A stretch of DNA of 64,000 bases. Origin: Minisyncoccia bacterium (lineage in GTDB: Bacteria; Patescibacteriota; Minisyncoccia; Phycocordibacterales; JAKFXT01). The position numbers and the translations under genes are program-made. This document shows, in pieces, positions 1-64,000 of this stretch. Position 1 is the stretch's first letter, and every line of letters begins with the position of its first letter. The stretch lies in assembly GCA_041485465.1 (NCBI GenBank), contig JBGPJO010000001.1, positions 102,190-166,189 of the forward strand, given 5' to 3'. The notes under the pieces were generated by a model. It saw nothing but the letters and a program-made list of their open reading frames with translations, searched no databases and had not been told where the DNA came from.

Positions 1-976
1 CCAAGTCGCCACCGCAATTTACCACCACCCGATAAGGAATTTTAAGCGCCTGAAGCAATTCTTCGGAATTTTTTGTAAGCTCTTCGTGCCATTTTACCGA
101 TTCCTCATGGCTTGCCTCACACAACACCACCTGCTCAAACTTAAAAAATTCATGCACTCGAACGAGTCCGCGTGTGTCTTTGCCGTGACTTCCCGCTTCC
201 CTCCGATAAGAAGGAGAGAAGGCCAGAAATCTGAGTGGCAATTTTTCTTTGGGAATAACTTCATCCATGAAGTACCCCATGGTTGGCACTTCGGCGGTGC
301 CGGCAAGATACTCACCATCTTGGGTTTTATAAAGATCGTCCTCGCCCTGCGGCAAATACCCCGTACCCATGAAAACCTCCCGCTTGACGATTGAAGGAGC
401 GATGAGCGGAGTAAAATTTTTCTTTCCAAAATAATCCGCTGTAAATTGCCACAGGGCAAGCGTAAGCATTACCCCACCATTCTTCAAAAAATAACCACGA
501 AAACCGGATGTCTTGACGCCCCGCTCAAGATCGACCATGTCATGGTACCCCATGAGCTCAATATGGTCTTTGGGGGTAAATGAAAATTTAGTTTTCTCGC
601 CCCAGACCCTCACTTCTTTATTATCGAGATCACTCTTCCCTTCCGGCACCGATACGTCAGGAATATTAGGAACACGAACCATCAGTCCCTGCCACACTTT
701 CAGCACCTCTTTGAATTTTTCTTCCTCCGCCTGAAGCTCTTCTTTAACGGACTTCATTTCAGCGATCATCTCCCCTCTTGTTGCCTCATTTGCCTCACGC
801 GTGATTTTTTCGGAAAAACTATTCTGCTCGGCGCGTTTTGCTTCAATTGATGACTGCAACTCGCGTCTCTTGTCATCCGCCACAATAAGCCGATCAACAT
901 CAAAATCGAGATGCTTCTTTTTGGCGGCAAGCGAAACGAGATCTTTATTTTCGCGAATGAATTTAATGTCGAGCAT
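1..976 (-). CDS. serS: Seryl-tRNA synthetase (partial; runs off window start, N-terminus at 976)
   Basis: Reverse-strand translation from the ATG at 974-976 reads MLDIKFIRENKDLV... then KDHIELMGYHDM..GVKTSGFRGYFLK, matching SerS N-terminal coiled-coil and class II core motifs. It is not in the ORF track because the ORF runs off the edge. Confidence 0.8.
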   Translation of the reverse strand, partial: MLDIKFIRENKDLVSLAAKKKHLDFDVDRLIVADDKRRELQSSIEAKRAEQNSFSEKITREANEATRGEMIAEMKSVKEELQAEEEKFKEVLKVWQGLMVRVPNIPDVSVPEGKSDLDNKEVRVWGEKTKFSFTPKDHIELMGYHDMVDLERGVKTSGFRGYFLKNGGVMLTLALWQFTADYFGKKNFTPLIAPSIVKREVFMGTGYLPQGEDDLYKTQDGEYLAGTAEVPTMGYFMDEVIPKEKLPLRFLAFSPSYRREAGSHGKDTRGLVRVHEFFKFEQVVLCEASHEESVKWHEELTKNSEELLQALKIPYRVVVNCGGDL

Positions 977-1006
977 ATTGAATGGAGTATCTAAATAGTA
1001 GCAAAA

Positions 1007-1921
1007 ATGGCTGTCCCCGCAACAATTCTATTTTATAGAGTACAATGTATTCCCATGAAGAATCCGCGAAAAATCCTGCCTGATGAATTTCCGCCGCTTC
1101 TAAAAGAAATTCCCGATGCCCCTAAATTTCTCTATATAGAAGGAGAACTGCCGGATCCTCTTGAACACACCTATCTTGCAGTTGTCGGTTCAAGAAAATA
1201 TTCGCGCTACGGGGAAGATGTATGTGGAAAGTTAATCGAGGGCCTGCGGGGCCATTCTATTGTTATAGTTTCCGGACTTGCGCTTGGAATCGACTCTATC
1301 GCCCACGAGGCAGCGCTTGAAGCAAACCTTAAAACAACTGCCATTCCCGGCTCGGGACTAGATGATGCGGTTCTCTATCCGGCAAGCAATAAGAAACTGG
1401 CTAAAAAAATACTTGATCAGGGTGGAGCATTACTTTCCGAGTTCGAGCCGAATTTTCGAGCAACGCCCTATGCTTTCCCGCAACGCAACCGAATCATGGC
1501 TGGCATTTCAAAAGCAGTACTCGTGATTGAGGCTGAAAAGAAGTCGGGGACGCTTATCACGGCACGTCTTGCACTTAATTACAACCGGGACGTGTTGGCC
1601 GTACCCGGATCGATTTTTTCAAAAACATCCGAGGGACCGCACCAGCTTATTAAAAATGGCGCAACTCCAGTAACGGAAAGTAAGGAAATCCTTGAAGCCC
1701 TTGGGTTTTCAGTTGAAAATCTTTCTTCTGAAACGACTCTTGAAATCGAAAACTGCTCTCCGGAAGAAAAAAGAATTCTCGAACTCCTCCGCGAGCCCCT
1801 TCCCAAGGACGAACTTATCCGTAAAGCTTCTCTTCCGACACATGCGGTAAGCGCGCTTCTTTCCATGCTTGAAATAAAAGGAATCATAAAAGAAAGCGGC
1901 GGAGAAATTCGGCGCCTGTAA
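1007..1921 (+). CDS. dprA: DNA processing protein DprA/Smf (alternative start at Met 1055, MKNPRK)
   Basis: Motifs VVGSRKYSRYGEDVCGKL, SGLALGIDSIAHEAAL, RNRIMAGIS and a C-terminal winged-helix-like tail. Classic dprA-topA synteny. Confidence 0.85.
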   Translation: MAVPATILFYRVQCIPMKNPRKILPDEFPPLLKEIPDAPKFLYIEGELPDPLEHTYLAVVGSRKYSRYGEDVCGKLIEGLRGHSIVIVSGLALGIDSIAHEAALEANLKTTAIPGSGLDDAVLYPASNKKLAKKILDQGGALLSEFEPNFRATPYAFPQRNRIMAGISKAVLVIEAEKKSGTLITARLALNYNRDVLAVPGSIFSKTSEGPHQLIKNGATPVTESKEILEALGFSVENLSSETTLEIENCSPEEKRILELLREPLPKDELIRKASLPTHAVSALLSMLEIKGIIKESGGEIRRL

Positions 1922-1974
1922 CGCACTCAAATTTGCCAAGGATGAATCCTTGTGGTATTGCTTAAACCCATACT

Positions 1975-4152
1975 ATGAGATTGTTAATTGTCGAATCCCC
2001 CGCAAAAGCTAAAACGATTGAAAAATACTTGGGCGATGACTTTACCGTCCGCGCCTCAGTCGGGCACATCCGCGATCTGCCAAAAAAAAATAAAGACGCC
2101 ATCGATATCGGTGGCGGTTTTGTACCCAAGTACGTCACCGTCGCCGGCAAGGAAAAAGTTATCCATGAGCTTATAGGATTAGCAAAAGAGGCTGATGAGA
2201 TCTATCTTGCAACCGACCCCGACCGCGAAGGAGAAGCGATTGCCTGGCACATCAAGGAAGCAATCGGCTTAAAGAACCCGAAGCGGATTGTCTTCCACGA
2301 AATCACCGAGGAAGCGCTAAAAGAAGCGCTTGAACATCCCCGGAAAATCGATATGAAATTAAAAGAGGCGCAGGAAGCTCGCCGCGTGCTTGATCGCCTC
2401 GTTGGTTATGATCTTTCAGGGCTTATTTGGAGAAAAGTGCGTTATGGTCTCTCGGCCGGACGCGTCCAGTCGCCGGCACTTCGTATTATTCTCGAGCGAG
2501 AACGCGAAATCAGGGCTTTTACGAGCGAAAAGTTTTGGGTGATAACCGCGCTCGTTAAAACTGAAAAAGGTATTGATCTTACGCTCACCTGTGAGGAAGA
2601 ACCACGGGACGGAGACGAGGTTATCAAGATACTAACGGCCGGAAAGGCGGGCCCGTGGAGTATTTTTGATGTTACTGAGAGTGAAGCAAAGAGGAGTCCC
2701 CGGGCTCCCTTCACCACTTCGACGCTTCAGCAGTCGGCAAGTTCGCGCGTCGGTTTTTCGCCATCAAGGACAATGTCGGTTGCCCAGAAACTCTACGAAA
2801 ACGGCCTGATTACGTATATGAGAACTGACAGCACCTCAATTTCAAGCGCCGCTCAAAAAAATATTATCGACATGATACGGAAAGAGTTTGGCGAGATATA
2901 TGTTTCTCCCCGTATCTATAAAACAAAAAGTAGGAACGCCCAGGAAGCACACGAGGCGATTCGCCCTACCACTATCTCCCTTCGCGGTAGCGGCAGAACA
3001 GACGAGCAAAAAAAATTATATCGGCTGATTCACGAGCGGGCACTCTCCTCTCAAATGACCGACGCGAAAATCTTGCGAACTAAAGTGAGCTCACGTTGTG
3101 GCGACGGTACTATTCCCCCGTTTTCAGTAACCGGCTCGCGCGTGCTCTTTGACGGCTGGCTTAAAGCGGACCCACGCGCCCGCGGCGAGGATGTAGAATT
3201 GCCCGAAGTCAAAAAAGGAGAATCTTTATCGCTCGTCGAAATACATTCCGAAGAAAAGGCAACGGAGCCTCCTTCACGCTACACGGAAGCGGGACTTGTC
3301 AAAGAACTCGAAAAACGTGGCATCGGACGGCCCTCAACCTACGCTTCTATCCTTAAGACGCTCTCGGACCGCGGCTATGTCGAAAAAGTCAACCGGACTC
3401 TTACGCCAACAGACACGGGAGAAGTGGTTTCGACATTTCTTGAGAATAATTTCATCAAGTACATCAGTGATGATTTTACGGCTCATATGGAAGATGAACT
3501 TGATGATATCGCGCGCGGTGAGCGAAGCTATGAAAAAACACTGAAAGATTTTTACGATCCATTCCGCAAAGACGTCAAATCGAAAGAGAAGATCGAGAAA
3601 CTGACGAATCTCGGCCCGGTTCCGAAAGAGTTCAGGTGTCCAAAATGTAACGGCCCCATGATTTTCAAACTTTCCAAAAATGGCAAATTTATGAGTTGCG
3701 TCCGATTCCCCGAATGCGACGGTGCCAGGACAAACGAAGGGCGCGAACTCCAGGGGCCAAAATCGACCGGAAGAAAATGCCCGGATTGCCAAACGGGAAT
3801 CTTGGTTGAGCGTGAAGGACGCTTCGGCACGTTTATCGCCTGTTCGAATTATCCGAAATGCAAACATATTGAGAGCGACCCTGAAGAAGAAGCAAAAAAG
3901 AAAACCGGGGTGAAGTGTCCTGTCTGCGGTAAAGGAGAGTTGATGGAGCGACGGGGGCGTTTTGGGCTCTTTTATAGCTGTTCGAATTATCCGCGGTGCA
4001 AATATGCAATTAAAGCAAAACCAACCGGCAACATCTGCCCGACCTGCGGCTCGCTCATGATGGAGGGAACAAAAACCATTCCGGAGCGCTGTTCCGATAA
4101 GAATTGCCCGAACCATAATCCGCATAAATCTGATAAAGATAAAAAGAAATAA
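1975..4152 (+). CDS. topA: DNA topoisomerase I
   Basis: N-terminus MRLLIVESPAKAKTIEKYLG..VRASVGHIRDLP (TOPRIM), then the catalytic domain and several C-terminal CxxC zinc-ribbon repeats. Confidence 0.95.
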   Translation: MRLLIVESPAKAKTIEKYLGDDFTVRASVGHIRDLPKKNKDAIDIGGGFVPKYVTVAGKEKVIHELIGLAKEADEIYLATDPDREGEAIAWHIKEAIGLKNPKRIVFHEITEEALKEALEHPRKIDMKLKEAQEARRVLDRLVGYDLSGLIWRKVRYGLSAGRVQSPALRIILEREREIRAFTSEKFWVITALVKTEKGIDLTLTCEEEPRDGDEVIKILTAGKAGPWSIFDVTESEAKRSPRAPFTTSTLQQSASSRVGFSPSRTMSVAQKLYENGLITYMRTDSTSISSAAQKNIIDMIRKEFGEIYVSPRIYKTKSRNAQEAHEAIRPTTISLRGSGRTDEQKKLYRLIHERALSSQMTDAKILRTKVSSRCGDGTIPPFSVTGSRVLFDGWLKADPRARGEDVELPEVKKGESLSLVEIHSEEKATEPPSRYTEAGLVKELEKRGIGRPSTYASILKTLSDRGYVEKVNRTLTPTDTGEVVSTFLENNFIKYISDDFTAHMEDELDDIARGERSYEKTLKDFYDPFRKDVKSKEKIEKLTNLGPVPKEFRCPKCNGPMIFKLSKNGKFMSCVRFPECDGARTNEGRELQGPKSTGRKCPDCQTGILVEREGRFGTFIACSNYPKCKHIESDPEEEAKKKTGVKCPVCGKGELMERRGRFGLFYSCSNYPRCKYAIKAKPTGNICPTCGSLMMEGTKTIPERCSDKNCPNHNPHKSDKDKKK

Positions 4153-4178
4153 CCCCGCGTGCGCGGGGTTATTTCTTG
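4153..4178 (+). terminator. Rho-independent terminator after topA
   Basis: GC hairpin ccccgcg-tgc-gcgggg followed by a T-run. Confidence 0.6.
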
Positions 4179-4211
4179 CGTATAAAATTGTAAGCAGTAT
4201 AGAATAGCATA

Positions 4212-5708
4212 ATGACAGCAAAAGAAATCATCGAGAAAATGGACGCTCCGTCGAAGGAGGACCAAGACCTCATCACTAAAGCATTTGCTTTTGCGGAAAA
4301 AATTCATACAAATCACAAACGCTACTCGGGTGAGCCCTATCTTGTCCATCTTTTTGAAACGGGGAAAAATCTGGCCGAGCTTGGAATGGGGGCGGCGACG
4401 ATTGCCGCCGGGCTTCTTCACGATTCGCTTGAAGACGCCGGCGCCAAAGAAGAGGATATCCAAAAAGAATTCGGGCCAGAAATTCTCTTTCTTATCCAGG
4501 GAGTGACCAAGCTCGGTAAATTGAAATATCGGGGCGCGAAGCGCCATACCGAGAGTTTGCGTAAACTCTTCGTCGCCATGTCGCAAGATATCCGGGTACT
4601 GATTATTAAACTGACCGACCGGCTCCATAACATGCAGACGCTTCAGTATGTTCCCCCGTTAAAGCAAAAACGAATCGCTCTTGAAACACTCGAGGTGTAC
4701 GCACCGATTGCCTATCGTCTCGGCATGCGGAAGCTCAATCGGGAGCTTGAAGATTTAGCCTTTCCATTCGTCTTTCCTGAAGAGTATGCAAAGACGGAAG
4801 CAGTGCTTAGAAAGAAAAACAAGGAGACCGCAAAACCACTTGAGAAAGTTCTTAATAGTATTAAAAAGGCGCTTGCCAAAAGCGCTATAACAGACTTCAA
4901 AACTGATTTCCGCGTCAAAGGGCTCTACAGTCTCCACAAAAAACTGGTACGCAAAGATATGGATATCGAAAAAGTCTATGATATTGCGGCAATCCGGATC
5001 ATCGTGCCAACGGTTGCCGACTGCTACAAGGTGCTCGGCATCATTCACAGTTCCTTTAGACCGCTTCCGGGGAGAATCAAGGACTACATCGCCTTCCCTA
5101 AACCAAACGGCTACCGCTCGATCCACACGACCGTTTTCACTGGGGATGGCGGCATTATCGAAGTCCAGATTCGAACCGAGGAAATGCAGCGCGAGTCCGA
5201 GTACGGCATCGCCTCCCATCTCTCATACAAAGACGATAACGGTAAGAAGGCCCGGAACGCGAATATTCTATGGATTATGAGCCTGCTTCGGCCTCAAATC
5301 TTAGCCCAAAGAAAGCCTGATACGGAAAAATTCGTCGATGTCCCCCAGTGGATCAAACATCTCGCAAAAACAGAGCTCTCAAACGAACCTGATGAGTATA
5401 TAGAAACCCTGAAAAGCGATTTCTTCGGTCATCGGGTTTTTGTCTTCACACCGAAAGGTGATGTGATTGATCTTCCTTCTGACTCAAGCCCCATTGATTT
5501 TGCGTATGCCATTCATTCAGATATAGGTAATCATATTTCGGGCGTTAAATTAAACGGCAAACTGGTCACCCTTGATACCAAACTAAAAAACGGCGACATT
5601 GTTGAAATCGTCACCAAGGAAAAAAGTAAACCTTCCTCGAAGTGGCTCGAACTCGTGAAAACGACCGAAGCACGGCGGCATATCAAAAATATTCTTCACC
5701 TTGGCTGA
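4212..5708 (+). CDS. rel: Bifunctional (p)ppGpp synthetase/hydrolase of the RelA/SpoT family; short form with HD + synthetase + TGS and no ACT domain
   Basis: HD motif AAGLLHDSLED, synthetase region RVKGLYSLHKKL..DIAAIRIIV..YRSIHTTV, TGS domain FVFTPKGDVIDLP..DFAYAIHSDIG. Confidence 0.85.
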   Translation: MTAKEIIEKMDAPSKEDQDLITKAFAFAEKIHTNHKRYSGEPYLVHLFETGKNLAELGMGAATIAAGLLHDSLEDAGAKEEDIQKEFGPEILFLIQGVTKLGKLKYRGAKRHTESLRKLFVAMSQDIRVLIIKLTDRLHNMQTLQYVPPLKQKRIALETLEVYAPIAYRLGMRKLNRELEDLAFPFVFPEEYAKTEAVLRKKNKETAKPLEKVLNSIKKALAKSAITDFKTDFRVKGLYSLHKKLVRKDMDIEKVYDIAAIRIIVPTVADCYKVLGIIHSSFRPLPGRIKDYIAFPKPNGYRSIHTTVFTGDGGIIEVQIRTEEMQRESEYGIASHLSYKDDNGKKARNANILWIMSLLRPQILAQRKPDTEKFVDVPQWIKHLAKTELSNEPDEYIETLKSDFFGHRVFVFTPKGDVIDLPSDSSPIDFAYAIHSDIGNHISGVKLNGKLVTLDTKLKNGDIVEIVTKEKSKPSSKWLELVKTTEARRHIKNILHLG

Positions 5709-5710
5709 TA

Positions 5711-6703
5711 TCAGATCGAGAAATCCTTAACCGAGTAGAGATCATCGCTCTTGTTTTCTTCATCGCTCTTTTCGGCAAGCGGCTTATCCTCCAGGGTTTG
5801 GGGAATGTCTTCTTTTTTATTGATGCCAAGCGCGTCTCTCGTTGTCGCAATAAATTTTTCCATAAGATTGGTTGGGTTCTTGGTTGAACCGATGAGATCA
5901 AGAATGGTGCGCAGGTCGTCTTTCGAGAAGAAATCAATGACTATTTTCCCGCCTTGTTCTTTGCGCTCAATTTTTACCCGAGTACCGAGGGATTCGGTCA
6001 ATTTTTGTTCAAGTTCAATCATCTCGGTATCTATCACTTCTTTTTTTCTTACCCGGTCGGTCGCAATGCGCCTGGCTATCGCCTCCGCCTCGCGGACAGT
6101 GAGTCGTTTAAAGAGAATTTCTTTGTAAAGCGTCCCTTGCTCTTCCGGATGATCAACAAGCATGAGCAGTGGGCGGGTATGCCCTTCGCTGATTTTCCCT
6201 TCGGCAAGCGCTCGTTGAAACTCTTCGGGAAGAGAAAGCAGCCGGAGGGTGTTTGAAACATATTCACGGCTCTTCCCTATCTTCTGCGCAATTTCGGCGT
6301 GTTTAAATTTAAATTCCGTAACAAGCCGCTCAAAGGCCCGAGCCCGATCGATCGCATTCAAATCTTCGCGCTGCAAGTTCTCGATGATAGCAAGTTCAAG
6401 CTTGGTACGGGCATCGTCAGCAGATGCCCGGATAAGCGCCGGCACCTGAGACAGCCCGGCCATCTTTGAAGCGCGCAACCGGCGCTCTCCGGCAATCAGC
6501 TCATATTCAACCTGAAGCCCCCCTTCCGACTTTTCGTGTTCCTGACGCGTTACAATCAAAGGTTGAAGAACTCCATATTGGCGAATAGAATCAGCCAGAT
6601 CTTTTAGTCGGGCTTCATCAAACTCCCTCCGTGGCTGATACGGGTTTGGACTTATCTTGTCGATATCAATCCAGAAAATTGAATCTCCGTAAAATTGCGA
6701 CAT
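5711..6703 (-). CDS. parB: ParB/Spo0J-like partition protein with a long charged C-terminal tail; no parA adjacent
   Basis: N-terminus ISPNPYQPRREFDEARLKDLADSIRQYGVLQPLIV and the GERRLRA box. Confidence 0.8.
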   Translation of the reverse strand: MSQFYGDSIFWIDIDKISPNPYQPRREFDEARLKDLADSIRQYGVLQPLIVTRQEHEKSEGGLQVEYELIAGERRLRASKMAGLSQVPALIRASADDARTKLELAIIENLQREDLNAIDRARAFERLVTEFKFKHAEIAQKIGKSREYVSNTLRLLSLPEEFQRALAEGKISEGHTRPLLMLVDHPEEQGTLYKEILFKRLTVREAEAIARRIATDRVRKKEVIDTEMIELEQKLTESLGTRVKIERKEQGGKIVIDFFSKDDLRTILDLIGSTKNPTNLMEKFIATTRDALGINKKEDIPQTLEDKPLAEKSDEENKSDDLYSVKDFSI

Positions 6704-6764
6704 AGGTATCTTATAATTTTAACATATTTGATTTCTCTTCAAAGTTGGCTACACTTCGTTTTAA

Positions 6765-6845
6765 GCCGGAGTGGCGGAATGGCAGACGCGCTCGACTCAA
6801 AATCGAGTCTCGCAAGAGGTGAGGGTTCGAGTCCCTCCTCCGGCA
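6765..6845 (+). tRNA. tRNA-Leu(CAA), type II with long variable arm
   Basis: gccggag acceptor stem, anticodon loop cuCAAaa, long variable arm, T-arm gggttcgagtccc. Confidence 0.85.
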
Positions 6846-6857
6846 CTAAAAACATAA

Positions 6858-6890
6858 CCGCCCCGCCCGAAATCTCGGGCGGGGCGGTTA
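6858..6890. terminator. Bidirectional terminator hairpin between tRNA-Leu and the peroxiredoxin gene
   Basis: Inverted repeat ccgccccgcccga aatc tcgggcggggcgg. Confidence 0.6.
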
Positions 6891-6898
6891 TTAATAGA

Positions 6899-7441
6899 TT
6901 ATTTTGAATTTAAATACTTAAGCATCGTCTTCGCGTCACTTACCTCAAACGGATCGTCTTTATAATTATCCGAGAACCCCGGTTCAACGAACATTTTTTT
7001 AACCGTGCCATCTTCGACATACATGCTGTAACGCCAGCTACGCTTTCCGAAACCGAGATTTTCTTTTTTCACAAGCATTCCCATTGCCTCGGTAAAGAGG
7101 CCGGAGCCGTCGGGAATAAACTTTACCTTTGAAACACCCTGGGCTTTCCCCCACTGATTCATCACGAATGCGTCGTTCACGCTGAGGCAGTAGACTTCAT
7201 CAATACCGAGCTTCTTGAATTCATCGTAGGAAGCTTCATAGCCGGGAAGGTGTGCTGAAGAGCATATTGGTGTGAATGCCCCCGGCAGTGAAAAAACGAC
7301 CACTTTCTTTCCTTCGAAAAGTTGAGAAGAGGAAACGTCTTGCCAGCGATAAGGATTATCCCCGGGAATGCTCTCATCCCTCACCCGGCTTTTGAAAATT
7401 ACGTCAGGAATTTTCTTTCCTTCCATTTCCGTTTTATTCAT
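6899..7441 (-). CDS. Peroxiredoxin, Prx5-like (AhpC/TSA family)
   Basis: VVVFSLPGAFTPICS motif typical of Prx5-type peroxiredoxins; 180 aa. Confidence 0.85.
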   Translation of the reverse strand: MNKTEMEGKKIPDVIFKSRVRDESIPGDNPYRWQDVSSSQLFEGKKVVVFSLPGAFTPICSSAHLPGYEASYDEFKKLGIDEVYCLSVNDAFVMNQWGKAQGVSKVKFIPDGSGLFTEAMGMLVKKENLGFGKRSWRYSMYVEDGTVKKMFVEPGFSDNYKDDPFEVSDAKTMLKYLNSK

Positions 7442-7514
7442 AGGTTTGATGTGCTGTTATTAAGTTGCTAGTGTGTGACTATCCTACCATTTTAAATTTA
7501 TTCATGTCTAATAT

Positions 7515-8462
7515 ATGTCTGATTTGAGGAGAAAAAAAACAAAAATAATCGTCATTCTGGGACCGACCACTTCAGGGAAAAGTGATTTGGCCGTACGTCT
7601 CGCGCGAAAATTCGACGGCGAGGTAGTTTCAGCTGATTCCCGTCAGGTTTATAAAGGTCTCGACATTGGAACCGGAAAGATCACAAAAAAAGAGATGAGG
7701 GGCGTCCCCCACCATCTTCTCGATATTACTGATCCACGCTATATATACAGTGTCGCCGAATATCAGAAGGATGCGATGAAAGCTGTGCGATATATCGTAC
7801 AAAAAAATAAGCTGCCGATTGTGTGTGGCGGCAGCGGATTTTACATAGATAGCCTCCTTGGCTCATTTTCGCTTCCCGAAATATTCTCAAACAAAAAGCT
7901 ACGACAACGTCTGGCCAAGAAATCCGCACAAGAACTTTTTAAAATACTTGAAAAACTCGATTCTCGACGGGCAAAAGAGATCGACCGACACAACCCTGTT
8001 CGTCTTATTCGGGCAATAGAGATAGCGAAAACATTTGGTTCTGTTCCCACAATAAGAAAATCCGAAAGATTTAATAGCCTTAAAATAGGAATTCTTACTC
8101 CTCCCTCCATACTCAAAACAAAAATTCACCAGCGACTTTTGGTAAGAATAAAAAAGGGGATGATCACTGAAGCGAGGCGTCTCCACAGAGGGGGGCTTTC
8201 GTGGAAAAGAATGGAAGCATTAGGTCTTGAATATCGCTATCTTGCCAAATACCTTCAAGGTAAAATTTCAAAGAAAGAGATGTTTTCGAAACTTGAGGGA
8301 GAAATCTGGCGCTATGTGAAACGGCAAATGACGTGGTTTAAAAGAGATAAAAAAATTAAATGGTTTTCAACGAGAACAAGTAAAAAGATTGAGAAAGAAG
8401 TAAAAAAATTTTTAAAAAATAAGAGAGAAAGCCCGCCCGTTTTTAAAATACGGGCGGGCTAG
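7515..8462 (+). CDS. miaA: tRNA dimethylallyltransferase
   Basis: IIVILGPTTSGKSDLAV..VVSADSRQVYKGLDIGTGKI..GVPHHLLDI. Confidence 0.9.
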   Translation: MSDLRRKKTKIIVILGPTTSGKSDLAVRLARKFDGEVVSADSRQVYKGLDIGTGKITKKEMRGVPHHLLDITDPRYIYSVAEYQKDAMKAVRYIVQKNKLPIVCGGSGFYIDSLLGSFSLPEIFSNKKLRQRLAKKSAQELFKILEKLDSRRAKEIDRHNPVRLIRAIEIAKTFGSVPTIRKSERFNSLKIGILTPPSILKTKIHQRLLVRIKKGMITEARRLHRGGLSWKRMEALGLEYRYLAKYLQGKISKKEMFSKLEGEIWRYVKRQMTWFKRDKKIKWFSTRTSKKIEKEVKKFLKNKRESPPVFKIRAG

Positions 8463-8890
8463 TGGTGATCGCTAAGAGCGTACTCGATGATAGGACACTG
8501 TGCAGGGAAATATGGTCCACATTTTTCGAGCCATTTTTGGGCGATTTGTGTCGCTTCTTTTTCTCGATACGTATGTTCCATGGGTCCTGTATTGAGGAAG
8601 GCCCCATTTAGATACTGCATATGATGCGCCAGCTCATGGATAAGAGTTGCGGCATCTTCAGCGAACTTTAGAGGCTGAAGACGATCATCGATATAAATCG
8701 AGTTGTCTTTTTCGTTGTAGTAGGCATCTTCCCATTTCCTGCAACCGTCACTGCACGCAACATGGTTGATCTCCCATGTCGAGGTAGGTTTTATGTCAGG
8801 CACATCATATGGAATTGGGTAGCCTGACCAGAGATTGATGACAATATAAAATTCTCGTGCAAGTTCGGAAAGTTGGCCGAGATTACTCAT
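8459..8890 (-). CDS. Hypothetical HExxH-motif protein, possibly a zinc metallopeptidase
   Basis: HELAHHMQ then a downstream Glu (gluzincin-like spacing). 4-nt overlap with the miaA stop. No confident family assignment. Confidence 0.45.
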   Translation of the reverse strand: MSNLGQLSELAREFYIVINLWSGYPIPYDVPDIKPTSTWEINHVACSDGCRKWEDAYYNEKDNSIYIDDRLQPLKFAEDAATLIHELAHHMQYLNGAFLNTGPMEHTYREKEATQIAQKWLEKCGPYFPAQCPIIEYALSDHH

Positions 8891-9096
8891 CCCTCCTCTC
8901 CTTCCATCTAAAGGACATTGTTAAAGGACATCTTTATTCTCATAAAAACATAATGAGAATAAAAGGCAAGGAATCCAATCCCCAAAAGACAGTGGAGGAC
9001 ATAAAGAAGTTCCCGTCAACTTGCACATTCGCTCTGCTGAGCTCAGTACCTTCCTCGCCCTTGCTCGTCGGCAGGCCGTGTGGGACGAGGTTGGAA

Positions 9097-9705
9097 CTAT
9101 TTTAGAGTTTCAAACTCAATCAATGCCTCTGGCAATTGAGTGAAACCTCCCTCCCCATTAATATGTCCCGCCTTATGTAAAACAACAATCTTTGAACCTA
9201 GTTCACTAAATTTCTCCTTGTTTTCTTCAAGAGCACCATAAGGATCATCGTCGGAAATTATTAATGTTGATTTTGGAAGGGCTCGTTTCACTTTTACAAA
9301 ATCTATTGGGGTTGTTACCCAGGGGGCAGCTGTCTTTTTTTCTTCACTATCCTCAAGATTTTCTAGATTGAACCAGCCCGCTACAAAAATTGCACCTCCA
9401 ACCTCCTTGGGAGGTACTTCATTATTTTTAGCATCAAACACCTGATTGGGATGATTTAGAGATTGTAAATATCTGAGTATGGTTTGACAACCGATACTAT
9501 GACCTACAAAAAAGGTGTTCTTATCAGGTTTGCCGACAATTTTAGAAAGATAAGTTACCCAATCTTCTATCGTTGGATTTTCGGGATGGGGCATGCTCGG
9601 AATCTTGACTCCAAATCCTTTTTTCTCAAGCTCTTTTTTTAACCACGGAAACCAGCCCTCATCCGGATATCCACTCCAGCCATGGATAATAAAAACTCTT
9701 TTCAT
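9097..9705 (-). CDS. Alpha/beta-hydrolase fold serine hydrolase (RBBP9/YdeN-like)
   Basis: FIIHGW..GHSIGC nucleophile elbow and a C-terminal His (HKAGHINGEGG). Confidence 0.7.
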   Translation of the reverse strand: MKRVFIIHGWSGYPDEGWFPWLKKELEKKGFGVKIPSMPHPENPTIEDWVTYLSKIVGKPDKNTFFVGHSIGCQTILRYLQSLNHPNQVFDAKNNEVPPKEVGGAIFVAGWFNLENLEDSEEKKTAAPWVTTPIDFVKVKRALPKSTLIISDDDPYGALEENKEKFSELGSKIVVLHKAGHINGEGGFTQLPEALIEFETLK

Positions 9706-9740
9706 ACAAATACCTTACCACAAAGTTTGGAAATGACGAG

Positions 9741-9812
9741 CGGGCCCACCAGGATTCGAACCTGGAACCTCGGTTTTGGAGACCGATGTTTTACCATTGA
9801 AACTATAGGCCC
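9741..9812 (-). tRNA. tRNA-Trp(CCA)
   Basis: Reverse complement gives acceptor gggccta/tgggccc, anticodon loop cuCCAaa, T-arm ggttcgaatcc. Confidence 0.8.
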
Positions 9813-9827
9813 AAGGAGATTATTGTA

Positions 9828-9986
9828 TTACTTTTTAACCTCTTTGTGCACGGTTTGTTTTTTGCACCACTTGCACCACTTTTTAAGCTCGATTTTACGC
9901 TCTACTTTTTTCTTATTTTTACTGGACCAATAGTTAACACGTTTGCACTCCGAACAGGCCAGTTTTATGAGTCTATCTTGTGACAT
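9828..9986 (-). CDS. rpmG: 50S ribosomal protein L33, zinc-ribbon form (52 aa)
   Basis: Reverse translation MSQDRLIKLACSECKRVNYWSSKNKKKVERKIELKKWCKWCKKQTVHKEVKK with CxxC..CxxC. It lies between tRNA-Tyr and tRNA-Trp and is too short for the ORF track. Confidence 0.8.
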   Translation of the reverse strand: MSQDRLIKLACSECKRVNYWSSKNKKKVERKIELKKWCKWCKKQTVHKEVKK

Positions 9987-10039
9987 AAATTAAGTTTTCA
10001 AAAGATACTATAAAAGCCTTGGAAAATCAAATATTTTTG

Positions 10040-10123
10040 TGCGTCGGGCAGGATTCGAACCTGCGTAGCCCATAGGGCGACAGATTTACAGTCTGTTGCG
10101 ATTGACCACTCCGCCACCGACGC
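10040..10123 (-). tRNA. tRNA-Tyr(GTA), long variable arm
   Basis: Reverse complement gives acceptor gcgtcgg/ccgacgc, anticodon loop cuGUAaa, long variable arm, T-arm ggttcgaatcc. Confidence 0.8.
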
Positions 10124-10181
10124 AATAACGGGGAAGATACACTACTTTTCAAAATTTTAAAAGGAGTCTCTCCTCCCCACT

Positions 10182-12878
10182 TTACGCAGTTACCTGCTCT
10201 TTTTGGATAAGGATCGTGGGTTTACCGATCCTCTTCGTCTTTTTTACGTCAAAGACAAATTCATTATTTTCTTTCATTAAGACCGAGATATGCCCGCCAT
10301 GCATGACGCCTCGCGAAATCATCAGGGACGCGATCGGATTCAATATTTTTGTCTGGATCAACCGCTTCAGGGGACGAGCGCCATAGTGCGGATTATAGCC
10401 TTCTTTCGCAAGATAGGAGAGCACTTCATCAGGAATATCAAGGACAATTTCTTTTTCAGCAAGACGTTTTTTAACAAGATCAATCTGAATGTTGACGATC
10501 TTAACGATTGCTTCAGGCTTTAAAATGTCAAAGACGATTATGTCATCGAGACGATTCAAGAATTCCGGCCGGAAATGATCTTTGAGCGAAGAGAGCACTT
10601 TCTCCTTTGTAATTTCATACTGTTTATTTTCATCGCCGTGGCTTATCGTAAATCCGATTTGTTCCATCTTGTCGATAAGCTGAGCGCCGATATTAGAAGT
10701 CAAAATGATGATGGTGTTTTTGAAGTTAACCATCCTCCCCTTCGCGTCCGTCAGTCGCCCATTATCAAGAACCTGAAGAAGAATGTTAAACACTTCAGGA
10801 TGAGCTTTTTCTATTTCATCAAAGAGTAGCACTGAATATGGTCGGTGACGGACGGTTTCGGTAAGTGTCCCTCCTTCTTCGTGACCGACATAGCCGGGCG
10901 GCGCGCCGATAATTTTCGAGACAGAGTGTCGCTCCATATATTCCGACATATCAACGCGAATAAGAGCCCGGTCCGAATCAAACATGAATTCGGCAAGCGC
11001 TTTGGTTAATTCGGTTTTTCCGACACCCGTCGGGCCAAGAAAAATGAAAGAACCGATAGGGCGATCCGGATCGGAAATACCGGCCCGTGAGCGTTTAACG
11101 GCGTTTGCGATTTTTTCGATAGCTTCATCCTGACCGATAACCCTCTTCTTGAGGCTCTCTTCCATCCGGGAGAGTTTCTCAATCTCCTGTTCAAGCATGC
11201 GGTAAACCGGAATACCGGTCCAGCGCGAAACAACTCCGGCAATATCATTTTCCGTGATCTCCTCTTTCAAAAGTCGGCGTGAGCGCTGAAGCTTGCCTAG
11301 TTTTTTATTTTTCGCCTCCAGTTCCTTTTCAAGCGTCGGAATCTTCCCATAGCGGATTTCGGCGGCTTTTGAAAGATCGGCGCGCGCTTCCGCTCCTTCC
11401 GCTTCAATGCGTGATTGCTCAAGATCTTTCTTAATGGTGCGGATCGAACCTAAAATATCTTTCTCGGTATTCCACTTGAATTCAAGATCGCGAGTTTTTT
11501 CTTTAAAGTCGGCGATTTCTTTGTCGATTATCTTGATCCTGGCTTTTGCTTTCTTGCCCTCTTCGCTTTCAGCCTCTTTCTTAAGCGCTTCGCGCTCAAT
11601 TTCAAGGCGCAATACTTTTCGGTGAGTTTCCTCAAGGATCGGCGGTTTGTTTTCAAGAGAGATCCGGAGAGCGGAAGCCGCTTCATCAATCAAATCAACC
11701 GCCTTGTCCGGAAGAAACCGATCGGTAATGTAGCGGGACGAGAGGTTCACGGCAGCGATTAGAGCATCGTCCGTAATGCGGACACCGTGATACAACTCGT
11801 ACTTTTCCTTAAGGCCGCGAAGAATGGCAACGGCGTCCTCAGGCGAAGGTTCCGTGACATATACTGGCTGAAATCGGCGCGTCAGAGCCTGATCTTTCTC
11901 GATGTATTTTTGATACTCCTTGAGAGTAGTCGCGCCGATTGCCCGGAGTTCTCCGCGAGAGAGAGCCGGTTTTAACATGTTCGAAGCGTCCATTGCGCCC
12001 TCAGCCGCGCCCGCCCCAACGATAGTGTGAATTTCATCGATAAAAAGAATAACTTTACCGTCAGCGCGCTCAATTTCTTTCATAATAGCTTTCAAACGCT
12101 CTTCAAACTCGCCGCGGTATTTCGTGCCGGCGATAAGCGATCCTAAATCAAGTGAAACCAGCTCTTTTCCCTTCAAAGAATCCGGAACGTCATTTGAAGC
12201 AATGCGGTTGGCAAGCCCTTCGACGATCGCCGTTTTACCAACGCCCGGCTCCCCGATCAAAATCGGGTTATTTTTCGTTCGGCGTGAGAGAATCTGCATA
12301 ATTCTCGAGATTTCTTCGTCGCGACCGACAACCGGGTCAAGTTTATTCTCAAGAGCAAGTTTGGTGAGGTTTCTCGTATATTTCGAGAGCGCCCGGAATT
12401 TTTTCGGCTCTCCGGACTCGGTAATTTTACCTTTACGCATTTCATTCAATACCTTAAGAACGATATCTTTGGTGAGACGGAACCGAGAAAGTACTTCACG
12501 GGCTCCGGAGGGGATTTCAAGAAGCGCGACGAAAAGATGTTCAACCGAGACAAATTCATCAGATAAGCCCGAGGCCACCTTCCCGGAATACTCGAGCACC
12601 TGGGCGAGATCCGGTGTTAAATAAATTTGATACGAGGGAGAAAGGACGGTCGATGATTCAGGGTTTTCGATTGCCTCAATCAATGAGTCAGTCAGTAAAT
12701 TAATATCAACCTCAAGCCGCTCAAGAATAGAAAAAATGATGCTTTCTTCCTGAACGACGAGTGCTGTCATCAGGTGAACCGAGTTAACCTGATTTTGGCC
12801 GCGTTCAATTGCAAGCTCATGAGCTTTTCTTATTGCGTCCCGCGCTTTACTGGTGAAATGTCCAAATGATGGGGGCAT
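10182..12878 (-). CDS. clpB: ATP-dependent chaperone ClpB (two AAA+ modules and a long coiled-coil M-domain)
   Basis: Clp N-domain, Walker A GEPGVGKT twice, and a long coiled-coil insertion between NBD1 and NBD2 typical of ClpB. Confidence 0.9.
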
Positions 12879-12989
12879 AGATTTTATATTTTAAACTTAG
12901 GGAAATGGCTTAAAGTAGCGGAAAAGCGGAGGAATACCTAAATTATGTCGCGGAGAAAATAAGTTGTCAAACTGAGCTCTTGATCGCCC

Positions 12990-13820
12990 TTATTTCGGGA
13001 GAGCGGCAAGTTTTTGTTGCAAAAGGTTTTCCGAAATGAAGCGATCTTGCTTCTCCCCCGTATTCATTCCGATCACTTCCCCAAAAAGATTTGAGAGCGG
13101 GCCACCTCTGCCGATAGCTAAAGGTGCCGGGCTAATATCAATGTAGCCGACAATCTGATCGGGTGTTGTTGTGCCCCCTGCGTTTTGGTCAATTAACGCC
13201 AGCGACGAGACGACGCCAAGCGAAATCGTACGTCCTTTTTCGCCCCCGAAAACAATAATACTTTGCCCCAGTTGAAGCTTATCGGCATCTCCCAAAGTCA
13301 CCGGAGTAAAACTGTATTTAGTGTCTGGAGCAAGCGCCTGAAGAAGCGCAATGCCGAGTACTTCATCTTGGTTGAGGACTTTAGTGTCAAGGGTTTTGCC
13401 GTCTAAAGTCGTAATACTGTAGTTTCCTGTATCCGAAATAATGCCGCTGTCAGTCGCGATAATCCCTGTATTGGTAAGCACCGTTCCCCAACCGACAAAA
13501 GACAAGGAGGGTGAACCGTCGGTATTGATCCCTTTTTGAGAAACTGAGACAATACCCGAGGCGTCTTTTTGAACCGACTTGGTAACAAGATCATCTTCCT
13601 TAACAACTACCGTTGTCTCTTTGGTAACAACCGAACTGCCCGCGGTCGGTACTATTTTTTCGACGGTGTGTTCGACAACCCGGTTGATTGTCTGGGTAAT
13701 CCCGGGAGGCGCCTGCTGGAGCAGTGATACCGTCACGATGCCGGTTGCAATCGATGTCACGAAAGAGATGAGTAGCGTGAGCAGGATTATTTGTGTGCGG
13801 TTGAGATTTTCTACATCCAT
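12990..13820 (-). CDS. Membrane-anchored HtrA/S1C trypsin-fold protein with substituted catalytic triad (probable pseudoprotease); no PDZ domain
   Basis: Aligns to DegP around GDADKLQLGQ..SLGVVSSL..IGRGGPLSNLFGEVIGMNTG, but the Ser of GNSGGP is Gly (GRGGPL), the His of TNNHV is replaced (ATDSG), and the Asp is replaced (GIALL). N-terminal TM anchor. Confidence 0.65.
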   Translation of the reverse strand: MDVENLNRTQIILLTLLISFVTSIATGIVTVSLLQQAPPGITQTINRVVEHTVEKIVPTAGSSVVTKETTVVVKEDDLVTKSVQKDASGIVSVSQKGINTDGSPSLSFVGWGTVLTNTGIIATDSGIISDTGNYSITTLDGKTLDTKVLNQDEVLGIALLQALAPDTKYSFTPVTLGDADKLQLGQSIIVFGGEKGRTISLGVVSSLALIDQNAGGTTTPDQIVGYIDISPAPLAIGRGGPLSNLFGEVIGMNTGEKQDRFISENLLQQKLAALPK

Positions 13821-13871
13821 AGGTTTAAAGATAGTTTGATCATAAGCAAAAGAGGAAGGGCCCGCAACTCC

Positions 13872-15107
13872 TTACGGTTTGAGAAGCTCTGGCAGGACTT
13901 TCGCTATATATTTTATATCACCAAGCGAGGTTTCCCTTCCGAATGAAAAACGAAGGGAACTTTTACCGTACCCTTCCCTTCCCGGCAACGCCTCAATTAC
14001 ATAAGACGAACCCGAGCCGGAAATGCTTCTGCAGGCGCTTGCCGAGGAAACGGCGATTCCCGCCTGGTCGAGTTTCACCGAGAGAAATTCGGCATCGACT
14101 TCGGGAAAGTTGATATTCAAAACATTGGGCAGAATTTCGCCGAGGCCATTAACCGTTGCCCCGTCTATGTGCTTGAGTAATTCCTCTTTGAGAAGATCCC
14201 GAAGTTTTTTTATTCGCTCCCCTTCGGTTTTTCGCATCCTCTCTGCTTTCAAAAGCGCCGCGGCAAACCCGACAATTCCCGGTACGTTTTGCGTACCGGC
14301 CCTAAGTCCCTTCTCCTGCATGCCGCCGCGGAGAAGTGGGGTAAGTGGCGTGCCGCGCTTCACGAAAAGAAGCCCGACGCCTTTCGGGCCGTAGACTTTC
14401 AAGGCATCAAGTGTCATGAGATCGACATGAAGATCGTTCGGAAAAAGAGAGAGAAAATTGCCGGCCTGACTCGCATCGGTATGAAAATAGAGTGGCTGTT
14501 TCTCCTTATATTTTTTGATGAGATTTCCTATTTCCCGAATTCTCTCAATAGTTCCCGTTTCGCTGTTTGCATAAGCAAGGGAAATGAGGATCGTTTCCTC
14601 GGTAATCGAGGCTTCGAGATTTTTTAAGTCAACCCGTCCTTTCTCATTAACCGGAAGGTACGTCACTAAAAATCCCTTCCGCTCAAGAAAGCGAATGGGC
14701 TCGAGAATGGCGGCGTGCTCAATTCGCGACGTTATGATGTGCGGGTGCTTCACCGGAGAAGATGACACTATTCCCGTAATTCCTAAATTGTTACCCTCGG
14801 TTCCACCACCAGTAAAAATTATTTCGTCGCTTTGGACCTGAAGTGTTTCGGCGATTGTTTTTCTCGCTTGTTCAAGAGCACGCTTCGCCTCCCGTCCGAA
14901 AGAATGGATGGAGGCCGGGTTCCCAAATAAAGTTCCTGATAAAAAAGGAAGCATCGCCTTCTTGACGTCTTCATCAAGAGGAGTTGCCGCCGCGTAATCG
15001 GCATAGACTCTCCGTACCCGTGAAGAGGAAAAAAAATCAAACATGAAGGTATTGTACGAATACAGGTTTATTTTGCAAAATGAGCGATTTATGTATACTG
15101 TGGTCAC
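13872..15107 (-). CDS. Cysteine desulfurase (NifS/IscS-like, class V aminotransferase); probable true start at Met 15044
   Basis: VYADYAAATP..IFTGGGTEGNN..H.D.SQ; PLP lysine region and the active-site loop SASACRS. Confidence 0.85.
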   Translation of the reverse strand: MTTVYINRSFCKINLYSYNTFMFDFFSSSRVRRVYADYAAATPLDEDVKKAMLPFLSGTLFGNPASIHSFGREAKRALEQARKTIAETLQVQSDEIIFTGGGTEGNNLGITGIVSSSPVKHPHIITSRIEHAAILEPIRFLERKGFLVTYLPVNEKGRVDLKNLEASITEETILISLAYANSETGTIERIREIGNLIKKYKEKQPLYFHTDASQAGNFLSLFPNDLHVDLMTLDALKVYGPKGVGLLFVKRGTPLTPLLRGGMQEKGLRAGTQNVPGIVGFAAALLKAERMRKTEGERIKKLRDLLKEELLKHIDGATVNGLGEILPNVLNINFPEVDAEFLSVKLDQAGIAVSSASACRSISGSGSSYVIEALPGREGYGKSSLRFSFGRETSLGDIKYIAKVLPELLKP

Positions 15108-15600
15108 CGTTCTTCATATGAAATCCGTCCTTTCACTCTCCCATACCGAAATTGGATTCTTGCTCGCCTTAGGCGCTCTCCTTATTCTTCTTATCTCCTA
15201 TCTGCGCCTTGAATGGAAGCTCAATCGGCTGCTTCTTGGTGGAAGATCGGCGAACCTTGATGAGACACTTTCATACCTCAAAGGTAAAGCTGATAACTAT
15301 GATCTGTTCAGATCTGATCTTGAAAAATATTTGACCGATGTTGAAAACAGGCTTCGGAAAAGTGTTCAGGGAGTCGGCATGGTGCGGTTCAATCCTTTCC
15401 GGGGTAGCGGCTCGGGCGGGAATCAAAGTTTTGCAAGCGCCTTTGTTAATGAAAGCGGCGATGGAATCATCATCTCAACACTCTACGCCCGCGACCATGT
15501 CAGCGTCTTTGCAAAACCAGTCCGCAAATTCAAATCGGAATTTGAACTGACGGATGAAGAAAAACAGGCCCTGTCGCAAGCAAAAGAAGAACTGAAATAA
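15043..15600 (+). CDS. DUF4446-family membrane protein (probable start at internal Met 15091 or 15118)
   Basis: N-terminal TM, then VGMVRFNPFRGSGSGGNQSFASAFVNESGDGIIISTLYARDHVSVFAKPV, which matches the conserved DUF4446 core. Confidence 0.6.
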   Translation: MKVLYEYRFILQNERFMYTVVTVLHMKSVLSLSHTEIGFLLALGALLILLISYLRLEWKLNRLLLGGRSANLDETLSYLKGKADNYDLFRSDLEKYLTDVENRLRKSVQGVGMVRFNPFRGSGSGGNQSFASAFVNESGDGIIISTLYARDHVSVFAKPVRKFKSEFELTDEEKQALSQAKEELK

Positions 15601-15631
15601 ACCATGGCGGTATCCGCTATCCTAAAAAACA

Positions 15632-17140
15632 ATGCCGAAAGAAAAATCCAAAGGAATAATTCCCCGACCGCCCGTCGTTGCAATTATGGGGCATATCGAC
15701 CATGGTAAATCGACGCTTCTTGATTACATCAGGAAAACCAATGTCGTAGGAAAAGAAGCGGGCGGTATCACTCAGCATATTTCAGCCTACGAAGTCATCC
15801 ATAAAGACGAAAAGGGAAACAGCCGCCGGATTACCTTCCTTGACACCCCCGGCCATGAAGCTTTTAAAGCAATGCGCAAGCGTGGCGCGGGCGCGGCGGA
15901 TGTCGCCGTTTTGGTAGTCTCGGCAGAAGACGGAGTGAAGCCGCAGACGCTTGAGGCGTTTTCCGCCATTACCGATTCAAAAACCCCCTACATTGTCGCT
16001 ATCAATAAAATAGACAAACCGGGAGCAAACATCGAGAAGACAAAGCAGACCCTGCTTGATGGCGGCATATATATAGAAGGCTATGGGGGCAACGTCCCTT
16101 CAGTTTCAATTTCCGCAAAAAAAGGTGAGGGCGTAAAAGAGCTCCTCGATATGATTCTTCTTGTTGCCGATCTTGAATCGCTCTCAGGAAATCCTGAAGA
16201 AAAATCAACCGGCGTTATTATCGAATCGAATCTCGACACAAAGAAAGGAATTACCGCAACACTCATCATCAAAAACGGGACGCTTAAGAAAGGCGAGTTT
16301 ATCGTCGCCGGAGAAAGTATGGCACCGGTCAGGATCATGGAAAATTTCCTTGGGGAAGCAATCCCGGAAGCGACTTTTTCAAGCCCCGTTCGGATTATCG
16401 GCTGGAGCGATCTTCCGAAGGCGGGCGAGATATTTTCAACATATAAAACAAAGAAAGAAGCCGAGGAAGCCACTCAAGTAGAAAGTAAGAAGCTCAAAGA
16501 GATCGGCTCTTCGGAATTTTCTGCGCCAGTCGGTGCAGTCGTGATCCCGCTTGTTATCAAAACTGACATGCTCGGATCTTCCGAAGCGATTGCTCATGAA
16601 ATCAAGAAAATCGAGACTGATACCGTAAAAGTAAAAATTGTGGAAGCATCCGCAGGCACCATCAGTGAAAATGATGTCAAATTCTTAACGGGCGCGCCGA
16701 ATGGCATTATCGTTGGCTTTGCCGTTAAGGCGGACGCCCGCGCGATTGAACTTGCCGAAAGACAGGGAGTGGTAATAAAAACATTCGACGTGATCTATAA
16801 GCTCACTGAATGGCTAGAAGAGATAATCAAAGAGAGAACACCGAAAGTCGAGGTTCAAGAGATCGAGGGCGCGCTCAAAGTATTAAAGACGTTCAGCCGG
16901 ACCAAAGACAAACAGGTCATCGGCGGCAGAATCGAGTCGGGCAAAATCAGAGTGGGGGATAAAGTGAAAATTAAACGAAGAGATGCGGAAGTTGGCGAGG
17001 GCACGGTAAAAGAAATACAAGTTCAAAAATTAAAAGTGCGTGAAGTGACCGAGGGGAGCGAATGCGGGCTCCAGGTCGAAGCGAAAATTGATATCGCTCA
17101 GGGCGATATACTTCAATCGGTTGTACTTAGCATTAAATGA
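15632..17140 (+). CDS. infB: Translation initiation factor IF-2 (short form lacking the N-terminal region)
   Basis: G-domain [28 protein letters not shown]; C-terminal beta-barrel domains. Confidence 0.9.
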
Positions 17141-17146
17141 GGTAGT

Positions 17147-17467
17147 ATGTCGAAGAAGGAGGAACGGCTACAGGAGAGAATCCGCGAATCCGCCGCGGAA
17201 TTTCTAAATAAAGAATCAAATCAGTCGTCGCTCATCACCGTGACAAGGGTAGAGCTCTCTAGTGACGGCCGCCGAGCGTTCATTTTCATAACTGTTTTTC
17301 CTGAGGAAAAAGAGGCGGAAGGACTGTCATTCGCACGAAGAAAACGGACGGAACTTCGGGAGAGAATACTTAAAGACCTCGATATCGCCCGTCCCCCATT
17401 TCTTGAAGTATTGGTCGATGCCGGAGAAAAGAACCGTCAGCGGATCGATATCCTTTCTCGGCGGTAG
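17147..17467 (+). CDS. rbfA: Ribosome-binding factor A
   Basis: SSLITVTRVELSSDGRRAFIFI core; canonical infB-rbfA adjacency. Confidence 0.85.
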   Translation: MSKKEERLQERIRESAAEFLNKESNQSSLITVTRVELSSDGRRAFIFITVFPEEKEAEGLSFARRKRTELRERILKDLDIARPPFLEVLVDAGEKNRQRIDILSRR

Positions 17468-17484
17468 AAAATAATTTAAAATCA

Positions 17485-17558
17485 GGGCGTAGTGGCGAAG
17501 TGGTAACGCGGCGGTCTGCAAAACCGACATGCAGGGGTTCGATTCCCCTCTACGCCTC
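17485..17558 (+). tRNA. tRNA-Cys(GCA)
   Basis: Cloverleaf with anticodon loop cuGCAaa and T-arm aggggttcgattcccct. Confidence 0.7.
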
Positions 17559-17596
17559 ACAGAACATGGTCGAAAAAGTCTTCGGAGAAATATAAT

Positions 17597-17681
17597 TGCC
17601 CGGGTGGCGGAATTGGTATACGCGCACGACTTAAAATCGTGTCTCGCAAGGGATGTGGGTTCGATCCCCACCCCGGGCACC
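17597..17681 (+). tRNA. tRNA-Leu(TAA), type II, CCA encoded
   Basis: gcccggg acceptor, anticodon loop cuUAAaa, long variable arm, ...cccgggcacca. Confidence 0.85.
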
Positions 17682-17729
17682 ATAAGTAAATTGAAAAAAC
17701 TCTGAAAGTAGCTTAGAGTTTCTTATTAT

Positions 17730-17802
17730 CCGCCCATAGCTCAGTTGGTAGAGCGGCTCCCTCTTAAGGAGATGGTCGCAGGTTCGAATCCTGCTGGGCG
17801 GA
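17730..17802 (+). tRNA. tRNA-Lys(CTT)
   Basis: Acceptor ccgccca/tgggcgg, D-arm gctcagttggtagagc, anticodon loop cuCUUaa, T-arm gcaggttcgaatcctgc. Confidence 0.8.
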
Positions 17803-17823
17803 CACGAATAAAAAATTCGTATT

Positions 17824-17905
17824 GGGCGGGTGGCGGAATTGGTATACGCGCATGGCTTAGGACCATGTCCCGAAAGGGGTGGAGGTTCAAGTCCTCTCCC
17901 GCCCA
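17824..17905 (+). tRNA. tRNA-Leu(TAG), type II
   Basis: Acceptor gggcggg/cccgccc, anticodon stem catgg/ccatg with loop cuUAGga, long variable arm. Confidence 0.85.
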
Positions 17906-17958
17906 CAAATTCACAATGGAAATTTCGCGTGTCTTTATGCTCTGTTACAATTAACAGT

Positions 17959-19413
17959 ATGAAAAAGCTTATTCTTTTTTTGGCTGTTAATTATTATTTA
18001 TTTTTCTTTGGAGCCCTCGTGACATCCGCCGATATCCCTCCTTCTGTCAATAATCTGTATATCAGTGCTTCAAGTATAAATTCCGGCCAGCCGATCGGTT
18101 TTACCTGGTCGCTTTCAAATAGTTCCGGTTCGTCTTTCATTATTCCCTGCCAAACGGGCATTAAAATTTCGTATGCGGACGGTAGCGGATCGCTTTCCTG
18201 TGGTAGCCGATATGCTCTTTCAAACCCATCAAATGGCTCCGCTTCTCTCGCCATCAACAATGTAACCGGTGGCCTAAGAACGATTACATTTCAGGTGATA
18301 CCAAAGGATATGTCGGGAACCGATTATGATTCCGGTCTTGTACAAACACAAATTACCCTCTATACACTTTCAGAACCGATCACCGACTTAACCATTAATC
18401 CGACAACACTGACATCCGGAAGCGGTGCAACACTTACGTGGGCAGGCCACGTCGTTGATGGTGTCAATATCTCAATTGACTGTAGCGACGGCGTCACTGT
18501 TTCATCACCAAATTACACAAACAGCCTCTACATTCCCTGTGGCATCTCCCCCGCATTTCCATCAGACCTTGGGGTCTTAGGGTCGCTCCCCCTGACATTC
18601 AACAATCAAAGCGACAACACAAAAACGATCACGATTAAACTTTTGCCGGTGATTACCTCAGGTCTCTATGACGGCACTCACGCGAAAATAGTGACGATTG
18701 ACGTTAAGCCAAAAACGGCAACACCGTTAAGCATTGATTCATTCTCCGCATCTTCAACAACAGTATTGTCCGGATCTCCGGTAAAAGTATCCTGGTCAAT
18801 CAGCAACAGCGCTGGCGCAAATTTTTATCTTATGTGCGACAGCGGGAATATAATGGCTACCTCTTCAGCAAATCCGAACGGTACTCTTCCTTGCAATCAA
18901 AAATATATTTCCGATACGGACTTCGGAAGTTCCGGATTGCTTACGTTTCAATTCAGTGACATCGGGAGTACCGCGCAACCGGTGAGCCTCACTCTTGTTC
19001 CCTCTCCTCAAACAGGTACTTACGATGGCACAAAATCAAAAACTATTTCCTTCCTCGTTACAAAAACCAGCATTTCTTCAACACAATATTACGGGACATA
19101 TCCGACAGGAAGCGTTAACCAGGGAACGACAAATACCGCTCAGACATCATTTAAAAAAGCGCGCGTACTGTTTGCCCGAGGCTTAAGAGTCGGCATCACG
19201 GGAGATGATGTCAAGGCCCTTCAAGAATTTTTCGCACAGGATAAGACAATTTATCCTGAAGGACTGACCACTGGCTATTTTGGATCGGCAACTCTTCGAG
19301 CCATACAAAGATTCCAAGCAAAATACGGTATCGCAACCTCGGGGACACCGGACACCACCGGCTATGGCGCTCTCGGCCCTAAAACCCGCGCCCTGATAAA
19401 CGGATTCAAGTAA
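17959..19413 (+). CDS. Secreted protein with three ~115-aa Cys-containing Ig-like tandem repeats and a C-terminal peptidoglycan-binding (PG_binding_1-like) domain
   Basis: Start reassigned to MKKLILFLAVNYYLFFFGALVTSA (signal peptide), because the upstream part of the track ORF overlaps tRNA-Leu. Three internal repeats each carry two Cys. C-terminus GDDVKALQEFFAQDKTIYPEGLTTGYFGSATLRAIQRFQAKYGI. Confidence 0.65.
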   Translation: MKKLILFLAVNYYLFFFGALVTSADIPPSVNNLYISASSINSGQPIGFTWSLSNSSGSSFIIPCQTGIKISYADGSGSLSCGSRYALSNPSNGSASLAINNVTGGLRTITFQVIPKDMSGTDYDSGLVQTQITLYTLSEPITDLTINPTTLTSGSGATLTWAGHVVDGVNISIDCSDGVTVSSPNYTNSLYIPCGISPAFPSDLGVLGSLPLTFNNQSDNTKTITIKLLPVITSGLYDGTHAKIVTIDVKPKTATPLSIDSFSASSTTVLSGSPVKVSWSISNSAGANFYLMCDSGNIMATSSANPNGTLPCNQKYISDTDFGSSGLLTFQFSDIGSTAQPVSLTLVPSPQTGTYDGTKSKTISFLVTKTSISSTQYYGTYPTGSVNQGTTNTAQTSFKKARVLFARGLRVGITGDDVKALQEFFAQDKTIYPEGLTTGYFGSATLRAIQRFQAKYGIATSGTPDTTGYGALGPKTRALINGFK

Positions 19414-19545
19414 AATCTTGTCCCTCAATAATTTCCAAAAGAGCCCGCACACTAAGGCTTATTTTGCTTGACTTTTTATAGTATTTGTGATATCGTTTCA
19501 CCTAGATTTTTCTTGCCCTTTGAAACTTGAAAGGATGGCCTTCCT

Positions 19546-20595
19546 ATGACCAAAAGACGCTATTACAGCGTGGCTGCGACGCTCTATATGCTCGCGGTCA
19601 TCTTACTCTTGGTATTTGGCTCTTCATACACTTCTCATATCGGTGGCATCAGCATTTGGAACTGGGGTTCCGGACCTCTCGGGCTTCTCGGAGTCTATAC
19701 TCTGATAAGCCTACGGATCGTCGGGCCTACTGAAGTCGGAGCCGTACTTTTCTTCGGCAAGCCTCTCTTTGAGGCAAAGTCTGGACTTGTATTCGTTCCA
19801 CTCGGGATCTGTGAGCTCGTGCTCGAAACCAAACTTCGGATCGAGCAGGAACTGCCGGCTGATCCGGAATTCATCGACCATGGGCACTCAGATGAAGACA
19901 CGGTCAAAAAAGGATATTTCCCTCCAATCAGGATAACTTTTGCCGAGGGAAAGAAGGAAAACATCGACCCTCTCGAGAGACGCCTTACGACGGAAGTCGT
20001 TCCTATGGTTATCTGGCAGATCGACAACTTTCCGAAATTTCTGCAGGCTGTTGGTGATCGTGAAGAAGCACGTGGGCAAATGGCTGACATGGCCGTTTCC
20101 GTGTTTACCGAGATCCTTACAAGAATTTCGGCGGCTACGGCTCTCAAAAGAGTCCCCAAAACTAACGAGAAACTTCTCAAAGATATCAAAGAAAGGACAA
20201 AGGAATGGGGCATCACTGTACACGATGCCCGCATCAAGACTTTCGGTCTTAGCCACGATCTCAATCTGGCGATTCAGAAGATGGCTCAATCATCGGCGGA
20301 AGCCCGTGCAACAGTCATCGAAGCAGAAGCTACAAAAACAAAGAGGAGGCTTGAAGGCGAAGGCGATGGGGCTGCCGAACAGGCTCGCCTTAACGCCAGA
20401 ACTGCCGGTTTCAAAAAAATGGCCGATGATCTCAATGTCGAACCTTCAGTGGTCTTCGGCGCCGAAACCGCGCGAGCGGTAACGGAAAATCCCGGTCTAA
20501 AGACCATCGTCATGGGAACTGAAGGTTTCAAAGAAATCGCCGGCATTGCCAGCGCCCTCAGCGAAACCTTCAAAACTGGGGAGAAACCGGCATGA
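19546..20595 (+). CDS. SPFH/band-7 (stomatin/HflC-like) membrane protein
   Basis: N-terminal TM, then SPFH core VGPTEVGAVLFFGKP..GLVFVPLGI and an Ala/Glu-rich coiled-coil tail. Confidence 0.75.
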   Translation: MTKRRYYSVAATLYMLAVILLLVFGSSYTSHIGGISIWNWGSGPLGLLGVYTLISLRIVGPTEVGAVLFFGKPLFEAKSGLVFVPLGICELVLETKLRIEQELPADPEFIDHGHSDEDTVKKGYFPPIRITFAEGKKENIDPLERRLTTEVVPMVIWQIDNFPKFLQAVGDREEARGQMADMAVSVFTEILTRISAATALKRVPKTNEKLLKDIKERTKEWGITVHDARIKTFGLSHDLNLAIQKMAQSSAEARATVIEAEATKTKRRLEGEGDGAAEQARLNARTAGFKKMADDLNVEPSVVFGAETARAVTENPGLKTIVMGTEGFKEIAGIASALSETFKTGEKPA

Positions 20596-21386
20596 GGCTC
20601 GATCTTATCATCCCCCTCATGCTCATAGCCCTTTGGATACCCTATGCATTTTGGAGGAGATCACAATCCCGCCAATATGCGATCCTAGGGTCACAAATGT
20701 CGCAAACCCCAGGCGGCAATATACAAAAAGATTCGCCGCCGAAAAAGAAATTTGGGGATTGGTGGGAATCACTCACCAAAGCAGATTACTTCCCAGTGGT
20801 GCTTGTCGTAATCGTCTACGCGGCTATTATGGTTGCGTTTGCTCTTCTCTTTCCGGAAACTTTCCAGGAGTGGGAAGGGACAAAGACAAAGATCTTCTGG
20901 GTGTTGTGGCTCGCCCTTCCGACTATCGTTGCGTTTTTCGCAAGAAAAGCCGGCGTGGTCGGTTGGATAGGGGCCGTGGTGCTTATCACCATCTGCTTTG
21001 TTGGGGGCGTCGTAGGTCTGTGGGGTCCTGATTTCTGGAAAAACTTAAGCCCCACCGCTGAAGATATAACGCCTCAATCTGAGCCAAACGTTAGTAAGGC
21101 CTCCATTAAATTGGAGCCCGGCGTCTGGCATGACCTTCGGGCGGAAGGGTTACTTCTTCTCTACCACAGCTTTGACATGAGAGCGTTCGGGTGCCTTGAG
21201 GTAATTTACAATCAAGACATTCCGCGTTTCTATTGCCCGAGCAACGTCCACCCCGATCTCCCAGTTTCCCAAGGAGCAGTCCATATTCCAGAAAACTGGA
21301 AATCACCAGCGACACTTTGGAATGTTCGTGTCCGCTCCTTAACAAAGGAGATTCAGGTCGCGATCATTACAAATAAACCGCGGTGA
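20592..21386 (+). CDS. Hypothetical polytopic membrane protein, translationally coupled to the SPFH gene (ATGA overlap)
   Basis: Four or more hydrophobic helices; no recognisable family; start overlaps the SPFH stop. Confidence 0.45.
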   Translation: MRLDLIIPLMLIALWIPYAFWRRSQSRQYAILGSQMSQTPGGNIQKDSPPKKKFGDWWESLTKADYFPVVLVVIVYAAIMVAFALLFPETFQEWEGTKTKIFWVLWLALPTIVAFFARKAGVVGWIGAVVLITICFVGGVVGLWGPDFWKNLSPTAEDITPQSEPNVSKASIKLEPGVWHDLRAEGLLLLYHSFDMRAFGCLEVIYNQDIPRFYCPSNVHPDLPVSQGAVHIPENWKSPATLWNVRVRSLTKEIQVAIITNKPR

Positions 21387-21448
21387 ATTGTTCAAAAGAC
21401 TAAAGGCGCATTCATTGTATGGATGCGTCTTTTCTTTTTAAATTCATT

Positions 21449-21691
21449 TTATTGGGCTACGGTTGCCTTGATGATATTAACGATTCCAATCGCTCCAACC
21501 ATAACAACAATTCCGATAATGCCGTAGAGAAGATGCCGCTTGCCATCTTCACGTGCCTTAAGATCATCTGCGGCATATACAAACTGAAACACACCCCACA
21601 GAAACATAAGGAAAGCCCACGAGAAAAGGAGAAGAACAATAGGGTTTACAATCGCATTCGAAACCCTATTGATTAAATCATCTACGGTCAT
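21449..21691 (-). CDS. Small two-TM protein, truncated paralog of the pilin-like family (no signal peptide)
   Basis: NPIVLLLFSWAFLMFLWGVFQFVYAADDLKAREDGKRHLLYGIIGIVVMVGAIGIV aligns with the mature regions of the five upstream paralogs. Confidence 0.5.
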   Translation of the reverse strand: MTVDDLINRVSNAIVNPIVLLLFSWAFLMFLWGVFQFVYAADDLKAREDGKRHLLYGIIGIVVMVGAIGIVNIIKATVAQ

Positions 21692-21718
21692 GGGAAAAGC
21701 CCAAAGACTAAAAGAATT

Positions 21719-22084
21719 TTAGAAACCACTTACCGTTGGAGCCTGCAAATTAGTCGTGTTATTTATACCGAGCGTTTGTTGAGCAAGCAATACAATACCG
21801 AAGAGCGATGCCATGACAAAAATGGCGACAAGCGCCCAGAGCATAATACCTCTGCCTTCCCTTTTGGTGTCGGTGCTCTGGGAGAATACATAAAGCATGA
21901 TGCCATAAAAGAATGCCAGAATCGCGAGAGCAAAGACAATCGGAAGAAGAGTCCTGACTATCACTCCGAACGTTTGGACGAGGGTTTGTAAGTTATTGAG
22001 CCCTGTTCCAACCTGCGCTAAAGCAAGAGCTGGAGCGATTGCCGCACCAAGAATGCTTCCTTTGAGAACCTTGTTTCTTAACAT
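21719..22084 (-). CDS. Small secreted two-TM protein, VirB2/TrbC-pilin-like topology (paralog 1)
   Basis: Signal peptide, then LPIVFALAILAFFYGIMLYVFSQSTDTKREGRGIMLWALVAIFVMASLFGIVLL: two hydrophobic helices split by a short charged loop. Confidence 0.55.
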   Translation of the reverse strand: MLRNKVLKGSILGAAIAPALALAQVGTGLNNLQTLVQTFGVIVRTLLPIVFALAILAFFYGIMLYVFSQSTDTKREGRGIMLWALVAIFVMASLFGIVLLAQQTLGINNTTNLQAPTVSGF

Positions 22085-22256
22085 ATACAGTACGCCTTTA
22101 AGAAAAATTATAGTAAATGACCTTTATTAATGCTTATTAATTATTACCGCTCCTATACCTTACACTCTAACAAAATAAGGATCTCTCGACAAACAGGCTT
22201 TGTGGATAGCCTAAGGACTGAATTTCGCTTATTTTACTCAAACTTAGCCTCCACCA

Positions 22257-22643
22257 TTATAAAGGATATGTCTGCGGCAGGCTATTTACTGTCGGAACAT
22301 TAAAATTACTCTGTTGGTCAACCCCGAATGTTTGCTGGGCAAGCTGAATAATGCCAAAGAGTGAAACCATTATAAATAAGGCAATCAATGACCAGAGCAT
22401 GATGCTCTTGCCGTCTTTTTTATCTTCCATGCTTTGTGAAAAAATATAGCGGAAAATACCCCAGAAGAAAGCGAGGATCGCAAGACCAAAGACAATCGGG
22501 AGAGCCGTTTTTACCAGCCGGCCGATACCGTTTAATAATGTGCTTGCAATGCTGATGGCGTCTTGGGCGGCGTAGGCTGATGTCGGAATAAGAGCGAGTA
22601 AAATAATGGTCCCACCCGTATAGAGTTTTTTCATATGATACAA
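22257..22643 (-). CDS. Small secreted two-TM protein, VirB2/TrbC-pilin-like topology (paralog 2)
   Basis: LPIVFGLAILAFFWGIFRYIFSQSMEDKKDGKSIMLWSLIALFIMVSLFGII; roughly 60% identity to paralog 1 in the core. Confidence 0.55.
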   Translation of the reverse strand: MYHMKKLYTGGTIILLALIPTSAYAAQDAISIASTLLNGIGRLVKTALPIVFGLAILAFFWGIFRYIFSQSMEDKKDGKSIMLWSLIALFIMVSLFGIIQLAQQTFGVDQQSNFNVPTVNSLPQTYPL

Positions 22644-22709
22644 ATTAGTAATATCTAAACTGTAACGCCTCCGAGAACCCTGTCAAAGAAAATATCCCCT
22701 GGCTCTCCT

Positions 22710-23006
22710 CTACTGCTGAAGAATAGTTCTCTCAAAAACCGCGACAATGCCCCAGATAGAGAAGACAACAAAAAGAGCAACGAGTCCCCAGCCCATAATA
22801 GCCTTGCTTTTACCTTTTTCCGCTTCCGCATTTGAGAAAACATAGCGAGTAATACCCCATAAAAAGGTAAGAATGATGAGGCCGCTTAAGACTGGAATTG
22901 CGAGATTGATCACGCCCACCACTCTTCCAACCAAAGAGGCGAAGGTGGGCGCCGCAAGCGCGACTGCAGGAATACCTGAGATTAATAACGCAATTACTAT
23001 TTGCAT
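22710..23006 (-). CDS. Small secreted two-TM protein, VirB2/TrbC-pilin-like topology (paralog 3)
   Basis: IPVLSGLIILTFLWGITRYVFSNAEAEKGKSKAIMGWGLVALFVVFSIWGIV. Confidence 0.5.
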   Translation of the reverse strand: MQIVIALLISGIPAVALAAPTFASLVGRVVGVINLAIPVLSGLIILTFLWGITRYVFSNAEAEKGKSKAIMGWGLVALFVVFSIWGIVAVFERTILQQ

Positions 23007-23431
23007 GTTTGCTGTCCCGTTACCTGGTTAATAGTTCCGCAAATAACTTGTGAGAGTGTTTGAGCCCCAAGGAGTATCAACCCACCGATTATCGTCCAGA
23101 ATATCGCTTGTTTCGCGCGTGCGAGAGTCGTCTCATTACCTCGCGCAGTGACAAAGAGAAAGCCTGCATAGACAAGAAAGAAAATGACAACCGGCGCGCC
23201 GATTGCGACAACTATTTGGAGAATTCGGGCGACTAGTTTCTGAATCGAAGTAACATTTAGGGGATTTTGAAGCTGGGTAACACTACCGTTCCCGCCAGGA
23301 TTAACACCCCCTGTATTTCCACCTGCCGCATCGCTGATGAGAGGAAAAGTAACAAAAACATAGCCACAATATATAACTGCAATAACCATTAATATTAACA
23401 GGTGTTGCCGACGTAATAATAAAGATTTCAT
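22997..23431 (-). CDS. Small secreted two-TM protein, VirB2/TrbC-pilin-like topology (paralog 4, divergent)
   Basis: APVVIFFLVYAGFLFVTARGNETTLARAKQAIFWTIIGGLILLGAQ, with a Gly/Asn-rich linker after the signal peptide. Confidence 0.5.
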   Translation of the reverse strand: MKSLLLRRQHLLILMVIAVIYCGYVFVTFPLISDAAGGNTGGVNPGGNGSVTQLQNPLNVTSIQKLVARILQIVVAIGAPVVIFFLVYAGFLFVTARGNETTLARAKQAIFWTIIGGLILLGAQTLSQVICGTINQVTGQQTCK

Positions 23432-23433
23432 AT

Positions 23434-23814
23434 TTAATTTCCTAAAAATTGACCCCCGGGACCTCCGGGATTTCCTAAGGTACTTACTATTAATTTAACC
23501 ACAAGCCAGGCGGATGCCATAAATACCAGACCCCAGAATGCCGTTGTAAAAATGCTCTTCGCCTTGCTCAAATTTTTCCCGCTGCCCGCATCGGTGACAT
23601 AGAGAAATCCGGCATAGGCAAAAAGAAGGGCTGCAACGGGCGCTGCCACGATAAACAAAAAATTAATTATGTTCTCAATCAATGTGCGAAGCGCGTTAAA
23701 ATCGCAATCAGCTCCGCTGCATGGAACAAGGCCTTGGGCGGCAACGGAAGAAGCGGTGTAAAGATAATAAAAGACGAGAGTAAAAAATAGTGCTGATTGG
23801 CGAAGAAAAATCAT
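23434..23814 (-). CDS. Small secreted two-TM protein, VirB2/TrbC-pilin-like topology (paralog 5). Start set to Met 23814 rather than the track's 23985.
   Basis: Internal Met MIFLRQSALFFTLVFYYLYTASSVAAQG gives a signal peptide and removes the overlap with the upstream gene. Core APVAALLFAYAGFLYVTDAGSGKNLSKAKSIFTTAFWGLVFMASAWLVV. Confidence 0.5.
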   Translation of the reverse strand: MIFLRQSALFFTLVFYYLYTASSVAAQGLVPCSGADCDFNALRTLIENIINFLFIVAAPVAALLFAYAGFLYVTDAGSGKNLSKAKSIFTTAFWGLVFMASAWLVVKLIVSTLGNPGGPGGQFLGN

Positions 23815-23815
23815 A

Positions 23816-25111
23816 TTATTGAACAAGATTTCTGATAAGTAACCCGAGTTCAGAGTTCGCCCGGTTGAGGGCACCACTGATCCGATCTTTTCCTGAAATA
23901 ATCGATTCGACCATTTCTTTGAAGATTGCCGTGGTATCTTCGGGCGAAGGATCTTTCCAAGATTTTGCCATGATCGCAGAAGCATAAAAGACTGAAGAAT
24001 AGGGATCTGAAGGCGGGGTGGAAAGAAGATCCCTCCTCACCGGCGGAAGTCCGATTTCATTTTCAAGCTCACGGAGAATATCGGATGATGCCATCCGCAG
24101 GACGGCAGTGACGGCCGCGGTAGTGTTTTTGCCCTGCTTTGGAATGACAAGAGCATAGAGCTTGCCGTACGTAAGACGCGTTTTGCTGTCCCTGATTTGG
24201 GGCAAGACGGTTACATCAAAATCAAGATTCGGGTTTTTACTTCTGATATTTTTAAGCTCGCTTGCAAAACCAAAATATGTAGCGAGTTCCTCACCGATAA
24301 ACGCGTCGCTTGAACCGGGTAAAGATTTATTCCATGAATAGGCGGCATTCACCGGATTCGAAAATTCCGTGTAGAAACGAAGAGCGGCTTCGGCAGGAGG
24401 ACTACTCATACCAAGCGTGTCACTCAGAACCGTCTTTAAATTACCCTGCTGATCAGGAGCGGTAATCGGATCCCCGGCCTGAAGAATCATCCCCGAGAGA
24501 AGCTCTTTGAAATTCGTTATATTGATGGTGTCACCGAGCGCGACAATAGTTTTTTTGATGTTGCCGGCATCGTCTTTTTCGTTGAACTTTGGTGCCAGAG
24601 TAAAAAATTCATCCCAATGCTTAGGTGGTGTTGAAAGAGCCTTTGAAGAAAACATACTGCGGTTCCAATACATGACCAAAGGATCAACTGCAAAGGGTAG
24701 TCCTATAGCGCCTTGCGGCGTCCAAAATATCTCCGCACCATCGATAAAGGTATCCTTGAAATCCCTCTCCGAGAGGCTTGCGCTCGGAATCGGCAACAAT
24801 TTATTTTCTTCCTTAAGAAGAAGACTCTCCGGAAGAATAACCAGGTCGGGGCTTCTGCCGCTTGCAAGAGCGTCAACAAATTCACTTTCAAACGTTGTTC
24901 CGTCTTTTTCAACGTACTGAAGCGTCACCCCCGCCGCCTTAAGTGTGGCCGAGTTTGAAAAAATGGTCATCGCCTCTTCCGGAAATGTCCCCCAGACAAC
25001 AAGCGTCGGCAAGGTGTTGCTGTTACTTCCACGGAAAAGAGCAAATGCGCCGACACCCAAAAGCAAAAAGACGATAAATGCTCCGAGCACAATGGTTTGA
25101 AAAGTGTTCAT
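23816..25111 (-). CDS. Membrane-anchored extracellular solute-binding protein (ABC-type SBP family 1-like); no permease or ATPase genes adjacent
   Basis: N-terminal TM anchor, then a 400-aa periplasmic-binding-protein-like fold (TLVVWGTFPEE.., ..GLPFAVDPLVMYWN..). Confidence 0.55.
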   Translation of the reverse strand: MNTFQTIVLGAFIVFLLLGVGAFALFRGSNSNTLPTLVVWGTFPEEAMTIFSNSATLKAAGVTLQYVEKDGTTFESEFVDALASGRSPDLVILPESLLLKEENKLLPIPSASLSERDFKDTFIDGAEIFWTPQGAIGLPFAVDPLVMYWNRSMFSSKALSTPPKHWDEFFTLAPKFNEKDDAGNIKKTIVALGDTINITNFKELLSGMILQAGDPITAPDQQGNLKTVLSDTLGMSSPPAEAALRFYTEFSNPVNAAYSWNKSLPGSSDAFIGEELATYFGFASELKNIRSKNPNLDFDVTVLPQIRDSKTRLTYGKLYALVIPKQGKNTTAAVTAVLRMASSDILRELENEIGLPPVRRDLLSTPPSDPYSSVFYASAIMAKSWKDPSPEDTTAIFKEMVESIISGKDRISGALNRANSELGLLIRNLVQ

Positions 25112-25638
25112 CGTTTTATGAAAAGAAATCCGTAATGGTGATCGCCCGCCTCAAATTCTAAGAGGAGCGAAAGGCCGCAACTTAACAGGAGACTCTCTGC
25201 CATACTTTTACTTAAAACATCTTTCTCCTGAGGACCGATGCCTCCAAATGAATCGCTCCAATCGATGAGAAGCACCTTTCCACCTTTTTTAAGAATTCTC
25301 ACTGCTTCGTCAACAACATTTTTCTTATTTTCAACTTGAAATAAGATATTTGAAAGAATAACCGCATCAACCGTCTGATCTTTAAGCTTCGTACTTTCCT
25401 TCCCTTCAATGTCCGCCCAGATCGGGTAGATGTTCTGAAGCCGCAGTTTTGACGCCTCGCGCTTAAGTTTACCGAGCAAGTCCTGTTGAATATCGACTGC
25501 GTAAACTTTACCATTGTCTCCAACGAGATTGGCTGAAGCTATGGCGTAGCGTCCCGAACCGGCACCGATATCAATAACGCTCATCCCTTTTTGAAGTTCG
25601 AGATGCGAAAGATTTAGAATTGGATCAGTAAAGGCCAT
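25108..25638 (-). CDS. Class I SAM-dependent methyltransferase
   Basis: VIDIGAGSGRYAI (motif I), ..VDAVILSNILFQV.., ..GGKVLLIDW. 4-nt overlap with the downstream SBP gene. Confidence 0.75.
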   Translation of the reverse strand: MAFTDPILNLSHLELQKGMSVIDIGAGSGRYAIASANLVGDNGKVYAVDIQQDLLGKLKREASKLRLQNIYPIWADIEGKESTKLKDQTVDAVILSNILFQVENKKNVVDEAVRILKKGGKVLLIDWSDSFGGIGPQEKDVLSKSMAESLLLSCGLSLLLEFEAGDHHYGFLFIKR

Positions 25639-25726
25639 CGGTCACTTAAGTATACCGCACGGGTTTGTTTGAGACAGTACGTTTTTCAACAATTACGCTT
25701 TTAAAAAACCACGTTCGAGCACTCCT

Positions 25727-28177
25727 CTACAAACAAATGATTGAGGCAATTGAATCCCCCTGATAGAGCTTCATGACGCGCACCCCTTGGGTTGCGCGCG
25801 AGAGCGTCGGGATTTCTTTGAGGTCAACCCTAATCACCTGGCTTTTCTTTGAAATAGCAATGACTTCAGAATCGGGATTAAAGACGACTTTGCCGGTGAT
25901 AATCGCGCCGGTTTTAGGCGTGACTTTTGCGGTTTTGATGCCCGAGCCGCCGCGCTTCTGAATTTTATATTCTGTAAGAGACGTGCGTTTGCCGTATCCG
26001 TTATTGCTGATGACGAGAAGCTCCGGGGCTTCATATTCTTTACGAACAACCTCAGCGGCAACAACCGCATCTCCTTTTGCAATTTTAATGACACGAACTC
26101 CTCCCGCCGCTCTTCCCATTTCGCGCACATCGGACTCTTTGAAACGAATGGATTGCCCTTTTGAGCTTCCAATGATCACCGTATCCCCTTTTCCCACAAA
26201 AAATGCCGAGACAAGTGCGTCACCCGAATCAAGCTTGATTGCGATGATGCCGCTCCGTCTCACATCATGGAAATTTTTTGCCGCCGTTTTTTTACCCGTA
26301 CCGTTTTTGGTAACCATAAGAAGCGCCGCCTCGCTCTTTTTAATATCTTTCGACATGGGGAGAATCGAGGAAATTTTTTCGTCAGCGGTCAGTGAGAGGT
26401 AGTTCATGATCGACTTACCGCGCGTTGCGCGCCTGCCTTCCGGAATATCGTACATTTTTATCTTATAGACTTTGCCTTTGTCAGTGAAAAAGAGAAGATC
26501 GCTATGGGTTGAGGTCGTCAAAAACTGAGTGATAAAATCTTCTTCTTTGGTGTCAAGATCGATAACGCCAACGCCGCCTCTTTTTTGCTTGCGATATTCA
26601 TCCGGATTTGTCCGCTTAACATAGCCACCCGCCGTGTAGACCAAGACCGATTCTTCCTCCGGGACCAAATCTTCATCCGAGAGCGCTTTCACTGCGTGCT
26701 TTACGATTTTCGTCTTCCGCTCATCGCCGTATTTTTCCGAAATTTCTTTGAGCTCGTCTTTAATAACGGTCGAGATTTTTTTCGGACTTCCTAAAAGTTC
26801 TTTAAGCTCTCCAATAAGCACCTGCACTTCGCGGAGTTCATCTTCGATTTTTTTCCGCTCAAGTCCGGCAAGTCTCTGAAGCCGCATGTCGAGAATTGCG
26901 TTTGCCTGTAGCTCCGAGAATTTGAACTCTTTCATGAGCGCAAAGCGGGCCGTCTCAACGTCTTTCGATTTCTTGATCAGTTTTATAATTTCATCGATGT
27001 GGTCAAGCGCTTTTTTCAGTCCGAGAAGAATGTGTTCACGGCCTTCCGCTTGCCGTAAATCAAACTCGGTGCGGCGGCGAACGACGAGCTTCCGGTGTTT
27101 GATAAACTCCTCAAGAATTGATTTGAGAGAGAGCGTCTGCGGCACACCGTCGACAAGTGCCACCATGTTGTAATGAAAAGCCTCCTCAAGACGGGTGTGT
27201 TTATAGAGATAATTCAAAACCTTCTGTGGCTCGATCCCCTGCTTCAAATCAATCGCAATCCGAATGTCTCTCGTCGACTCATCCCGCAAGCCCTTAATGC
27301 CTTCAATTTTTTTATCACGCACCAAATCCGCAATCGACATGATGAGATCGGATTTGTTAACACGGAACGGAATTGAAGTAATGATAATTTGGTACACCCC
27401 TCCCTTGGTCTCAACAACATCTGCCTCGCCGCGAACAACCACTCCGCCTTTACCGTTTGCGTAGGCGTGATGAATGTCTTTTTCATTGTAGGCAATCCCC
27501 CCCATCGGAAAATCAGGACCTTTAATAAATTGGAGAAGCTCTTCGGTTGTCGCATCCGCATTATCTATAAGATGAATCGTTGCTTCCGAGACTTCTTTAA
27601 GATTGTGCGGCGGAATGTCGGACGCCATGCCAACCGCGATGCCCAAGGTGCCGTTTAAAAGAAGATTCGGAACAGAAGACGGTAAGACTATCGGCTCTTT
27701 GCGCGTCGAATCATAGTTCGGACGGAAACTGACGGTTTCTTTTTCAAGATCACGCAAAAGCTCTGCGGAGAGGCGCGACATTTTTGCCTCGGTATAGCGC
27801 ATCGCCGCGGCAGAGTCCCCATCAATTGAACCAAAGTTTCCCTGGCCGATTACGAGCGGGTAACGATAGGTAAAATTTTGTGCCATCTTTACCATCGCGT
27901 CATACACGGCAGTATCGCCGTGTGGGTGGTACTTTCCGAGAACATCTCCGACAATCGCGGCGGATTTTCTCTGTTTTGCGGACGCGGTAAGACCCATTTC
28001 CTGCATCGCAAAAAGAATGCGGCGATGAACCGGCTTGAAACCGTCGCGGACATCAGGAAGCGCACGTCCGGTAATAACGGACATGGCATAGTCAAGATAG
28101 CTCTCGCGCATTTCGGTTGAAATCGACCGCTCTAAGATGCCACGCTTTGCATCCTTTTTCTCCTCTTCTTTAGCCAT
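25727..28177 (-). CDS. gyrA: DNA gyrase subunit A
   Basis: [34 protein letters not shown], the [10 protein letters not shown] signature, and C-terminal beta-pinwheel repeats. Confidence 0.95.
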
Positions 28178-28231
28178 AATTTACTTGAATTTTAGCACAA
28201 AAAGCTTCCAAAGAAAAGCCCGGAAAATGGC

Positions 28232-28546
28232 TTATTGATTGTTTAAATCAGCAGAACTTGAGCCTTGAAAAAGTGATTTAAGTTCTTTAAAAGAAGCAGA
28301 AACCTGGGCGACACTTTCCTTCAAAGATTCAAAGGGCGAAGGAGACTCTGATACGATATTTTTCTCAGATTGGATATCATCTTTTGTGACAATGACAGCA
28401 GTGCTTCCGATACTCGTAAAAAAAGCGGAAATCCAGATCAAAAAAATCGCGCCGGTCAAACCGAATGAGATCCCGAGTGCAACCATCTGACGCTCTCTTT
28501 CCGGTTTTCCCCTTAATCTCGCGAGAAATTCGAACATAGAATTCAT
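28232..28546 (-). CDS. Hypothetical small membrane protein
   Basis: One TM helix (GISFGLTGAIFLIWISAFF); start overlaps the upstream MBL-fold gene. Confidence 0.4.
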   Translation of the reverse strand: MNSMFEFLARLRGKPERERQMVALGISFGLTGAIFLIWISAFFTSIGSTAVIVTKDDIQSEKNIVSESPSPFESLKESVAQVSASFKELKSLFQGSSSADLNNQ

Positions 28547-29178
28547 GAGGCGCTCGAAGTGAGCACGACGATATCGCCTTCCTTTCCTTCAAGATCCTTT
28601 TTCTTGATGGTCAGTTTTTCAATCTCCTCTCCTCCCCCTTCGCCTTCTTTAAGAAACGTTTTTAACGCGGCCTTTCCGGAAGCATCATCCCCATAATGCA
28701 TGGGAATAATGACGTGCGGCTCGATTGATACGGCGAGTTTGTAAGCTTCGGAAGCGTTTAAAACATCGCCACCGCCGATCGGCACGAAAAGAACATCAAC
28801 CTCTTCAAAAGCCGCTTTTGCCTCCTGCGGGATTTCTTTCGTCGAAAGAGCGCCCAAGAAACAAAGACTCATTCCCTCAAGAGACATAAAGTAGATTGTG
28901 TTGAATTTTCCCTCTTTGTTTTTTCCGCCAGGAAACCCTTTTATGAAAACTTCTTTAATTTCGTATTCGCCGGGACTGGAGATAACAAAGGGCTTCTTCT
29001 CGCCAAAAGTAACCTGTTCTATACCGTTTGTCTCTGTCGTATCAATGGAGATGAGAGTGATGTCAGCTCCGAATTTCGAACTCTTTAGCTTTGAATCTTT
29101 CGAGACGGGGTTAAAAGCGACAACCAAATCGCCGAATTGGACCTTGAAGAATTCATGGCCGAAATAGTTGATAACCAT
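28543..29178 (-). CDS. MBL-fold (Lactamase_B_3-like) protein with a substituted HxHxDH metal-binding motif
   Basis: Fold signature EVDVLFVPIGGGDVLNASEAYKLAVSIEPHVIIPMHYG, but the position expected for HGHGDH reads ADITLISIDTTETNG. Confidence 0.6.
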   Translation of the reverse strand: MVINYFGHEFFKVQFGDLVVAFNPVSKDSKLKSSKFGADITLISIDTTETNGIEQVTFGEKKPFVISSPGEYEIKEVFIKGFPGGKNKEGKFNTIYFMSLEGMSLCFLGALSTKEIPQEAKAAFEEVDVLFVPIGGGDVLNASEAYKLAVSIEPHVIIPMHYGDDASGKAALKTFLKEGEGGGEEIEKLTIKKKDLEGKEGDIVVLTSSAS

Positions 29179-29239
29179 AGGAGCACACTATACCATGTCA
29201 GTGGTATTATACCTAAAAATGGCTTTGTAAAGGCATATA

Positions 29240-29299
29240 TTGACAATTTATTTTAATTATTGTCTAACTATTGACACTACTTTAATAGTATGATAACAT
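29240..29299 (+). promoter_or_regulatory. Two sigma70-like promoters (TTGACA boxes at 29240 and 29271; -10 taacat at 29294) driving the GC-rich unit
   Basis: ttgacaatttattttaattattgtctaactattgacactactttaatagtatgataacat. Confidence 0.5.
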
Positions 29300-29346
29300 T
29301 TATGTACCGCTAATGGAGCGGCCGTTCATCAACAATGGAGGATCTC

Positions 29347-29478
29347 GTGATCCGAAATATTCGTGGTTCGCCGGCCTCGACCTCTACTGGCCACGCACAC
29401 TTCAATGCGAAAAACTTTTACTCCGACATCGATCATGTCGACACCACCGAGCACATCGGCGCCGCCGGCGACTTCTGA
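29347..29478 (+). other. Candidate small ORF (GTG start, 43 aa: MIRNIRGSPASTSTGHAHFNAKNFYSDIDHVDTTEHIGAAGDF) inside a GC-rich structured transcript
   Basis: GGAGGA 4 nt upstream of the GTG; followed by three consecutive hairpins and a T-run (29480-29605). Confidence 0.3.
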
Positions 29479-30010
29479 CGGTCGCGGCCGGCGGCCGGAT
29501 ATTCTGTCCGGCCACGCATTTCGATAGGCTTCCTTGGGAAGCCTCGGGTCCCGCTGGCTTGCTCCCGTAAGCCGGCGGGACTTCCCTCGCTGTTTTTATT
29601 GTTCTGTCAGTTACAACCTTGCTCAAAAAGCGGGGTTTTTTATTTTATCCACATTCACTATTCCACTATTTTTGTATAATTAAACAGTTCTTGATCACCA
29701 ACTTGAGGAAGTGCCCGTGAAGAAGCGCGATCCACCGTTCTCTTTCCTCAATAACAGGAATCTCTCACCCACCGAGAGGAGGTGATCTGCAATCTAGCGC
29801 AGAGCTTCTTGATTCTGCGCTCAAGCCCCGCCGCACTATGCGCGGCGGGGCTTTTTACTTTTCTCTGTACAAAACATAACAAATAAGTATACTGGGAACC
29901 TGCCTCTTCGAGGCATTTATTAATAACGGCCGGCGCAAATTCGCGTTAAGGCATGAAGTAGCCCCTGCTCACACCTACTATGATCAATCGGCAGGAACTT
30001 CAAAGAAATC

Positions 30011-31165
30011 ATGGAAGAAGAAATAAAAAATAGTACTATTCTAACTACTGAGATTCTCACCCAAGACCAAAAAGAAGAGGGAGACGAAGAAAAGAAAAAT
30101 AAGAAAGAGGGCCCGATGACGGCGCTTCTTCACGAAACCAAAAACCCGCCTATCGTCGGGGACCTGGTCGAGGGAGCAGTTATTGCGATTGACAAATCAT
30201 CAATCTTCGTCGACCTGCCACCCTTTGGTACCGGCATTATCTATGGCAGGGAGTATTTAAATGCTCGCGACATTCTCCGCCGCGTCAATATCGGCGATAA
30301 TATCGCCGCCAAAGTCGTCGAAACAGAAAACAACGACGGCTATATCGAGCTTTCCCTTAAAGAAGCGAGGCAAGCACTCATTTGGAGCGAGGCTGAAGAC
30401 ATTATCCGTGAAAAAAGAATCCTTGAACTGCCCGTTAAAGACGCGAACAAAGGCGGTCTCATTCTCGAATGGCAAGGCATTCAGGGTTTCCTCCCCGCCT
30501 CCCAACTCAAAAGCGAACACTATCCACGGGTTGACGACGGCGATAAAGACAAGATCTATGAAGAACTGAAAAAGCTTGTCGGTACGATGCTTCCGGTCAC
30601 GATTATCGGCGCAACCCCGAAAGAAGGAAAGCTTATTTTCTCTGAAAAAAGTCCTAACCAAAAAGAGAAGCGTGAAATCATCGAGAAATACGGAATTGGT
30701 GAAGTGCTCGAAGGCGTTGTCACCGGCATTGTCGATTTCGGCGTGTTTGTCAAAGTCGAAGAGGGGCTCGAAGGGCTCGTCCATATTTCAGAGATCGACT
30801 GGGGGCTTGTCGATGACCCGCGGAATTTCTTCAAGGTGGGAGATATAGTGAAAGTCAAAGTCATCGAGATCAAAGACGGAAAGATAAGTTTGTCCGTGAA
30901 AGCGCTTAAAGAAAATCCCTGGATGGACGCGGAAAAGAAATACAAGAAAGACGACGAAGTTGAGGGTGTTGTCATCAAATTCAACAAACATGGCGCGCTT
31001 GCATCGATTGAAGAAGGGGTCGCGGGGCTCGTTCATGTTTCGGAGTTCGGCTCGGAAGAAAAATTGCGCGAAACACTCGAGCTCGGCAAATCCTACAAAT
31101 TTAAAATCACCCTCTTTGAGCCGATAGAACAAAAAATGGCCCTTTCGTTTGTCGAAGGGAAATAA
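30011..31165 (+). CDS. rpsA: 30S ribosomal protein S1 (four S1 domains); alternative start at Met 30116
   Basis: Repeated S1 domains (GDLVEGAVIAID.., GEVLEGVVTGIVDFGVFVKV.., DEVEGVVIKF..). Confidence 0.85.
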   Translation: MEEEIKNSTILTTEILTQDQKEEGDEEKKNKKEGPMTALLHETKNPPIVGDLVEGAVIAIDKSSIFVDLPPFGTGIIYGREYLNARDILRRVNIGDNIAAKVVETENNDGYIELSLKEARQALIWSEAEDIIREKRILELPVKDANKGGLILEWQGIQGFLPASQLKSEHYPRVDDGDKDKIYEELKKLVGTMLPVTIIGATPKEGKLIFSEKSPNQKEKREIIEKYGIGEVLEGVVTGIVDFGVFVKVEEGLEGLVHISEIDWGLVDDPRNFFKVGDIVKVKVIEIKDGKISLSVKALKENPWMDAEKKYKKDDEVEGVVIKFNKHGALASIEEGVAGLVHVSEFGSEEKLRETLELGKSYKFKITLFEPIEQKMALSFVEGK

Positions 31166-31295
31166 AGACCCCTCGATTTTTTATTCAAGTGAGGATAAAG
31201 CTTTTTGAAAGCCTCGCGGAAGCCGATGAGGCCGAGCAGAGCAGAAAATCCAGCAGGATTTTACGCGTGCTTTTCAAAAGCACTAACGAGCAATT

Positions 31296-31886
31296 TTAAT
31301 TGAACTCCCCCATCGCCTTTGAGCGGCCTTCAGTTGCAATCAGTGCGATTGCCTCTAAAATCTTTTTTCCTTCTTTTTTAAGGATATCGAGTTCGGCAGG
31401 TTTAAACTTCCCAAGAATAAAATCAACTACGGCTTTTTCGCCTGAAGGTTTTTTTAATTTTCCGGAAGGGGTGGCAGGAGAAATACCAACGCGAATCCGC
31501 GTAAAGTCCTTAGTTTTCAGATTTTTTATTATCGATTCAAGGCCGCGATGTCCTCCGGAGTTTCTGCCAAAAGAAATCTTGAATCTACCGAGGGGTAAAT
31601 CAAGGTCATCATAGAGAACAACAAGCCTCTCTAAGTCTTTTTTTGATTTTGAGTACGATCTCACTGCTTCTCCCGACTTGTTCATCATTGTTTCAGGCAA
31701 AACCGCGATGATTTTTTCTTTACGGACCGTAGCATTGGTCTCAAGTGATTTCGTTTTTTTGTTTTTCTCCCATTCGGGAAATTTATTTTCACTCGTAAAA
31801 CGCGAAACCATCATTCTCCCGACATTGTGACGTGTTCCCTCGTATTCCTCTCCCGTATTTCCAAGTCCGACAATAACATGCGCCAT
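31296..31886 (-). CDS. pth: Peptidyl-tRNA hydrolase
   Basis: IVGLGNTGEEYEGTRHNVGRMMV. Confidence 0.9.
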   Translation of the reverse strand: MAHVIVGLGNTGEEYEGTRHNVGRMMVSRFTSENKFPEWEKNKKTKSLETNATVRKEKIIAVLPETMMNKSGEAVRSYSKSKKDLERLVVLYDDLDLPLGRFKISFGRNSGGHRGLESIIKNLKTKDFTRIRVGISPATPSGKLKKPSGEKAVVDFILGKFKPAELDILKKEGKKILEAIALIATEGRSKAMGEFN

Positions 31887-31984
31887 ATAAAATGCATTGT
31901 ACTAAGTGAAACGACAAAAGAAAACCGGTCTGACATTTAAAATTCCTTGTGTCAAACGAAGCGCGATAGTACAATAACGCCATC

Positions 31985-32533
31985 ATGGAGACGCGTACTG
32001 ATTCTTTTTTCTCCGAAATGATCCGTTTCGGATTAATTACGCTCGCCATCGTCCTCCCAGTGCGGTTTTTTATCGCGGAACCGTTCATCGTGAGCGGCGC
32101 GTCGATGGAACCGACATTTCAAACCGGCGATTACCTGATCGTTGATGAGCTTTCGTATCGCCTTGAAGCTCCAAAGCGCGGGGAAGTGATTATTTTCCGC
32201 TACCCGGGCGACCCGAGTAAATATTTCATCAAGCGAATCGTCGGGCTCCCGGGTGACACAGTCCTGATTGAGGGTGGTTCTATCACCATTAAGAATAAAG
32301 AAAATCCGACGGGTTTCATTTTTGATCAGTCCTATATTCAAAATCTCTCAAGTGACACTAAAACCTACACGGTCGGAGCTAATCAATACTTCGTCATGGG
32401 AGATAATCGCACCGCAAGCTCGGACTCGCGTTCGTGGGGAAACCTTCCCGAGAACCTGATCATTGGGCGTGCTTTTGTCAGGCTCTTTCCGCCACAGGAA
32501 ATCACTGTTCTTCCCGGAGACCATAGCAAGTAG
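31985..32533 (+). CDS. lepB: Signal peptidase I
   Basis: SGASMEPTF (catalytic Ser box), ..FIKRIVGLPGDTV.., GDNRTASSDSRSWG. Confidence 0.85.
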   Translation: METRTDSFFSEMIRFGLITLAIVLPVRFFIAEPFIVSGASMEPTFQTGDYLIVDELSYRLEAPKRGEVIIFRYPGDPSKYFIKRIVGLPGDTVLIEGGSITIKNKENPTGFIFDQSYIQNLSSDTKTYTVGANQYFVMGDNRTASSDSRSWGNLPENLIIGRAFVRLFPPQEITVLPGDHSK

Positions 32534-32538
32534 GTTCT

Positions 32539-33756
32539 ATGCCCAAAGGAAAATTGAAAAAAACAGAGGGAATCTTCGAAAGAGCGCGAAGCGTTGCGGA
32601 ACATTACGGATTTTTACCGCTTAAAAAAATCCTCGATCTTGCGGGGGCACACCGCGGCGGCAAGAAAATTATTTTACACCCGCCGAAAGATGATATCCCC
32701 GGACAAGCCGATCGTCTGTCTTTAATGCACGCGTACCTTGACTATTCCTTCGTGGCGCTTCCCCAACCCCTGATGCTCTACCATTCGGAGCCGCTTCTTC
32801 GCTCCATGGAGCGAAATCAATACGGCGGCAAGAGTGCGGTCCAGTTTTCTCTTGAAATTATGGGTAACAGCAAGAGTGTCGCCGAGGCGATGCTCTTCAA
32901 GACAGCTTTCGCGATCCTTCGCGACGCCGGTTTTGAAAACTTTTCGGTTTCAATCAACAGCCTCGGCGATCGGGATTCAATCAACCACTTTGTCCGCGAA
33001 TTTACGGCATATTACAAAAAACACATGGAGGAAGTGCCGGCTCATTGCCGCGCACTCCTGAAAAAAGACGTCTTTAAGGTGCTCGAATGTTCCCAGGAAA
33101 AATGCATGTTGGTCAAAGAACATGCCCCGAAACCAATCGCCGCACTCTCGGAAGACAGCCGCGCTCACTTTACCGAGGTTCTTGAATTTTTGGAAAGCAT
33201 GGCTGTGCCCTATACGATCAATAACTGTCTCGTCGGGGGCAAGGATTACTACACAAGAACTATTTTTGAGATTCGAACGAGTGAGCCGACAAGTCACCTC
33301 CACCCGAAAATCACCGTTAATCCGGTACTTGCCCGCGGCGGGCGCTTCGATGATCTTGGAAAAAGACTTGGCGGCAAAAAAGAAATTCCCGCGGTCGGAA
33401 TGAGCATTTCGATGGGGGGACTCGGTATTATTGAGCCGAAAAAGAAGTCCAGTCAAAAAATAAATAAAAAAACGCTCGTCTATCTGATTCACCTTGGGAT
33501 GAGCGCTAAACAACAGAGTCTCTCGGCAATTGAAATTCTGCGGAAGGCTGACATTTCTGTCCATCAGTCTCTCTCAAGAGACCGTATCTCGAGTCAGGTC
33601 GCCGCGGCGGAGAAAATGAATGTTCCCTATACCATCATCATCGGACAAAAGGAGGCGATTGAAGGCACGGTGATCATCAGAAACATGAGCAACCGATCAC
33701 AAAAAACCGTCCCCTTACTCGAACTCCCCTTCTATCTTAAGAGAACGCGTGTCTAG
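32539..33756 (+). CDS. Histidyl-tRNA synthetase-like class II aaRS with a divergent N-terminal region
   Basis: GKDYYTRTIFEI (HisRS motif 2 region), ARGGRFDDLGKRLGG..PAVGMS (motif 3, GGRYD-like), and a C-terminal anticodon-binding domain (LVYLIHLG..VPYTIIIGQKEAIEGTVIIRNM). The N-terminal motif-1/RGTRD region is not recognisable. Confidence 0.55.
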   Translation: MPKGKLKKTEGIFERARSVAEHYGFLPLKKILDLAGAHRGGKKIILHPPKDDIPGQADRLSLMHAYLDYSFVALPQPLMLYHSEPLLRSMERNQYGGKSAVQFSLEIMGNSKSVAEAMLFKTAFAILRDAGFENFSVSINSLGDRDSINHFVREFTAYYKKHMEEVPAHCRALLKKDVFKVLECSQEKCMLVKEHAPKPIAALSEDSRAHFTEVLEFLESMAVPYTINNCLVGGKDYYTRTIFEIRTSEPTSHLHPKITVNPVLARGGRFDDLGKRLGGKKEIPAVGMSISMGGLGIIEPKKKSSQKINKKTLVYLIHLGMSAKQQSLSAIEILRKADISVHQSLSRDRISSQVAAAEKMNVPYTIIIGQKEAIEGTVIIRNMSNRSQKTVPLLELPFYLKRTRV

Positions 33757-33796
33757 CGATTGCGGATCAAAAAGCGCCGTGGTATAGTGTCGCCTC

Positions 33797-34039
33797 ATGA
33801 TAAATGTTGAGGTTGTAAAAAACGCGAACGAAACGACGACAAGCCTTATTCGCCGTTTTTCAAAGCGCGTTCAGGGGTCGGGCATTTTGCCAAGAATGAG
33901 GAGTCTCAGGTACGCCAAGCGTCCGGCAACAAAATTCGTCCGAAAGAAAATAGCCCTAAAGCGGATCTCCCGCCAAGGAGCTCGCCTTGTTTTAGAGAAA
34001 CTCGGCAAAGCGTTGCCTGAAAAAAGAAGGCGTCGGTAA
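33797..34039 (+). CDS. rpsU: 30S ribosomal protein S21
   Basis: VEVVKNANE..LIRRFSKRVQGSGILPRMRSLRYAKRPATKFVRKK aligns with the S21 consensus (V.VR.NE..ALRRFKR...GTL.E.R.R.FYEKP..KRK). Confidence 0.75.
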   Translation: MINVEVVKNANETTTSLIRRFSKRVQGSGILPRMRSLRYAKRPATKFVRKKIALKRISRQGARLVLEKLGKALPEKRRRR

Positions 34040-34435
34040 ATGATCAGGAAATATTCAGAGAATCTCGTCATTACAAACGAAACCAAAGGCAAGCTTCCCC
34101 GCTTGCCTTTTAAGCGCTTGAAGAAGAAAATTTTAGGCGAATTGTATGTGCTCCGTATTGTCTTTATCGGGGATAGACGTTCACGCGCCTTGAATCAGAC
34201 CTACCGGAGACGCAATAAACCGACAAATATTCTCTCCTTCCCAATCAATAAAAAAGAGGGAGAACTGTATATAGACTTAAAACAAGTGAAACGGGAGACA
34301 AAACTCTTCGGGCGTAGTCTTCAAAACCTCACCGGCTTTCTCGTTATCCACGGTATGTTTCATTTGAAAGGCCTCGCCCACGGTAGTAAAATGGAGAGCA
34401 AAGAGAAGGCTGTGCGCGCCCTTTTTCATATCTAA
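34040..34435 (+). CDS. ybeY: rRNA maturation endoribonuclease YbeY
   Basis: HGMFHLKGLAHG (H..H.....H zinc motif). Confidence 0.8.
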   Translation: MIRKYSENLVITNETKGKLPRLPFKRLKKKILGELYVLRIVFIGDRRSRALNQTYRRRNKPTNILSFPINKKEGELYIDLKQVKRETKLFGRSLQNLTGFLVIHGMFHLKGLAHGSKMESKEKAVRALFHI

Positions 34436-34472
34436 GATTTTAGGGGTTTGCGCTCTCCATTTCCTTTTTATT

Positions 34473-35666
34473 ATGGCTCGAAACATCGCCGTCGGTATCG
34501 ATGTCGGAACCTACCAAATAAAGGTAGTGGTGGCTGAGTGGCTGCCGGAAAAAGACCGCGAATTTCCGAGAATCATCAGTACCGGCTATGCCGAGTCAAA
34601 GGGATTGAGGCACGGCTACATCATAAACGGAGCTGACGTCACGGGAAGCATTCGAAGCGCACTGCAACAGGCGGAGAAAAGTTCAGGCATCAAGATCAAG
34701 CGAGCTTTTCTCTCACTCGGGGGTTTGGGGCTTGAGGCGGTTATCGGCAACGGAAGCGTTCTTGTTTCAAGGGGCGATAGCGAGGTAACCGCGCTTGATA
34801 CCGAAAAAATCACTGATTCGGCGCGCTCTTCGCTTCCCCCGTCCTCAAAACTCAATCGGAAAATCATTCATACTATTCCGCTTTCCTATAAAATCGACGG
34901 AAAGGAAGTACTCGGAAACCATCCCGAAGGCCTGAAAGGCCTCAAGCTTGAAGGCAAGGTCCTTTTTGTAACGACTCTTGAGCAGCATTTTGAGACTTTG
35001 GTTGAGGCGGTTGAAAATGCCGGAGTTCAAGTCGAGGATGCGATGGCGGCACCCTTGGCGGCAAGTCTCGTCTCTCTCACTAAAACGCAAAAAATGGCCG
35101 GGTGCGTCCTAACCAATATCGGCGCCGAAACGGTTTCGATTATTGTTTTTGAAAATGGCTTGCCCTCTTCGCTTGAAATTTTTCCGATTGGTTCAAGCGA
35201 TATCACAAACGACATCGCCCTTGGCCTTCGCATCTCGCTTGAGGAAGCGGAGCGTATAAAGCTCGGCGCCGTCACCGGTACAAACTATTCAAAGAAAAAA
35301 TACGATGAAATCATTTCCGCCCGCCTCTCCGATATCTTCGATCTGATAGAAGCGCACTTAAAAAAAATCGGGAGAAGCGGTCTTTTGCCTGCAGGTATTA
35401 TCATTACCGGCGGCGGCTCCGGCCTCTCGAGCGTTGAGGACCTCGCACGCGCGTACTTGAAGCTCCCGTCAAAAGTTTCACTCGTCAGTATTCCCCATCC
35501 TGTCCGGAGTCAGATTAAAGATGCTTCCTGGTCAGTTGCCTATGGCCTTTGTATCTGGGGATTTTCAGGGGATGACTCTTCCGGATCGGCATACGGCGAA
35601 ATCGGTACTATTTCAAAGAAGCTTTTTAAAGCTATAGGAAAGGTCTTTCGGCCGCTTCTCCCTTAG
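34473..35666 (+). CDS. ftsA: Cell division protein FtsA
   Basis: IAVGIDVGTYQIKVVVAE (actin-fold phosphate-1); ftsA-ftsZ adjacency. Confidence 0.85.
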   Translation: MARNIAVGIDVGTYQIKVVVAEWLPEKDREFPRIISTGYAESKGLRHGYIINGADVTGSIRSALQQAEKSSGIKIKRAFLSLGGLGLEAVIGNGSVLVSRGDSEVTALDTEKITDSARSSLPPSSKLNRKIIHTIPLSYKIDGKEVLGNHPEGLKGLKLEGKVLFVTTLEQHFETLVEAVENAGVQVEDAMAAPLAASLVSLTKTQKMAGCVLTNIGAETVSIIVFENGLPSSLEIFPIGSSDITNDIALGLRISLEEAERIKLGAVTGTNYSKKKYDEIISARLSDIFDLIEAHLKKIGRSGLLPAGIIITGGGSGLSSVEDLARAYLKLPSKVSLVSIPHPVRSQIKDASWSVAYGLCIWGFSGDDSSGSAYGEIGTISKKLFKAIGKVFRPLLP

Positions 35667-35726
35667 CAAACGAATTCTCATTGAGACACAAGACGCTGAA
35701 ATGTAAAGGTGCATTTTTAGTTTTGT

Positions 35727-36938
35727 TTGTTATCATTCGGAAAAAGGTTTTCGAAATCCGTCCCCAAATTAAAGAACATTATGGCCACCAAAATCATTCC
35801 GGAGGTTGAAACGTTTGCGCGCATAAAAGTCGTCGGTATCGGCGGCTCGGGTGGAAACGCCATCAACCACATGATCAACTCCCATGTTAAAGGGGTTGAT
35901 TTCGTTTCTATAAATACCGATGCCCAGGATCTTCACCATTCGGAAGCAAAACAAAAAGTTCACATCGGCAAGAACCTCACGCGCGGACTTGGCACCGGCA
36001 TGAACATGGATCTCGGCAAGCGTGCCGCGGAAGAAACCAAAGAGGAAATTCAGGAGAGTTTGAAAGGCGCCGATATGGTCTTCATCGCCTGCGGCATGGG
36101 CGGCGGCACGGGGACGGGCGCGGCGCCGGTTGTCGCGCGCACCACCAAAGAATTGGGCGCGCTCACCGTTGCCGTTGTCACCAAGCCATTTTCATTTGAA
36201 GGTTCCCAGCGCAGCAGGCTCGCCGAGCAGGGCTTAGACGAGCTCCGCAAGGAAGTTGATGCCCTTATTGTCATTCCAAATGATCGCCTTTTGACCATCG
36301 TTGATAAACAAACGACAGCACGCTCCGCTTTTGCCATGTGTGACGACATTCTCCGTCAGGCTGTCGAAGGTATCTCAGAAATCATTGTCACCCCGGGAAT
36401 CATTAATGTTGATTTTGCGGATGTGAGAGCGATCATGGAAAACGCGGGATCTGCTTTAATGGGCGTTGGGTCCGCTTCGGGCGAAAAGCGCGCCGAGGAA
36501 GCGGCGAAAGCCGCCATCAACTCTCCCCTTCTTGATATTTCAATCCACGGCGCCAAAGGTGTTCTCTTTGCCGTTGCGGGAGGAGACGACCTTACCATGC
36601 TTGAAATCCAGGAAGCAGCAAAAATCATCACCGAATCGATCGACCCGAACGCAAAAGTTATTTTTGGAGCAATTAAAGACGAGAAACTCAAGAAAAACGA
36701 AATTAAAGTGACGGTGATTGCAACCGGCTTTCCGGAATCACCATCTTCAAAAGGCGAACCCCTTTTCCAGCTTCGAAAACGAGAAGAAAAAGACGAGAAG
36801 AAAAAGGAAGCTCCAATTATGAAAACCCCCTCCCCGGTCATGACGGAAGCAAAACCCGAATCAAAACCCCTCCCTGAAGAAGAAGACAGTGATTGGGGCG
36901 CCGTACCAGCATTTCTCAGACGCTCAAAAATAAAATAG
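35727..36938 (+). CDS. ftsZ: Cell division protein FtsZ (likely start at Met 35781)
   Basis: IKVVGIGGSGGNAINHMI and the GGGTGTGAAPVVA tubulin signature. Confidence 0.95.
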   Translation: MLSFGKRFSKSVPKLKNIMATKIIPEVETFARIKVVGIGGSGGNAINHMINSHVKGVDFVSINTDAQDLHHSEAKQKVHIGKNLTRGLGTGMNMDLGKRAAEETKEEIQESLKGADMVFIACGMGGGTGTGAAPVVARTTKELGALTVAVVTKPFSFEGSQRSRLAEQGLDELRKEVDALIVIPNDRLLTIVDKQTTARSAFAMCDDILRQAVEGISEIIVTPGIINVDFADVRAIMENAGSALMGVGSASGEKRAEEAAKAAINSPLLDISIHGAKGVLFAVAGGDDLTMLEIQEAAKIITESIDPNAKVIFGAIKDEKLKKNEIKVTVIATGFPESPSSKGEPLFQLRKREEKDEKKKEAPIMKTPSPVMTEAKPESKPLPEEEDSDWGAVPAFLRRSKIK

Positions 36939-36942
36939 ATAA

Positions 36943-36966
36943 AACCGCCTTAGGGCGGTTTTTTAA
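36943..36966 (+). terminator. Rho-independent terminator after ftsZ
   Basis: aaccgcc ttag ggcggtt followed by a T-run. Confidence 0.6.
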
Positions 36967-36979
36967 ACGCTTGTATAAA

Positions 36980-37077
36980 GTAGAAATGTCTTTTGAAATG
37001 CCTTGCGCAGCGCGACGGCGCAAGCAGAGCAAATTTCTAGCAAGAAATTATGTGTGCATTTCAAAAGACATTTCTAC
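36980..37077. promoter_or_regulatory. Nested palindromic element upstream of trxB: a perfect 22-bp inverted repeat enclosing two inner hairpins
   Basis: gtagaaatgtcttttgaaatgc at 36980-37001 is the exact reverse complement of 37056-37077. Inside it, cttgcgc..gcgcaag and aatttct..agaaatt also pair. Confidence 0.5.
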
Positions 37078-37086
37078 GAAATCTAA

Positions 37087-38034
37087 GTGTTGATGTATAA
37101 TGGCAAAACTATGTATGACCTCATCATCATCGGCGGAGGACCGGCGGGTGTATCAGCGGCAGTCTATGCCGCGCGGAAACGCTTAAAAACGGCGTTCATA
37201 TCGGAATCATTCGGCGGACAAAGTGTTGAGTCCGTCGGCGTTCAAAATTGGATCGGCACTGTTTCGATTTCCGGACCAGAGTTCGCAAAAGCTTTTGAAA
37301 CGCACTTAAAAGCGTACGCCGCTGACAGTGTCGACATAAAAGTGCCTGGACGCGCTACCCTTATAGAAAAAACTAACACCGGGTTCAAGGTTGAGACCGA
37401 CAAAAAAGAAACCTTCGAATCAAAAACGCTTTTCCTTGCAATCGGAAGTACGAGAAGGAAACTGACTGTACCAGGCGCGGAAAAACTCGAACATAAAGGG
37501 ATCACCTACTGCGCTTCCTGCGATGGCCCGCTTTTTTCTGACATGGATACCCTCGTCATTGGCGGCGGTAATGCCGCGTTTGAGACGGCGGCGCAACTTT
37601 TGGCATATACGAAAAGTGTGACACTTTTGAATCGCAGTGACGTATTTCGAGCCGATCCCTCGACCGTCGAGAAGGTACTCCGGAATCCAAAGGTGAAAGC
37701 CATTAAAAATGCTGATCTTATAAGTATCGAGGGGGACAATTTTGTCACGGGCATCACTTATAAAGACAAGAAATCGGGGGAAACAAAAAATCTTTCTGTT
37801 CAGGGAGTATTTGTCGAAATAGGACTCATTCCATCAACCACCATTGTAAAAGAGTTGGTCGCAATGAATGAAATAGGTCAGATTAAAGTTGATCCGAGAA
37901 CTCAAGCGACTTCAACCTTAGGCATCTGGGCAGCGGGCGATTGTACCGATGGTTTATACCACCAGAACAACATTGCGTCCGGAGACGCGGTAAAAGCGCT
38001 TGAGGATATCTATCTTCACTTGCACACAAAATAG
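37087..38034 (+). CDS. trxB: Thioredoxin reductase (likely start at Met 37111)
   Basis: YDLIIIGGGPAG (FAD), CASCDG redox-active disulfide, VIGGGNAAFE (NADPH). Confidence 0.9.
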   Translation: MLMYNGKTMYDLIIIGGGPAGVSAAVYAARKRLKTAFISESFGGQSVESVGVQNWIGTVSISGPEFAKAFETHLKAYAADSVDIKVPGRATLIEKTNTGFKVETDKKETFESKTLFLAIGSTRRKLTVPGAEKLEHKGITYCASCDGPLFSDMDTLVIGGGNAAFETAAQLLAYTKSVTLLNRSDVFRADPSTVEKVLRNPKVKAIKNADLISIEGDNFVTGITYKDKKSGETKNLSVQGVFVEIGLIPSTTIVKELVAMNEIGQIKVDPRTQATSTLGIWAAGDCTDGLYHQNNIASGDAVKALEDIYLHLHTK

Positions 38035-38040
38035 TCTTTG

Positions 38041-38113
38041 TGCGCGGTAAGGGACTCGAACCCCTGGCCCTTCCCACGTCAAGGGAATGCTCTACCAACT
38101 GAGCTAACCGCGC
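38041..38113 (-). tRNA. tRNA-Val(GAC)
   Basis: Reverse complement gives gcgcggttagctcagttggtagagc...uuGACgu...ggttcgagtccc...accgcgca. Confidence 0.85.
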
Positions 38114-38162
38114 GTGTTTGAAATTGGAATATAGCAAACCTAGAGTCCTTTTTCCAGCGCTA

Positions 38163-38657
38163 CTATAGCTGAATTGTATCCCCGATTTTAATTCCCTTTT
38201 CTTTCGCAAAACCAGCATCAACCTCAACTACGTAGCGCGCCTTATTTTTCGGCTCAAATATTTTTGGATATGTGTCGGGGCTAAGATTTTCAGAAATGTC
38301 GACAACTTTTAAATCGTCTCCTACCCAAATAATATCAATGCTAAATTTCATTTCTTTCATCCAAAACTGGTATCTGTCAGCGTAGTCAAAGACGAAAAGC
38401 ATTCCTTGATCTTGGACGAGTTTTTCACGTCCTGAAAGTCCCTGCTCGCGCATTATAGGAGTATCCTCCACTTCCACCTTAATTATCGTCGTTCCAATTA
38501 TTATAGTTTTCTCAAGAGGAGAACCACCCGGGAAAACGGAGTCTAAATTATTGGCGCTGTCGCTTGTCAGGGTGTCTTGATGAACATCTACAAACAATAA
38601 CCCCGCGACAATCACTGCCGATCCGAAGATTAAAATTTTACCAATGCTTTCTTTCAT
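38163..38657 (-). CDS. DUF192-domain secreted/membrane protein
   Basis: N-terminal TM, then GLSGRE..GMLFVF.....FWMKEM.FS.DIIWV..D..VV.I..........P.....YVVEV.AGF, which matches DUF192 (COG1430). Confidence 0.7.
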   Translation of the reverse strand: MKESIGKILIFGSAVIVAGLLFVDVHQDTLTSDSANNLDSVFPGGSPLEKTIIIGTTIIKVEVEDTPIMREQGLSGREKLVQDQGMLFVFDYADRYQFWMKEMKFSIDIIWVGDDLKVVDISENLSPDTYPKIFEPKNKARYVVEVDAGFAKEKGIKIGDTIQL

Positions 38658-38725
38658 GTCTTGTGCGGTGAGGGTCGGTCTGGAACCAACCCGCTCTCAT
38701 CAGTATAAGGGTATTCCAGAGAGCA
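38658..38725. repeat. Copy A of a ~65-nt conserved structured element, immediately 5' of the DUF192 start
   Basis: tgcggtgagggtcggtctggaaccaacccgCTCTCatcagtataagggtattccaGAGAG, compared with copy B. Confidence 0.6.
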
Positions 38726-38791
38726 AGCGTGTCGGCAAAAACTACGAGGAACGGTCGGAATCCTAAGTGAGAAAGAAGACGGCGGCAAATG

Positions 38792-39082
38792 TTAGAGATG
38801 GAAAAAGAAAACAGGAGCACATGCCGCAAGTGCGGCAACGATTTGAATCGCCAGAACAAAGAGCGCTTGCACGGGTCTTTGCGGCAACCATCTTATAGCG
38901 AAAAATGACACCATCAGTACTTCTAAAACCACCCAAATCTGAAAGAGATGTGCGCCCGTTCCCTCATCCGGCTCGCGGACGGGAGCGCCGAAGATTGCAA
39001 TACCAAAAACCCACGCCGCCAAAACGAGGAGGGATATTACGATTGGAATCCAAGCGCTCGGTTGTTTCAGTAGTGAGTTCAT
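38792..39082 (-). CDS. Hypothetical small membrane protein (96 aa, three predicted TM helices)
   Basis: Hydrophobic helices IPIVISLLVLAAWVFGIAIF, FQIWVVLEVLMVSFFAI and LFVLAIQIVAALAACAPVFFF; preceded by repeat copy B. Confidence 0.45.
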   Translation of the reverse strand: MNSLLKQPSAWIPIVISLLVLAAWVFGIAIFGAPVREPDEGTGAHLFQIWVVLEVLMVSFFAIRWLPQRPVQALFVLAIQIVAALAACAPVFFFHL

Positions 39083-39162
39083 ATGTTTTTAGAACCAATT
39101 GGGAGATCTGGAGGTTTCGGAGATTGCGGCATCCTGCAAAAATATAGTCGCTCTGCTCCTTA

Positions 39163-39232
39163 TTTTTGCGGTGAGGCTCGGTCAGGAACCAACCCGTTCC
39201 AAGCAATGTAAGGGTTTCTTGGCGAGTTAGCG
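39163..39232. repeat. Copy B of the ~65-nt conserved structured element
   Basis: tgcggtgaggctcggtcaggaaccaacccgttCCAAGcaatgtaagggtttCTTGGcgag. The hairpin stem covaries with copy A (ctctc/gagag versus ccaag/cttgg). Confidence 0.6.
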
Positions 39233-39345
39233 ACAAGACAAATTTAGGAGGGGCGGTCGTAGCCATATTCTTGCAATTTTAATATAAGTATGTTATACGA
39301 GATGTTAGAAAGTTTCGCTGAAATCTCTGCAACCTGACAGGAGAA

Positions 39346-39945
39346 TTGGAGATGTTTGAAAGAAAACAAGCTGCCGTTCCGGTGATTCCCCTACAACGTC
39401 CGACTCCGCGTTTGGCGATCGTTGGAAGCGAATTGCTCGGTCCATATGAGGCGATTGCACGGGAATTGAACTACAGTCCCGCCCATCTCCTCCAAGAGCA
39501 ACTGCTTCGGTTTCTCGCGGAGAACCAGATCCAGATCTACGATTACGATGCGGTCGACCATTATTTGGCCGCCATTGCCGAGAAGGTCGGAAAGGTTTGG
39601 GTCTGGCGCCCGTTGCGCAAGCAAGACACGCTGGACTGGAAGAATGAAAATGGCCACTGCCATTGGTGGGGACGAGCGCCAACCGGCGAGACAGGCCATG
39701 TGACCGCGGGCCACGGCAGTTGTCGGGCCAATGAGTGGACCTATCGTCCGTATCATCATGCAGTACCAGCGCCAATCCTGTGGAACGCCAAAAAAATCCA
39801 CGACGAATTCGGCGAGCGCGTGAAGTTCTTCGTCAGCGACTATGCCGTTCCAAAGCCCGATCCGTTCATCATGGTGACAGCACAGGACGTCGACAAGATC
39901 ATCTTCGGCGTCTGGGACGAACCAAGTTTCGGCACCAACAATTGA
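39346..39945 (+). CDS. Hypothetical protein in a GC-rich (about 55-58%) segment, probably horizontally acquired
   Basis: RBS ggag 4 nt upstream of the ATG; composition differs from flanking DNA (about 43-48% GC); no recognisable domain (WVWRPLRKQD..NGHCHWWG..). Confidence 0.4.
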   Translation: MEMFERKQAAVPVIPLQRPTPRLAIVGSELLGPYEAIARELNYSPAHLLQEQLLRFLAENQIQIYDYDAVDHYLAAIAEKVGKVWVWRPLRKQDTLDWKNENGHCHWWGRAPTGETGHVTAGHGSCRANEWTYRPYHHAVPAPILWNAKKIHDEFGERVKFFVSDYAVPKPDPFIMVTAQDVDKIIFGVWDEPSFGTNN

Positions 39946-40041
39946 TCGACACGACATCGATCGTAGAGCTCCGCACAATCGCGGGGCTCTTTTCTTTTTG
40001 ATGCGTTTCGGTCGCGTAACACCGTTTCACTAGACTACGGA

Positions 40042-40059
40042 GGTGAGAGGATTCGGTCA
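40042..40059. repeat. 18-nt exact duplicate of the tRNA-Ser(CGA) 3' end (cggaggtgagaggattcg), 155 bp from the tRNA
   Basis: Identical to 40217-40234 in the same orientation; att-like remnant. Confidence 0.6.
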
Positions 40060-40213
40060 CGAGTCACTAAGTCTTTTGTCTCACTTCGCTCACAAAAGTC
40101 TAAGTGCTCTCGACCCCGCCTCGGCGCTTCATCGTCCCCCGGACGCGCGCCTGCGACTTTCGAATCCTATCACTATAGTAATTTTCAGTATCAGAAGACA
40201 CTAAAAATTTCTA

Positions 40214-40303
40214 TGGCGGAGGTGAGAGGATTCGAACCTCTGATAGAGTTTCCCCTATACCGCATTTCGAGTGCGGCGCCTTCGACCACTCAGCCACACC
40301 TCC
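40214..40303 (-). tRNA. tRNA-Ser(CGA), type II, CCA encoded
   Basis: Reverse complement gives ggaggtgtggctgagtggtcgaaggc...cuCGAaa...long variable arm...ggttcgaatcctctcacctccgcca. Confidence 0.8.
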
Positions 40304-40385
40304 CAAAAGCCCCTGCAGGCTAGCATTTTTTTGCTGTTTTTACAAAAAATGGTATAGTGTGCGCCTGAACTTTCGAAATTTACAT

Positions 40386-40459
40386 GGCGCCATCGTCTAG
40401 CCTGGTTAGGACAGCGGCTTTTCAAGCCGTCAACCCGGGTTCAAATCCCGGTGGCGTCA
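40386..40459 (+). tRNA. tRNA-Glu(TTC)
   Basis: ggcgccatcgtctagcctggttaggacagcggcuuUUCaagccgtcaacccgggttcaaatcccggtggcgtca. Confidence 0.8.
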
Positions 40460-40483
40460 CCAAAAAAATATCTGGTTTTTTGC

Positions 40484-40740
40484 TTGACATAAATTCCCCA
40501 AAGAGTAATATCCCTAAAGGTCTTGGGGGGTCAGGGAAAATCATCAAATGGGGCACCGAGCTGAGGCGGCGACCAATTGGCGCTCCATTCCTGGAGTACC
40601 GGCGGTTTGGAAGAGAAATCTTTCGAAGTCCTTAGGGACTGCTTAGCCCAGAGGCTCATACTTAATCTTTGAGATTTCCCCTGTTCTCCCCCCGGGACCG
40701 ACCCACAAGGCTACTCACACCAAACGTGCGTGGCCTTTTT
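40484..40740 (+). ncRNA. Candidate ~220-nt structured small RNA (6S-like long irregular helix; SRP RNA not excluded) with its own promoter and terminator
   Basis: Promoter ttgaca-N16-taatat at 40484-40511. 5' GGGGGGUCAGGGAAAAUC (40532-) pairs with GAUUUCCCCUGUUCUCCCCCC (40693-), closing a ~180-nt imperfect helix. Terminal hairpin plus T7 at 40715-40740, directly abutting the tsaD ATG. Confidence 0.35.
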
Positions 40741-40742
40741 TC

Positions 40743-41924
40743 ATGAAAATACTGGCAATTGAAACGAGTTGTGACGAAACGGCTGTCGCGATTTTGGAAA
40801 TATTGGAAAAAAAGACTTTTACCGAAGTGAACATTTTAGGAAATGGCTTGCTGTCCCAAACAGGCATTCACGCGCTTTTGGGCGGAGTCGTCCCTTCTCT
40901 TGCAAAACGCGAGCACGCGAATAATTTAATTCCGATGCTCACTGTTGCGCTTCTTGAAGCAAAGTGGCTTCAACCAAAAATTTCAAAAAACAATTTTGAT
41001 AAAAAAACCGAAAACACACTCAAAAAACTTTTTTCCCATGAGCCTGATCTATTCGAAGCTTTTATAGAATTCATCCCGACAATTCAGAAACCGAAAATTG
41101 ACGTTATCGCGGTGACGGCGGGACCAGGTCTTGAGCCGGCGCTCTGGGTCGGCATTAATTTTGCGAAAGCCCTTTCTTTTGTTTTTAACAAACTGGTCAT
41201 TCCCATAAACCACATGGAGGGGCACATTCTTTCTTCCCTTCTTATTCAAAAAAGCGGGGACAATTTTATTTTAGAAAAACCGCAATTCCCCATGCTTTCG
41301 CTTCTCATTTCAGGCGGCCATACCGAGCTTGTCCTCGCAAAAAAGTCCGGCTCATACAAGATTATCGGCGAAACAAGAGACGATGCCGTTGGGGAGGCAT
41401 TCGACAAAGTGGCGCGAATGCTTAGTTTCCCCTACCCTGGCGGCCCTCACGTGAGCAAACTTGCTGAGGCGGCACGAAAAGAGAAGATTGTGAGCGAATA
41501 CCCCTTGCCCCGCCCCATGCTTAGAAGCGACGATTTCAATTTTTCTTTCGCCGGCCTTAAAACCGCTGTTCTCTATACCTTAAAAAAAACCGGAGAAATC
41601 ACTGAAGATATAAAAATGCAAATTGCCCGGGAATTCGAAGATGCCGTAACCGAGGTATTGGTAACCAAAACCAGAAAAGCGCTTAAAAAAACTGGGGCTA
41701 AAACCCTTGCCGTAGGCGGCGGCGTGATCGCCAACAAAAATATCAGAGTAAAGATCGATAAAATGATTTCGCGGGAATTTCCTGACGTAAAACTGTATCT
41801 GCCGACGCCGAACCTCACCACCGACAATGCTGTGATGATAGGCCTTGCTGGTTATTTCAGATCAAAAGACAAAAAGCTTTCGACTAAAAAGATAGTCGCC
41901 AACGGCAGTTGGCGACTTGAATGA
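40743..41924 (+). CDS. tsaD: tRNA N6-adenosine threonylcarbamoyltransferase TsaD/Kae1 (with an internal insertion)
   Basis: MKILAIETSCDETAVAIL, HMEGHILS, ISGGHTEL, ..GGGVIAN. Confidence 0.85.
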   Translation: MKILAIETSCDETAVAILEILEKKTFTEVNILGNGLLSQTGIHALLGGVVPSLAKREHANNLIPMLTVALLEAKWLQPKISKNNFDKKTENTLKKLFSHEPDLFEAFIEFIPTIQKPKIDVIAVTAGPGLEPALWVGINFAKALSFVFNKLVIPINHMEGHILSSLLIQKSGDNFILEKPQFPMLSLLISGGHTELVLAKKSGSYKIIGETRDDAVGEAFDKVARMLSFPYPGGPHVSKLAEAARKEKIVSEYPLPRPMLRSDDFNFSFAGLKTAVLYTLKKTGEITEDIKMQIAREFEDAVTEVLVTKTRKALKKTGAKTLAVGGGVIANKNIRVKIDKMISREFPDVKLYLPTPNLTTDNAVMIGLAGYFRSKDKKLSTKKIVANGSWRLE

Positions 41925-42211
41925 TTCTTTAAAAGAAAATTCAGAGAGCGATGAATACTTCCGTCTCGATGATTTTGAGCTGTTCGGGTGTTGCATAGAG
42001 ACCAGCTTGTGTAAGTCCCCTTTCGATTGCAAGACCAACCAGAATTTCTTTGGATCCTCGGGAACTATCTCCGAGTTTTTTGAAAAACCCTTGGTGCCAC
42101 GAAAGTCTTTCAGATTCCGATGACATAGCGTTCTATCCCCTATTTTTGAAACTCTTTTCTTAGTATAACACCTTTTGAAATAGGGCTAATTCTCGTGCTA
42201 TTATTGCCTTT

Positions 42212-44347
42212 ATGCACGAAAAATTCGGGAAGCCGTACGATCCGAAAGCGACCGAAGAAAAAATTTACCGCCTCTGGGAGGAAAGCGGCTTTTTCAATCC
42301 CGACAATCTCCCTGGCAAGCGAGAAAAACCCTTTACAATCATTATGCCCCCGCCTAACGCAAACGGCTCTCTCCATGCCGGACATGCCGTATTTGTTGCG
42401 ATTGAAGACCTTATTATTCGATATCAAAGGATGCGGGGCTATCGCACACTCTGGCTCCCCGGAGCGGATCATGCCGGTTTTGAAACACAGGTAGTGTACG
42501 AAAAAAAGTTGGAAAAAGAAGGACGGTCACGGTTCGGAATGGAGCCAGAAGTGCTTCAGAAAGAAATAATGGAATTTACGCTTGGGAACAAGCGGTTTAT
42601 GGAAGGACAATTGCGGCAACTCGGAGCGTCCTGCGACTGGAGCAGGGAAAAATTTACCCTTGATCCGGATATCGTTAAGACCGTTTATGAAACCTTTAAA
42701 AAGCTTTCGGATGATGGCCTCGTCTACCGGGGCAAACGAATTGTTAATTGGTGCACGAAACATCAGACCTCGCTTTCGGAACTTGAAACGATCTCCGAAG
42801 AGAAAACTGACCCCCTCTATTACATAAAATACGGACCGTTTGTTGTCGCAACCGTGCGACCCGAGACGAAATTCGGCGATGTTGCTATTGCCGTTCACCC
42901 AAACGATACGCGCTACAAGAAATATATCGGCCAGGAAATAGAAATCGATACCCTTATCGGAAAAGCAACACTCTGGGTTATTTCGGATGACTATGTTGAT
43001 ATGAATTTTGGCACGGGAGCGCTTAAAGTGACTCCGGCACATGATCCGAATGATTTTGATATGGCTTTGAGGCATACATTACCCTCAATTGAAGTGATTG
43101 ATCAGTACGGGAAGCTTAATAGCTCCTGCGGCAAGTATGCCGGGCTTAAAGTGGAAGAGGCGCGAAAAATTATTGCGGAAGACCTAAAAACCGCGGGACT
43201 TCTTGAGAAGGTGGAGGAAAACTACAAGCACAGCGTAAAGAAGTGCTACAAATGTGAACGGGTGCTTGAGCCACGCATTTTGCCCCAGTGGTTCATTACA
43301 ATGAAGCCCCTCGCTAAATCCGCCATCAAAACAATTGAGAACGACAAAATTATCTTTTACCCTGAGCACTACAAGAAAATAGTCCTTCACTGGCTCAATA
43401 CCATTGAGGATTGGAACGTCTCCCGTCAAATAGTCTGGGGTATCCCCATCCCCGCGAAACTATGCGATTCCTGTAACCAAGCCTTTGTTGATATTGACGA
43501 TTCAATTACGAAATGCTCTTCCTGTGGCGGAGCGCTTCGGAAAGACCCCGACACCTTTGACACGTGGTTTTCCTCCGGCCAGTGGCCGTTTGCAACGCTC
43601 GGTTACCCGGAAAAAGATGATTTTAAAAAATTCTATCCAACCCAGGTTATGGAAACCGCCGGAGAAATCATTTTCTTTTGGGTGGCACGAATGATTATGC
43701 TCGGACTGTACCGGACCGGAAAAATTCCATTCGATACTGTCTACCTTCACGGTATCGTCACCGCGAAAGACGGCAATAAGATGAGCAAGAGTAAGGGGAA
43801 CGTCATAAATCCGCTTGAATTCTCAGAAAAATACGGAACAGACGCGCTCCGCATGGCTCTTATCATTGGAAATACCCCGGGGACGACAACGGCTATTTAT
43901 GAAGAGAAAATTAAAGCCTATAAGAATTTTGCCAATAAAATCTGGAATGCCACTCGGTTCATTTTGTCCTCTCACAATAATTTTGATTTCACCAAAAAAC
44001 CAACGCTTACCGAAAAAGACGAGGAGCGGCTTTTGGAACTTGAAAATCTTATCGCCGAGGCGACAAAAGACATTGAAGAATATCGATTTTACCTTGCCGG
44101 AGAGAAACTCTACCATTACTTTTGGCACACCTTTGCCGATGTTATTATTGAAGAGTCTAAACCGCGGCTACGAAGTGAGAATGAAGAAGATACCTATTCC
44201 TGCCAGTTCACCATTTTTACAATTCTCACCAAAATGCTTAAGACACTTCACCCTTTTATGCCCTTCATAACCGAAGAAATCTGGACTTCCCTTCCCAAAC
44301 ACACCGAGAAGAACCTTCTCATGGTCGAGCCGTGGCCAATTTTCTAA
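42212..44347 (+). CDS. valS: Valyl-tRNA synthetase (short form without the C-terminal coiled-coil)
   Basis: PPPNANGSLHAGHA (HIGH), CP1 editing domain, KMSKSKGNV (KMSKS). Confidence 0.85.
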   Translation: MHEKFGKPYDPKATEEKIYRLWEESGFFNPDNLPGKREKPFTIIMPPPNANGSLHAGHAVFVAIEDLIIRYQRMRGYRTLWLPGADHAGFETQVVYEKKLEKEGRSRFGMEPEVLQKEIMEFTLGNKRFMEGQLRQLGASCDWSREKFTLDPDIVKTVYETFKKLSDDGLVYRGKRIVNWCTKHQTSLSELETISEEKTDPLYYIKYGPFVVATVRPETKFGDVAIAVHPNDTRYKKYIGQEIEIDTLIGKATLWVISDDYVDMNFGTGALKVTPAHDPNDFDMALRHTLPSIEVIDQYGKLNSSCGKYAGLKVEEARKIIAEDLKTAGLLEKVEENYKHSVKKCYKCERVLEPRILPQWFITMKPLAKSAIKTIENDKIIFYPEHYKKIVLHWLNTIEDWNVSRQIVWGIPIPAKLCDSCNQAFVDIDDSITKCSSCGGALRKDPDTFDTWFSSGQWPFATLGYPEKDDFKKFYPTQVMETAGEIIFFWVARMIMLGLYRTGKIPFDTVYLHGIVTAKDGNKMSKSKGNVINPLEFSEKYGTDALRMALIIGNTPGTTTAIYEEKIKAYKNFANKIWNATRFILSSHNNFDFTKKPTLTEKDEERLLELENLIAEATKDIEEYRFYLAGEKLYHYFWHTFADVIIEESKPRLRSENEEDTYSCQFTIFTILTKMLKTLHPFMPFITEEIWTSLPKHTEKNLLMVEPWPIF

Positions 44348-44348
44348 T

Positions 44349-45050
44349 ATGCCCACTCCGACAACACTTCTTTGGGCATTTTTCGGGGGCATTATTCCGG
44401 CACTTTTATGGCTTCTCTTCTGGCTCCGGGAAGACAAGATGTCGCCCGAGCCCCGCGGGCTTATCACCCGAACATTTATTTTTGGCATGCTTGCGGTCGG
44501 AGTCGCACTTTTTGCCGAAAATGAAGTTAACACTATCGCCGTTTCCGGTAGCATACTTTCAATTATATTGTGGGCAGTAATAGAGGAAGTATCAAAATTC
44601 GGCGCAGCATATTTCGGAGCGCTCCGAACAAAAGAAAATAATGAACCCGTCGATTCGATGATTTATCTCATCACCGCGGCTTTGGGTTTCGCCGCCCTTG
44701 AAAACGCGTTCTTTCTTATCGGGCCGCTTAATCAGGGCAATCTAATCGAGAGCCTTGCCACCGGAAATCTGCGTTTCATCGGCTCAACCCTTCTTCACGT
44801 TATTACCTCAGGATCAATAGGGATTTTCGCCGCGTATGCCTTCTGCGAATTGCGTCTCAAAAGAGAGCTATTCGTTGGTATGGGCCTTATCCTCGCGGTT
44901 GCGTTGCATGCCTTCTTCAATTTCTTTATACTAAAGGGCGACAACAACCTGCTTATTATTTTCGGCTCTGTCTGGGTTGGGGTCGTGCTTCTTATCCTCT
45001 TTTTCGAGCGGGTAAAGCGCATCAACCGAACCTGCGTTACTAGTAGCTAA
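44349..45050 (+). CDS. PrsW-family intramembrane metalloprotease
   Basis: Polytopic membrane protein with AVIEEVSKF (EExxK) and ALHAFFN (FxxxH-like) motifs. Confidence 0.65.
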   Translation: MPTPTTLLWAFFGGIIPALLWLLFWLREDKMSPEPRGLITRTFIFGMLAVGVALFAENEVNTIAVSGSILSIILWAVIEEVSKFGAAYFGALRTKENNEPVDSMIYLITAALGFAALENAFFLIGPLNQGNLIESLATGNLRFIGSTLLHVITSGSIGIFAAYAFCELRLKRELFVGMGLILAVALHAFFNFFILKGDNNLLIIFGSVWVGVVLLILFFERVKRINRTCVTSS

Positions 45051-45056
45051 AAGTAC

Positions 45057-45527
45057 ATGAATAGAGAGAAAAAATCATTTTTTGAACGATTGACCGGCAC
45101 TATCAACATGGCCTCGGAGAATGATGTCGAGGAAGTTGTTCGGACAAAAACCCCAGGCAAAAAAGATAAAGAAAACTGGATGGAAGAGGAGGGCGGCGTT
45201 GGGGAGCTTGCTGTTGATGTCTACCAGACACCAGAGAATATTTTCATTAAAACAATGGTCTCAGGGGTGAAGCCTGAGGATCTTGATGTATCAATAACGA
45301 GGGATATGGTAACGGTTGGCGGCAAGCGCGAAGAGGCGCGAACTGCAGGAGATGACGATTATTTCCTAAAAGAACTTTATTGGGGAGAATTTTCCCGCAC
45401 TATTTTACTACCGGCAGAGATTGAACCGGAAAACGCCGAAGCATACGAAAAACACGGGCTTCTCATCATTCGACTTCCGAAGGTAAACAAAGATAAGCAA
45501 ACGAAATTACGCGTTAAGTCATCGTAA
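45057..45527 (+). CDS. Small heat-shock protein (Hsp20/alpha-crystallin)
   Basis: Alpha-crystallin domain LAVDVYQTPENIFIKTMVSGVKPEDLDVSI..GVLTI-like ending. Confidence 0.85.
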   Translation: MNREKKSFFERLTGTINMASENDVEEVVRTKTPGKKDKENWMEEEGGVGELAVDVYQTPENIFIKTMVSGVKPEDLDVSITRDMVTVGGKREEARTAGDDDYFLKELYWGEFSRTILLPAEIEPENAEAYEKHGLLIIRLPKVNKDKQTKLRVKSS

Positions 45528-45537
45528 ACTTAAAAAG

Positions 45538-45568
45538 AAAAGCCCCGCATTTCAGGCGGGGCTTTTTA
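45538..45568. terminator. Bidirectional terminator between hsp20 and the DUF218 gene
   Basis: aaagccccgc atttcag gcggggcttttt. Confidence 0.6.
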
Positions 45569-46066
45569 GACGTCCTTAAAGAACTTTTTTAAAAGCGATA
45601 GGATAAACCCGATAAAGGCGATCGGGAACAGAATCGCTTCAGTGATAATTTCCCGAAGAGAGTAAGGGCCGACTGGAGAGAACGAAAGTCTCGGGAGAAT
45701 TTTCGGCCAGAGATATCGAAAGAGCAACCTGGTCCTCGGTACGTGGTAGGGACCAGTAATGATGGTCAGTCCATCGATCCTCGACCGATCGGTGAACATC
45801 TTTTTGACGTTCAAAATTCTCTCCGCAGTCGATCGGGCCTCGCATTCGAGGTGGAGGTGGTGGTCTTTGATAAAAGAAGGAATGCCCTCCGCGGCAACAT
45901 CGGCCTCAGAAGGAAGCCCTTTTCTTGTTGCTCCTCCGGTAATAATGATCGAGTTAACTTCCTTCTCATCAAGAAGTTCAAGGGCTTTTTTGACTCGAAG
46001 TTTGAGCTCTGGGTGAATCCGCTCCCCCTTTCGAGGCTTTTTTCCGAAAACAACCGCAAAGGACAT
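45566..46066 (-). CDS. DUF218/YdcF-like (ElyC/SanA superfamily) protein with a C-terminal TM helix
   Basis: SIIITGGATRKGLPSEADVAA..; DUF218 core. Confidence 0.65.
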   Translation of the reverse strand: MSFAVVFGKKPRKGERIHPELKLRVKKALELLDEKEVNSIIITGGATRKGLPSEADVAAEGIPSFIKDHHLHLECEARSTAERILNVKKMFTDRSRIDGLTIITGPYHVPRTRLLFRYLWPKILPRLSFSPVGPYSLREIITEAILFPIAFIGFILSLLKKFFKDV

Positions 46067-46328
46067 TGGGGTCTCCTCTAATTGATTCCGTAGTTTTCTA
46101 TGAACTTTTTACCATAAAATGATAAAAAGTTCACTGTTATGCGAAATAAAAATCCAATAACCCGATTATTAAATTTTGCTCTGTGCCGAGGGGAAGAAAG
46201 GCAAACTTCTTTGCCTTTCTTCCGGTTCTCCGCAGGAGAATGCGCTGTTATTGAGCGGAGCAAAATAAGCGCAAGGAGGACCGACCAGAGGCACAAAATT
46301 AAAAGCCCTTTCGGGCTTCTTAATTTTG

Positions 46329-46402
46329 TGCCGAGGGGCGGAGTCGAACCGCCGACCCTTTGTTCTTCAGACAAATGCTCTAACCAACTGAGCTACCTCG
46401 GC
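46329..46402 (-). tRNA. tRNA-Phe(GAA)
   Basis: Reverse complement gives gccgaggtagctcagttggttagagc...cuGAAga...ggttcgactccgcccctcggca. Confidence 0.85.
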
Positions 46403-46427
46403 ATGAAACTATCTTCCCAAAAAATAG

Positions 46428-46706
46428 TTATTTATTGTTCAATCCTTGAAAATTTTTCAGACTTTCCTGAAGAGCACTGAAATTCGGCATAGAACCGCCC
46501 ACATCTTTATATGCCTTAAGAAGGCTATCGAGATACGGCTGGACATAATAATATGTCCCAACCGTAAGCGCAATAATGATAAGCCATTTGAGTAAACTAA
46601 AGAATTGGCTTATCCGCGCTGATCTTTGCAATCTCCGCAGGATTTTATTGTTTTCCTGGCTAAGATTTAGTGTTTCCTCAAGAAGTCGTTTGTCGTATGG
46701 GGGCAT
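46428..46706 (-). CDS. Hypothetical small membrane protein
   Basis: Single TM (LLKWLIIIALTVGTYYYV); 92 aa. Confidence 0.4.
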   Translation of the reverse strand: MPPYDKRLLEETLNLSQENNKILRRLQRSARISQFFSLLKWLIIIALTVGTYYYVQPYLDSLLKAYKDVGGSMPNFSALQESLKNFQGLNNK

Positions 46707-46775
46707 ACTCTAAAACACTATAGCAAAAAAACGCCAATTTTAAAAGAATATTGCCGCGTGCTATAGTCACTCCAC

Positions 46776-46857
46776 GCTCTCGTAGTTAAATGGATATAAC
46801 TGCCCCGTCCTAAGGGGTTATTGCAGGTTCGATTCCTGCCGAGAGCACAGAAAAGTT
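46776..46857 (+). tRNA. tRNA-Arg(CCT)
   Basis: gctctcgtagttaaatggatataac...guCCUaa...gcaggttcgattcctgccgagagca. Confidence 0.8.
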
Positions 46858-46860
46858 AAG

Positions 46861-46902
46861 CGTAAACGAAAAAACCACCCTGAGGCGGTTTTTTCGTTTA
46901 CT
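46861..46902. terminator. Bidirectional terminator (15-bp stem) between tRNA-Arg and the glutaredoxin gene
   Basis: gtaaacgaaaaaacc ..loop.. ggttttttcgtttac. Confidence 0.65.
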
Positions 46903-46914
46903 TATCCTTCTTAA

Positions 46915-47148
46915 TTATATACCAAGAGCGTTTTTAAGTGCACCCTCGTCATACCCAATAATAATTTGTCCGTCTATATCAATAACCGGAACTCCCATCT
47001 GACGGGTCTTGTCGATCATTTCCTTCCGCTTCTCAAGATCACTGGCAACATTATATTCCGCGTACTGAATATTATGGGTCTTGAAAAACTCTTTTGTCAT
47101 TTGGCAAAAGTGACACGTCGGGGTGGAATATATTTTGACGTTTTTCAT
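46915..47148 (-). CDS. Glutaredoxin-like protein (NrdH/Grx fold). Start reassigned to internal Met MKNVKIY; the longer track ORF overlaps tRNA-Gly.
   Basis: KIYSTPTCHFCQMTKEFF (CxxC) ..GVPVIDIDGQIIIGYD. Confidence 0.7.
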   Translation of the reverse strand: MKNVKIYSTPTCHFCQMTKEFFKTHNIQYAEYNVASDLEKRKEMIDKTRQMGVPVIDIDGQIIIGYDEGALKNALGI

Positions 47149-47195
47149 TAATTTCTTACTCTCATGGCTTATAGTCAAGTTATTATAGCATACAC

Positions 47196-47269
47196 TGGTG
47201 CGGGTAGCGGGAATCGAACCCGCGTCAGTTGCTTGGGAAGCAACCATTCTGCCACTAAACTATACCCGC
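47196..47269 (-). tRNA. tRNA-Gly(CCC), CCA encoded
   Basis: Reverse complement gives gcgggtatagtttagtggcagaa...uuCCCaa...ggttcgattcccgctacccgcacca. Confidence 0.85.
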
Positions 47270-47272
47270 TTA

Positions 47273-47659
47273 TTATTTCTTAAAAAGACCCGCAAGCCAG
47301 CCTAAAATCCGCTCGGGAAGTGTGGAATTGTCGGTCGATGATTGTCCGGTTGTTGTTGAATCGACAATGACCGCGACTTCTTCCCCCACTTTTTTTACAT
47401 CGAATTTTCCACGGATTTCCCTCTCAACGCCATTCTCGGTTTTGAGCCTGTTTATCTCTTTTTCAAGAAAAGTCTGTCGCCCCTGAAGCGAAGCAACCGC
47501 TGTATCAACCTGATTTCTTCCCGCTTTCGCTACCTGTTCTTTCCCATATATATTCCAGGTACTTCTCGCAAGAAGAAACACTAAAATGAGGAGCACCCCG
47601 AGCGTCACATTTGAGTAGAGAAGTTTGTGCAAGTTTCTTTTTTCCCGGAATTCGTACAC
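47273..47659 (-). CDS. FtsB/DivIC-like septum-formation protein (TM plus coiled coil)
   Basis: TM LGVLLILVFLLA followed by a coiled coil (QTFLEKEINRLKTEN). Confidence 0.5.
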   Translation of the reverse strand: MYEFREKRNLHKLLYSNVTLGVLLILVFLLARSTWNIYGKEQVAKAGRNQVDTAVASLQGRQTFLEKEINRLKTENGVEREIRGKFDVKKVGEEVAVIVDSTTTGQSSTDNSTLPERILGWLAGLFKK

Positions 47660-47791
47660 TGTGGTATTATACTAAAGAAATTACATGCTATTCAGTCCGA
47701 AAAACAAGAGAAAGTTTGAAGTATTTTGGGCGGTTTTGATCCTTGTGATCATCGCCTCGATGATTCTTGCCTATACGCCCGCGCTCTTTCG

Positions 47792-49606
47792 TTAAGAACC
47801 GGAGCGAAGCATCTTCAGGAACGTGTCGTGAGGAATATTCACTTTTCCCCGCTCTCTCATTTTTTTCTTGCCCTCCTTTTGTTTTTCGAGAAGTTTTTTC
47901 TTACGGCTGACATCCCCTCCCCCGACTGTTTTTCCGCCCTTTACGAGCACATCCTTGCGGAATGCGGAGAGTGTGCGTGAGGAAATGATCCTGCCAAGCG
48001 CTTTGGCTTGAATTTTTGCCACGAACATCTGACGTGGCAGAAGATTATGAAGCTTTTCAACGGCAGACTCCGCTTCTTCCTGAACGCGTGTTGTCGAAAT
48101 AACCCGACAGAAAGCCGGGACAAGCTCTTCGGCAACCAAAATATCAAGCCGCGTGACGGATGCTAAACGCATGCCGATTGGTTCATATGAAAGAGATGCG
48201 TAGCCCGAGGAAGCGCTCTTAATTTCATCGAAAAAATTACGCATCAACTCACGGAGCGGCATTCGAACAAAAAGTGTCGTGCGATTGTCGCCGAAATTCG
48301 AGGTTTCTCCAACCTCGGCCTCATGTCCATGCATTAATTTCAAGATTTCTCCAAGATACAAAGATGGAGTAATAATTTTGACGCTCGTCCAGGGCTCTTC
48401 AATACTAATGATGTCGCCATGGTCGGGAAAGAGCGACGGTGTGTAGACTTTAACTTTTTTGCCGTTCCGTAAAATGACTTCATAATTGATGGAGGGGGTC
48501 GTCACGATAAGCCGTAAGTCAAATTCACGCCTCAGGCGCTCGGTGATGATTTCAAGATGAAGCATTCCCAGGAAACCGCAACGAAAACCTCTGCCTAAGG
48601 ATCCGGACTGCTCCTCTTCAAAAGAAAGAGATGAATCAGTGAGCTTTAAACGAAGGAGTGCCTGACGAAGAGTATTAAAATCATCCTGGCTTTCAGGATA
48701 AACCGAGGCCCAGACCATCGCCTTTGGGCTTTGATAGCCCGGAAGAGCTTCAATCTGGTTTTTTTCAAAAACTACCGTATCGCCAACCGAGACAACACCG
48801 GGCTGTTTTATCCCGGTCACAATGTAACCGATTTCACCAGGAGAAAGAGATTCTTTTGGTTTCATCTCCGGAGAAAAGATTCCCACTTCTCCGCCGATGA
48901 ATCGCTCGCCCGCGATCGAAAGCCTGAGAATATCGCCCCGTTTGGCCGCGCCACTGAAAACCCGAACGAAAAGAATAATTCCCTGGTGATTTGAGTACTG
49001 GAAATCAAAGACAAGCGCCCGAAGAAGATCGCTAGAAACAGGTTTTGGAGGAGGAATCCGCTCTATAATTGCCGCGAGAAGTTTTTCAACACCTTCACCG
49101 GTTTTTCCCGAGGTTTCTATGATGTCTTCCGCTTTGCAAGAAAGAAGTTTCATCATTTCTTCCCGTACCTCTCCGATTCTGGCAAGCGACGAGTCTATCT
49201 TATTGAGTACGGGAATAATCAAGAGATCATGCCCTTCGGCAAGCGCGAGCGTCGTCAGCGTCTGAGCCTGCACGCCCTGCGTCGCGTCAACAAGGAGAAG
49301 CGATCCCTCGACCGCTTTAAGCGCCCTCGAAACTTCATAAGAAAAGTCGATATGTCCCGGCGTATCGATAAGATTGAGTGTGTATTCCTCGCCCTTAAAG
49401 CGATATGCCATTCTTACTGGTTGCATTTTGATCGTAATACCCCGTTCTCGCTCAAGCTCCATCGAATCAAGTACCTGATCGCGCATTTTGCGTTTTTCAA
49501 TGGTATGAGTGACTTCAAGGAGACGGTCGGCGAGCGTTGATTTTCCGTGGTCAATATGGGCGATAATTGAAAAATTTCGAATATGGCGCTGATCCATAGT
49601 GTGCAT
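47792..49606 (-). CDS. lepA: Elongation factor 4 (LepA)
   Basis: [22 protein letters not shown], and the LepA-specific C-terminal domain ..GGDVSRKKKLLEKQKEGKKKMR. Confidence 0.95.
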   Translation of the reverse strand: MHTMDQRHIRNFSIIAHIDHGKSTLADRLLEVTHTIEKRKMRDQVLDSMELERERGITIKMQPVRMAYRFKGEEYTLNLIDTPGHIDFSYEVSRALKAVEGSLLLVDATQGVQAQTLTTLALAEGHDLLIIPVLNKIDSSLARIGEVREEMMKLLSCKAEDIIETSGKTGEGVEKLLAAIIERIPPPKPVSSDLLRALVFDFQYSNHQGIILFVRVFSGAAKRGDILRLSIAGERFIGGEVGIFSPEMKPKESLSPGEIGYIVTGIKQPGVVSVGDTVVFEKNQIEALPGYQSPKAMVWASVYPESQDDFNTLRQALLRLKLTDSSLSFEEEQSGSLGRGFRCGFLGMLHLEIITERLRREFDLRLIVTTPSINYEVILRNGKKVKVYTPSLFPDHGDIISIEEPWTSVKIITPSLYLGEILKLMHGHEAEVGETSNFGDNRTTLFVRMPLRELMRNFFDEIKSASSGYASLSYEPIGMRLASVTRLDILVAEELVPAFCRVISTTRVQEEAESAVEKLHNLLPRQMFVAKIQAKALGRIISSRTLSAFRKDVLVKGGKTVGGGDVSRKKKLLEKQKEGKKKMRERGKVNIPHDTFLKMLRSGS

Positions 49607-49646
49607 ATACTACCGTAACTCTTCGGAAAAGCCAGCGTACACGAGC

Positions 49647-51326
49647 TTACAGAGCTTCCTCGGTCTGAATCACTTCCGTTTTTCTAAAGACCCGTGTTTT
49701 AAGGGCCCCCAGAATCTCGATCAATTCTTCATTCTTCAAAATAAAGAGCATCAAAAAGCCGAAACCAATACCGATTATCGCCGAGAGAAATCCTTGGAAA
49801 AAGATCCCTAAAAACGTATCCAGATTAAAGATGCTACCAAAGTATTGGAGTGATTCGTAGGTCAGAAAACCCATGAAAACAGATGTTGCGAAACTGTGGA
49901 TGGCAGTGTTGCCGATAGGAATTGAAAAGCGAAAGAGATACCGGCGGAAAAATATCCAAAATAATCCGAGATTGATGAAGGAGCCGATGCTGTAGGAAAG
50001 CGCGAGAATCAAGACATTGGTGCCCGTAATATCTTCCACGCGGAAAAGTGACTGAAGAAAATTTCTGAAAAGTTCGTTTCCCGAAAAGAGCGTCATGCCG
50101 ATATACGCGGAAAGAACAATTGAAACGGAGGAAATAACCGAGATGATAAGAGGTTTCCTGGTATCTCCCGCCGCGTAAAAAGCTCTAATAAAAAGAAGTG
50201 AAATATTTTGAGCGATGATAGAACACGCAAAAAGCGCAAGACACGCGGCGGTAAGCCGTGTGTCGTTCCAAGAAAAGGCGCCGCTTCCCAAAATCACCCG
50301 GACAATTTGTGCTCGGAGAACAATAAGCAGAGTAAGAATCGGAAACGACCAGAAGATAATATGCTTGAGCGCCGTCGTGAAGTGTTCGGTGAATTTTTTC
50401 TCCTCTTTACGCAAGAAATGCCGAGCGAGCGTCGGAAAAGCGGCGACTGAATAACTTGCTCCGATGATCGCAACCGGTACGGACTGAAGGTTAAAAGAAA
50501 AATTGAGAACCGAAATCGATCCCGGCTCCATAAGAGAGGCCAACCCGACCAAAACAAGCATTGCGATATTGTTGAGAGAAAGGGTGAGCGTTCGCGGCAG
50601 AGAAAGGAAAATGAGACGCTTCAAATCATGAAAATCAAAGTCAAATGTAAACCGCGGGAAAAGGCCTTGGGAGAAAATGAACGGTACCTGAATGAAGAGA
50701 TGTAGTAGCGCCCCGACAATGACACCGAAACCAAGACCCTTCAGTCCGTAGAGCGGATAAAAGAAAATGATGCCAATAATGATACCGAGATTGTAAAGAA
50801 CCGGCGAGAGCGCATAGATAAAAAACTTACGATATACCTGTGTGATACTGCCGAGCAGATTCGAAAGACCAAGAATCAATGGTGAGAGCAGGAGCAGACG
50901 GGTAAGGAAAAAAAGATCACCGTCGAATCCCTTACCGATAAGGCCGGGGAATAAAAACGGAACGATATCTGGAGCAAAAAACGCCGTGACGCCACCGAAA
51001 ACCACCATTGCCATAAAAAAAACGGAAAAAACGGAATTAACGAATTTTTTTGTTTCTTCTTTTCCCTGCTCGATCTTCTCGACGAGGATAGGAATAAGCA
51101 CCGCAAGCGACACTAGAGAAGCTACAAAAAAGAAAATGAAATCCTGGACGCGAAACGCGGCGTAATAGATATCGAGTTTAGTACCGGCGCCAAAAGTATG
51201 CGCCAGGAGCCTGTCCCTGACGAGCGCGAGAAGCTGGGAAGAGAATGTCGAGAGTGCGAGCAGGTACGCCGCTCCGTGGACCCCCGAAACATCCGTGGTC
51301 AAAAGAGAGAGAATGCGGCGAACCAT
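49647..51326 (-). CDS. murJ: Lipid II flippase MurJ (MviN)
   Basis: LVRDRLLAHTFGAGTKLDIYYAAFRV; 14-TM MOP-superfamily profile. Confidence 0.85.
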   Translation of the reverse strand: MVRRILSLLTTDVSGVHGAAYLLALSTFSSQLLALVRDRLLAHTFGAGTKLDIYYAAFRVQDFIFFFVASLVSLAVLIPILVEKIEQGKEETKKFVNSVFSVFFMAMVVFGGVTAFFAPDIVPFLFPGLIGKGFDGDLFFLTRLLLLSPLILGLSNLLGSITQVYRKFFIYALSPVLYNLGIIIGIIFFYPLYGLKGLGFGVIVGALLHLFIQVPFIFSQGLFPRFTFDFDFHDLKRLIFLSLPRTLTLSLNNIAMLVLVGLASLMEPGSISVLNFSFNLQSVPVAIIGASYSVAAFPTLARHFLRKEEKKFTEHFTTALKHIIFWSFPILTLLIVLRAQIVRVILGSGAFSWNDTRLTAACLALFACSIIAQNISLLFIRAFYAAGDTRKPLIISVISSVSIVLSAYIGMTLFSGNELFRNFLQSLFRVEDITGTNVLILALSYSIGSFINLGLFWIFFRRYLFRFSIPIGNTAIHSFATSVFMGFLTYESLQYFGSIFNLDTFLGIFFQGFLSAIIGIGFGFLMLFILKNEELIEILGALKTRVFRKTEVIQTEEAL

Positions 51327-51332
51327 AGAAAA

Positions 51333-53759
51333 CTAAATATTCGACTGAGATTGATCCGGGATTGGTGGCGTTTTCCTCTTCTCTGGTTTGTTGTCAAGCG
51401 GTGGCTTCACACTCGCAAACGCGTCTTTTCCGGCCCGGAGATTCGAGAGAATGAATTTCACTTCTTGGTTATCGGGATTGGTAGCTTGAATACTCTCAAA
51501 CTGAGAAATTGCATCCTTGTTTCGTCCTTGCTTGTCATAGGAGAGGCCAAGGAAGTAGCGGGCATTCGCGTATGAAGATTGCAGTCCAACCGCTCTCTCA
51601 AGAGTGATAATCGCTTTTTGATAATCTTTATTGTTGTAATAGAGGAAACCGAGCTGGAAGAAGACCGTCGGATCGTTCGGCGCGAGAACGGCTGCTGATT
51701 CGACTGATTTAATGGCGTCTCCAAGATTCCCCTCCGCAACTTCAATTTGGGAGAGCAGAAAGATGGCGTCGGTATAATTACTCTTCAAGGTAAGCGCCTC
51801 GGTAATGTAGTCTTTCGCCGCCTTGTTGCTGTTATTGAGAGCCTCAAGCCGCGCCAAGGTCAACCGAATCTCCGGACTTGTCGGATTTCGTTTTTCCGCT
51901 TCTAGGTAGGACGCTTTTGCGTTTTCATACGCACCGGCAATTTTAAGCGGTACGACGGATTCATAGGTTTGCCCAAGTGAAATCCAGTTTTGGAAGTTCT
52001 CTTGATTCGCGTCCCGTGCCACCTGCGCCGCCTGAATAGCACCCCCCAAAAGTGCCTGGAATCTTGTCCTGATCTGATCAGGGGGTGTCTGGGGCGTCAC
52101 TTGGGTTGCCACTTGATTTAAATTGATAAGCGCAATCTGGGAAAGGCCTCGATAGAAAGAGTCCTCGCCGCTTATTGAGATCGCTCGTCTTACATAGGTT
52201 TCGGCGGACGCAAGATTACCGCTTCCGTTATAGACCGCAAGCGCCTTATTAAAGTAGGCGTAGGCGATATTCTTTTGAGCGACAACAATTCCTGCTCCTG
52301 CGGTAAAGATAATAAGAATAATACTCGTGACGAGCGCAATAAAACGGAAACTCGGCTCCCCCCCAAAGGAAATTGTTTTTTCCTGGATACTGTCTTGAAG
52401 AACAAGTGTTGCGACAAAAGCACCGGTCATGATGAATGCGAGCGCGAAAGGCACGGTTGAAGTGGTGTAAAAAATCGCCATCATCCACAAATAAAGAGCG
52501 CCGACAAACGAAGTGACAGAAAGATAATAGGCGAAGAGATCTTCACGCGGACGTCGAAGAGCCTTCACTCCCTGATAGACAAAAAGAGCAAGGAGAAGAA
52601 GCCAGGCGACACCCCCCAAGACACCGGTTGAAACAAAGGCACTCGAAATGATACCGATACCGAAATTAAAGTCGACATTCCAGAAAGCGCTTTCGTTCAC
52701 AACTCTCGGACGATACTTGTACCACTGATACACAAATTGATTGGGGCCCCCACCGAGAAGCAGACTAGTTTTAAGGCTATTTTTCGTTATACCAACCGTC
52801 GTGCTCCATGAAGGACGCGCCTCAAGTTGAACAATATTGAGTCTTTCCGAAATTTTATTTCCGATATTAAGGCTCGGATGATTACCCGAGATCGCCTGAT
52901 TTCCGGTAATTATAAAAACAAGAGAAACCAGAAGCACGATAAACGGAGATTTCGGCAAGCGCCAGAATTCCTTCCACGATTTCTCATTACTCACTCCTCC
53001 GCTGCCAAATGAGCGGGCAAATGCAAAAAGATACGCAAGGAGGGCAAGAGAAAATCCGCCAAGCACATACCAAACCATGTCGAAATTGACAATGGCAAGA
53101 GCAATAAGTGAAAGAACGAGAGCGCTATACAGTGAAACGCGGAGAATTCCTTTCGGCGGCACAATTTCGAGCATCACAAGAGAAAGAACCGTAATGAGGC
53201 CGAAGAAAACACCAAGATCATTCCATGAGCCAACGAGATTCGAAGCTGACGAAGTTAAGACACCGAGCGTCAAAACGCCAGGGCCAGCAACAAGACGTAT
53301 GAATCCGAAGATCAGAACAACCGCAAAAGAAGCGAACAGCGCGAGGTAAAAATTGAAAATCGACTGCTTTGTCCTGAAAATCTGGGGCACAAGGAAAAGG
53401 AGTAACGCAAACGAAAGGATGGAGAGGGCGGTATCAAGTTCAAAGCCTCTGCCGACAATACCCGAGAGTATCGATGGAGAAAAAAGAGCGGAGAGAAAAT
53501 AGACAATGACAAGCACTCCGAGAGCCGCCATAATAAGCGAACGCGGAATAAGAAGCTTACCTCTTTTAAGTGCTGTAAAAACCCAGATGATGAAAAGGGC
53601 AAACGCGGCGACAAAAACAAGCAGGGCCTTTCCTTCCTGAAACGGCACGGAAGAAGAGGGAATAATGAAAAGCGGAAGCAGAAAAGTAAACGCGATGAAG
53701 ATAATGGTTCCGAATCTCTCGAGAAATGACTTACGGACCGGCATGTCTTGGTTATCCAT
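51333..53759 (-). CDS. O-antigen ligase (Wzy_C)-family polytopic membrane protein fused to C-terminal TPR repeats
   Basis: About 12 TM helices with a large loop, then at least five TPR-like repeats (..YENAKASYLEAEKRNP.., ..AIITLERAVGLQSSYANARYFLGLSY..). Confidence 0.65.
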   Translation of the reverse strand: MDNQDMPVRKSFLERFGTIIFIAFTFLLPLFIIPSSSVPFQEGKALLVFVAAFALFIIWVFTALKRGKLLIPRSLIMAALGVLVIVYFLSALFSPSILSGIVGRGFELDTALSILSFALLLFLVPQIFRTKQSIFNFYLALFASFAVVLIFGFIRLVAGPGVLTLGVLTSSASNLVGSWNDLGVFFGLITVLSLVMLEIVPPKGILRVSLYSALVLSLIALAIVNFDMVWYVLGGFSLALLAYLFAFARSFGSGGVSNEKSWKEFWRLPKSPFIVLLVSLVFIITGNQAISGNHPSLNIGNKISERLNIVQLEARPSWSTTVGITKNSLKTSLLLGGGPNQFVYQWYKYRPRVVNESAFWNVDFNFGIGIISSAFVSTGVLGGVAWLLLLALFVYQGVKALRRPREDLFAYYLSVTSFVGALYLWMMAIFYTTSTVPFALAFIMTGAFVATLVLQDSIQEKTISFGGEPSFRFIALVTSIILIIFTAGAGIVVAQKNIAYAYFNKALAVYNGSGNLASAETYVRRAISISGEDSFYRGLSQIALINLNQVATQVTPQTPPDQIRTRFQALLGGAIQAAQVARDANQENFQNWISLGQTYESVVPLKIAGAYENAKASYLEAEKRNPTSPEIRLTLARLEALNNSNKAAKDYITEALTLKSNYTDAIFLLSQIEVAEGNLGDAIKSVESAAVLAPNDPTVFFQLGFLYYNNKDYQKAIITLERAVGLQSSYANARYFLGLSYDKQGRNKDAISQFESIQATNPDNQEVKFILSNLRAGKDAFASVKPPLDNKPEKRKTPPIPDQSQSNI

Positions 53760-53857
53760 GGGATATTTATATGTTTAAACTATAATATAAAGAGTATAAC
53801 AAGAGAGCGCTAGAGTCACAAAAGTCGCAACAGAGGAAAACTTGAAAGGAAGCCCTA

Positions 53858-53886
53858 TTGAATCTATTATTAATTCATGCTATAAT
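53858..53886 (+). promoter_or_regulatory. Consensus sigma70 promoter of rnpB
   Basis: TTGAAT-N17-TATAAT, about 7 nt upstream of the RNase P RNA 5' end. Confidence 0.7.
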
Positions 53887-53892
53887 TTAAAA

Positions 53893-54235
53893 GTTCTTTG
53901 CTGAATGGTCGCCGTGCGTCATAAGCGTATGGAGGAAAGTCCGAACACAGCCGTCGCGAAAGTGGCGGAGCAGGGTAGCGGGTAACGCCCGTCCACCGCA
54001 AGGTGCGAGATGCGAACAGTGACGCCTGAAGCGAAAGTCTAAGGCACCCCTTCGGGGTGAACCCTATGGTAACTTAGGGAGTGAAACGGCAAAACTCTTA
54101 CCTCTGTGCAAGGCCGTGTCCGCCGCAAGGCGGAAGTGCCGCTTGAGCCCGAGAGCAATCGAGGGCCTAGATAAATGACTATTCACGCTCCGCCTAAGGC
54201 GGGGCGAGACAGAATTCGGCTTATAGGTAAAGAAC
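53893..54235 (+). ncRNA. rnpB: RNase P RNA (bacterial type A-like)
   Basis: GGAGGAAAGUCCGAACACAG, GCAGGGUAGCGGGUAACGCCCG, ACAGAAUUCGGCUUAUAGG; 5' gttctttgc pairs with 3' gtaaagaac (P1). Confidence 0.85.
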
Positions 54236-54241
54236 ATAATG

Positions 54242-54272
54242 AAAACAGCCCGCCTAAAGCGGGCTGTTTTCT
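54242..54272 (+). terminator. Terminator after rnpB
   Basis: aaaacagcccgc ctaaa gcgggctgtttt. Confidence 0.65.
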
Positions 54273-54308
54273 GTTATTTATAAAAAACAAGATCGAGCAA
54301 CCTCTATA

Positions 54309-56657
54309 CTATATCTCGCACACTCCCCCAACACAGGCGAGTTCTTTCGCCCCTTCAGTCTCATCGGTTTTCTCGTACGTCACGATTTTTGAGAAATCAA
54401 TGTCCCCGAAACGTTTCACTGCCTCAATATATTTCTTCTCGTCGATTTCTTCATACGGCGCAAGTTTATAGACATGATTTGAACGCGGCAGGAAGGAAAG
54501 TCCTCCAACCATGTCCCAATTTTCATAAATCCAGTTGCCGGTCTTAAGCCACTCATCATCGCTTACCGAAACCGTAACCGATGGATTATGTTCCGTGTAA
54601 CTCTCTTTCACCATCTTCCAGTGCTCAAGCTGTTCAAGTGCGGAAATATCATCTTTAAAAGTCGAGCCGGCGGGGGCTTTGACCGGAAACTCAAGAACAA
54701 ACGTATTTGCCGTTTCCAGATTCTGCCCAACCTCTGGGTGATGCGGCACTCCTTGATCCCGAAGCATCTTGAAAAGCGGGTCTGTTGCGGAAATGCGAAC
54801 GCGGCGGATGTAATATTTCGCGTGCCGCGGATGCATGCCGGACGAAGAGTCGACGAGCTGGGACACCGTGCCTGAAGGTTTAACGCAGGTGATCGAGGTT
54901 GAGACATTAATTTTGAAACGTTTCGCGTACTCTTTATTCACCGTGACTGATTCTTCCCGTAAATTCTTCAAAACTTTTTCATCGCGGACGACGGGGCAAT
55001 CCCATTGACCGGTGAGTGATACGCCGAGCAGTCGCTCGTCTTCGCAATTTTTCTTCCACTCTGAAGAGAGATATTTAAAATTAGTGAGTGTTGATTGATA
55101 GGTACCAAGCATGGCCGCGAGGCGAACTTTTCGAAGCAAATCTTTTTCCGTGTCGCGCGCCCGACACACCACTTCGGTCAAATTGCAGAACTGTTTTGAT
55201 TTGAGAACGATTTCGCCGCATGGGTTCGTCCCCGGGGTGCCGGTGATTCGCTCATCTTCAATGTATCCACTTTGCTTCCACTGCTTGACGCGACGCTCCG
55301 GCATCTGCTCCATAAGCGACCCGCGGTTGAAGATGCCTCGCTCACCGGACTGACTCTTCACGAGCGAGAGCCATTCGTCGAGAAATTGCGTGGTCGACGG
55401 TTTTTCATTATAAATAGCCGAATTATTAGACATTGAGCGTTGTGGCTCAACAACATAGAATTGACCGTCTTTGGCATGCCGCATCTGTTCGTCATCAAGA
55501 TCAGAAAGTGAGATAAGGGCCGTACGGCGAACCCCTCCGGCAACGACAATTTCGCCTATTTTGCAGATAATATCGTGAACGTCGAGATTAGTCAGTCGTT
55601 TAGCTTGTTTCCCAAGAAGCTTTGCCCGAGCGTACTGATTAAGTTCAATAAGAGGACCCGGTCCTGACGCATAGCCTCCCATTGTCTTCAACCGCGCGCC
55701 CTGAGGGCGGATTTTTGAATAATCAAATTCAATGTCCTCTCCTTCAAACCAGGCGTGGAGTCCCACAACAAAGGCATCGGCCCAGCCGGTCTTGCTGTCG
55801 AGAACTTCATGCGTCTTCCGCATCTTTCCTGTTTGGCGCTTCACGATCGGAAACTCTTGCGCCGCCTGTGTCTCGACAGAATAACCGACACCGCAGCCGG
55901 ACATTGAGAGATACATTATCTCTCCGAGGTCTTGCGGCTTCGTCGGTGCGATGAATGAACAGTTGTAGGCGGTTGCATTTGATTCGCGCGCCGCTTTTCC
56001 GGCGGCCCACAAAAGTCGCATTGAAGGCATTACGTCCTGCTTCAGAATCGCTTGATGGATTTCGTTATACTCTTCTTCTTTAAGCTTGCCTCCCAGATTC
56101 TCGCGCATGAAATCAATGTAGCGAGCGACACTTTCAACCCACGTTTCGCGGCGGCTCTCGTTTTCAATCCAACGCGAGTAGCTTCTGAAAAAGATAAATT
56201 CGGAAAGTGGATTCTTAAAATATTTTTTGCTCTCGATAACAAGCTTTTTGACATGTTCGGGAACGGCGACACCCTGCTCGCGCAAATGGGCACGCTTCTC
56301 ACGGTAGAGAATGTACGCTTTTGCAGTTGAAACGTATTCGGAAAGAATTAATTCCTTCTCGACCGTATCCTGCACCCCCTCAACGGTCGGTACGAAGTTT
56401 TTATACTTCTTCGAAATGCGGACAAGGTCGGAAAGTACTTTATTTGCGACCAATTCCGACTCCACATAGGAACCTTCGGAGGCGGCAAGCATTGCTTTAT
56501 GAACGGCATTCGTGATTTTGTTCAAATCAAACGTCAGCAGAGAGCCATCACGCTTCTGAATCGTCTTCACGAACTCGTTTGTCTTTGGTTCGACCTTAAG
56601 AACTTTCTGCTCGATCTTTTTAATCGGGTCACTAACTGCTCGCTTTGTGGTGCTCAT
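54309..56657 (-). CDS. Ribonucleotide reductase large subunit with N-terminal ATP-cone; class II (B12-dependent, NrdJ)-like; no nrdB adjacent
   Basis: ATP-cone (VEPKTNEFVKTIQKRDGSLLTFDLNKI), RNR barrel motifs (..NCSFIAP.., ..NPCGEIVL..), C-terminal Cys pair ..ACVGGVCEI. Confidence 0.65.
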   Translation of the reverse strand: MSTTKRAVSDPIKKIEQKVLKVEPKTNEFVKTIQKRDGSLLTFDLNKITNAVHKAMLAASEGSYVESELVANKVLSDLVRISKKYKNFVPTVEGVQDTVEKELILSEYVSTAKAYILYREKRAHLREQGVAVPEHVKKLVIESKKYFKNPLSEFIFFRSYSRWIENESRRETWVESVARYIDFMRENLGGKLKEEEYNEIHQAILKQDVMPSMRLLWAAGKAARESNATAYNCSFIAPTKPQDLGEIMYLSMSGCGVGYSVETQAAQEFPIVKRQTGKMRKTHEVLDSKTGWADAFVVGLHAWFEGEDIEFDYSKIRPQGARLKTMGGYASGPGPLIELNQYARAKLLGKQAKRLTNLDVHDIICKIGEIVVAGGVRRTALISLSDLDDEQMRHAKDGQFYVVEPQRSMSNNSAIYNEKPSTTQFLDEWLSLVKSQSGERGIFNRGSLMEQMPERRVKQWKQSGYIEDERITGTPGTNPCGEIVLKSKQFCNLTEVVCRARDTEKDLLRKVRLAAMLGTYQSTLTNFKYLSSEWKKNCEDERLLGVSLTGQWDCPVVRDEKVLKNLREESVTVNKEYAKRFKINVSTSITCVKPSGTVSQLVDSSSGMHPRHAKYYIRRVRISATDPLFKMLRDQGVPHHPEVGQNLETANTFVLEFPVKAPAGSTFKDDISALEQLEHWKMVKESYTEHNPSVTVSVSDDEWLKTGNWIYENWDMVGGLSFLPRSNHVYKLAPYEEIDEKKYIEAVKRFGDIDFSKIVTYEKTDETEGAKELACVGGVCEI

Positions 56658-56905
56658 AAACGGAGAGAAAAATAAAACCTCGCTAATAAAAGGTATTACT
56701 TATTTTACACGAGCAAAGTGTTTTTGACGGCAGTGGATAACCTTATAAATTATTATCTCGACATAAAAATACGTTTATGTAAAGATGCTGGAAAACCGAC
56801 ACCAAAAAAGCTCTAAGCAACAGGCTCTAAGGACAAGAAAAAAGGGGAAAGAAAATTTTTTTTTGGTTAGCCTATCAAAAAAATAGAGTGTTGGAGAAAA
56901 AATGA

Positions 56906-57544
56906 CTAAAGAACCTTTCCTATTGCTTCAAAAAGCTTTCGATGTCCTTTCTCGGTCGGATGTAATCCATCATCAAGCTCATCATCGCTTAAAAGATCAT
57001 ACACATCAATAAAAATAACCCCGTTTGAATTGCTAATGCCCTTAAGAGAGTCATTATATTTCTGAATGACAATGTTTTGGTATTGAATGACCTTATTGTC
57101 GTCACGAGAAAACGTCGAGCTGCGTTCATCAACGCGAATAATGCCCATGGCAATTACTTTTTTTGAGTATTTTTGGGCAATAGCAAGGATATCAATGAAA
57201 TTTTTTTCAAACTGCTCGCGCGGCACGACAGAGCGATGTTCGGAAAACGAGTACGCGCTGTCATTGATTCCTATCGCGACAATAATTTCCTCTGGTTTGT
57301 GCTTTTCGCAATCAGATTCTACATGACGAAGGAGATCCGTGGTAGTCGCTCCCGCGACTCCGAGATTAACCACCGTGACTTCGGTGTCCCGCTCTTCCAG
57401 AAATTTTTTGAGATGATGCGCCCACCCCTCTTCATTCGGCGCATTGTATCCTTCAGCAATACTATCTCCAAATATACAGACCGTTCTCATTTCATTTTTT
57501 AATTTTCTTGATAAAAGAGAAGCGCGAAACTTTTTTGCCGTCAA
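56906..57544 (-). CDS. SGNH/GDSL hydrolase (likely start at Met 57490)
   Basis: [10 protein letters not shown] (GDS block I), ..GINDS.., ..DDGLHPT (DxxH). Confidence 0.75.
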
Positions 57545-57716
57545 CTAATACTTCCCCCAAAAACATTTTTACTGGCCGAATCCATAAATCTTTTTTTCCG
57601 TAGAGCGCTTGATATATGACAAACTCTTCGAGGGTTTCCGAGTGTTTTCCAGTTCCGATTACTCGATATTTCTTTCCTTTAAAATGATTATACTTTCCTA
57701 CTGCTATTTTTTTCAT
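57492..57716 (-). CDS. DUF1653-family small protein. Start reassigned to internal Met MKKIAVGKY; the longer track ORF overlaps tRNA-Ser.
   Basis: [41 protein letters not shown] matches the DUF1653 core; aggaatgg RBS. Confidence 0.55.
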
Positions 57717-57758
57717 ACCATTCCTAATGGTATCTTTTTCATAGTGCTTTTCAAAATG

Positions 57759-57843
57759 CGGAGGCGGCGAGATTCGAACTCGCGGAGGTTTTATCCTCAC
57801 ACGCTTTCCAAGCGTGCGCACTAGACCACTATGCGACGCCTCC
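57759..57843 (-). tRNA. tRNA-Ser(GGA), type II
   Basis: Reverse complement gives ggaggcgtcgcatagtggtctagtgcg...uuGGAaa...long variable arm...gagttcgaatctcgccgcctccg. Confidence 0.8.
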
Positions 57844-57883
57844 GTAGAAAGCAGTATACAAAAAAGTCAAAAACGTGCGACTT

Positions 57884-58780
57884 TTATATATTCATCCCCT
57901 CAAGAGCCTCAATCCGCTCTTGAATCGGCGGGTGGGTGGAAAAGAGTTTCGCGATGTACTGACCGGCAGGATGCGCGCCGAACGGATTCACTATAAAAAG
58001 ATGGGCGGTCGTTGTTGAAGCCCGCTGCATCGGAGCTTCGTAGCTCCCCAGCTTGCGCAATGCTGACTCAAGGCCTTCGGGATAGCGGGTAAGCAAAACT
58101 CCTGAGGCATCCGCCAAAAATTCGCGGCGGCGCGATATAGCAAGTTCGATCAACTGTGCCGCAATGGGTGCAAGGATCATTGCAAGAATTGCGGCAACGG
58201 CGATCAGCACTCCCCCATCGCGATCCCTGTCCCTTCCGCCGCCCCAAAAACTTATACGAAGGAAAATATTCGCAAGTACGGAAATAAATCCGACAAGAAC
58301 AACTGCAACCGTCATCACTAAAATATCGCGATTGCCGACGTGCGAGAGCTCATGCGCTACAATTCCTTCGAGTTCATTGCGGTTCATCATGGAGAGAAGC
58401 CCTGTCGTAACGGCAACGACTGCGTGCTTTGCATTCCGTCCCGTTGAAAACGCATTTGGTGCGGTATCATTGATTATATAGACGCGCGGCTTGGGCAGGC
58501 CTGCGGTGATAGAGAGATTCTCCACGACCTGATGAAGCTCTCGATATTCTGTTTCGTCCGCAGGATACGCCCTGGCGGATGCAATCGCTACTTTGTCTGA
58601 AAACCAGTACGCTCCTATATTCATGATGATGCTTAGGGCAACGGCCGCATATAGAATTGCGGGATTGCCGAAATATTGGGCGGCAAGAAAGCCGATAAGA
58701 ATTACGAAAACAAGGAAAACGCCCATGAGAAGCCATGTTCTGAAAACATTTCTGCTTTGTTGTGTATAAAGTGTAGCCAT
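57884..58780 (-). CDS. htpX: Zinc metalloprotease HtpX (M48)
   Basis: GIVAHELSHVGNRD (HExxH), four TM helices; lemA is adjacent. Confidence 0.9.
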   Translation of the reverse strand: MATLYTQQSRNVFRTWLLMGVFLVFVILIGFLAAQYFGNPAILYAAVALSIIMNIGAYWFSDKVAIASARAYPADETEYRELHQVVENLSITAGLPKPRVYIINDTAPNAFSTGRNAKHAVVAVTTGLLSMMNRNELEGIVAHELSHVGNRDILVMTVAVVLVGFISVLANIFLRISFWGGGRDRDRDGGVLIAVAAILAMILAPIAAQLIELAISRRREFLADASGVLLTRYPEGLESALRKLGSYEAPMQRASTTTAHLFIVNPFGAHPAGQYIAKLFSTHPPIQERIEALEGMNI

Positions 58781-58814
58781 ATTAATGGTAGAATTTTTGT
58801 AGATTGATGATTAT

Positions 58815-59066
58815 ATGGGAGGAGAAGCTGTGCAAACTCCTAAGGAAAATGTCCTAAAGCGTGTGAGAGTATCTCTTACGCTCATCACCATAATCACACT
58901 CGGAGTTTGGGGAGTTGAGATGCTCGGAATGTACCTGAAGTGGTGGCATTCTTTCGGCCACATAGGCCCGGGTTTACCCACCGGCCTCACGCTATTTTAC
59001 GGAAGCATGGGAGTGGTTTGGATTTACAGCCGCTTCGATAAAAAAATGTTTTGGAAAGAACAATAA
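58815..59066 (+). CDS. Hypothetical small membrane protein
   Basis: Two hydrophobic helices; followed by a terminator hairpin at 59082-59111. Confidence 0.4.
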   Translation: MGGEAVQTPKENVLKRVRVSLTLITIITLGVWGVEMLGMYLKWWHSFGHIGPGLPTGLTLFYGSMGVVWIYSRFDKKMFWKEQ

Positions 59067-59079
59067 GAAGCCCTCGCTC

Positions 59080-59112
59080 TTCCCCCGCTTGATTACAAGC
59101 GGGGGGTTTTTA
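59080..59112. terminator. Bidirectional terminator
   Basis: cccccgc ttgattacaa gcggggg followed by a T-run. Confidence 0.6.
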
Positions 59113-59655
59113 AAACTTAACTTTCACAGGCTCGCGTGCCGCTTCCTCCCCGAGCGAAAACATCTCCATTTTAGAAAAATTAAACATTGAAGCAATGGTA
59201 TTCCCGGGGAAAACTTCAATTGCGGTGTTCAAGTCACGGGAATTGCCGTTGTAGAAACGACGGGCAGCCTGAATTTTATTCTCGGTATCCGAGAGCTCGC
59301 TCTGGAGCGCGAGAAAATTCTGATTGGCTTTGAGATCAGGATAACTCTCAGCAACAGCAAAGAGTGACTTCAACGTCTCGGAGAGGGCATTTTCCGCTTT
59401 TCCTTTTTCGGCCGTTCCGGTCGCGCTCATTGCGGCCACTCTTGCTTCCGTCACCTTGCTTAAGGTTCCCGCCTCGTGTGCTGCATAGCCCTTAACCGTC
59501 TCGACAAGATTCGGGATTAAATCATAGCGGCGCTTGAGCTGAACGTCGATATCAGCCCATGCCTCTTTCGCTCTATTAATAAGAGTAATGAAGCGGTTGT
59601 AATCGAATATGAACCAGAGTGTGATAAGGACAAGAATTCCTATGACAATATACAT
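59110..59655 (-). CDS. lemA: LemA-family protein
   Basis: N-terminal TM, ..RRYDLIPNLVETVKGYAAHE.. LemA core. Confidence 0.85.
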   Translation of the reverse strand: MYIVIGILVLITLWFIFDYNRFITLINRAKEAWADIDVQLKRRYDLIPNLVETVKGYAAHEAGTLSKVTEARVAAMSATGTAEKGKAENALSETLKSLFAVAESYPDLKANQNFLALQSELSDTENKIQAARRFYNGNSRDLNTAIEVFPGNTIASMFNFSKMEMFSLGEEAAREPVKVKF

Positions 59656-59719
59656 ATCTGTAGAGCGAATTAGGAGTAATTAATCGGATAATATTATAGC
59701 AGTTTTTCCAAATTTTTAT

Positions 59720-61375
59720 TTAATAATCCATGCCCATGCCGCCGCCCATTCCACCCGGGGTCATCGGCTTTTCTTTTTCAGGTTCATCCGCAACGGCAAC
59801 CTCAGTCGTAAGAAGAATGGCGGCGGCGGAGGCCGCGTTTTGAACCCCACTTCGCGTCACTTTTACCGGATCGATAATACCCGCGGCAAGCATATCCGGC
59901 ACGATCTCGTCTTTCATTGCGTCATACCCGGCGTTTCCTTTCGCCTGCTTCACTTTTTCGACGATAACTGATCCGTCATCCTTACCCGCGTTTATGGCAA
60001 TTTGTTTAAGAGGCATTTCAAGCGCCTTGAGAACGATACTAACGCCAACCGCAAATTCCGATTCGAAACTGCCGGAAGGAGCTTTGAGCCCTTTTTTCGA
60101 AACTTTCTCGGCCGCTTTGATGAGAGCAACACCGCCGCCCGGGACAATCCCCTCTTCAATTGCCGCCTTGGTGGCGTTGACCGCGTCCTCGATCTTCAAT
60201 TTCAAATACTTCATCTCTGTTTCAGTAGCCGCGCCAACTTTTATGACGGCAACACCGCCGGAAAGTTTTGCAATCCGCTCATCAAGCTTTTCAATATCAA
60301 ATTTTGATTCGGTTTTTTCGCGCTCCGTTTTTAAACTCTGCAATCGCGCCTCAATGTCGCCTTTCTTTCCTTTGCCGCCGACAATTATTGTTGAATCTTT
60401 TGTTGCAATGACGCGCGCGGCACGGCCGAGCATCGAGACTTCCGTATTTTCGAGTTTGAGCCCGATCTCTTCCGAAATCACTTTACCGCCGACCGTTACC
60501 GCGATGTCTTCAAGCATTTCTTTTTTCCGATCACCGTAGCCGGGAGCCTTAATCGCAAGCACATTGAATGCGCCGCGAAGTTTATTGACGATAAACGTGG
60601 CGAGCGCCTCTCCCTCAACATCATCCGCGATAATAACAACATCTTTTTTGCCTGTTGCCACGATTTTTTCAAGAAGCGGCAGAATTTCTTTGACCGTCGA
60701 GATTTTTTTATCGGTTATGAAAATTAAGGGGTCGCGGTATTCGGCTTCCATGCGCTCCGGGTTGGTTATCATGTAATGCGATACGTAGCCTTTGTCGAAT
60801 TTAAGACCTTTAACAAAATCGGACTCAATGCCAAAAGATTGCGATTCTTCGACCGTCACGACACCGTCTTTTCCGACTTTTTCGATTGTGTCGGCGATAA
60901 TCGTGCCGATTTCTTTCGATTCAGCTGAAATGGTCGCCACCTGCATGATTTCTTCTTTGCTCTTTATCGGCTTTGCAATCTCTTTCAGAGCCAAAACAAT
61001 GGCACCCGCCGCCGCTTCAATCCCATGCCGAATGCCCACCGCATTCACTCCCATCGCCGCCTGTTTTATGCCTTCAGCAACAATCGCTTGGGTCAAAATA
61101 ACCGCGGTTGTGGTGCCGTCGCCGGCAACGTCATTGGTTTTTGTCGCAACCTCTTTGGCGATTTCCGCTCCCATATTCTCGAATTTATCGGCAAGCGAAA
61201 TTTCCTTTGCAATCGTGACACCATCGTTCGTGATCGTCGGCGCTCCGTATCCTTTATCGAGAACGACATTTCTGCCGCGGGGGCCGACGGTGATTTTGAC
61301 TGCGTCCGCCACTGTATCAACCCCTTTTTTCAGAGCTTCCCTCGCTTTTTCGTTATAGAGAATTTTTTTTGCCAT
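59720..61375 (-). CDS. groEL: Chaperonin GroEL
   Basis: AKKILYNEKAREAL..GPRGRNVVL..DGTTTATVL.. and the C-terminal GGMGGGMGMDY. Confidence 0.97.
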   Translation of the reverse strand: MAKKILYNEKAREALKKGVDTVADAVKITVGPRGRNVVLDKGYGAPTITNDGVTIAKEISLADKFENMGAEIAKEVATKTNDVAGDGTTTAVILTQAIVAEGIKQAAMGVNAVGIRHGIEAAAGAIVLALKEIAKPIKSKEEIMQVATISAESKEIGTIIADTIEKVGKDGVVTVEESQSFGIESDFVKGLKFDKGYVSHYMITNPERMEAEYRDPLIFITDKKISTVKEILPLLEKIVATGKKDVVIIADDVEGEALATFIVNKLRGAFNVLAIKAPGYGDRKKEMLEDIAVTVGGKVISEEIGLKLENTEVSMLGRAARVIATKDSTIIVGGKGKKGDIEARLQSLKTEREKTESKFDIEKLDERIAKLSGGVAVIKVGAATETEMKYLKLKIEDAVNATKAAIEEGIVPGGGVALIKAAEKVSKKGLKAPSGSFESEFAVGVSIVLKALEMPLKQIAINAGKDDGSVIVEKVKQAKGNAGYDAMKDEIVPDMLAAGIIDPVKVTRSGVQNAASAAAILLTTEVAVADEPEKEKPMTPGGMGGGMGMDY

Positions 61376-61377
61376 AT

Positions 61378-61725
61378 TTATTTAACAATAGCCATAATCT
61401 CACTGTCGCGAACAAGATAGTATTCTTCGCTATCAATCACCACCTTCTCTCCCCATTGGAAAAGAACAGTATCTCCAATCTTTACCGAAACGGGAACCAA
61501 TTTCCCGTCTTCATGTTTTCCAGGGCCGGCCGCAACCACTCTGCCGCGCTTCGCTCCTGAATCTTTCTCGGCAGTTGCCGGAATAATGATTCCGGAAGCT
61601 GTTTTTTCCCTTACATCTTCAAGCGACTCTTTAATAAGCACCCGATCGCCAGTCGGCTGAATTTTTAGACTTTTTCCTCTTGGCTCTTTGATTTTTTCTT
61701 TGGTCTTTTTTACTTTTTGCTTCAT
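61378..61725 (-). CDS. groES: Co-chaperonin GroES with a ~20-aa Lys-rich N-terminal extension
   Basis: LKIQPTGDRVLIK..ASGIIIP..GRVVAAGPG.. GroES core, preceded by MKQKVKKTKEKIKEPRGKS. Confidence 0.9.
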   Translation of the reverse strand: MKQKVKKTKEKIKEPRGKSLKIQPTGDRVLIKESLEDVREKTASGIIIPATAEKDSGAKRGRVVAAGPGKHEDGKLVPVSVKIGDTVLFQWGEKVVIDSEEYYLVRDSEIMAIVK

Positions 61726-61898
61726 AGAAAATATCGCACGTCTCTTAACGTATAATCTCGTTTAATAAAAAACAGCCAAATGCTGTCTTAAGTTACCGCA
61801 TATAGTATAAGGATCAAAGCAAAAAAGCAACTCTTTTCGATCTTTTAAGATTTCTTAGATATTGCATTCAAAACGCCCCCTATGCTATACTTTTTTTA

Positions 61899-62129
61899 AT
61901 GCAGATCGTGACTCTCGTACTGCCGTACGCCCAGATCGCACTTGCGGTCACCCTCGGCCTCGGCATTCTTCTCCAGCAGCGCGGAGCAGGGCTCGGTGGC
62001 GCTTTCGGCGCGGGAGATGGATTCGGATTCAATACCCGCAGAGGTGCGGAAAAAATCCTTTTCAATGTGACGATTGTGATCGGCATTCTTTTCCTGATCT
62101 CAACACTTATCGCTCTCATTATCAAATAA
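61899..62129 (+). CDS. secG: Preprotein translocase subunit SecG
   Basis: 76 aa, two TM helices, LLQQRGAGLGGAFGAGDGFGF glycine-rich loop typical of SecG. Confidence 0.75.
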   Translation: MQIVTLVLPYAQIALAVTLGLGILLQQRGAGLGGAFGAGDGFGFNTRRGAEKILFNVTIVIGILFLISTLIALIIK

Positions 62130-62184
62130 CCAGAAACACGGGCACTATCCCTTTTTCTCTCGTCTTTCTCTTGCTTCTTTTTCC

Positions 62185-63963
62185 GTGAACGAAACAAAAA
62201 AAGAATCTGCGCGACGCCCCTTTGCGTTTCCCTATAGAAACACTCTTGAAAAAGCGGTTTCTCACCTCTCTTTCAGCGAACGTCTTATTTTTTACGTTCT
62301 TGCGGTTGCCCTTTCTCTTTCCACCCTGGTTATAGTCTTTCGCCTGAATGATTATTTGCTTGTTGAGGTGCCCGCTTACGGTGGCTCGATTGCCGAGGGT
62401 ATTATCGGCTCTCCACGGTTTATCAACCCCGTGCTTGCGATTTCTGATGCCGACCGCGATCTTACTTCACTTGTCTACTCTGGCCTCCTGAAAACAACCC
62501 CCGACGGAACACTCGTACCGGACCTCGCGGAGAGTTACAGCATTTCTGAGGATGGCTTAATATACACGTTTATCATCAAAAATAATATTTTTTTCCAAGA
62601 CGGTACGCCAGTTTCGGCGGATGATGTTGAATTCACCATTCTTAAAGCGCAGGACAGTGCCATCAAAAGCCCTAAAAGAGCAAACTGGGACTCTGTTAAA
62701 GTCGAAAAAGTAGGAGATCGTGAAATTCGCTTTACCTTAAAGCAACCTTACGCGCCGTTTCTCCAAAACACAACGATGGGTATTCTCCCGAAACATATCT
62801 GGAAAGACGTTTCAAACGACGAATTTGCTTTGAGTTATTTCAATATTGAACCGATCGGGAGTGGCCCATTCATGATCGATAGCATCACTCGGAATTCTTC
62901 AGGAATTCCCCAAAAATACCAGCTTTCTCCTTTCAAAAATTATGCTCTCGGCGAGCCGTATTTGAGTAGCTTCACACTTTCCTTCTATTCAAACGAGGCA
63001 GCGCTTATTGATGCATTTAAACGCGGTGATATAGAAAGTATTAATAGTATCACCCCTGATGAAGTTAAAGGACTCCCTATGTCCAACCAAAATCTAATTA
63101 CCACGCCGCTTTCGCGCATTTTTGCCGTCTTCTTCAACCAAAACGAGGCGCCGATTTTCGCCGATATTCATGTGCGGGAAGCCCTTAACGAGGTGGTTAA
63201 TAAAGAAGCTCTTGTTCAAAAAGTGCTCTTTGGCTTCGGCATGCCAATTGACGGCCCGGTGCCAACAGGCCTTCTTGACGAACAAAAAAGTCTGTCTCAA
63301 CCGACGACAACTCCTGACGAACAAATTCAGAATGCCCGTGCCATTCTCGAAAAGGACGGCTGGACCCTCAACGGCGATGGCATATATCAAAGAACCAATA
63401 AGAAAAAGAAAATGACTGAGATGCTTTCTTTTTCTCTCTCCACTTCTGATGTTCCGGAGTTAAAAGAGGCAGCACTAATTATCAAAGATACGTGGGAAAA
63501 AATAGGAGCAAAAGTCGACCTTAAAATCTTTGAATCGGGTGACCTCTCCCAAAATATCATCAGGCCGCGCAAGTATGATGCGCTTCTCTTCGGAGAAATC
63601 ATCGGGCAGGATCTCGATCTTTTCGCCTTTTGGCATTCTTCGCAGCGTGACGATCCCGGCTTAAACATCGCCCTCTACACAAACACGAAAACCGACAAGC
63701 TTCTCTCGGACGCACGGACAATCTCGGATCGGAGTGCCGAGCTTGAAAAATACCGCCAATTTGAAACTGAGCTTCAAAAAGATACCCCCGCCGTATTCCT
63801 CTACTCCCCCTCTTTTGTATATATCCTGCCGAAAAAGGTAAAGGGAGCAGAGCTTAGCTACATTACGGTACCATCGGACCGATTCGCTGATGTTAATGAT
63901 TGGTACACCGAAACGGAAAAAGTCTGGAAAATATTTATGAGTAAACGATTACAAAAACAATAA
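62185..63963 (+). CDS. Membrane-anchored ABC-transporter substrate-binding protein, family 5 (peptide/nickel type)
   Basis: N-terminal TM anchor, then an SBP_bac_5 fold (..YSGLLKTTPDGTLVPDLAESYSISEDGLIYTF..). Confidence 0.75.
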   Translation: MNETKKESARRPFAFPYRNTLEKAVSHLSFSERLIFYVLAVALSLSTLVIVFRLNDYLLVEVPAYGGSIAEGIIGSPRFINPVLAISDADRDLTSLVYSGLLKTTPDGTLVPDLAESYSISEDGLIYTFIIKNNIFFQDGTPVSADDVEFTILKAQDSAIKSPKRANWDSVKVEKVGDREIRFTLKQPYAPFLQNTTMGILPKHIWKDVSNDEFALSYFNIEPIGSGPFMIDSITRNSSGIPQKYQLSPFKNYALGEPYLSSFTLSFYSNEAALIDAFKRGDIESINSITPDEVKGLPMSNQNLITTPLSRIFAVFFNQNEAPIFADIHVREALNEVVNKEALVQKVLFGFGMPIDGPVPTGLLDEQKSLSQPTTTPDEQIQNARAILEKDGWTLNGDGIYQRTNKKKKMTEMLSFSLSTSDVPELKEAALIIKDTWEKIGAKVDLKIFESGDLSQNIIRPRKYDALLFGEIIGQDLDLFAFWHSSQRDDPGLNIALYTNTKTDKLLSDARTISDRSAELEKYRQFETELQKDTPAVFLYSPSFVYILPKKVKGAELSYITVPSDRFADVNDWYTETEKVWKIFMSKRLQKQ

Positions 63964-64000
63964 TGGAACAAGATCACCAAAAAGACGGAAAAAGAAATCA

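Follow-up and report, generated by a model that had tools for sequence, protein, structure and literature searches.

Between the genes for tRNA-Glu(UUC) and tsaD, the window analysed here (the whole of a 64-kb stretch of DNA) contains a short region in which a promoter, a predicted rod-shaped RNA and an intrinsic terminator follow one another in the orientation of tsaD (Table 1). As judged by sequence comparison, its TsaD protein places the window in the Patescibacteria, and the closest TsaD proteins are only 59–69% identical to it. The Patescibacteria (Candidate Phyla Radiation) make up a large, mostly uncultured share of bacterial diversity; their genomes are tiny, few of their regulators are known, and what is known of their non-coding RNAs is, to our knowledge, almost confined to tRNA, rRNA, RNase P RNA, tmRNA and SRP RNA.

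Table 1. Features of the RNA locus in the window, and positions of the homologous RNAs on their own contigs.
Feature	Position	Strand	Remarks
tRNA-Glu(UUC)	40386–40462	+	Upstream neighbour, outside the RNA; part of the conserved neighbourhood
Sigma70-type promoter	40484–40511	+	-35 TTGACA 40484–40489, 16-nt spacer, -10 TAATAT 40506–40511
Rod-shaped RNA body (predicted), 183 nt	40518–40700	+	Six-segment closing rod P1–P6 and variable apical domain
P1, 5' strand, GGUCUUGGGGGG	40519–40530	+	Pairs with 40688–40699
5' strands of P2–P6	40532–40562	+	P2 40532–40536, P3 40538–40542, P4 40544–40548
P5 and P6, 5' side	40549–40552, 40558–40562	+	G-rich P5 UGGG, loop GCACC, P6 GAGCU
Variable apical domain	40563–40652	+	Junction with three hairpins in the window, 90 nt
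Conserved 3' strand, P6' to P2'	40653–40687	+	GGCUC-AUA-CUUA-AUC-UUUGA-GAUUU-C-CCCUG-UUCU
P1, 3' strand, CCCCCCGGGACC	40688–40699	+	Partner of 40519–40530
Intrinsic terminator	40707–40741	+	Bulged hairpin, then U6 40736–40741
tsaD	40743–41924	+	393 aa, PF00814; without SD motif and without its own -10 box
RNA of L083	about 1092–1243		ENA ERZ27247924 / JGI 3300032163; L085 is the same sequence
RNA of L169	about 2274–2449		GCA_021733565.1
RNA of L171	724–867		ERZ27284378
RNA of L173	607–797		SRR22372533

Organization of the unit and its homologues

The promoter, which the first-pass annotation of this DNA had already recognized, matches the consensus at 10 of 12 positions and is the sole promoter-like site within 40100–41100; transcription is predicted to start at A40518, about 7 nt past the -10 box. 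At the other end of the unit, 7–9 nt past the rod, the terminator stem runs from about 40707/40709 to 40735/40737 and folds with -14.3 kcal/mol on its own; a simple terminator scan left it unflagged because the stem is bulged and the loop is 7 nt long. The same annotation had described a hairpin with a run of seven Ts abutting the tsaD ATG without a spacer. The hairpin and the closeness are confirmed, but the run is of six Ts and one C (40742) stands between it and the ATG.

The 5' end of the transcript had also been proposed to pair with a segment about 170 nt downstream, and this pairing is both real and longer than claimed. Inward of P1 the rod continues through CAGGG/CCCUG, AAAUC/GAUUU, UCAAA/UUUGA, UGGG/CUUA and GAGCU/GGCUC, and P1–P6 together comprise about 36 pairs in the window copy. 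The minimum free energy (MFE) of 40518–40742 (225 nt) is -97 kcal/mol, compared with -74.6 ± 4.9 in dinucleotide shuffles (z = -4.6), and none of 200 shuffles folds as well. Two internal hairpins noted at first pass (ctcc-attcct-ggag and gucc-uuag-ggac) are present in the window MFE structure, as GCUCCA-UUCC-UGGAGU and AGUCC-UUAG-GGACU.

Eleven of the nearest TsaD proteins could be traced to contigs, and four of these contigs contain a promoter–rod–terminator unit directly 5' of tsaD or of a tsaD 5' remnant. All five copies have a -35 box (TTGACA, TTGACT or TTGCAC), a 16–17 nt spacer and a TAnnnT -10 box, with the foot of the helix 6–9 nt past the -10, at +1/+2, and a hairpin with a U-run 3–9 nt past the rod (terminators of -12 to -17.5 kcal/mol). 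Three of the homologues have fold z-scores of -4.5, -4.2 and -7.4. The RNA body is 144–191 nt long and the rod includes 29–37 pairs across the five copies; P1 is GC-rich and very stable (12–17 bp), P1–P4 form a covariation-supported helix of about 27–30 bp, and P5 is weak and G.U-rich, partly open only in the window copy. The family 3' strand consensus, aGA-GGCYY-AYA-CUNAA-..CUUUSAG..CCCCU, faces a G-rich 5' strand (UGGGG), and one G.U and one G-C pair of P5 do not vary among the five sequences. The apical domain is differently built in the homologues (44–101 nt): its MFE structure is a junction with three hairpins in the window and L173 and with two in L169, and is unbranched only in L171, and its loops (UUCC, GAAA and UUAG in the window, CAAC in L171) are unconserved.

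MAFFT misaligned the raw RNAs and was replaced by a hand alignment along the rod with N-padded cores. This alignment comprises five sequences of one narrow clade and is fitted to the structure by hand, which inflates its pair counts; over its 46 pairs, standard pairs occupy 89.9% of cells, compared with 73.1 ± 2.3% in column shuffles, and 23 pairs have changed on both sides, compared with 10.7 ± 2.4, with none of 500 shuffles reaching the observed pairing or double-change values. Sliding the 3' partners by 1–3 columns gives 29–59% paired cells and 0–6 double-changed pairs, and a four-sequence alignment agrees with the five-sequence result. P1 owes little to the hand-fitting because its alignment starts at the transcript ends and needs just one insertion, of one column, in L169; 8 of its 18 columns are double-changed (e.g. 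C-G/U-A and G-C/U-A/C-G). The rod is thus supported by covariation across related genomes. The conserved 3' strand could instead form a local hairpin with a 13-nt loop, which looked promising in L083 and L173, but this was rejected, with 61% of cells paired and no excess over shuffles.

A different account is that the element is non-functional or acts as DNA (a MITE-like palindrome, a recombination site or a rearrangement scar) and is only incidentally transcribed. Like ERIC, Correia and other palindromic repeats and MITEs, it is an imperfect intergenic palindrome (about 145–190 bp) at a rearrangement-prone locus, and this account draws on the signs of a recombination hot spot at this locus: a tRNA-Ser 3' end that recurs as a perfect 18-nt direct repeat and as an inverted copy, duplications of the tRNA-Glu 3' end in L171, L167 and L172, the tsaD 5' remnants of L083 and L171, and the patchy presence of the RNA itself. 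However, it differs from MITEs in being single copy, in the window and at every locus, in occupying one fixed place, and in having its own promoter and terminator at conserved fixed distances; neither dispersed copies nor DNA-level symmetry was found within the fetched loci and the 64-kb window. Its pairing is also strand-asymmetric: G.U accounts for 20 of 170 paired cells, and a covariance model built from four cores (R2) scores 46, 37 and 36 bits on the plus strand, compared with 24, 19 and 15 on the minus strand, which together indicate selection on a plus-strand RNA rather than on a DNA palindrome. With many compensatory changes and little sequence conservation as well, we regard the DNA-level account as very improbable.

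The rod RNA is absent 5' of tsaD in L081, L166, L167, L170, L172 and L174, and as these non-carriers are interleaved with carriers in the TsaD tree, its distribution is patchy. Neither the window RNA nor the L083 RNA, used as nhmmer queries on all loci, gave cross-matches, because the sequence similarity is too low. In a profile scan of genome contigs with TsaD, the matches listed are at most 55% identical and none has the RNA; a metagenome TsaD scan returned mostly relatives of 50–59% identity, likewise with none having it, the exception in identity being L086, which is the same contig as L084 and has only 102 nt 5' of tsaD. A descriptor (a terminal helix of 12–14 bp spanning 110–230 nt, closely preceded by a promoter and followed by a T-run) retrieved from about 1.06 Mb of fetched loci exactly the five known copies and a few false positives; one of the latter, L095:5124-5256, was discarded, lying inside an aminoacyl-tRNA synthetase ORF with a fold z of 0.2. 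R2 and a single-sequence covariance model (R1) recover only some known members, both missing L173 and L169 on the plus strand even when filters are off, and absence of the RNA elsewhere is only weakly established because the models are insensitive to long apical insertions. As far as could be seen from these sequences, the RNA is narrowly distributed, in a few related Patescibacteria, and so patchy an occurrence is more what would be expected of an accessory gene than of a housekeeping RNA like 6S.

Relation to tsaD

The absence of an SD motif before tsaD, noted at first pass, is true yet commonplace: 29 of the 33 long ORFs of the window lack an SD-like motif, with only four having one. Many window ORFs have a TAnnnT box 6–8 nt before the ATG (TACAAT, TATAGT, TATAAA), and leuS (42212) is preceded by TATTAT at 7 nt from its ATG; this arrangement suggests a genome dominated by leaderless mRNAs. 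The tsaD genes of the window and L173 are without a -10 box, with their ATG 1 and 0 nt past the U-run, respectively, and because most genes here have such a box, the tsaD transcript in these two genomes is probably supplied by read-through of the terminator.

In the other three loci tsaD is uncoupled from the RNA. L169 has a TATAAT 6 nt before the tsaD ATG, just past the terminator; L083 and L171 have, past the terminator, a 21–33 nt tsaD 5' remnant, a homologous insert of 105–140 nt and then the real tsaD, which has its own upstream region. The RNA unit is nonetheless intact in all three. When the terminator was forbidden in refolding, its 5' arm found no partners in any of the five copies and the rod was unchanged; with no alternative partner for this arm there is no RNA-based expression platform, and the terminators look constitutive in these models. 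The retention of the RNA where tsaD is uncoupled and the lack of an expression platform together favour an independent, trans-acting RNA. Neither a switching platform nor obligatory coupling to tsaD, as would be expected of a generic riboswitch or attenuator, is found, and the unit has the predicted properties of a generic stand-alone small-RNA gene: promoter, start, terminator, structure and no conserved ORF. With respect to the last, the 5' strand of the RNA contains an AUG in the window, L171 and L083, but this is ACG in L173 and AUA in L169 and the downstream frames differ; the internal AUG is therefore not part of a conserved ORF, and a small-protein reading was rejected.

The first-pass annotation had left two options, a bona fide small RNA or a structured leader controlling tsaD by termination. 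Five homologues with a promoter, a start at the helix foot, a terminator and a covarying rod argue for the former, as a predicted discrete species, and the latter is weakened by the absence of alternative pairing in five of five copies and the uncoupling of tsaD in L169, L083 and L171. A broader form of the leader, in which the rod binds a factor (a protein, a tRNA or a t6A-linked metabolite) and alters termination or initiation in cis, is rather unlikely in our judgement. Its attractions are positional: the RNA is always immediately 5' of tsaD or of a tsaD 5' remnant, the tsaD genes of the window and L173 must depend on the RNA promoter under this account, and the tight, conserved abutment of terminator and tsaD ATG (0–20 nt) could reflect a cis role. 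The 3' strand further includes an invariant CU with a variable base (CUU, CUC, CUA), followed by A in four of five copies, which has the look of a Leu codon, and leuS lies 3' of tsaD in the window and L083. However, no antiterminator pairing is available in any of the five copies, P1 is a very stable helix and in this differs from the P1 of a switch, just 3–9 nt lie between the rod and the terminator, no T-box or riboswitch model scores, and loci in which an insert or a separate TATAAT uncouples tsaD have kept the RNA all the same. The CUN bases pair with the conserved GGG, their third position covarying with its partner, and tsaD–leuS synteny occurs without the RNA too.

The T-box (RF00230) is the closest known leader in outline, with a long 5' hairpin followed by a terminator in operons that can include an aminoacyl-tRNA synthetase gene (here leuS), and the CUN-A string lies on the 3' strand of an interior segment of the rod. 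It is excluded as an identity, with no T-box sequence, antiterminator or Rfam match; the K-turn, AG bulge and distal loop motifs are also missing, Stem I of a T-box is far shorter than the helix of about 27 bp below the 'codon' of the rod, and the CUN of the rod is base-paired.

Known RNA families and the favoured reading

With Rfam 15, at gathering thresholds, the window yields 14 tRNAs and one weakly scoring RNase P RNA, and 40484–40742 is without a match. A permissive search of 40440–40800 (E ≤ 10) returned only meaningless eukaryotic matches, the whole window at E ≤ 0.5 had no 6S, SRP or tmRNA match, and in the four homologous loci at E ≤ 5 no Rfam family, 6S, SRP and T-box included, matched the RNA copies. 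The scans for the 6S, SRP and tmRNA families proposed at first pass therefore gave no match to the RNA on either the region or the window.

The RNA had been labelled '6S-like', and 6S RNA (ssrS, RF00013 and related) is its nearest functional analogue by comparison of features, although membership in that family is not supported. The two are alike in length (144–191 nt for the rod RNA) and in the long irregular closing helix formed by the 5' and 3' ends; both have a strong housekeeping-type promoter and form a discrete stable RNA, which for the rod RNA is predicted from sequence, and both stand directly before a protein gene able to receive read-through. In E. coli the 6S RNA gene is in tandem with a protein gene (ssrS–ygfA). 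A divergent 6S RNA, sequestering the sigma70 holoenzyme and templating pRNA, would also accommodate the weak, G.U-rich middle segment P5; no Rfam 6S match occurs in the 64-kb window, so that no canonical copy is known, and our literature searches on 6S and structured RNAs in Patescibacteria/CPR and on tsaD with 6S found nothing relevant, including no report of a 6S RNA in the Candidate Phyla Radiation. However, no copy matches a 6S model, and the large central bubble of 6S RNA (roughly a dozen or more nucleotides per strand, mostly single-stranded) is absent: pairing probabilities give internal loops of at most about 5x5 in L171, L173 and L169 and the P5 pairs covary, with the caveat that thermodynamic prediction can over-pair. 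The apex is also a three- or four-way junction in the window, L173 and L169, variable over 44–101 nt, rather than a continuous apical helix, and the distribution is narrow and patchy within the clade. Membership is unsupported because of the missing model match, the missing bubble and the branched, variable apex, and we consider a divergent 6S RNA decidedly improbable.

SRP RNA (4.5S, RF00169) is likewise hairpin-like, a rod with paired ends in which internal loops are conserved, and some copies of the rod RNA share a 3' tail ending in ACCC-like bases. The first-pass annotation judged a resemblance to domain IV to be a non-match, and we agree: the GNAR tetraloop and the AGCA/GGAA-type loops of domain IV (helix 8) are absent, no SRP model matches, and SRP RNA is most conserved at the apex, where the rod RNA is least conserved. 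Without the features of domain IV, SRP RNA identity is excluded. Upon inspection, a mimic of the anticodon loop of t6A substrates was discarded, there being no conserved U36-A37-A38, as were a K-turn, a retron, an IS110 bridge RNA and an integron attC site, whose defining motifs or partner genes are missing.

On this sequence evidence, we conclude that the locus is a real, conserved and structured small-RNA gene of no described family, with a predicted product of about 185–225 nt; it is a previously undescribed gene and defines a new, narrowly distributed candidate RNA family. As to function, a stable rod RNA that acts in trans, probably by binding protein, and whose terminator leaks into tsaD in some genomes is the reading we favour, with confidence somewhat above even. 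RNA polymerase would start near 40518 from the strong sigma70-type promoter, and the 183-nt RNA would fold into one long, stable, imperfect double-stranded rod with a variable apical domain on top, in which the conserved G-rich 5' strand faces the conserved AYA-CUNAA...CUUUSAG 3' strand. The constitutive intrinsic terminator would then end transcription and yield a discrete species of about 220 nt, whose action, probably in trans, would most plausibly be that of a stable RNA that binds or sequesters protein, and polymerases reading through the terminator would supply the tsaD transcript in the window genome and L173. A more specific proposal, that the rod is the RNA subunit or decoy of an unrecognised patescibacterial RNP, either a functional counterpart of 6S for a lineage without a reported 6S RNA or a dsRNA-like scaffold, seems to us quite unlikely; the scaffold version would be recognised via the invariant G.U/G-C step and the bulged AYA.

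Delimited from promoter to terminator, supported by covariation and without an Rfam match, the rod RNA offers a concrete candidate for a regulatory RNA specific to its lineage, and the locus may exemplify a tsaD in a leaderless-dominated genome that is fed by read-through from an upstream RNA gene. If the RNP proposal were true, it would represent a new regulatory RNA class specific to ultra-small bacteria dominated by leaderless mRNAs. The importance of the rod RNA is limited by the very narrow distribution so far (five contigs).

Neighbouring elements and rearrangements

Several other features of the surrounding DNA were noted. A 69-nt direct repeat (75% identity) at 38661–38729 and 39164–39232, starting TTGTGCGGTGAGGGTCGGTCTGGAACCAACCCG, flanks a small island between a DUF192 gene (38163–38657, minus strand) and tRNA-Ser. 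The island ORFs, one with a membrane-like look (38792–39082, minus) and one at 39346–39945 (plus), have no Pfam matches, and the island may be the remnant of an integrated element.

Just downstream of tRNA-Ser, which is on the minus strand, there is a second unannotated structured element (40038–40213, minus), which together with its upstream hairpin has a fold z of -5.8 and no Rfam match. Its end is the perfect 18-nt repeat mentioned above, in which 40038–40055 duplicates the 3' end of tRNA-Ser in direct orientation (identical to 40217–40234), and it includes the inverted copy of that end at 40159–40173. The core of the element (GCAGSC..GGCGAGGCGGGGUCG, a long hairpin, and UGUGACC) is kept beside tRNA-Glu at L169:1400-1547 (minus) and L171:476-640 (plus), and the element resembles a minihelix mimic or a small element associated with tRNA 3' ends.

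An insert of about 140–190 nt follows tRNA-Glu at L171:317-475, L167:2275-2470 and L172:20-170 and is absent from the window. At its start the 3' end of the tRNA is repeated in inverted orientation (UGACCCUA...CCGGGAGUCGAA) and at its close in direct orientation (GAUUCCCGGUAGGGUCA), so that the region can complete a tRNA-like fold in two ways (z = -8.9); ARAGORN and Rfam called only the normal tRNA in this region.

The region past the RNA terminator in L083 (1283–1387) and L171 (922–1063) contains the tsaD remnant, which in L171 (ATGAAAATCCTATCTATTGAAACATCCTGTGAC) reads MKILSIETSCD, followed by the homologous insert (..ACAGCAAAGCTSCCTAC..CGAGATGT..) and an intact tsaD with a diverged 5' end; remnant and insert are probably the scar of an allelic replacement or insertion at the tsaD start. 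Downstream, the spacer between tsaD and leuS (41925–42211, 287 nt) holds a 61-aa minus-strand ORF (41941–42126), and small minus-strand genes are also present 3' of tsaD in L166, L170, L171, L173 and L174. The RNase P RNA of the window (class A, 53893–54239, plus) scores 112 bits relative to a gathering threshold of 100 and its peripheral helices are shortened, as is typical of a lineage that is divergent and reduced.
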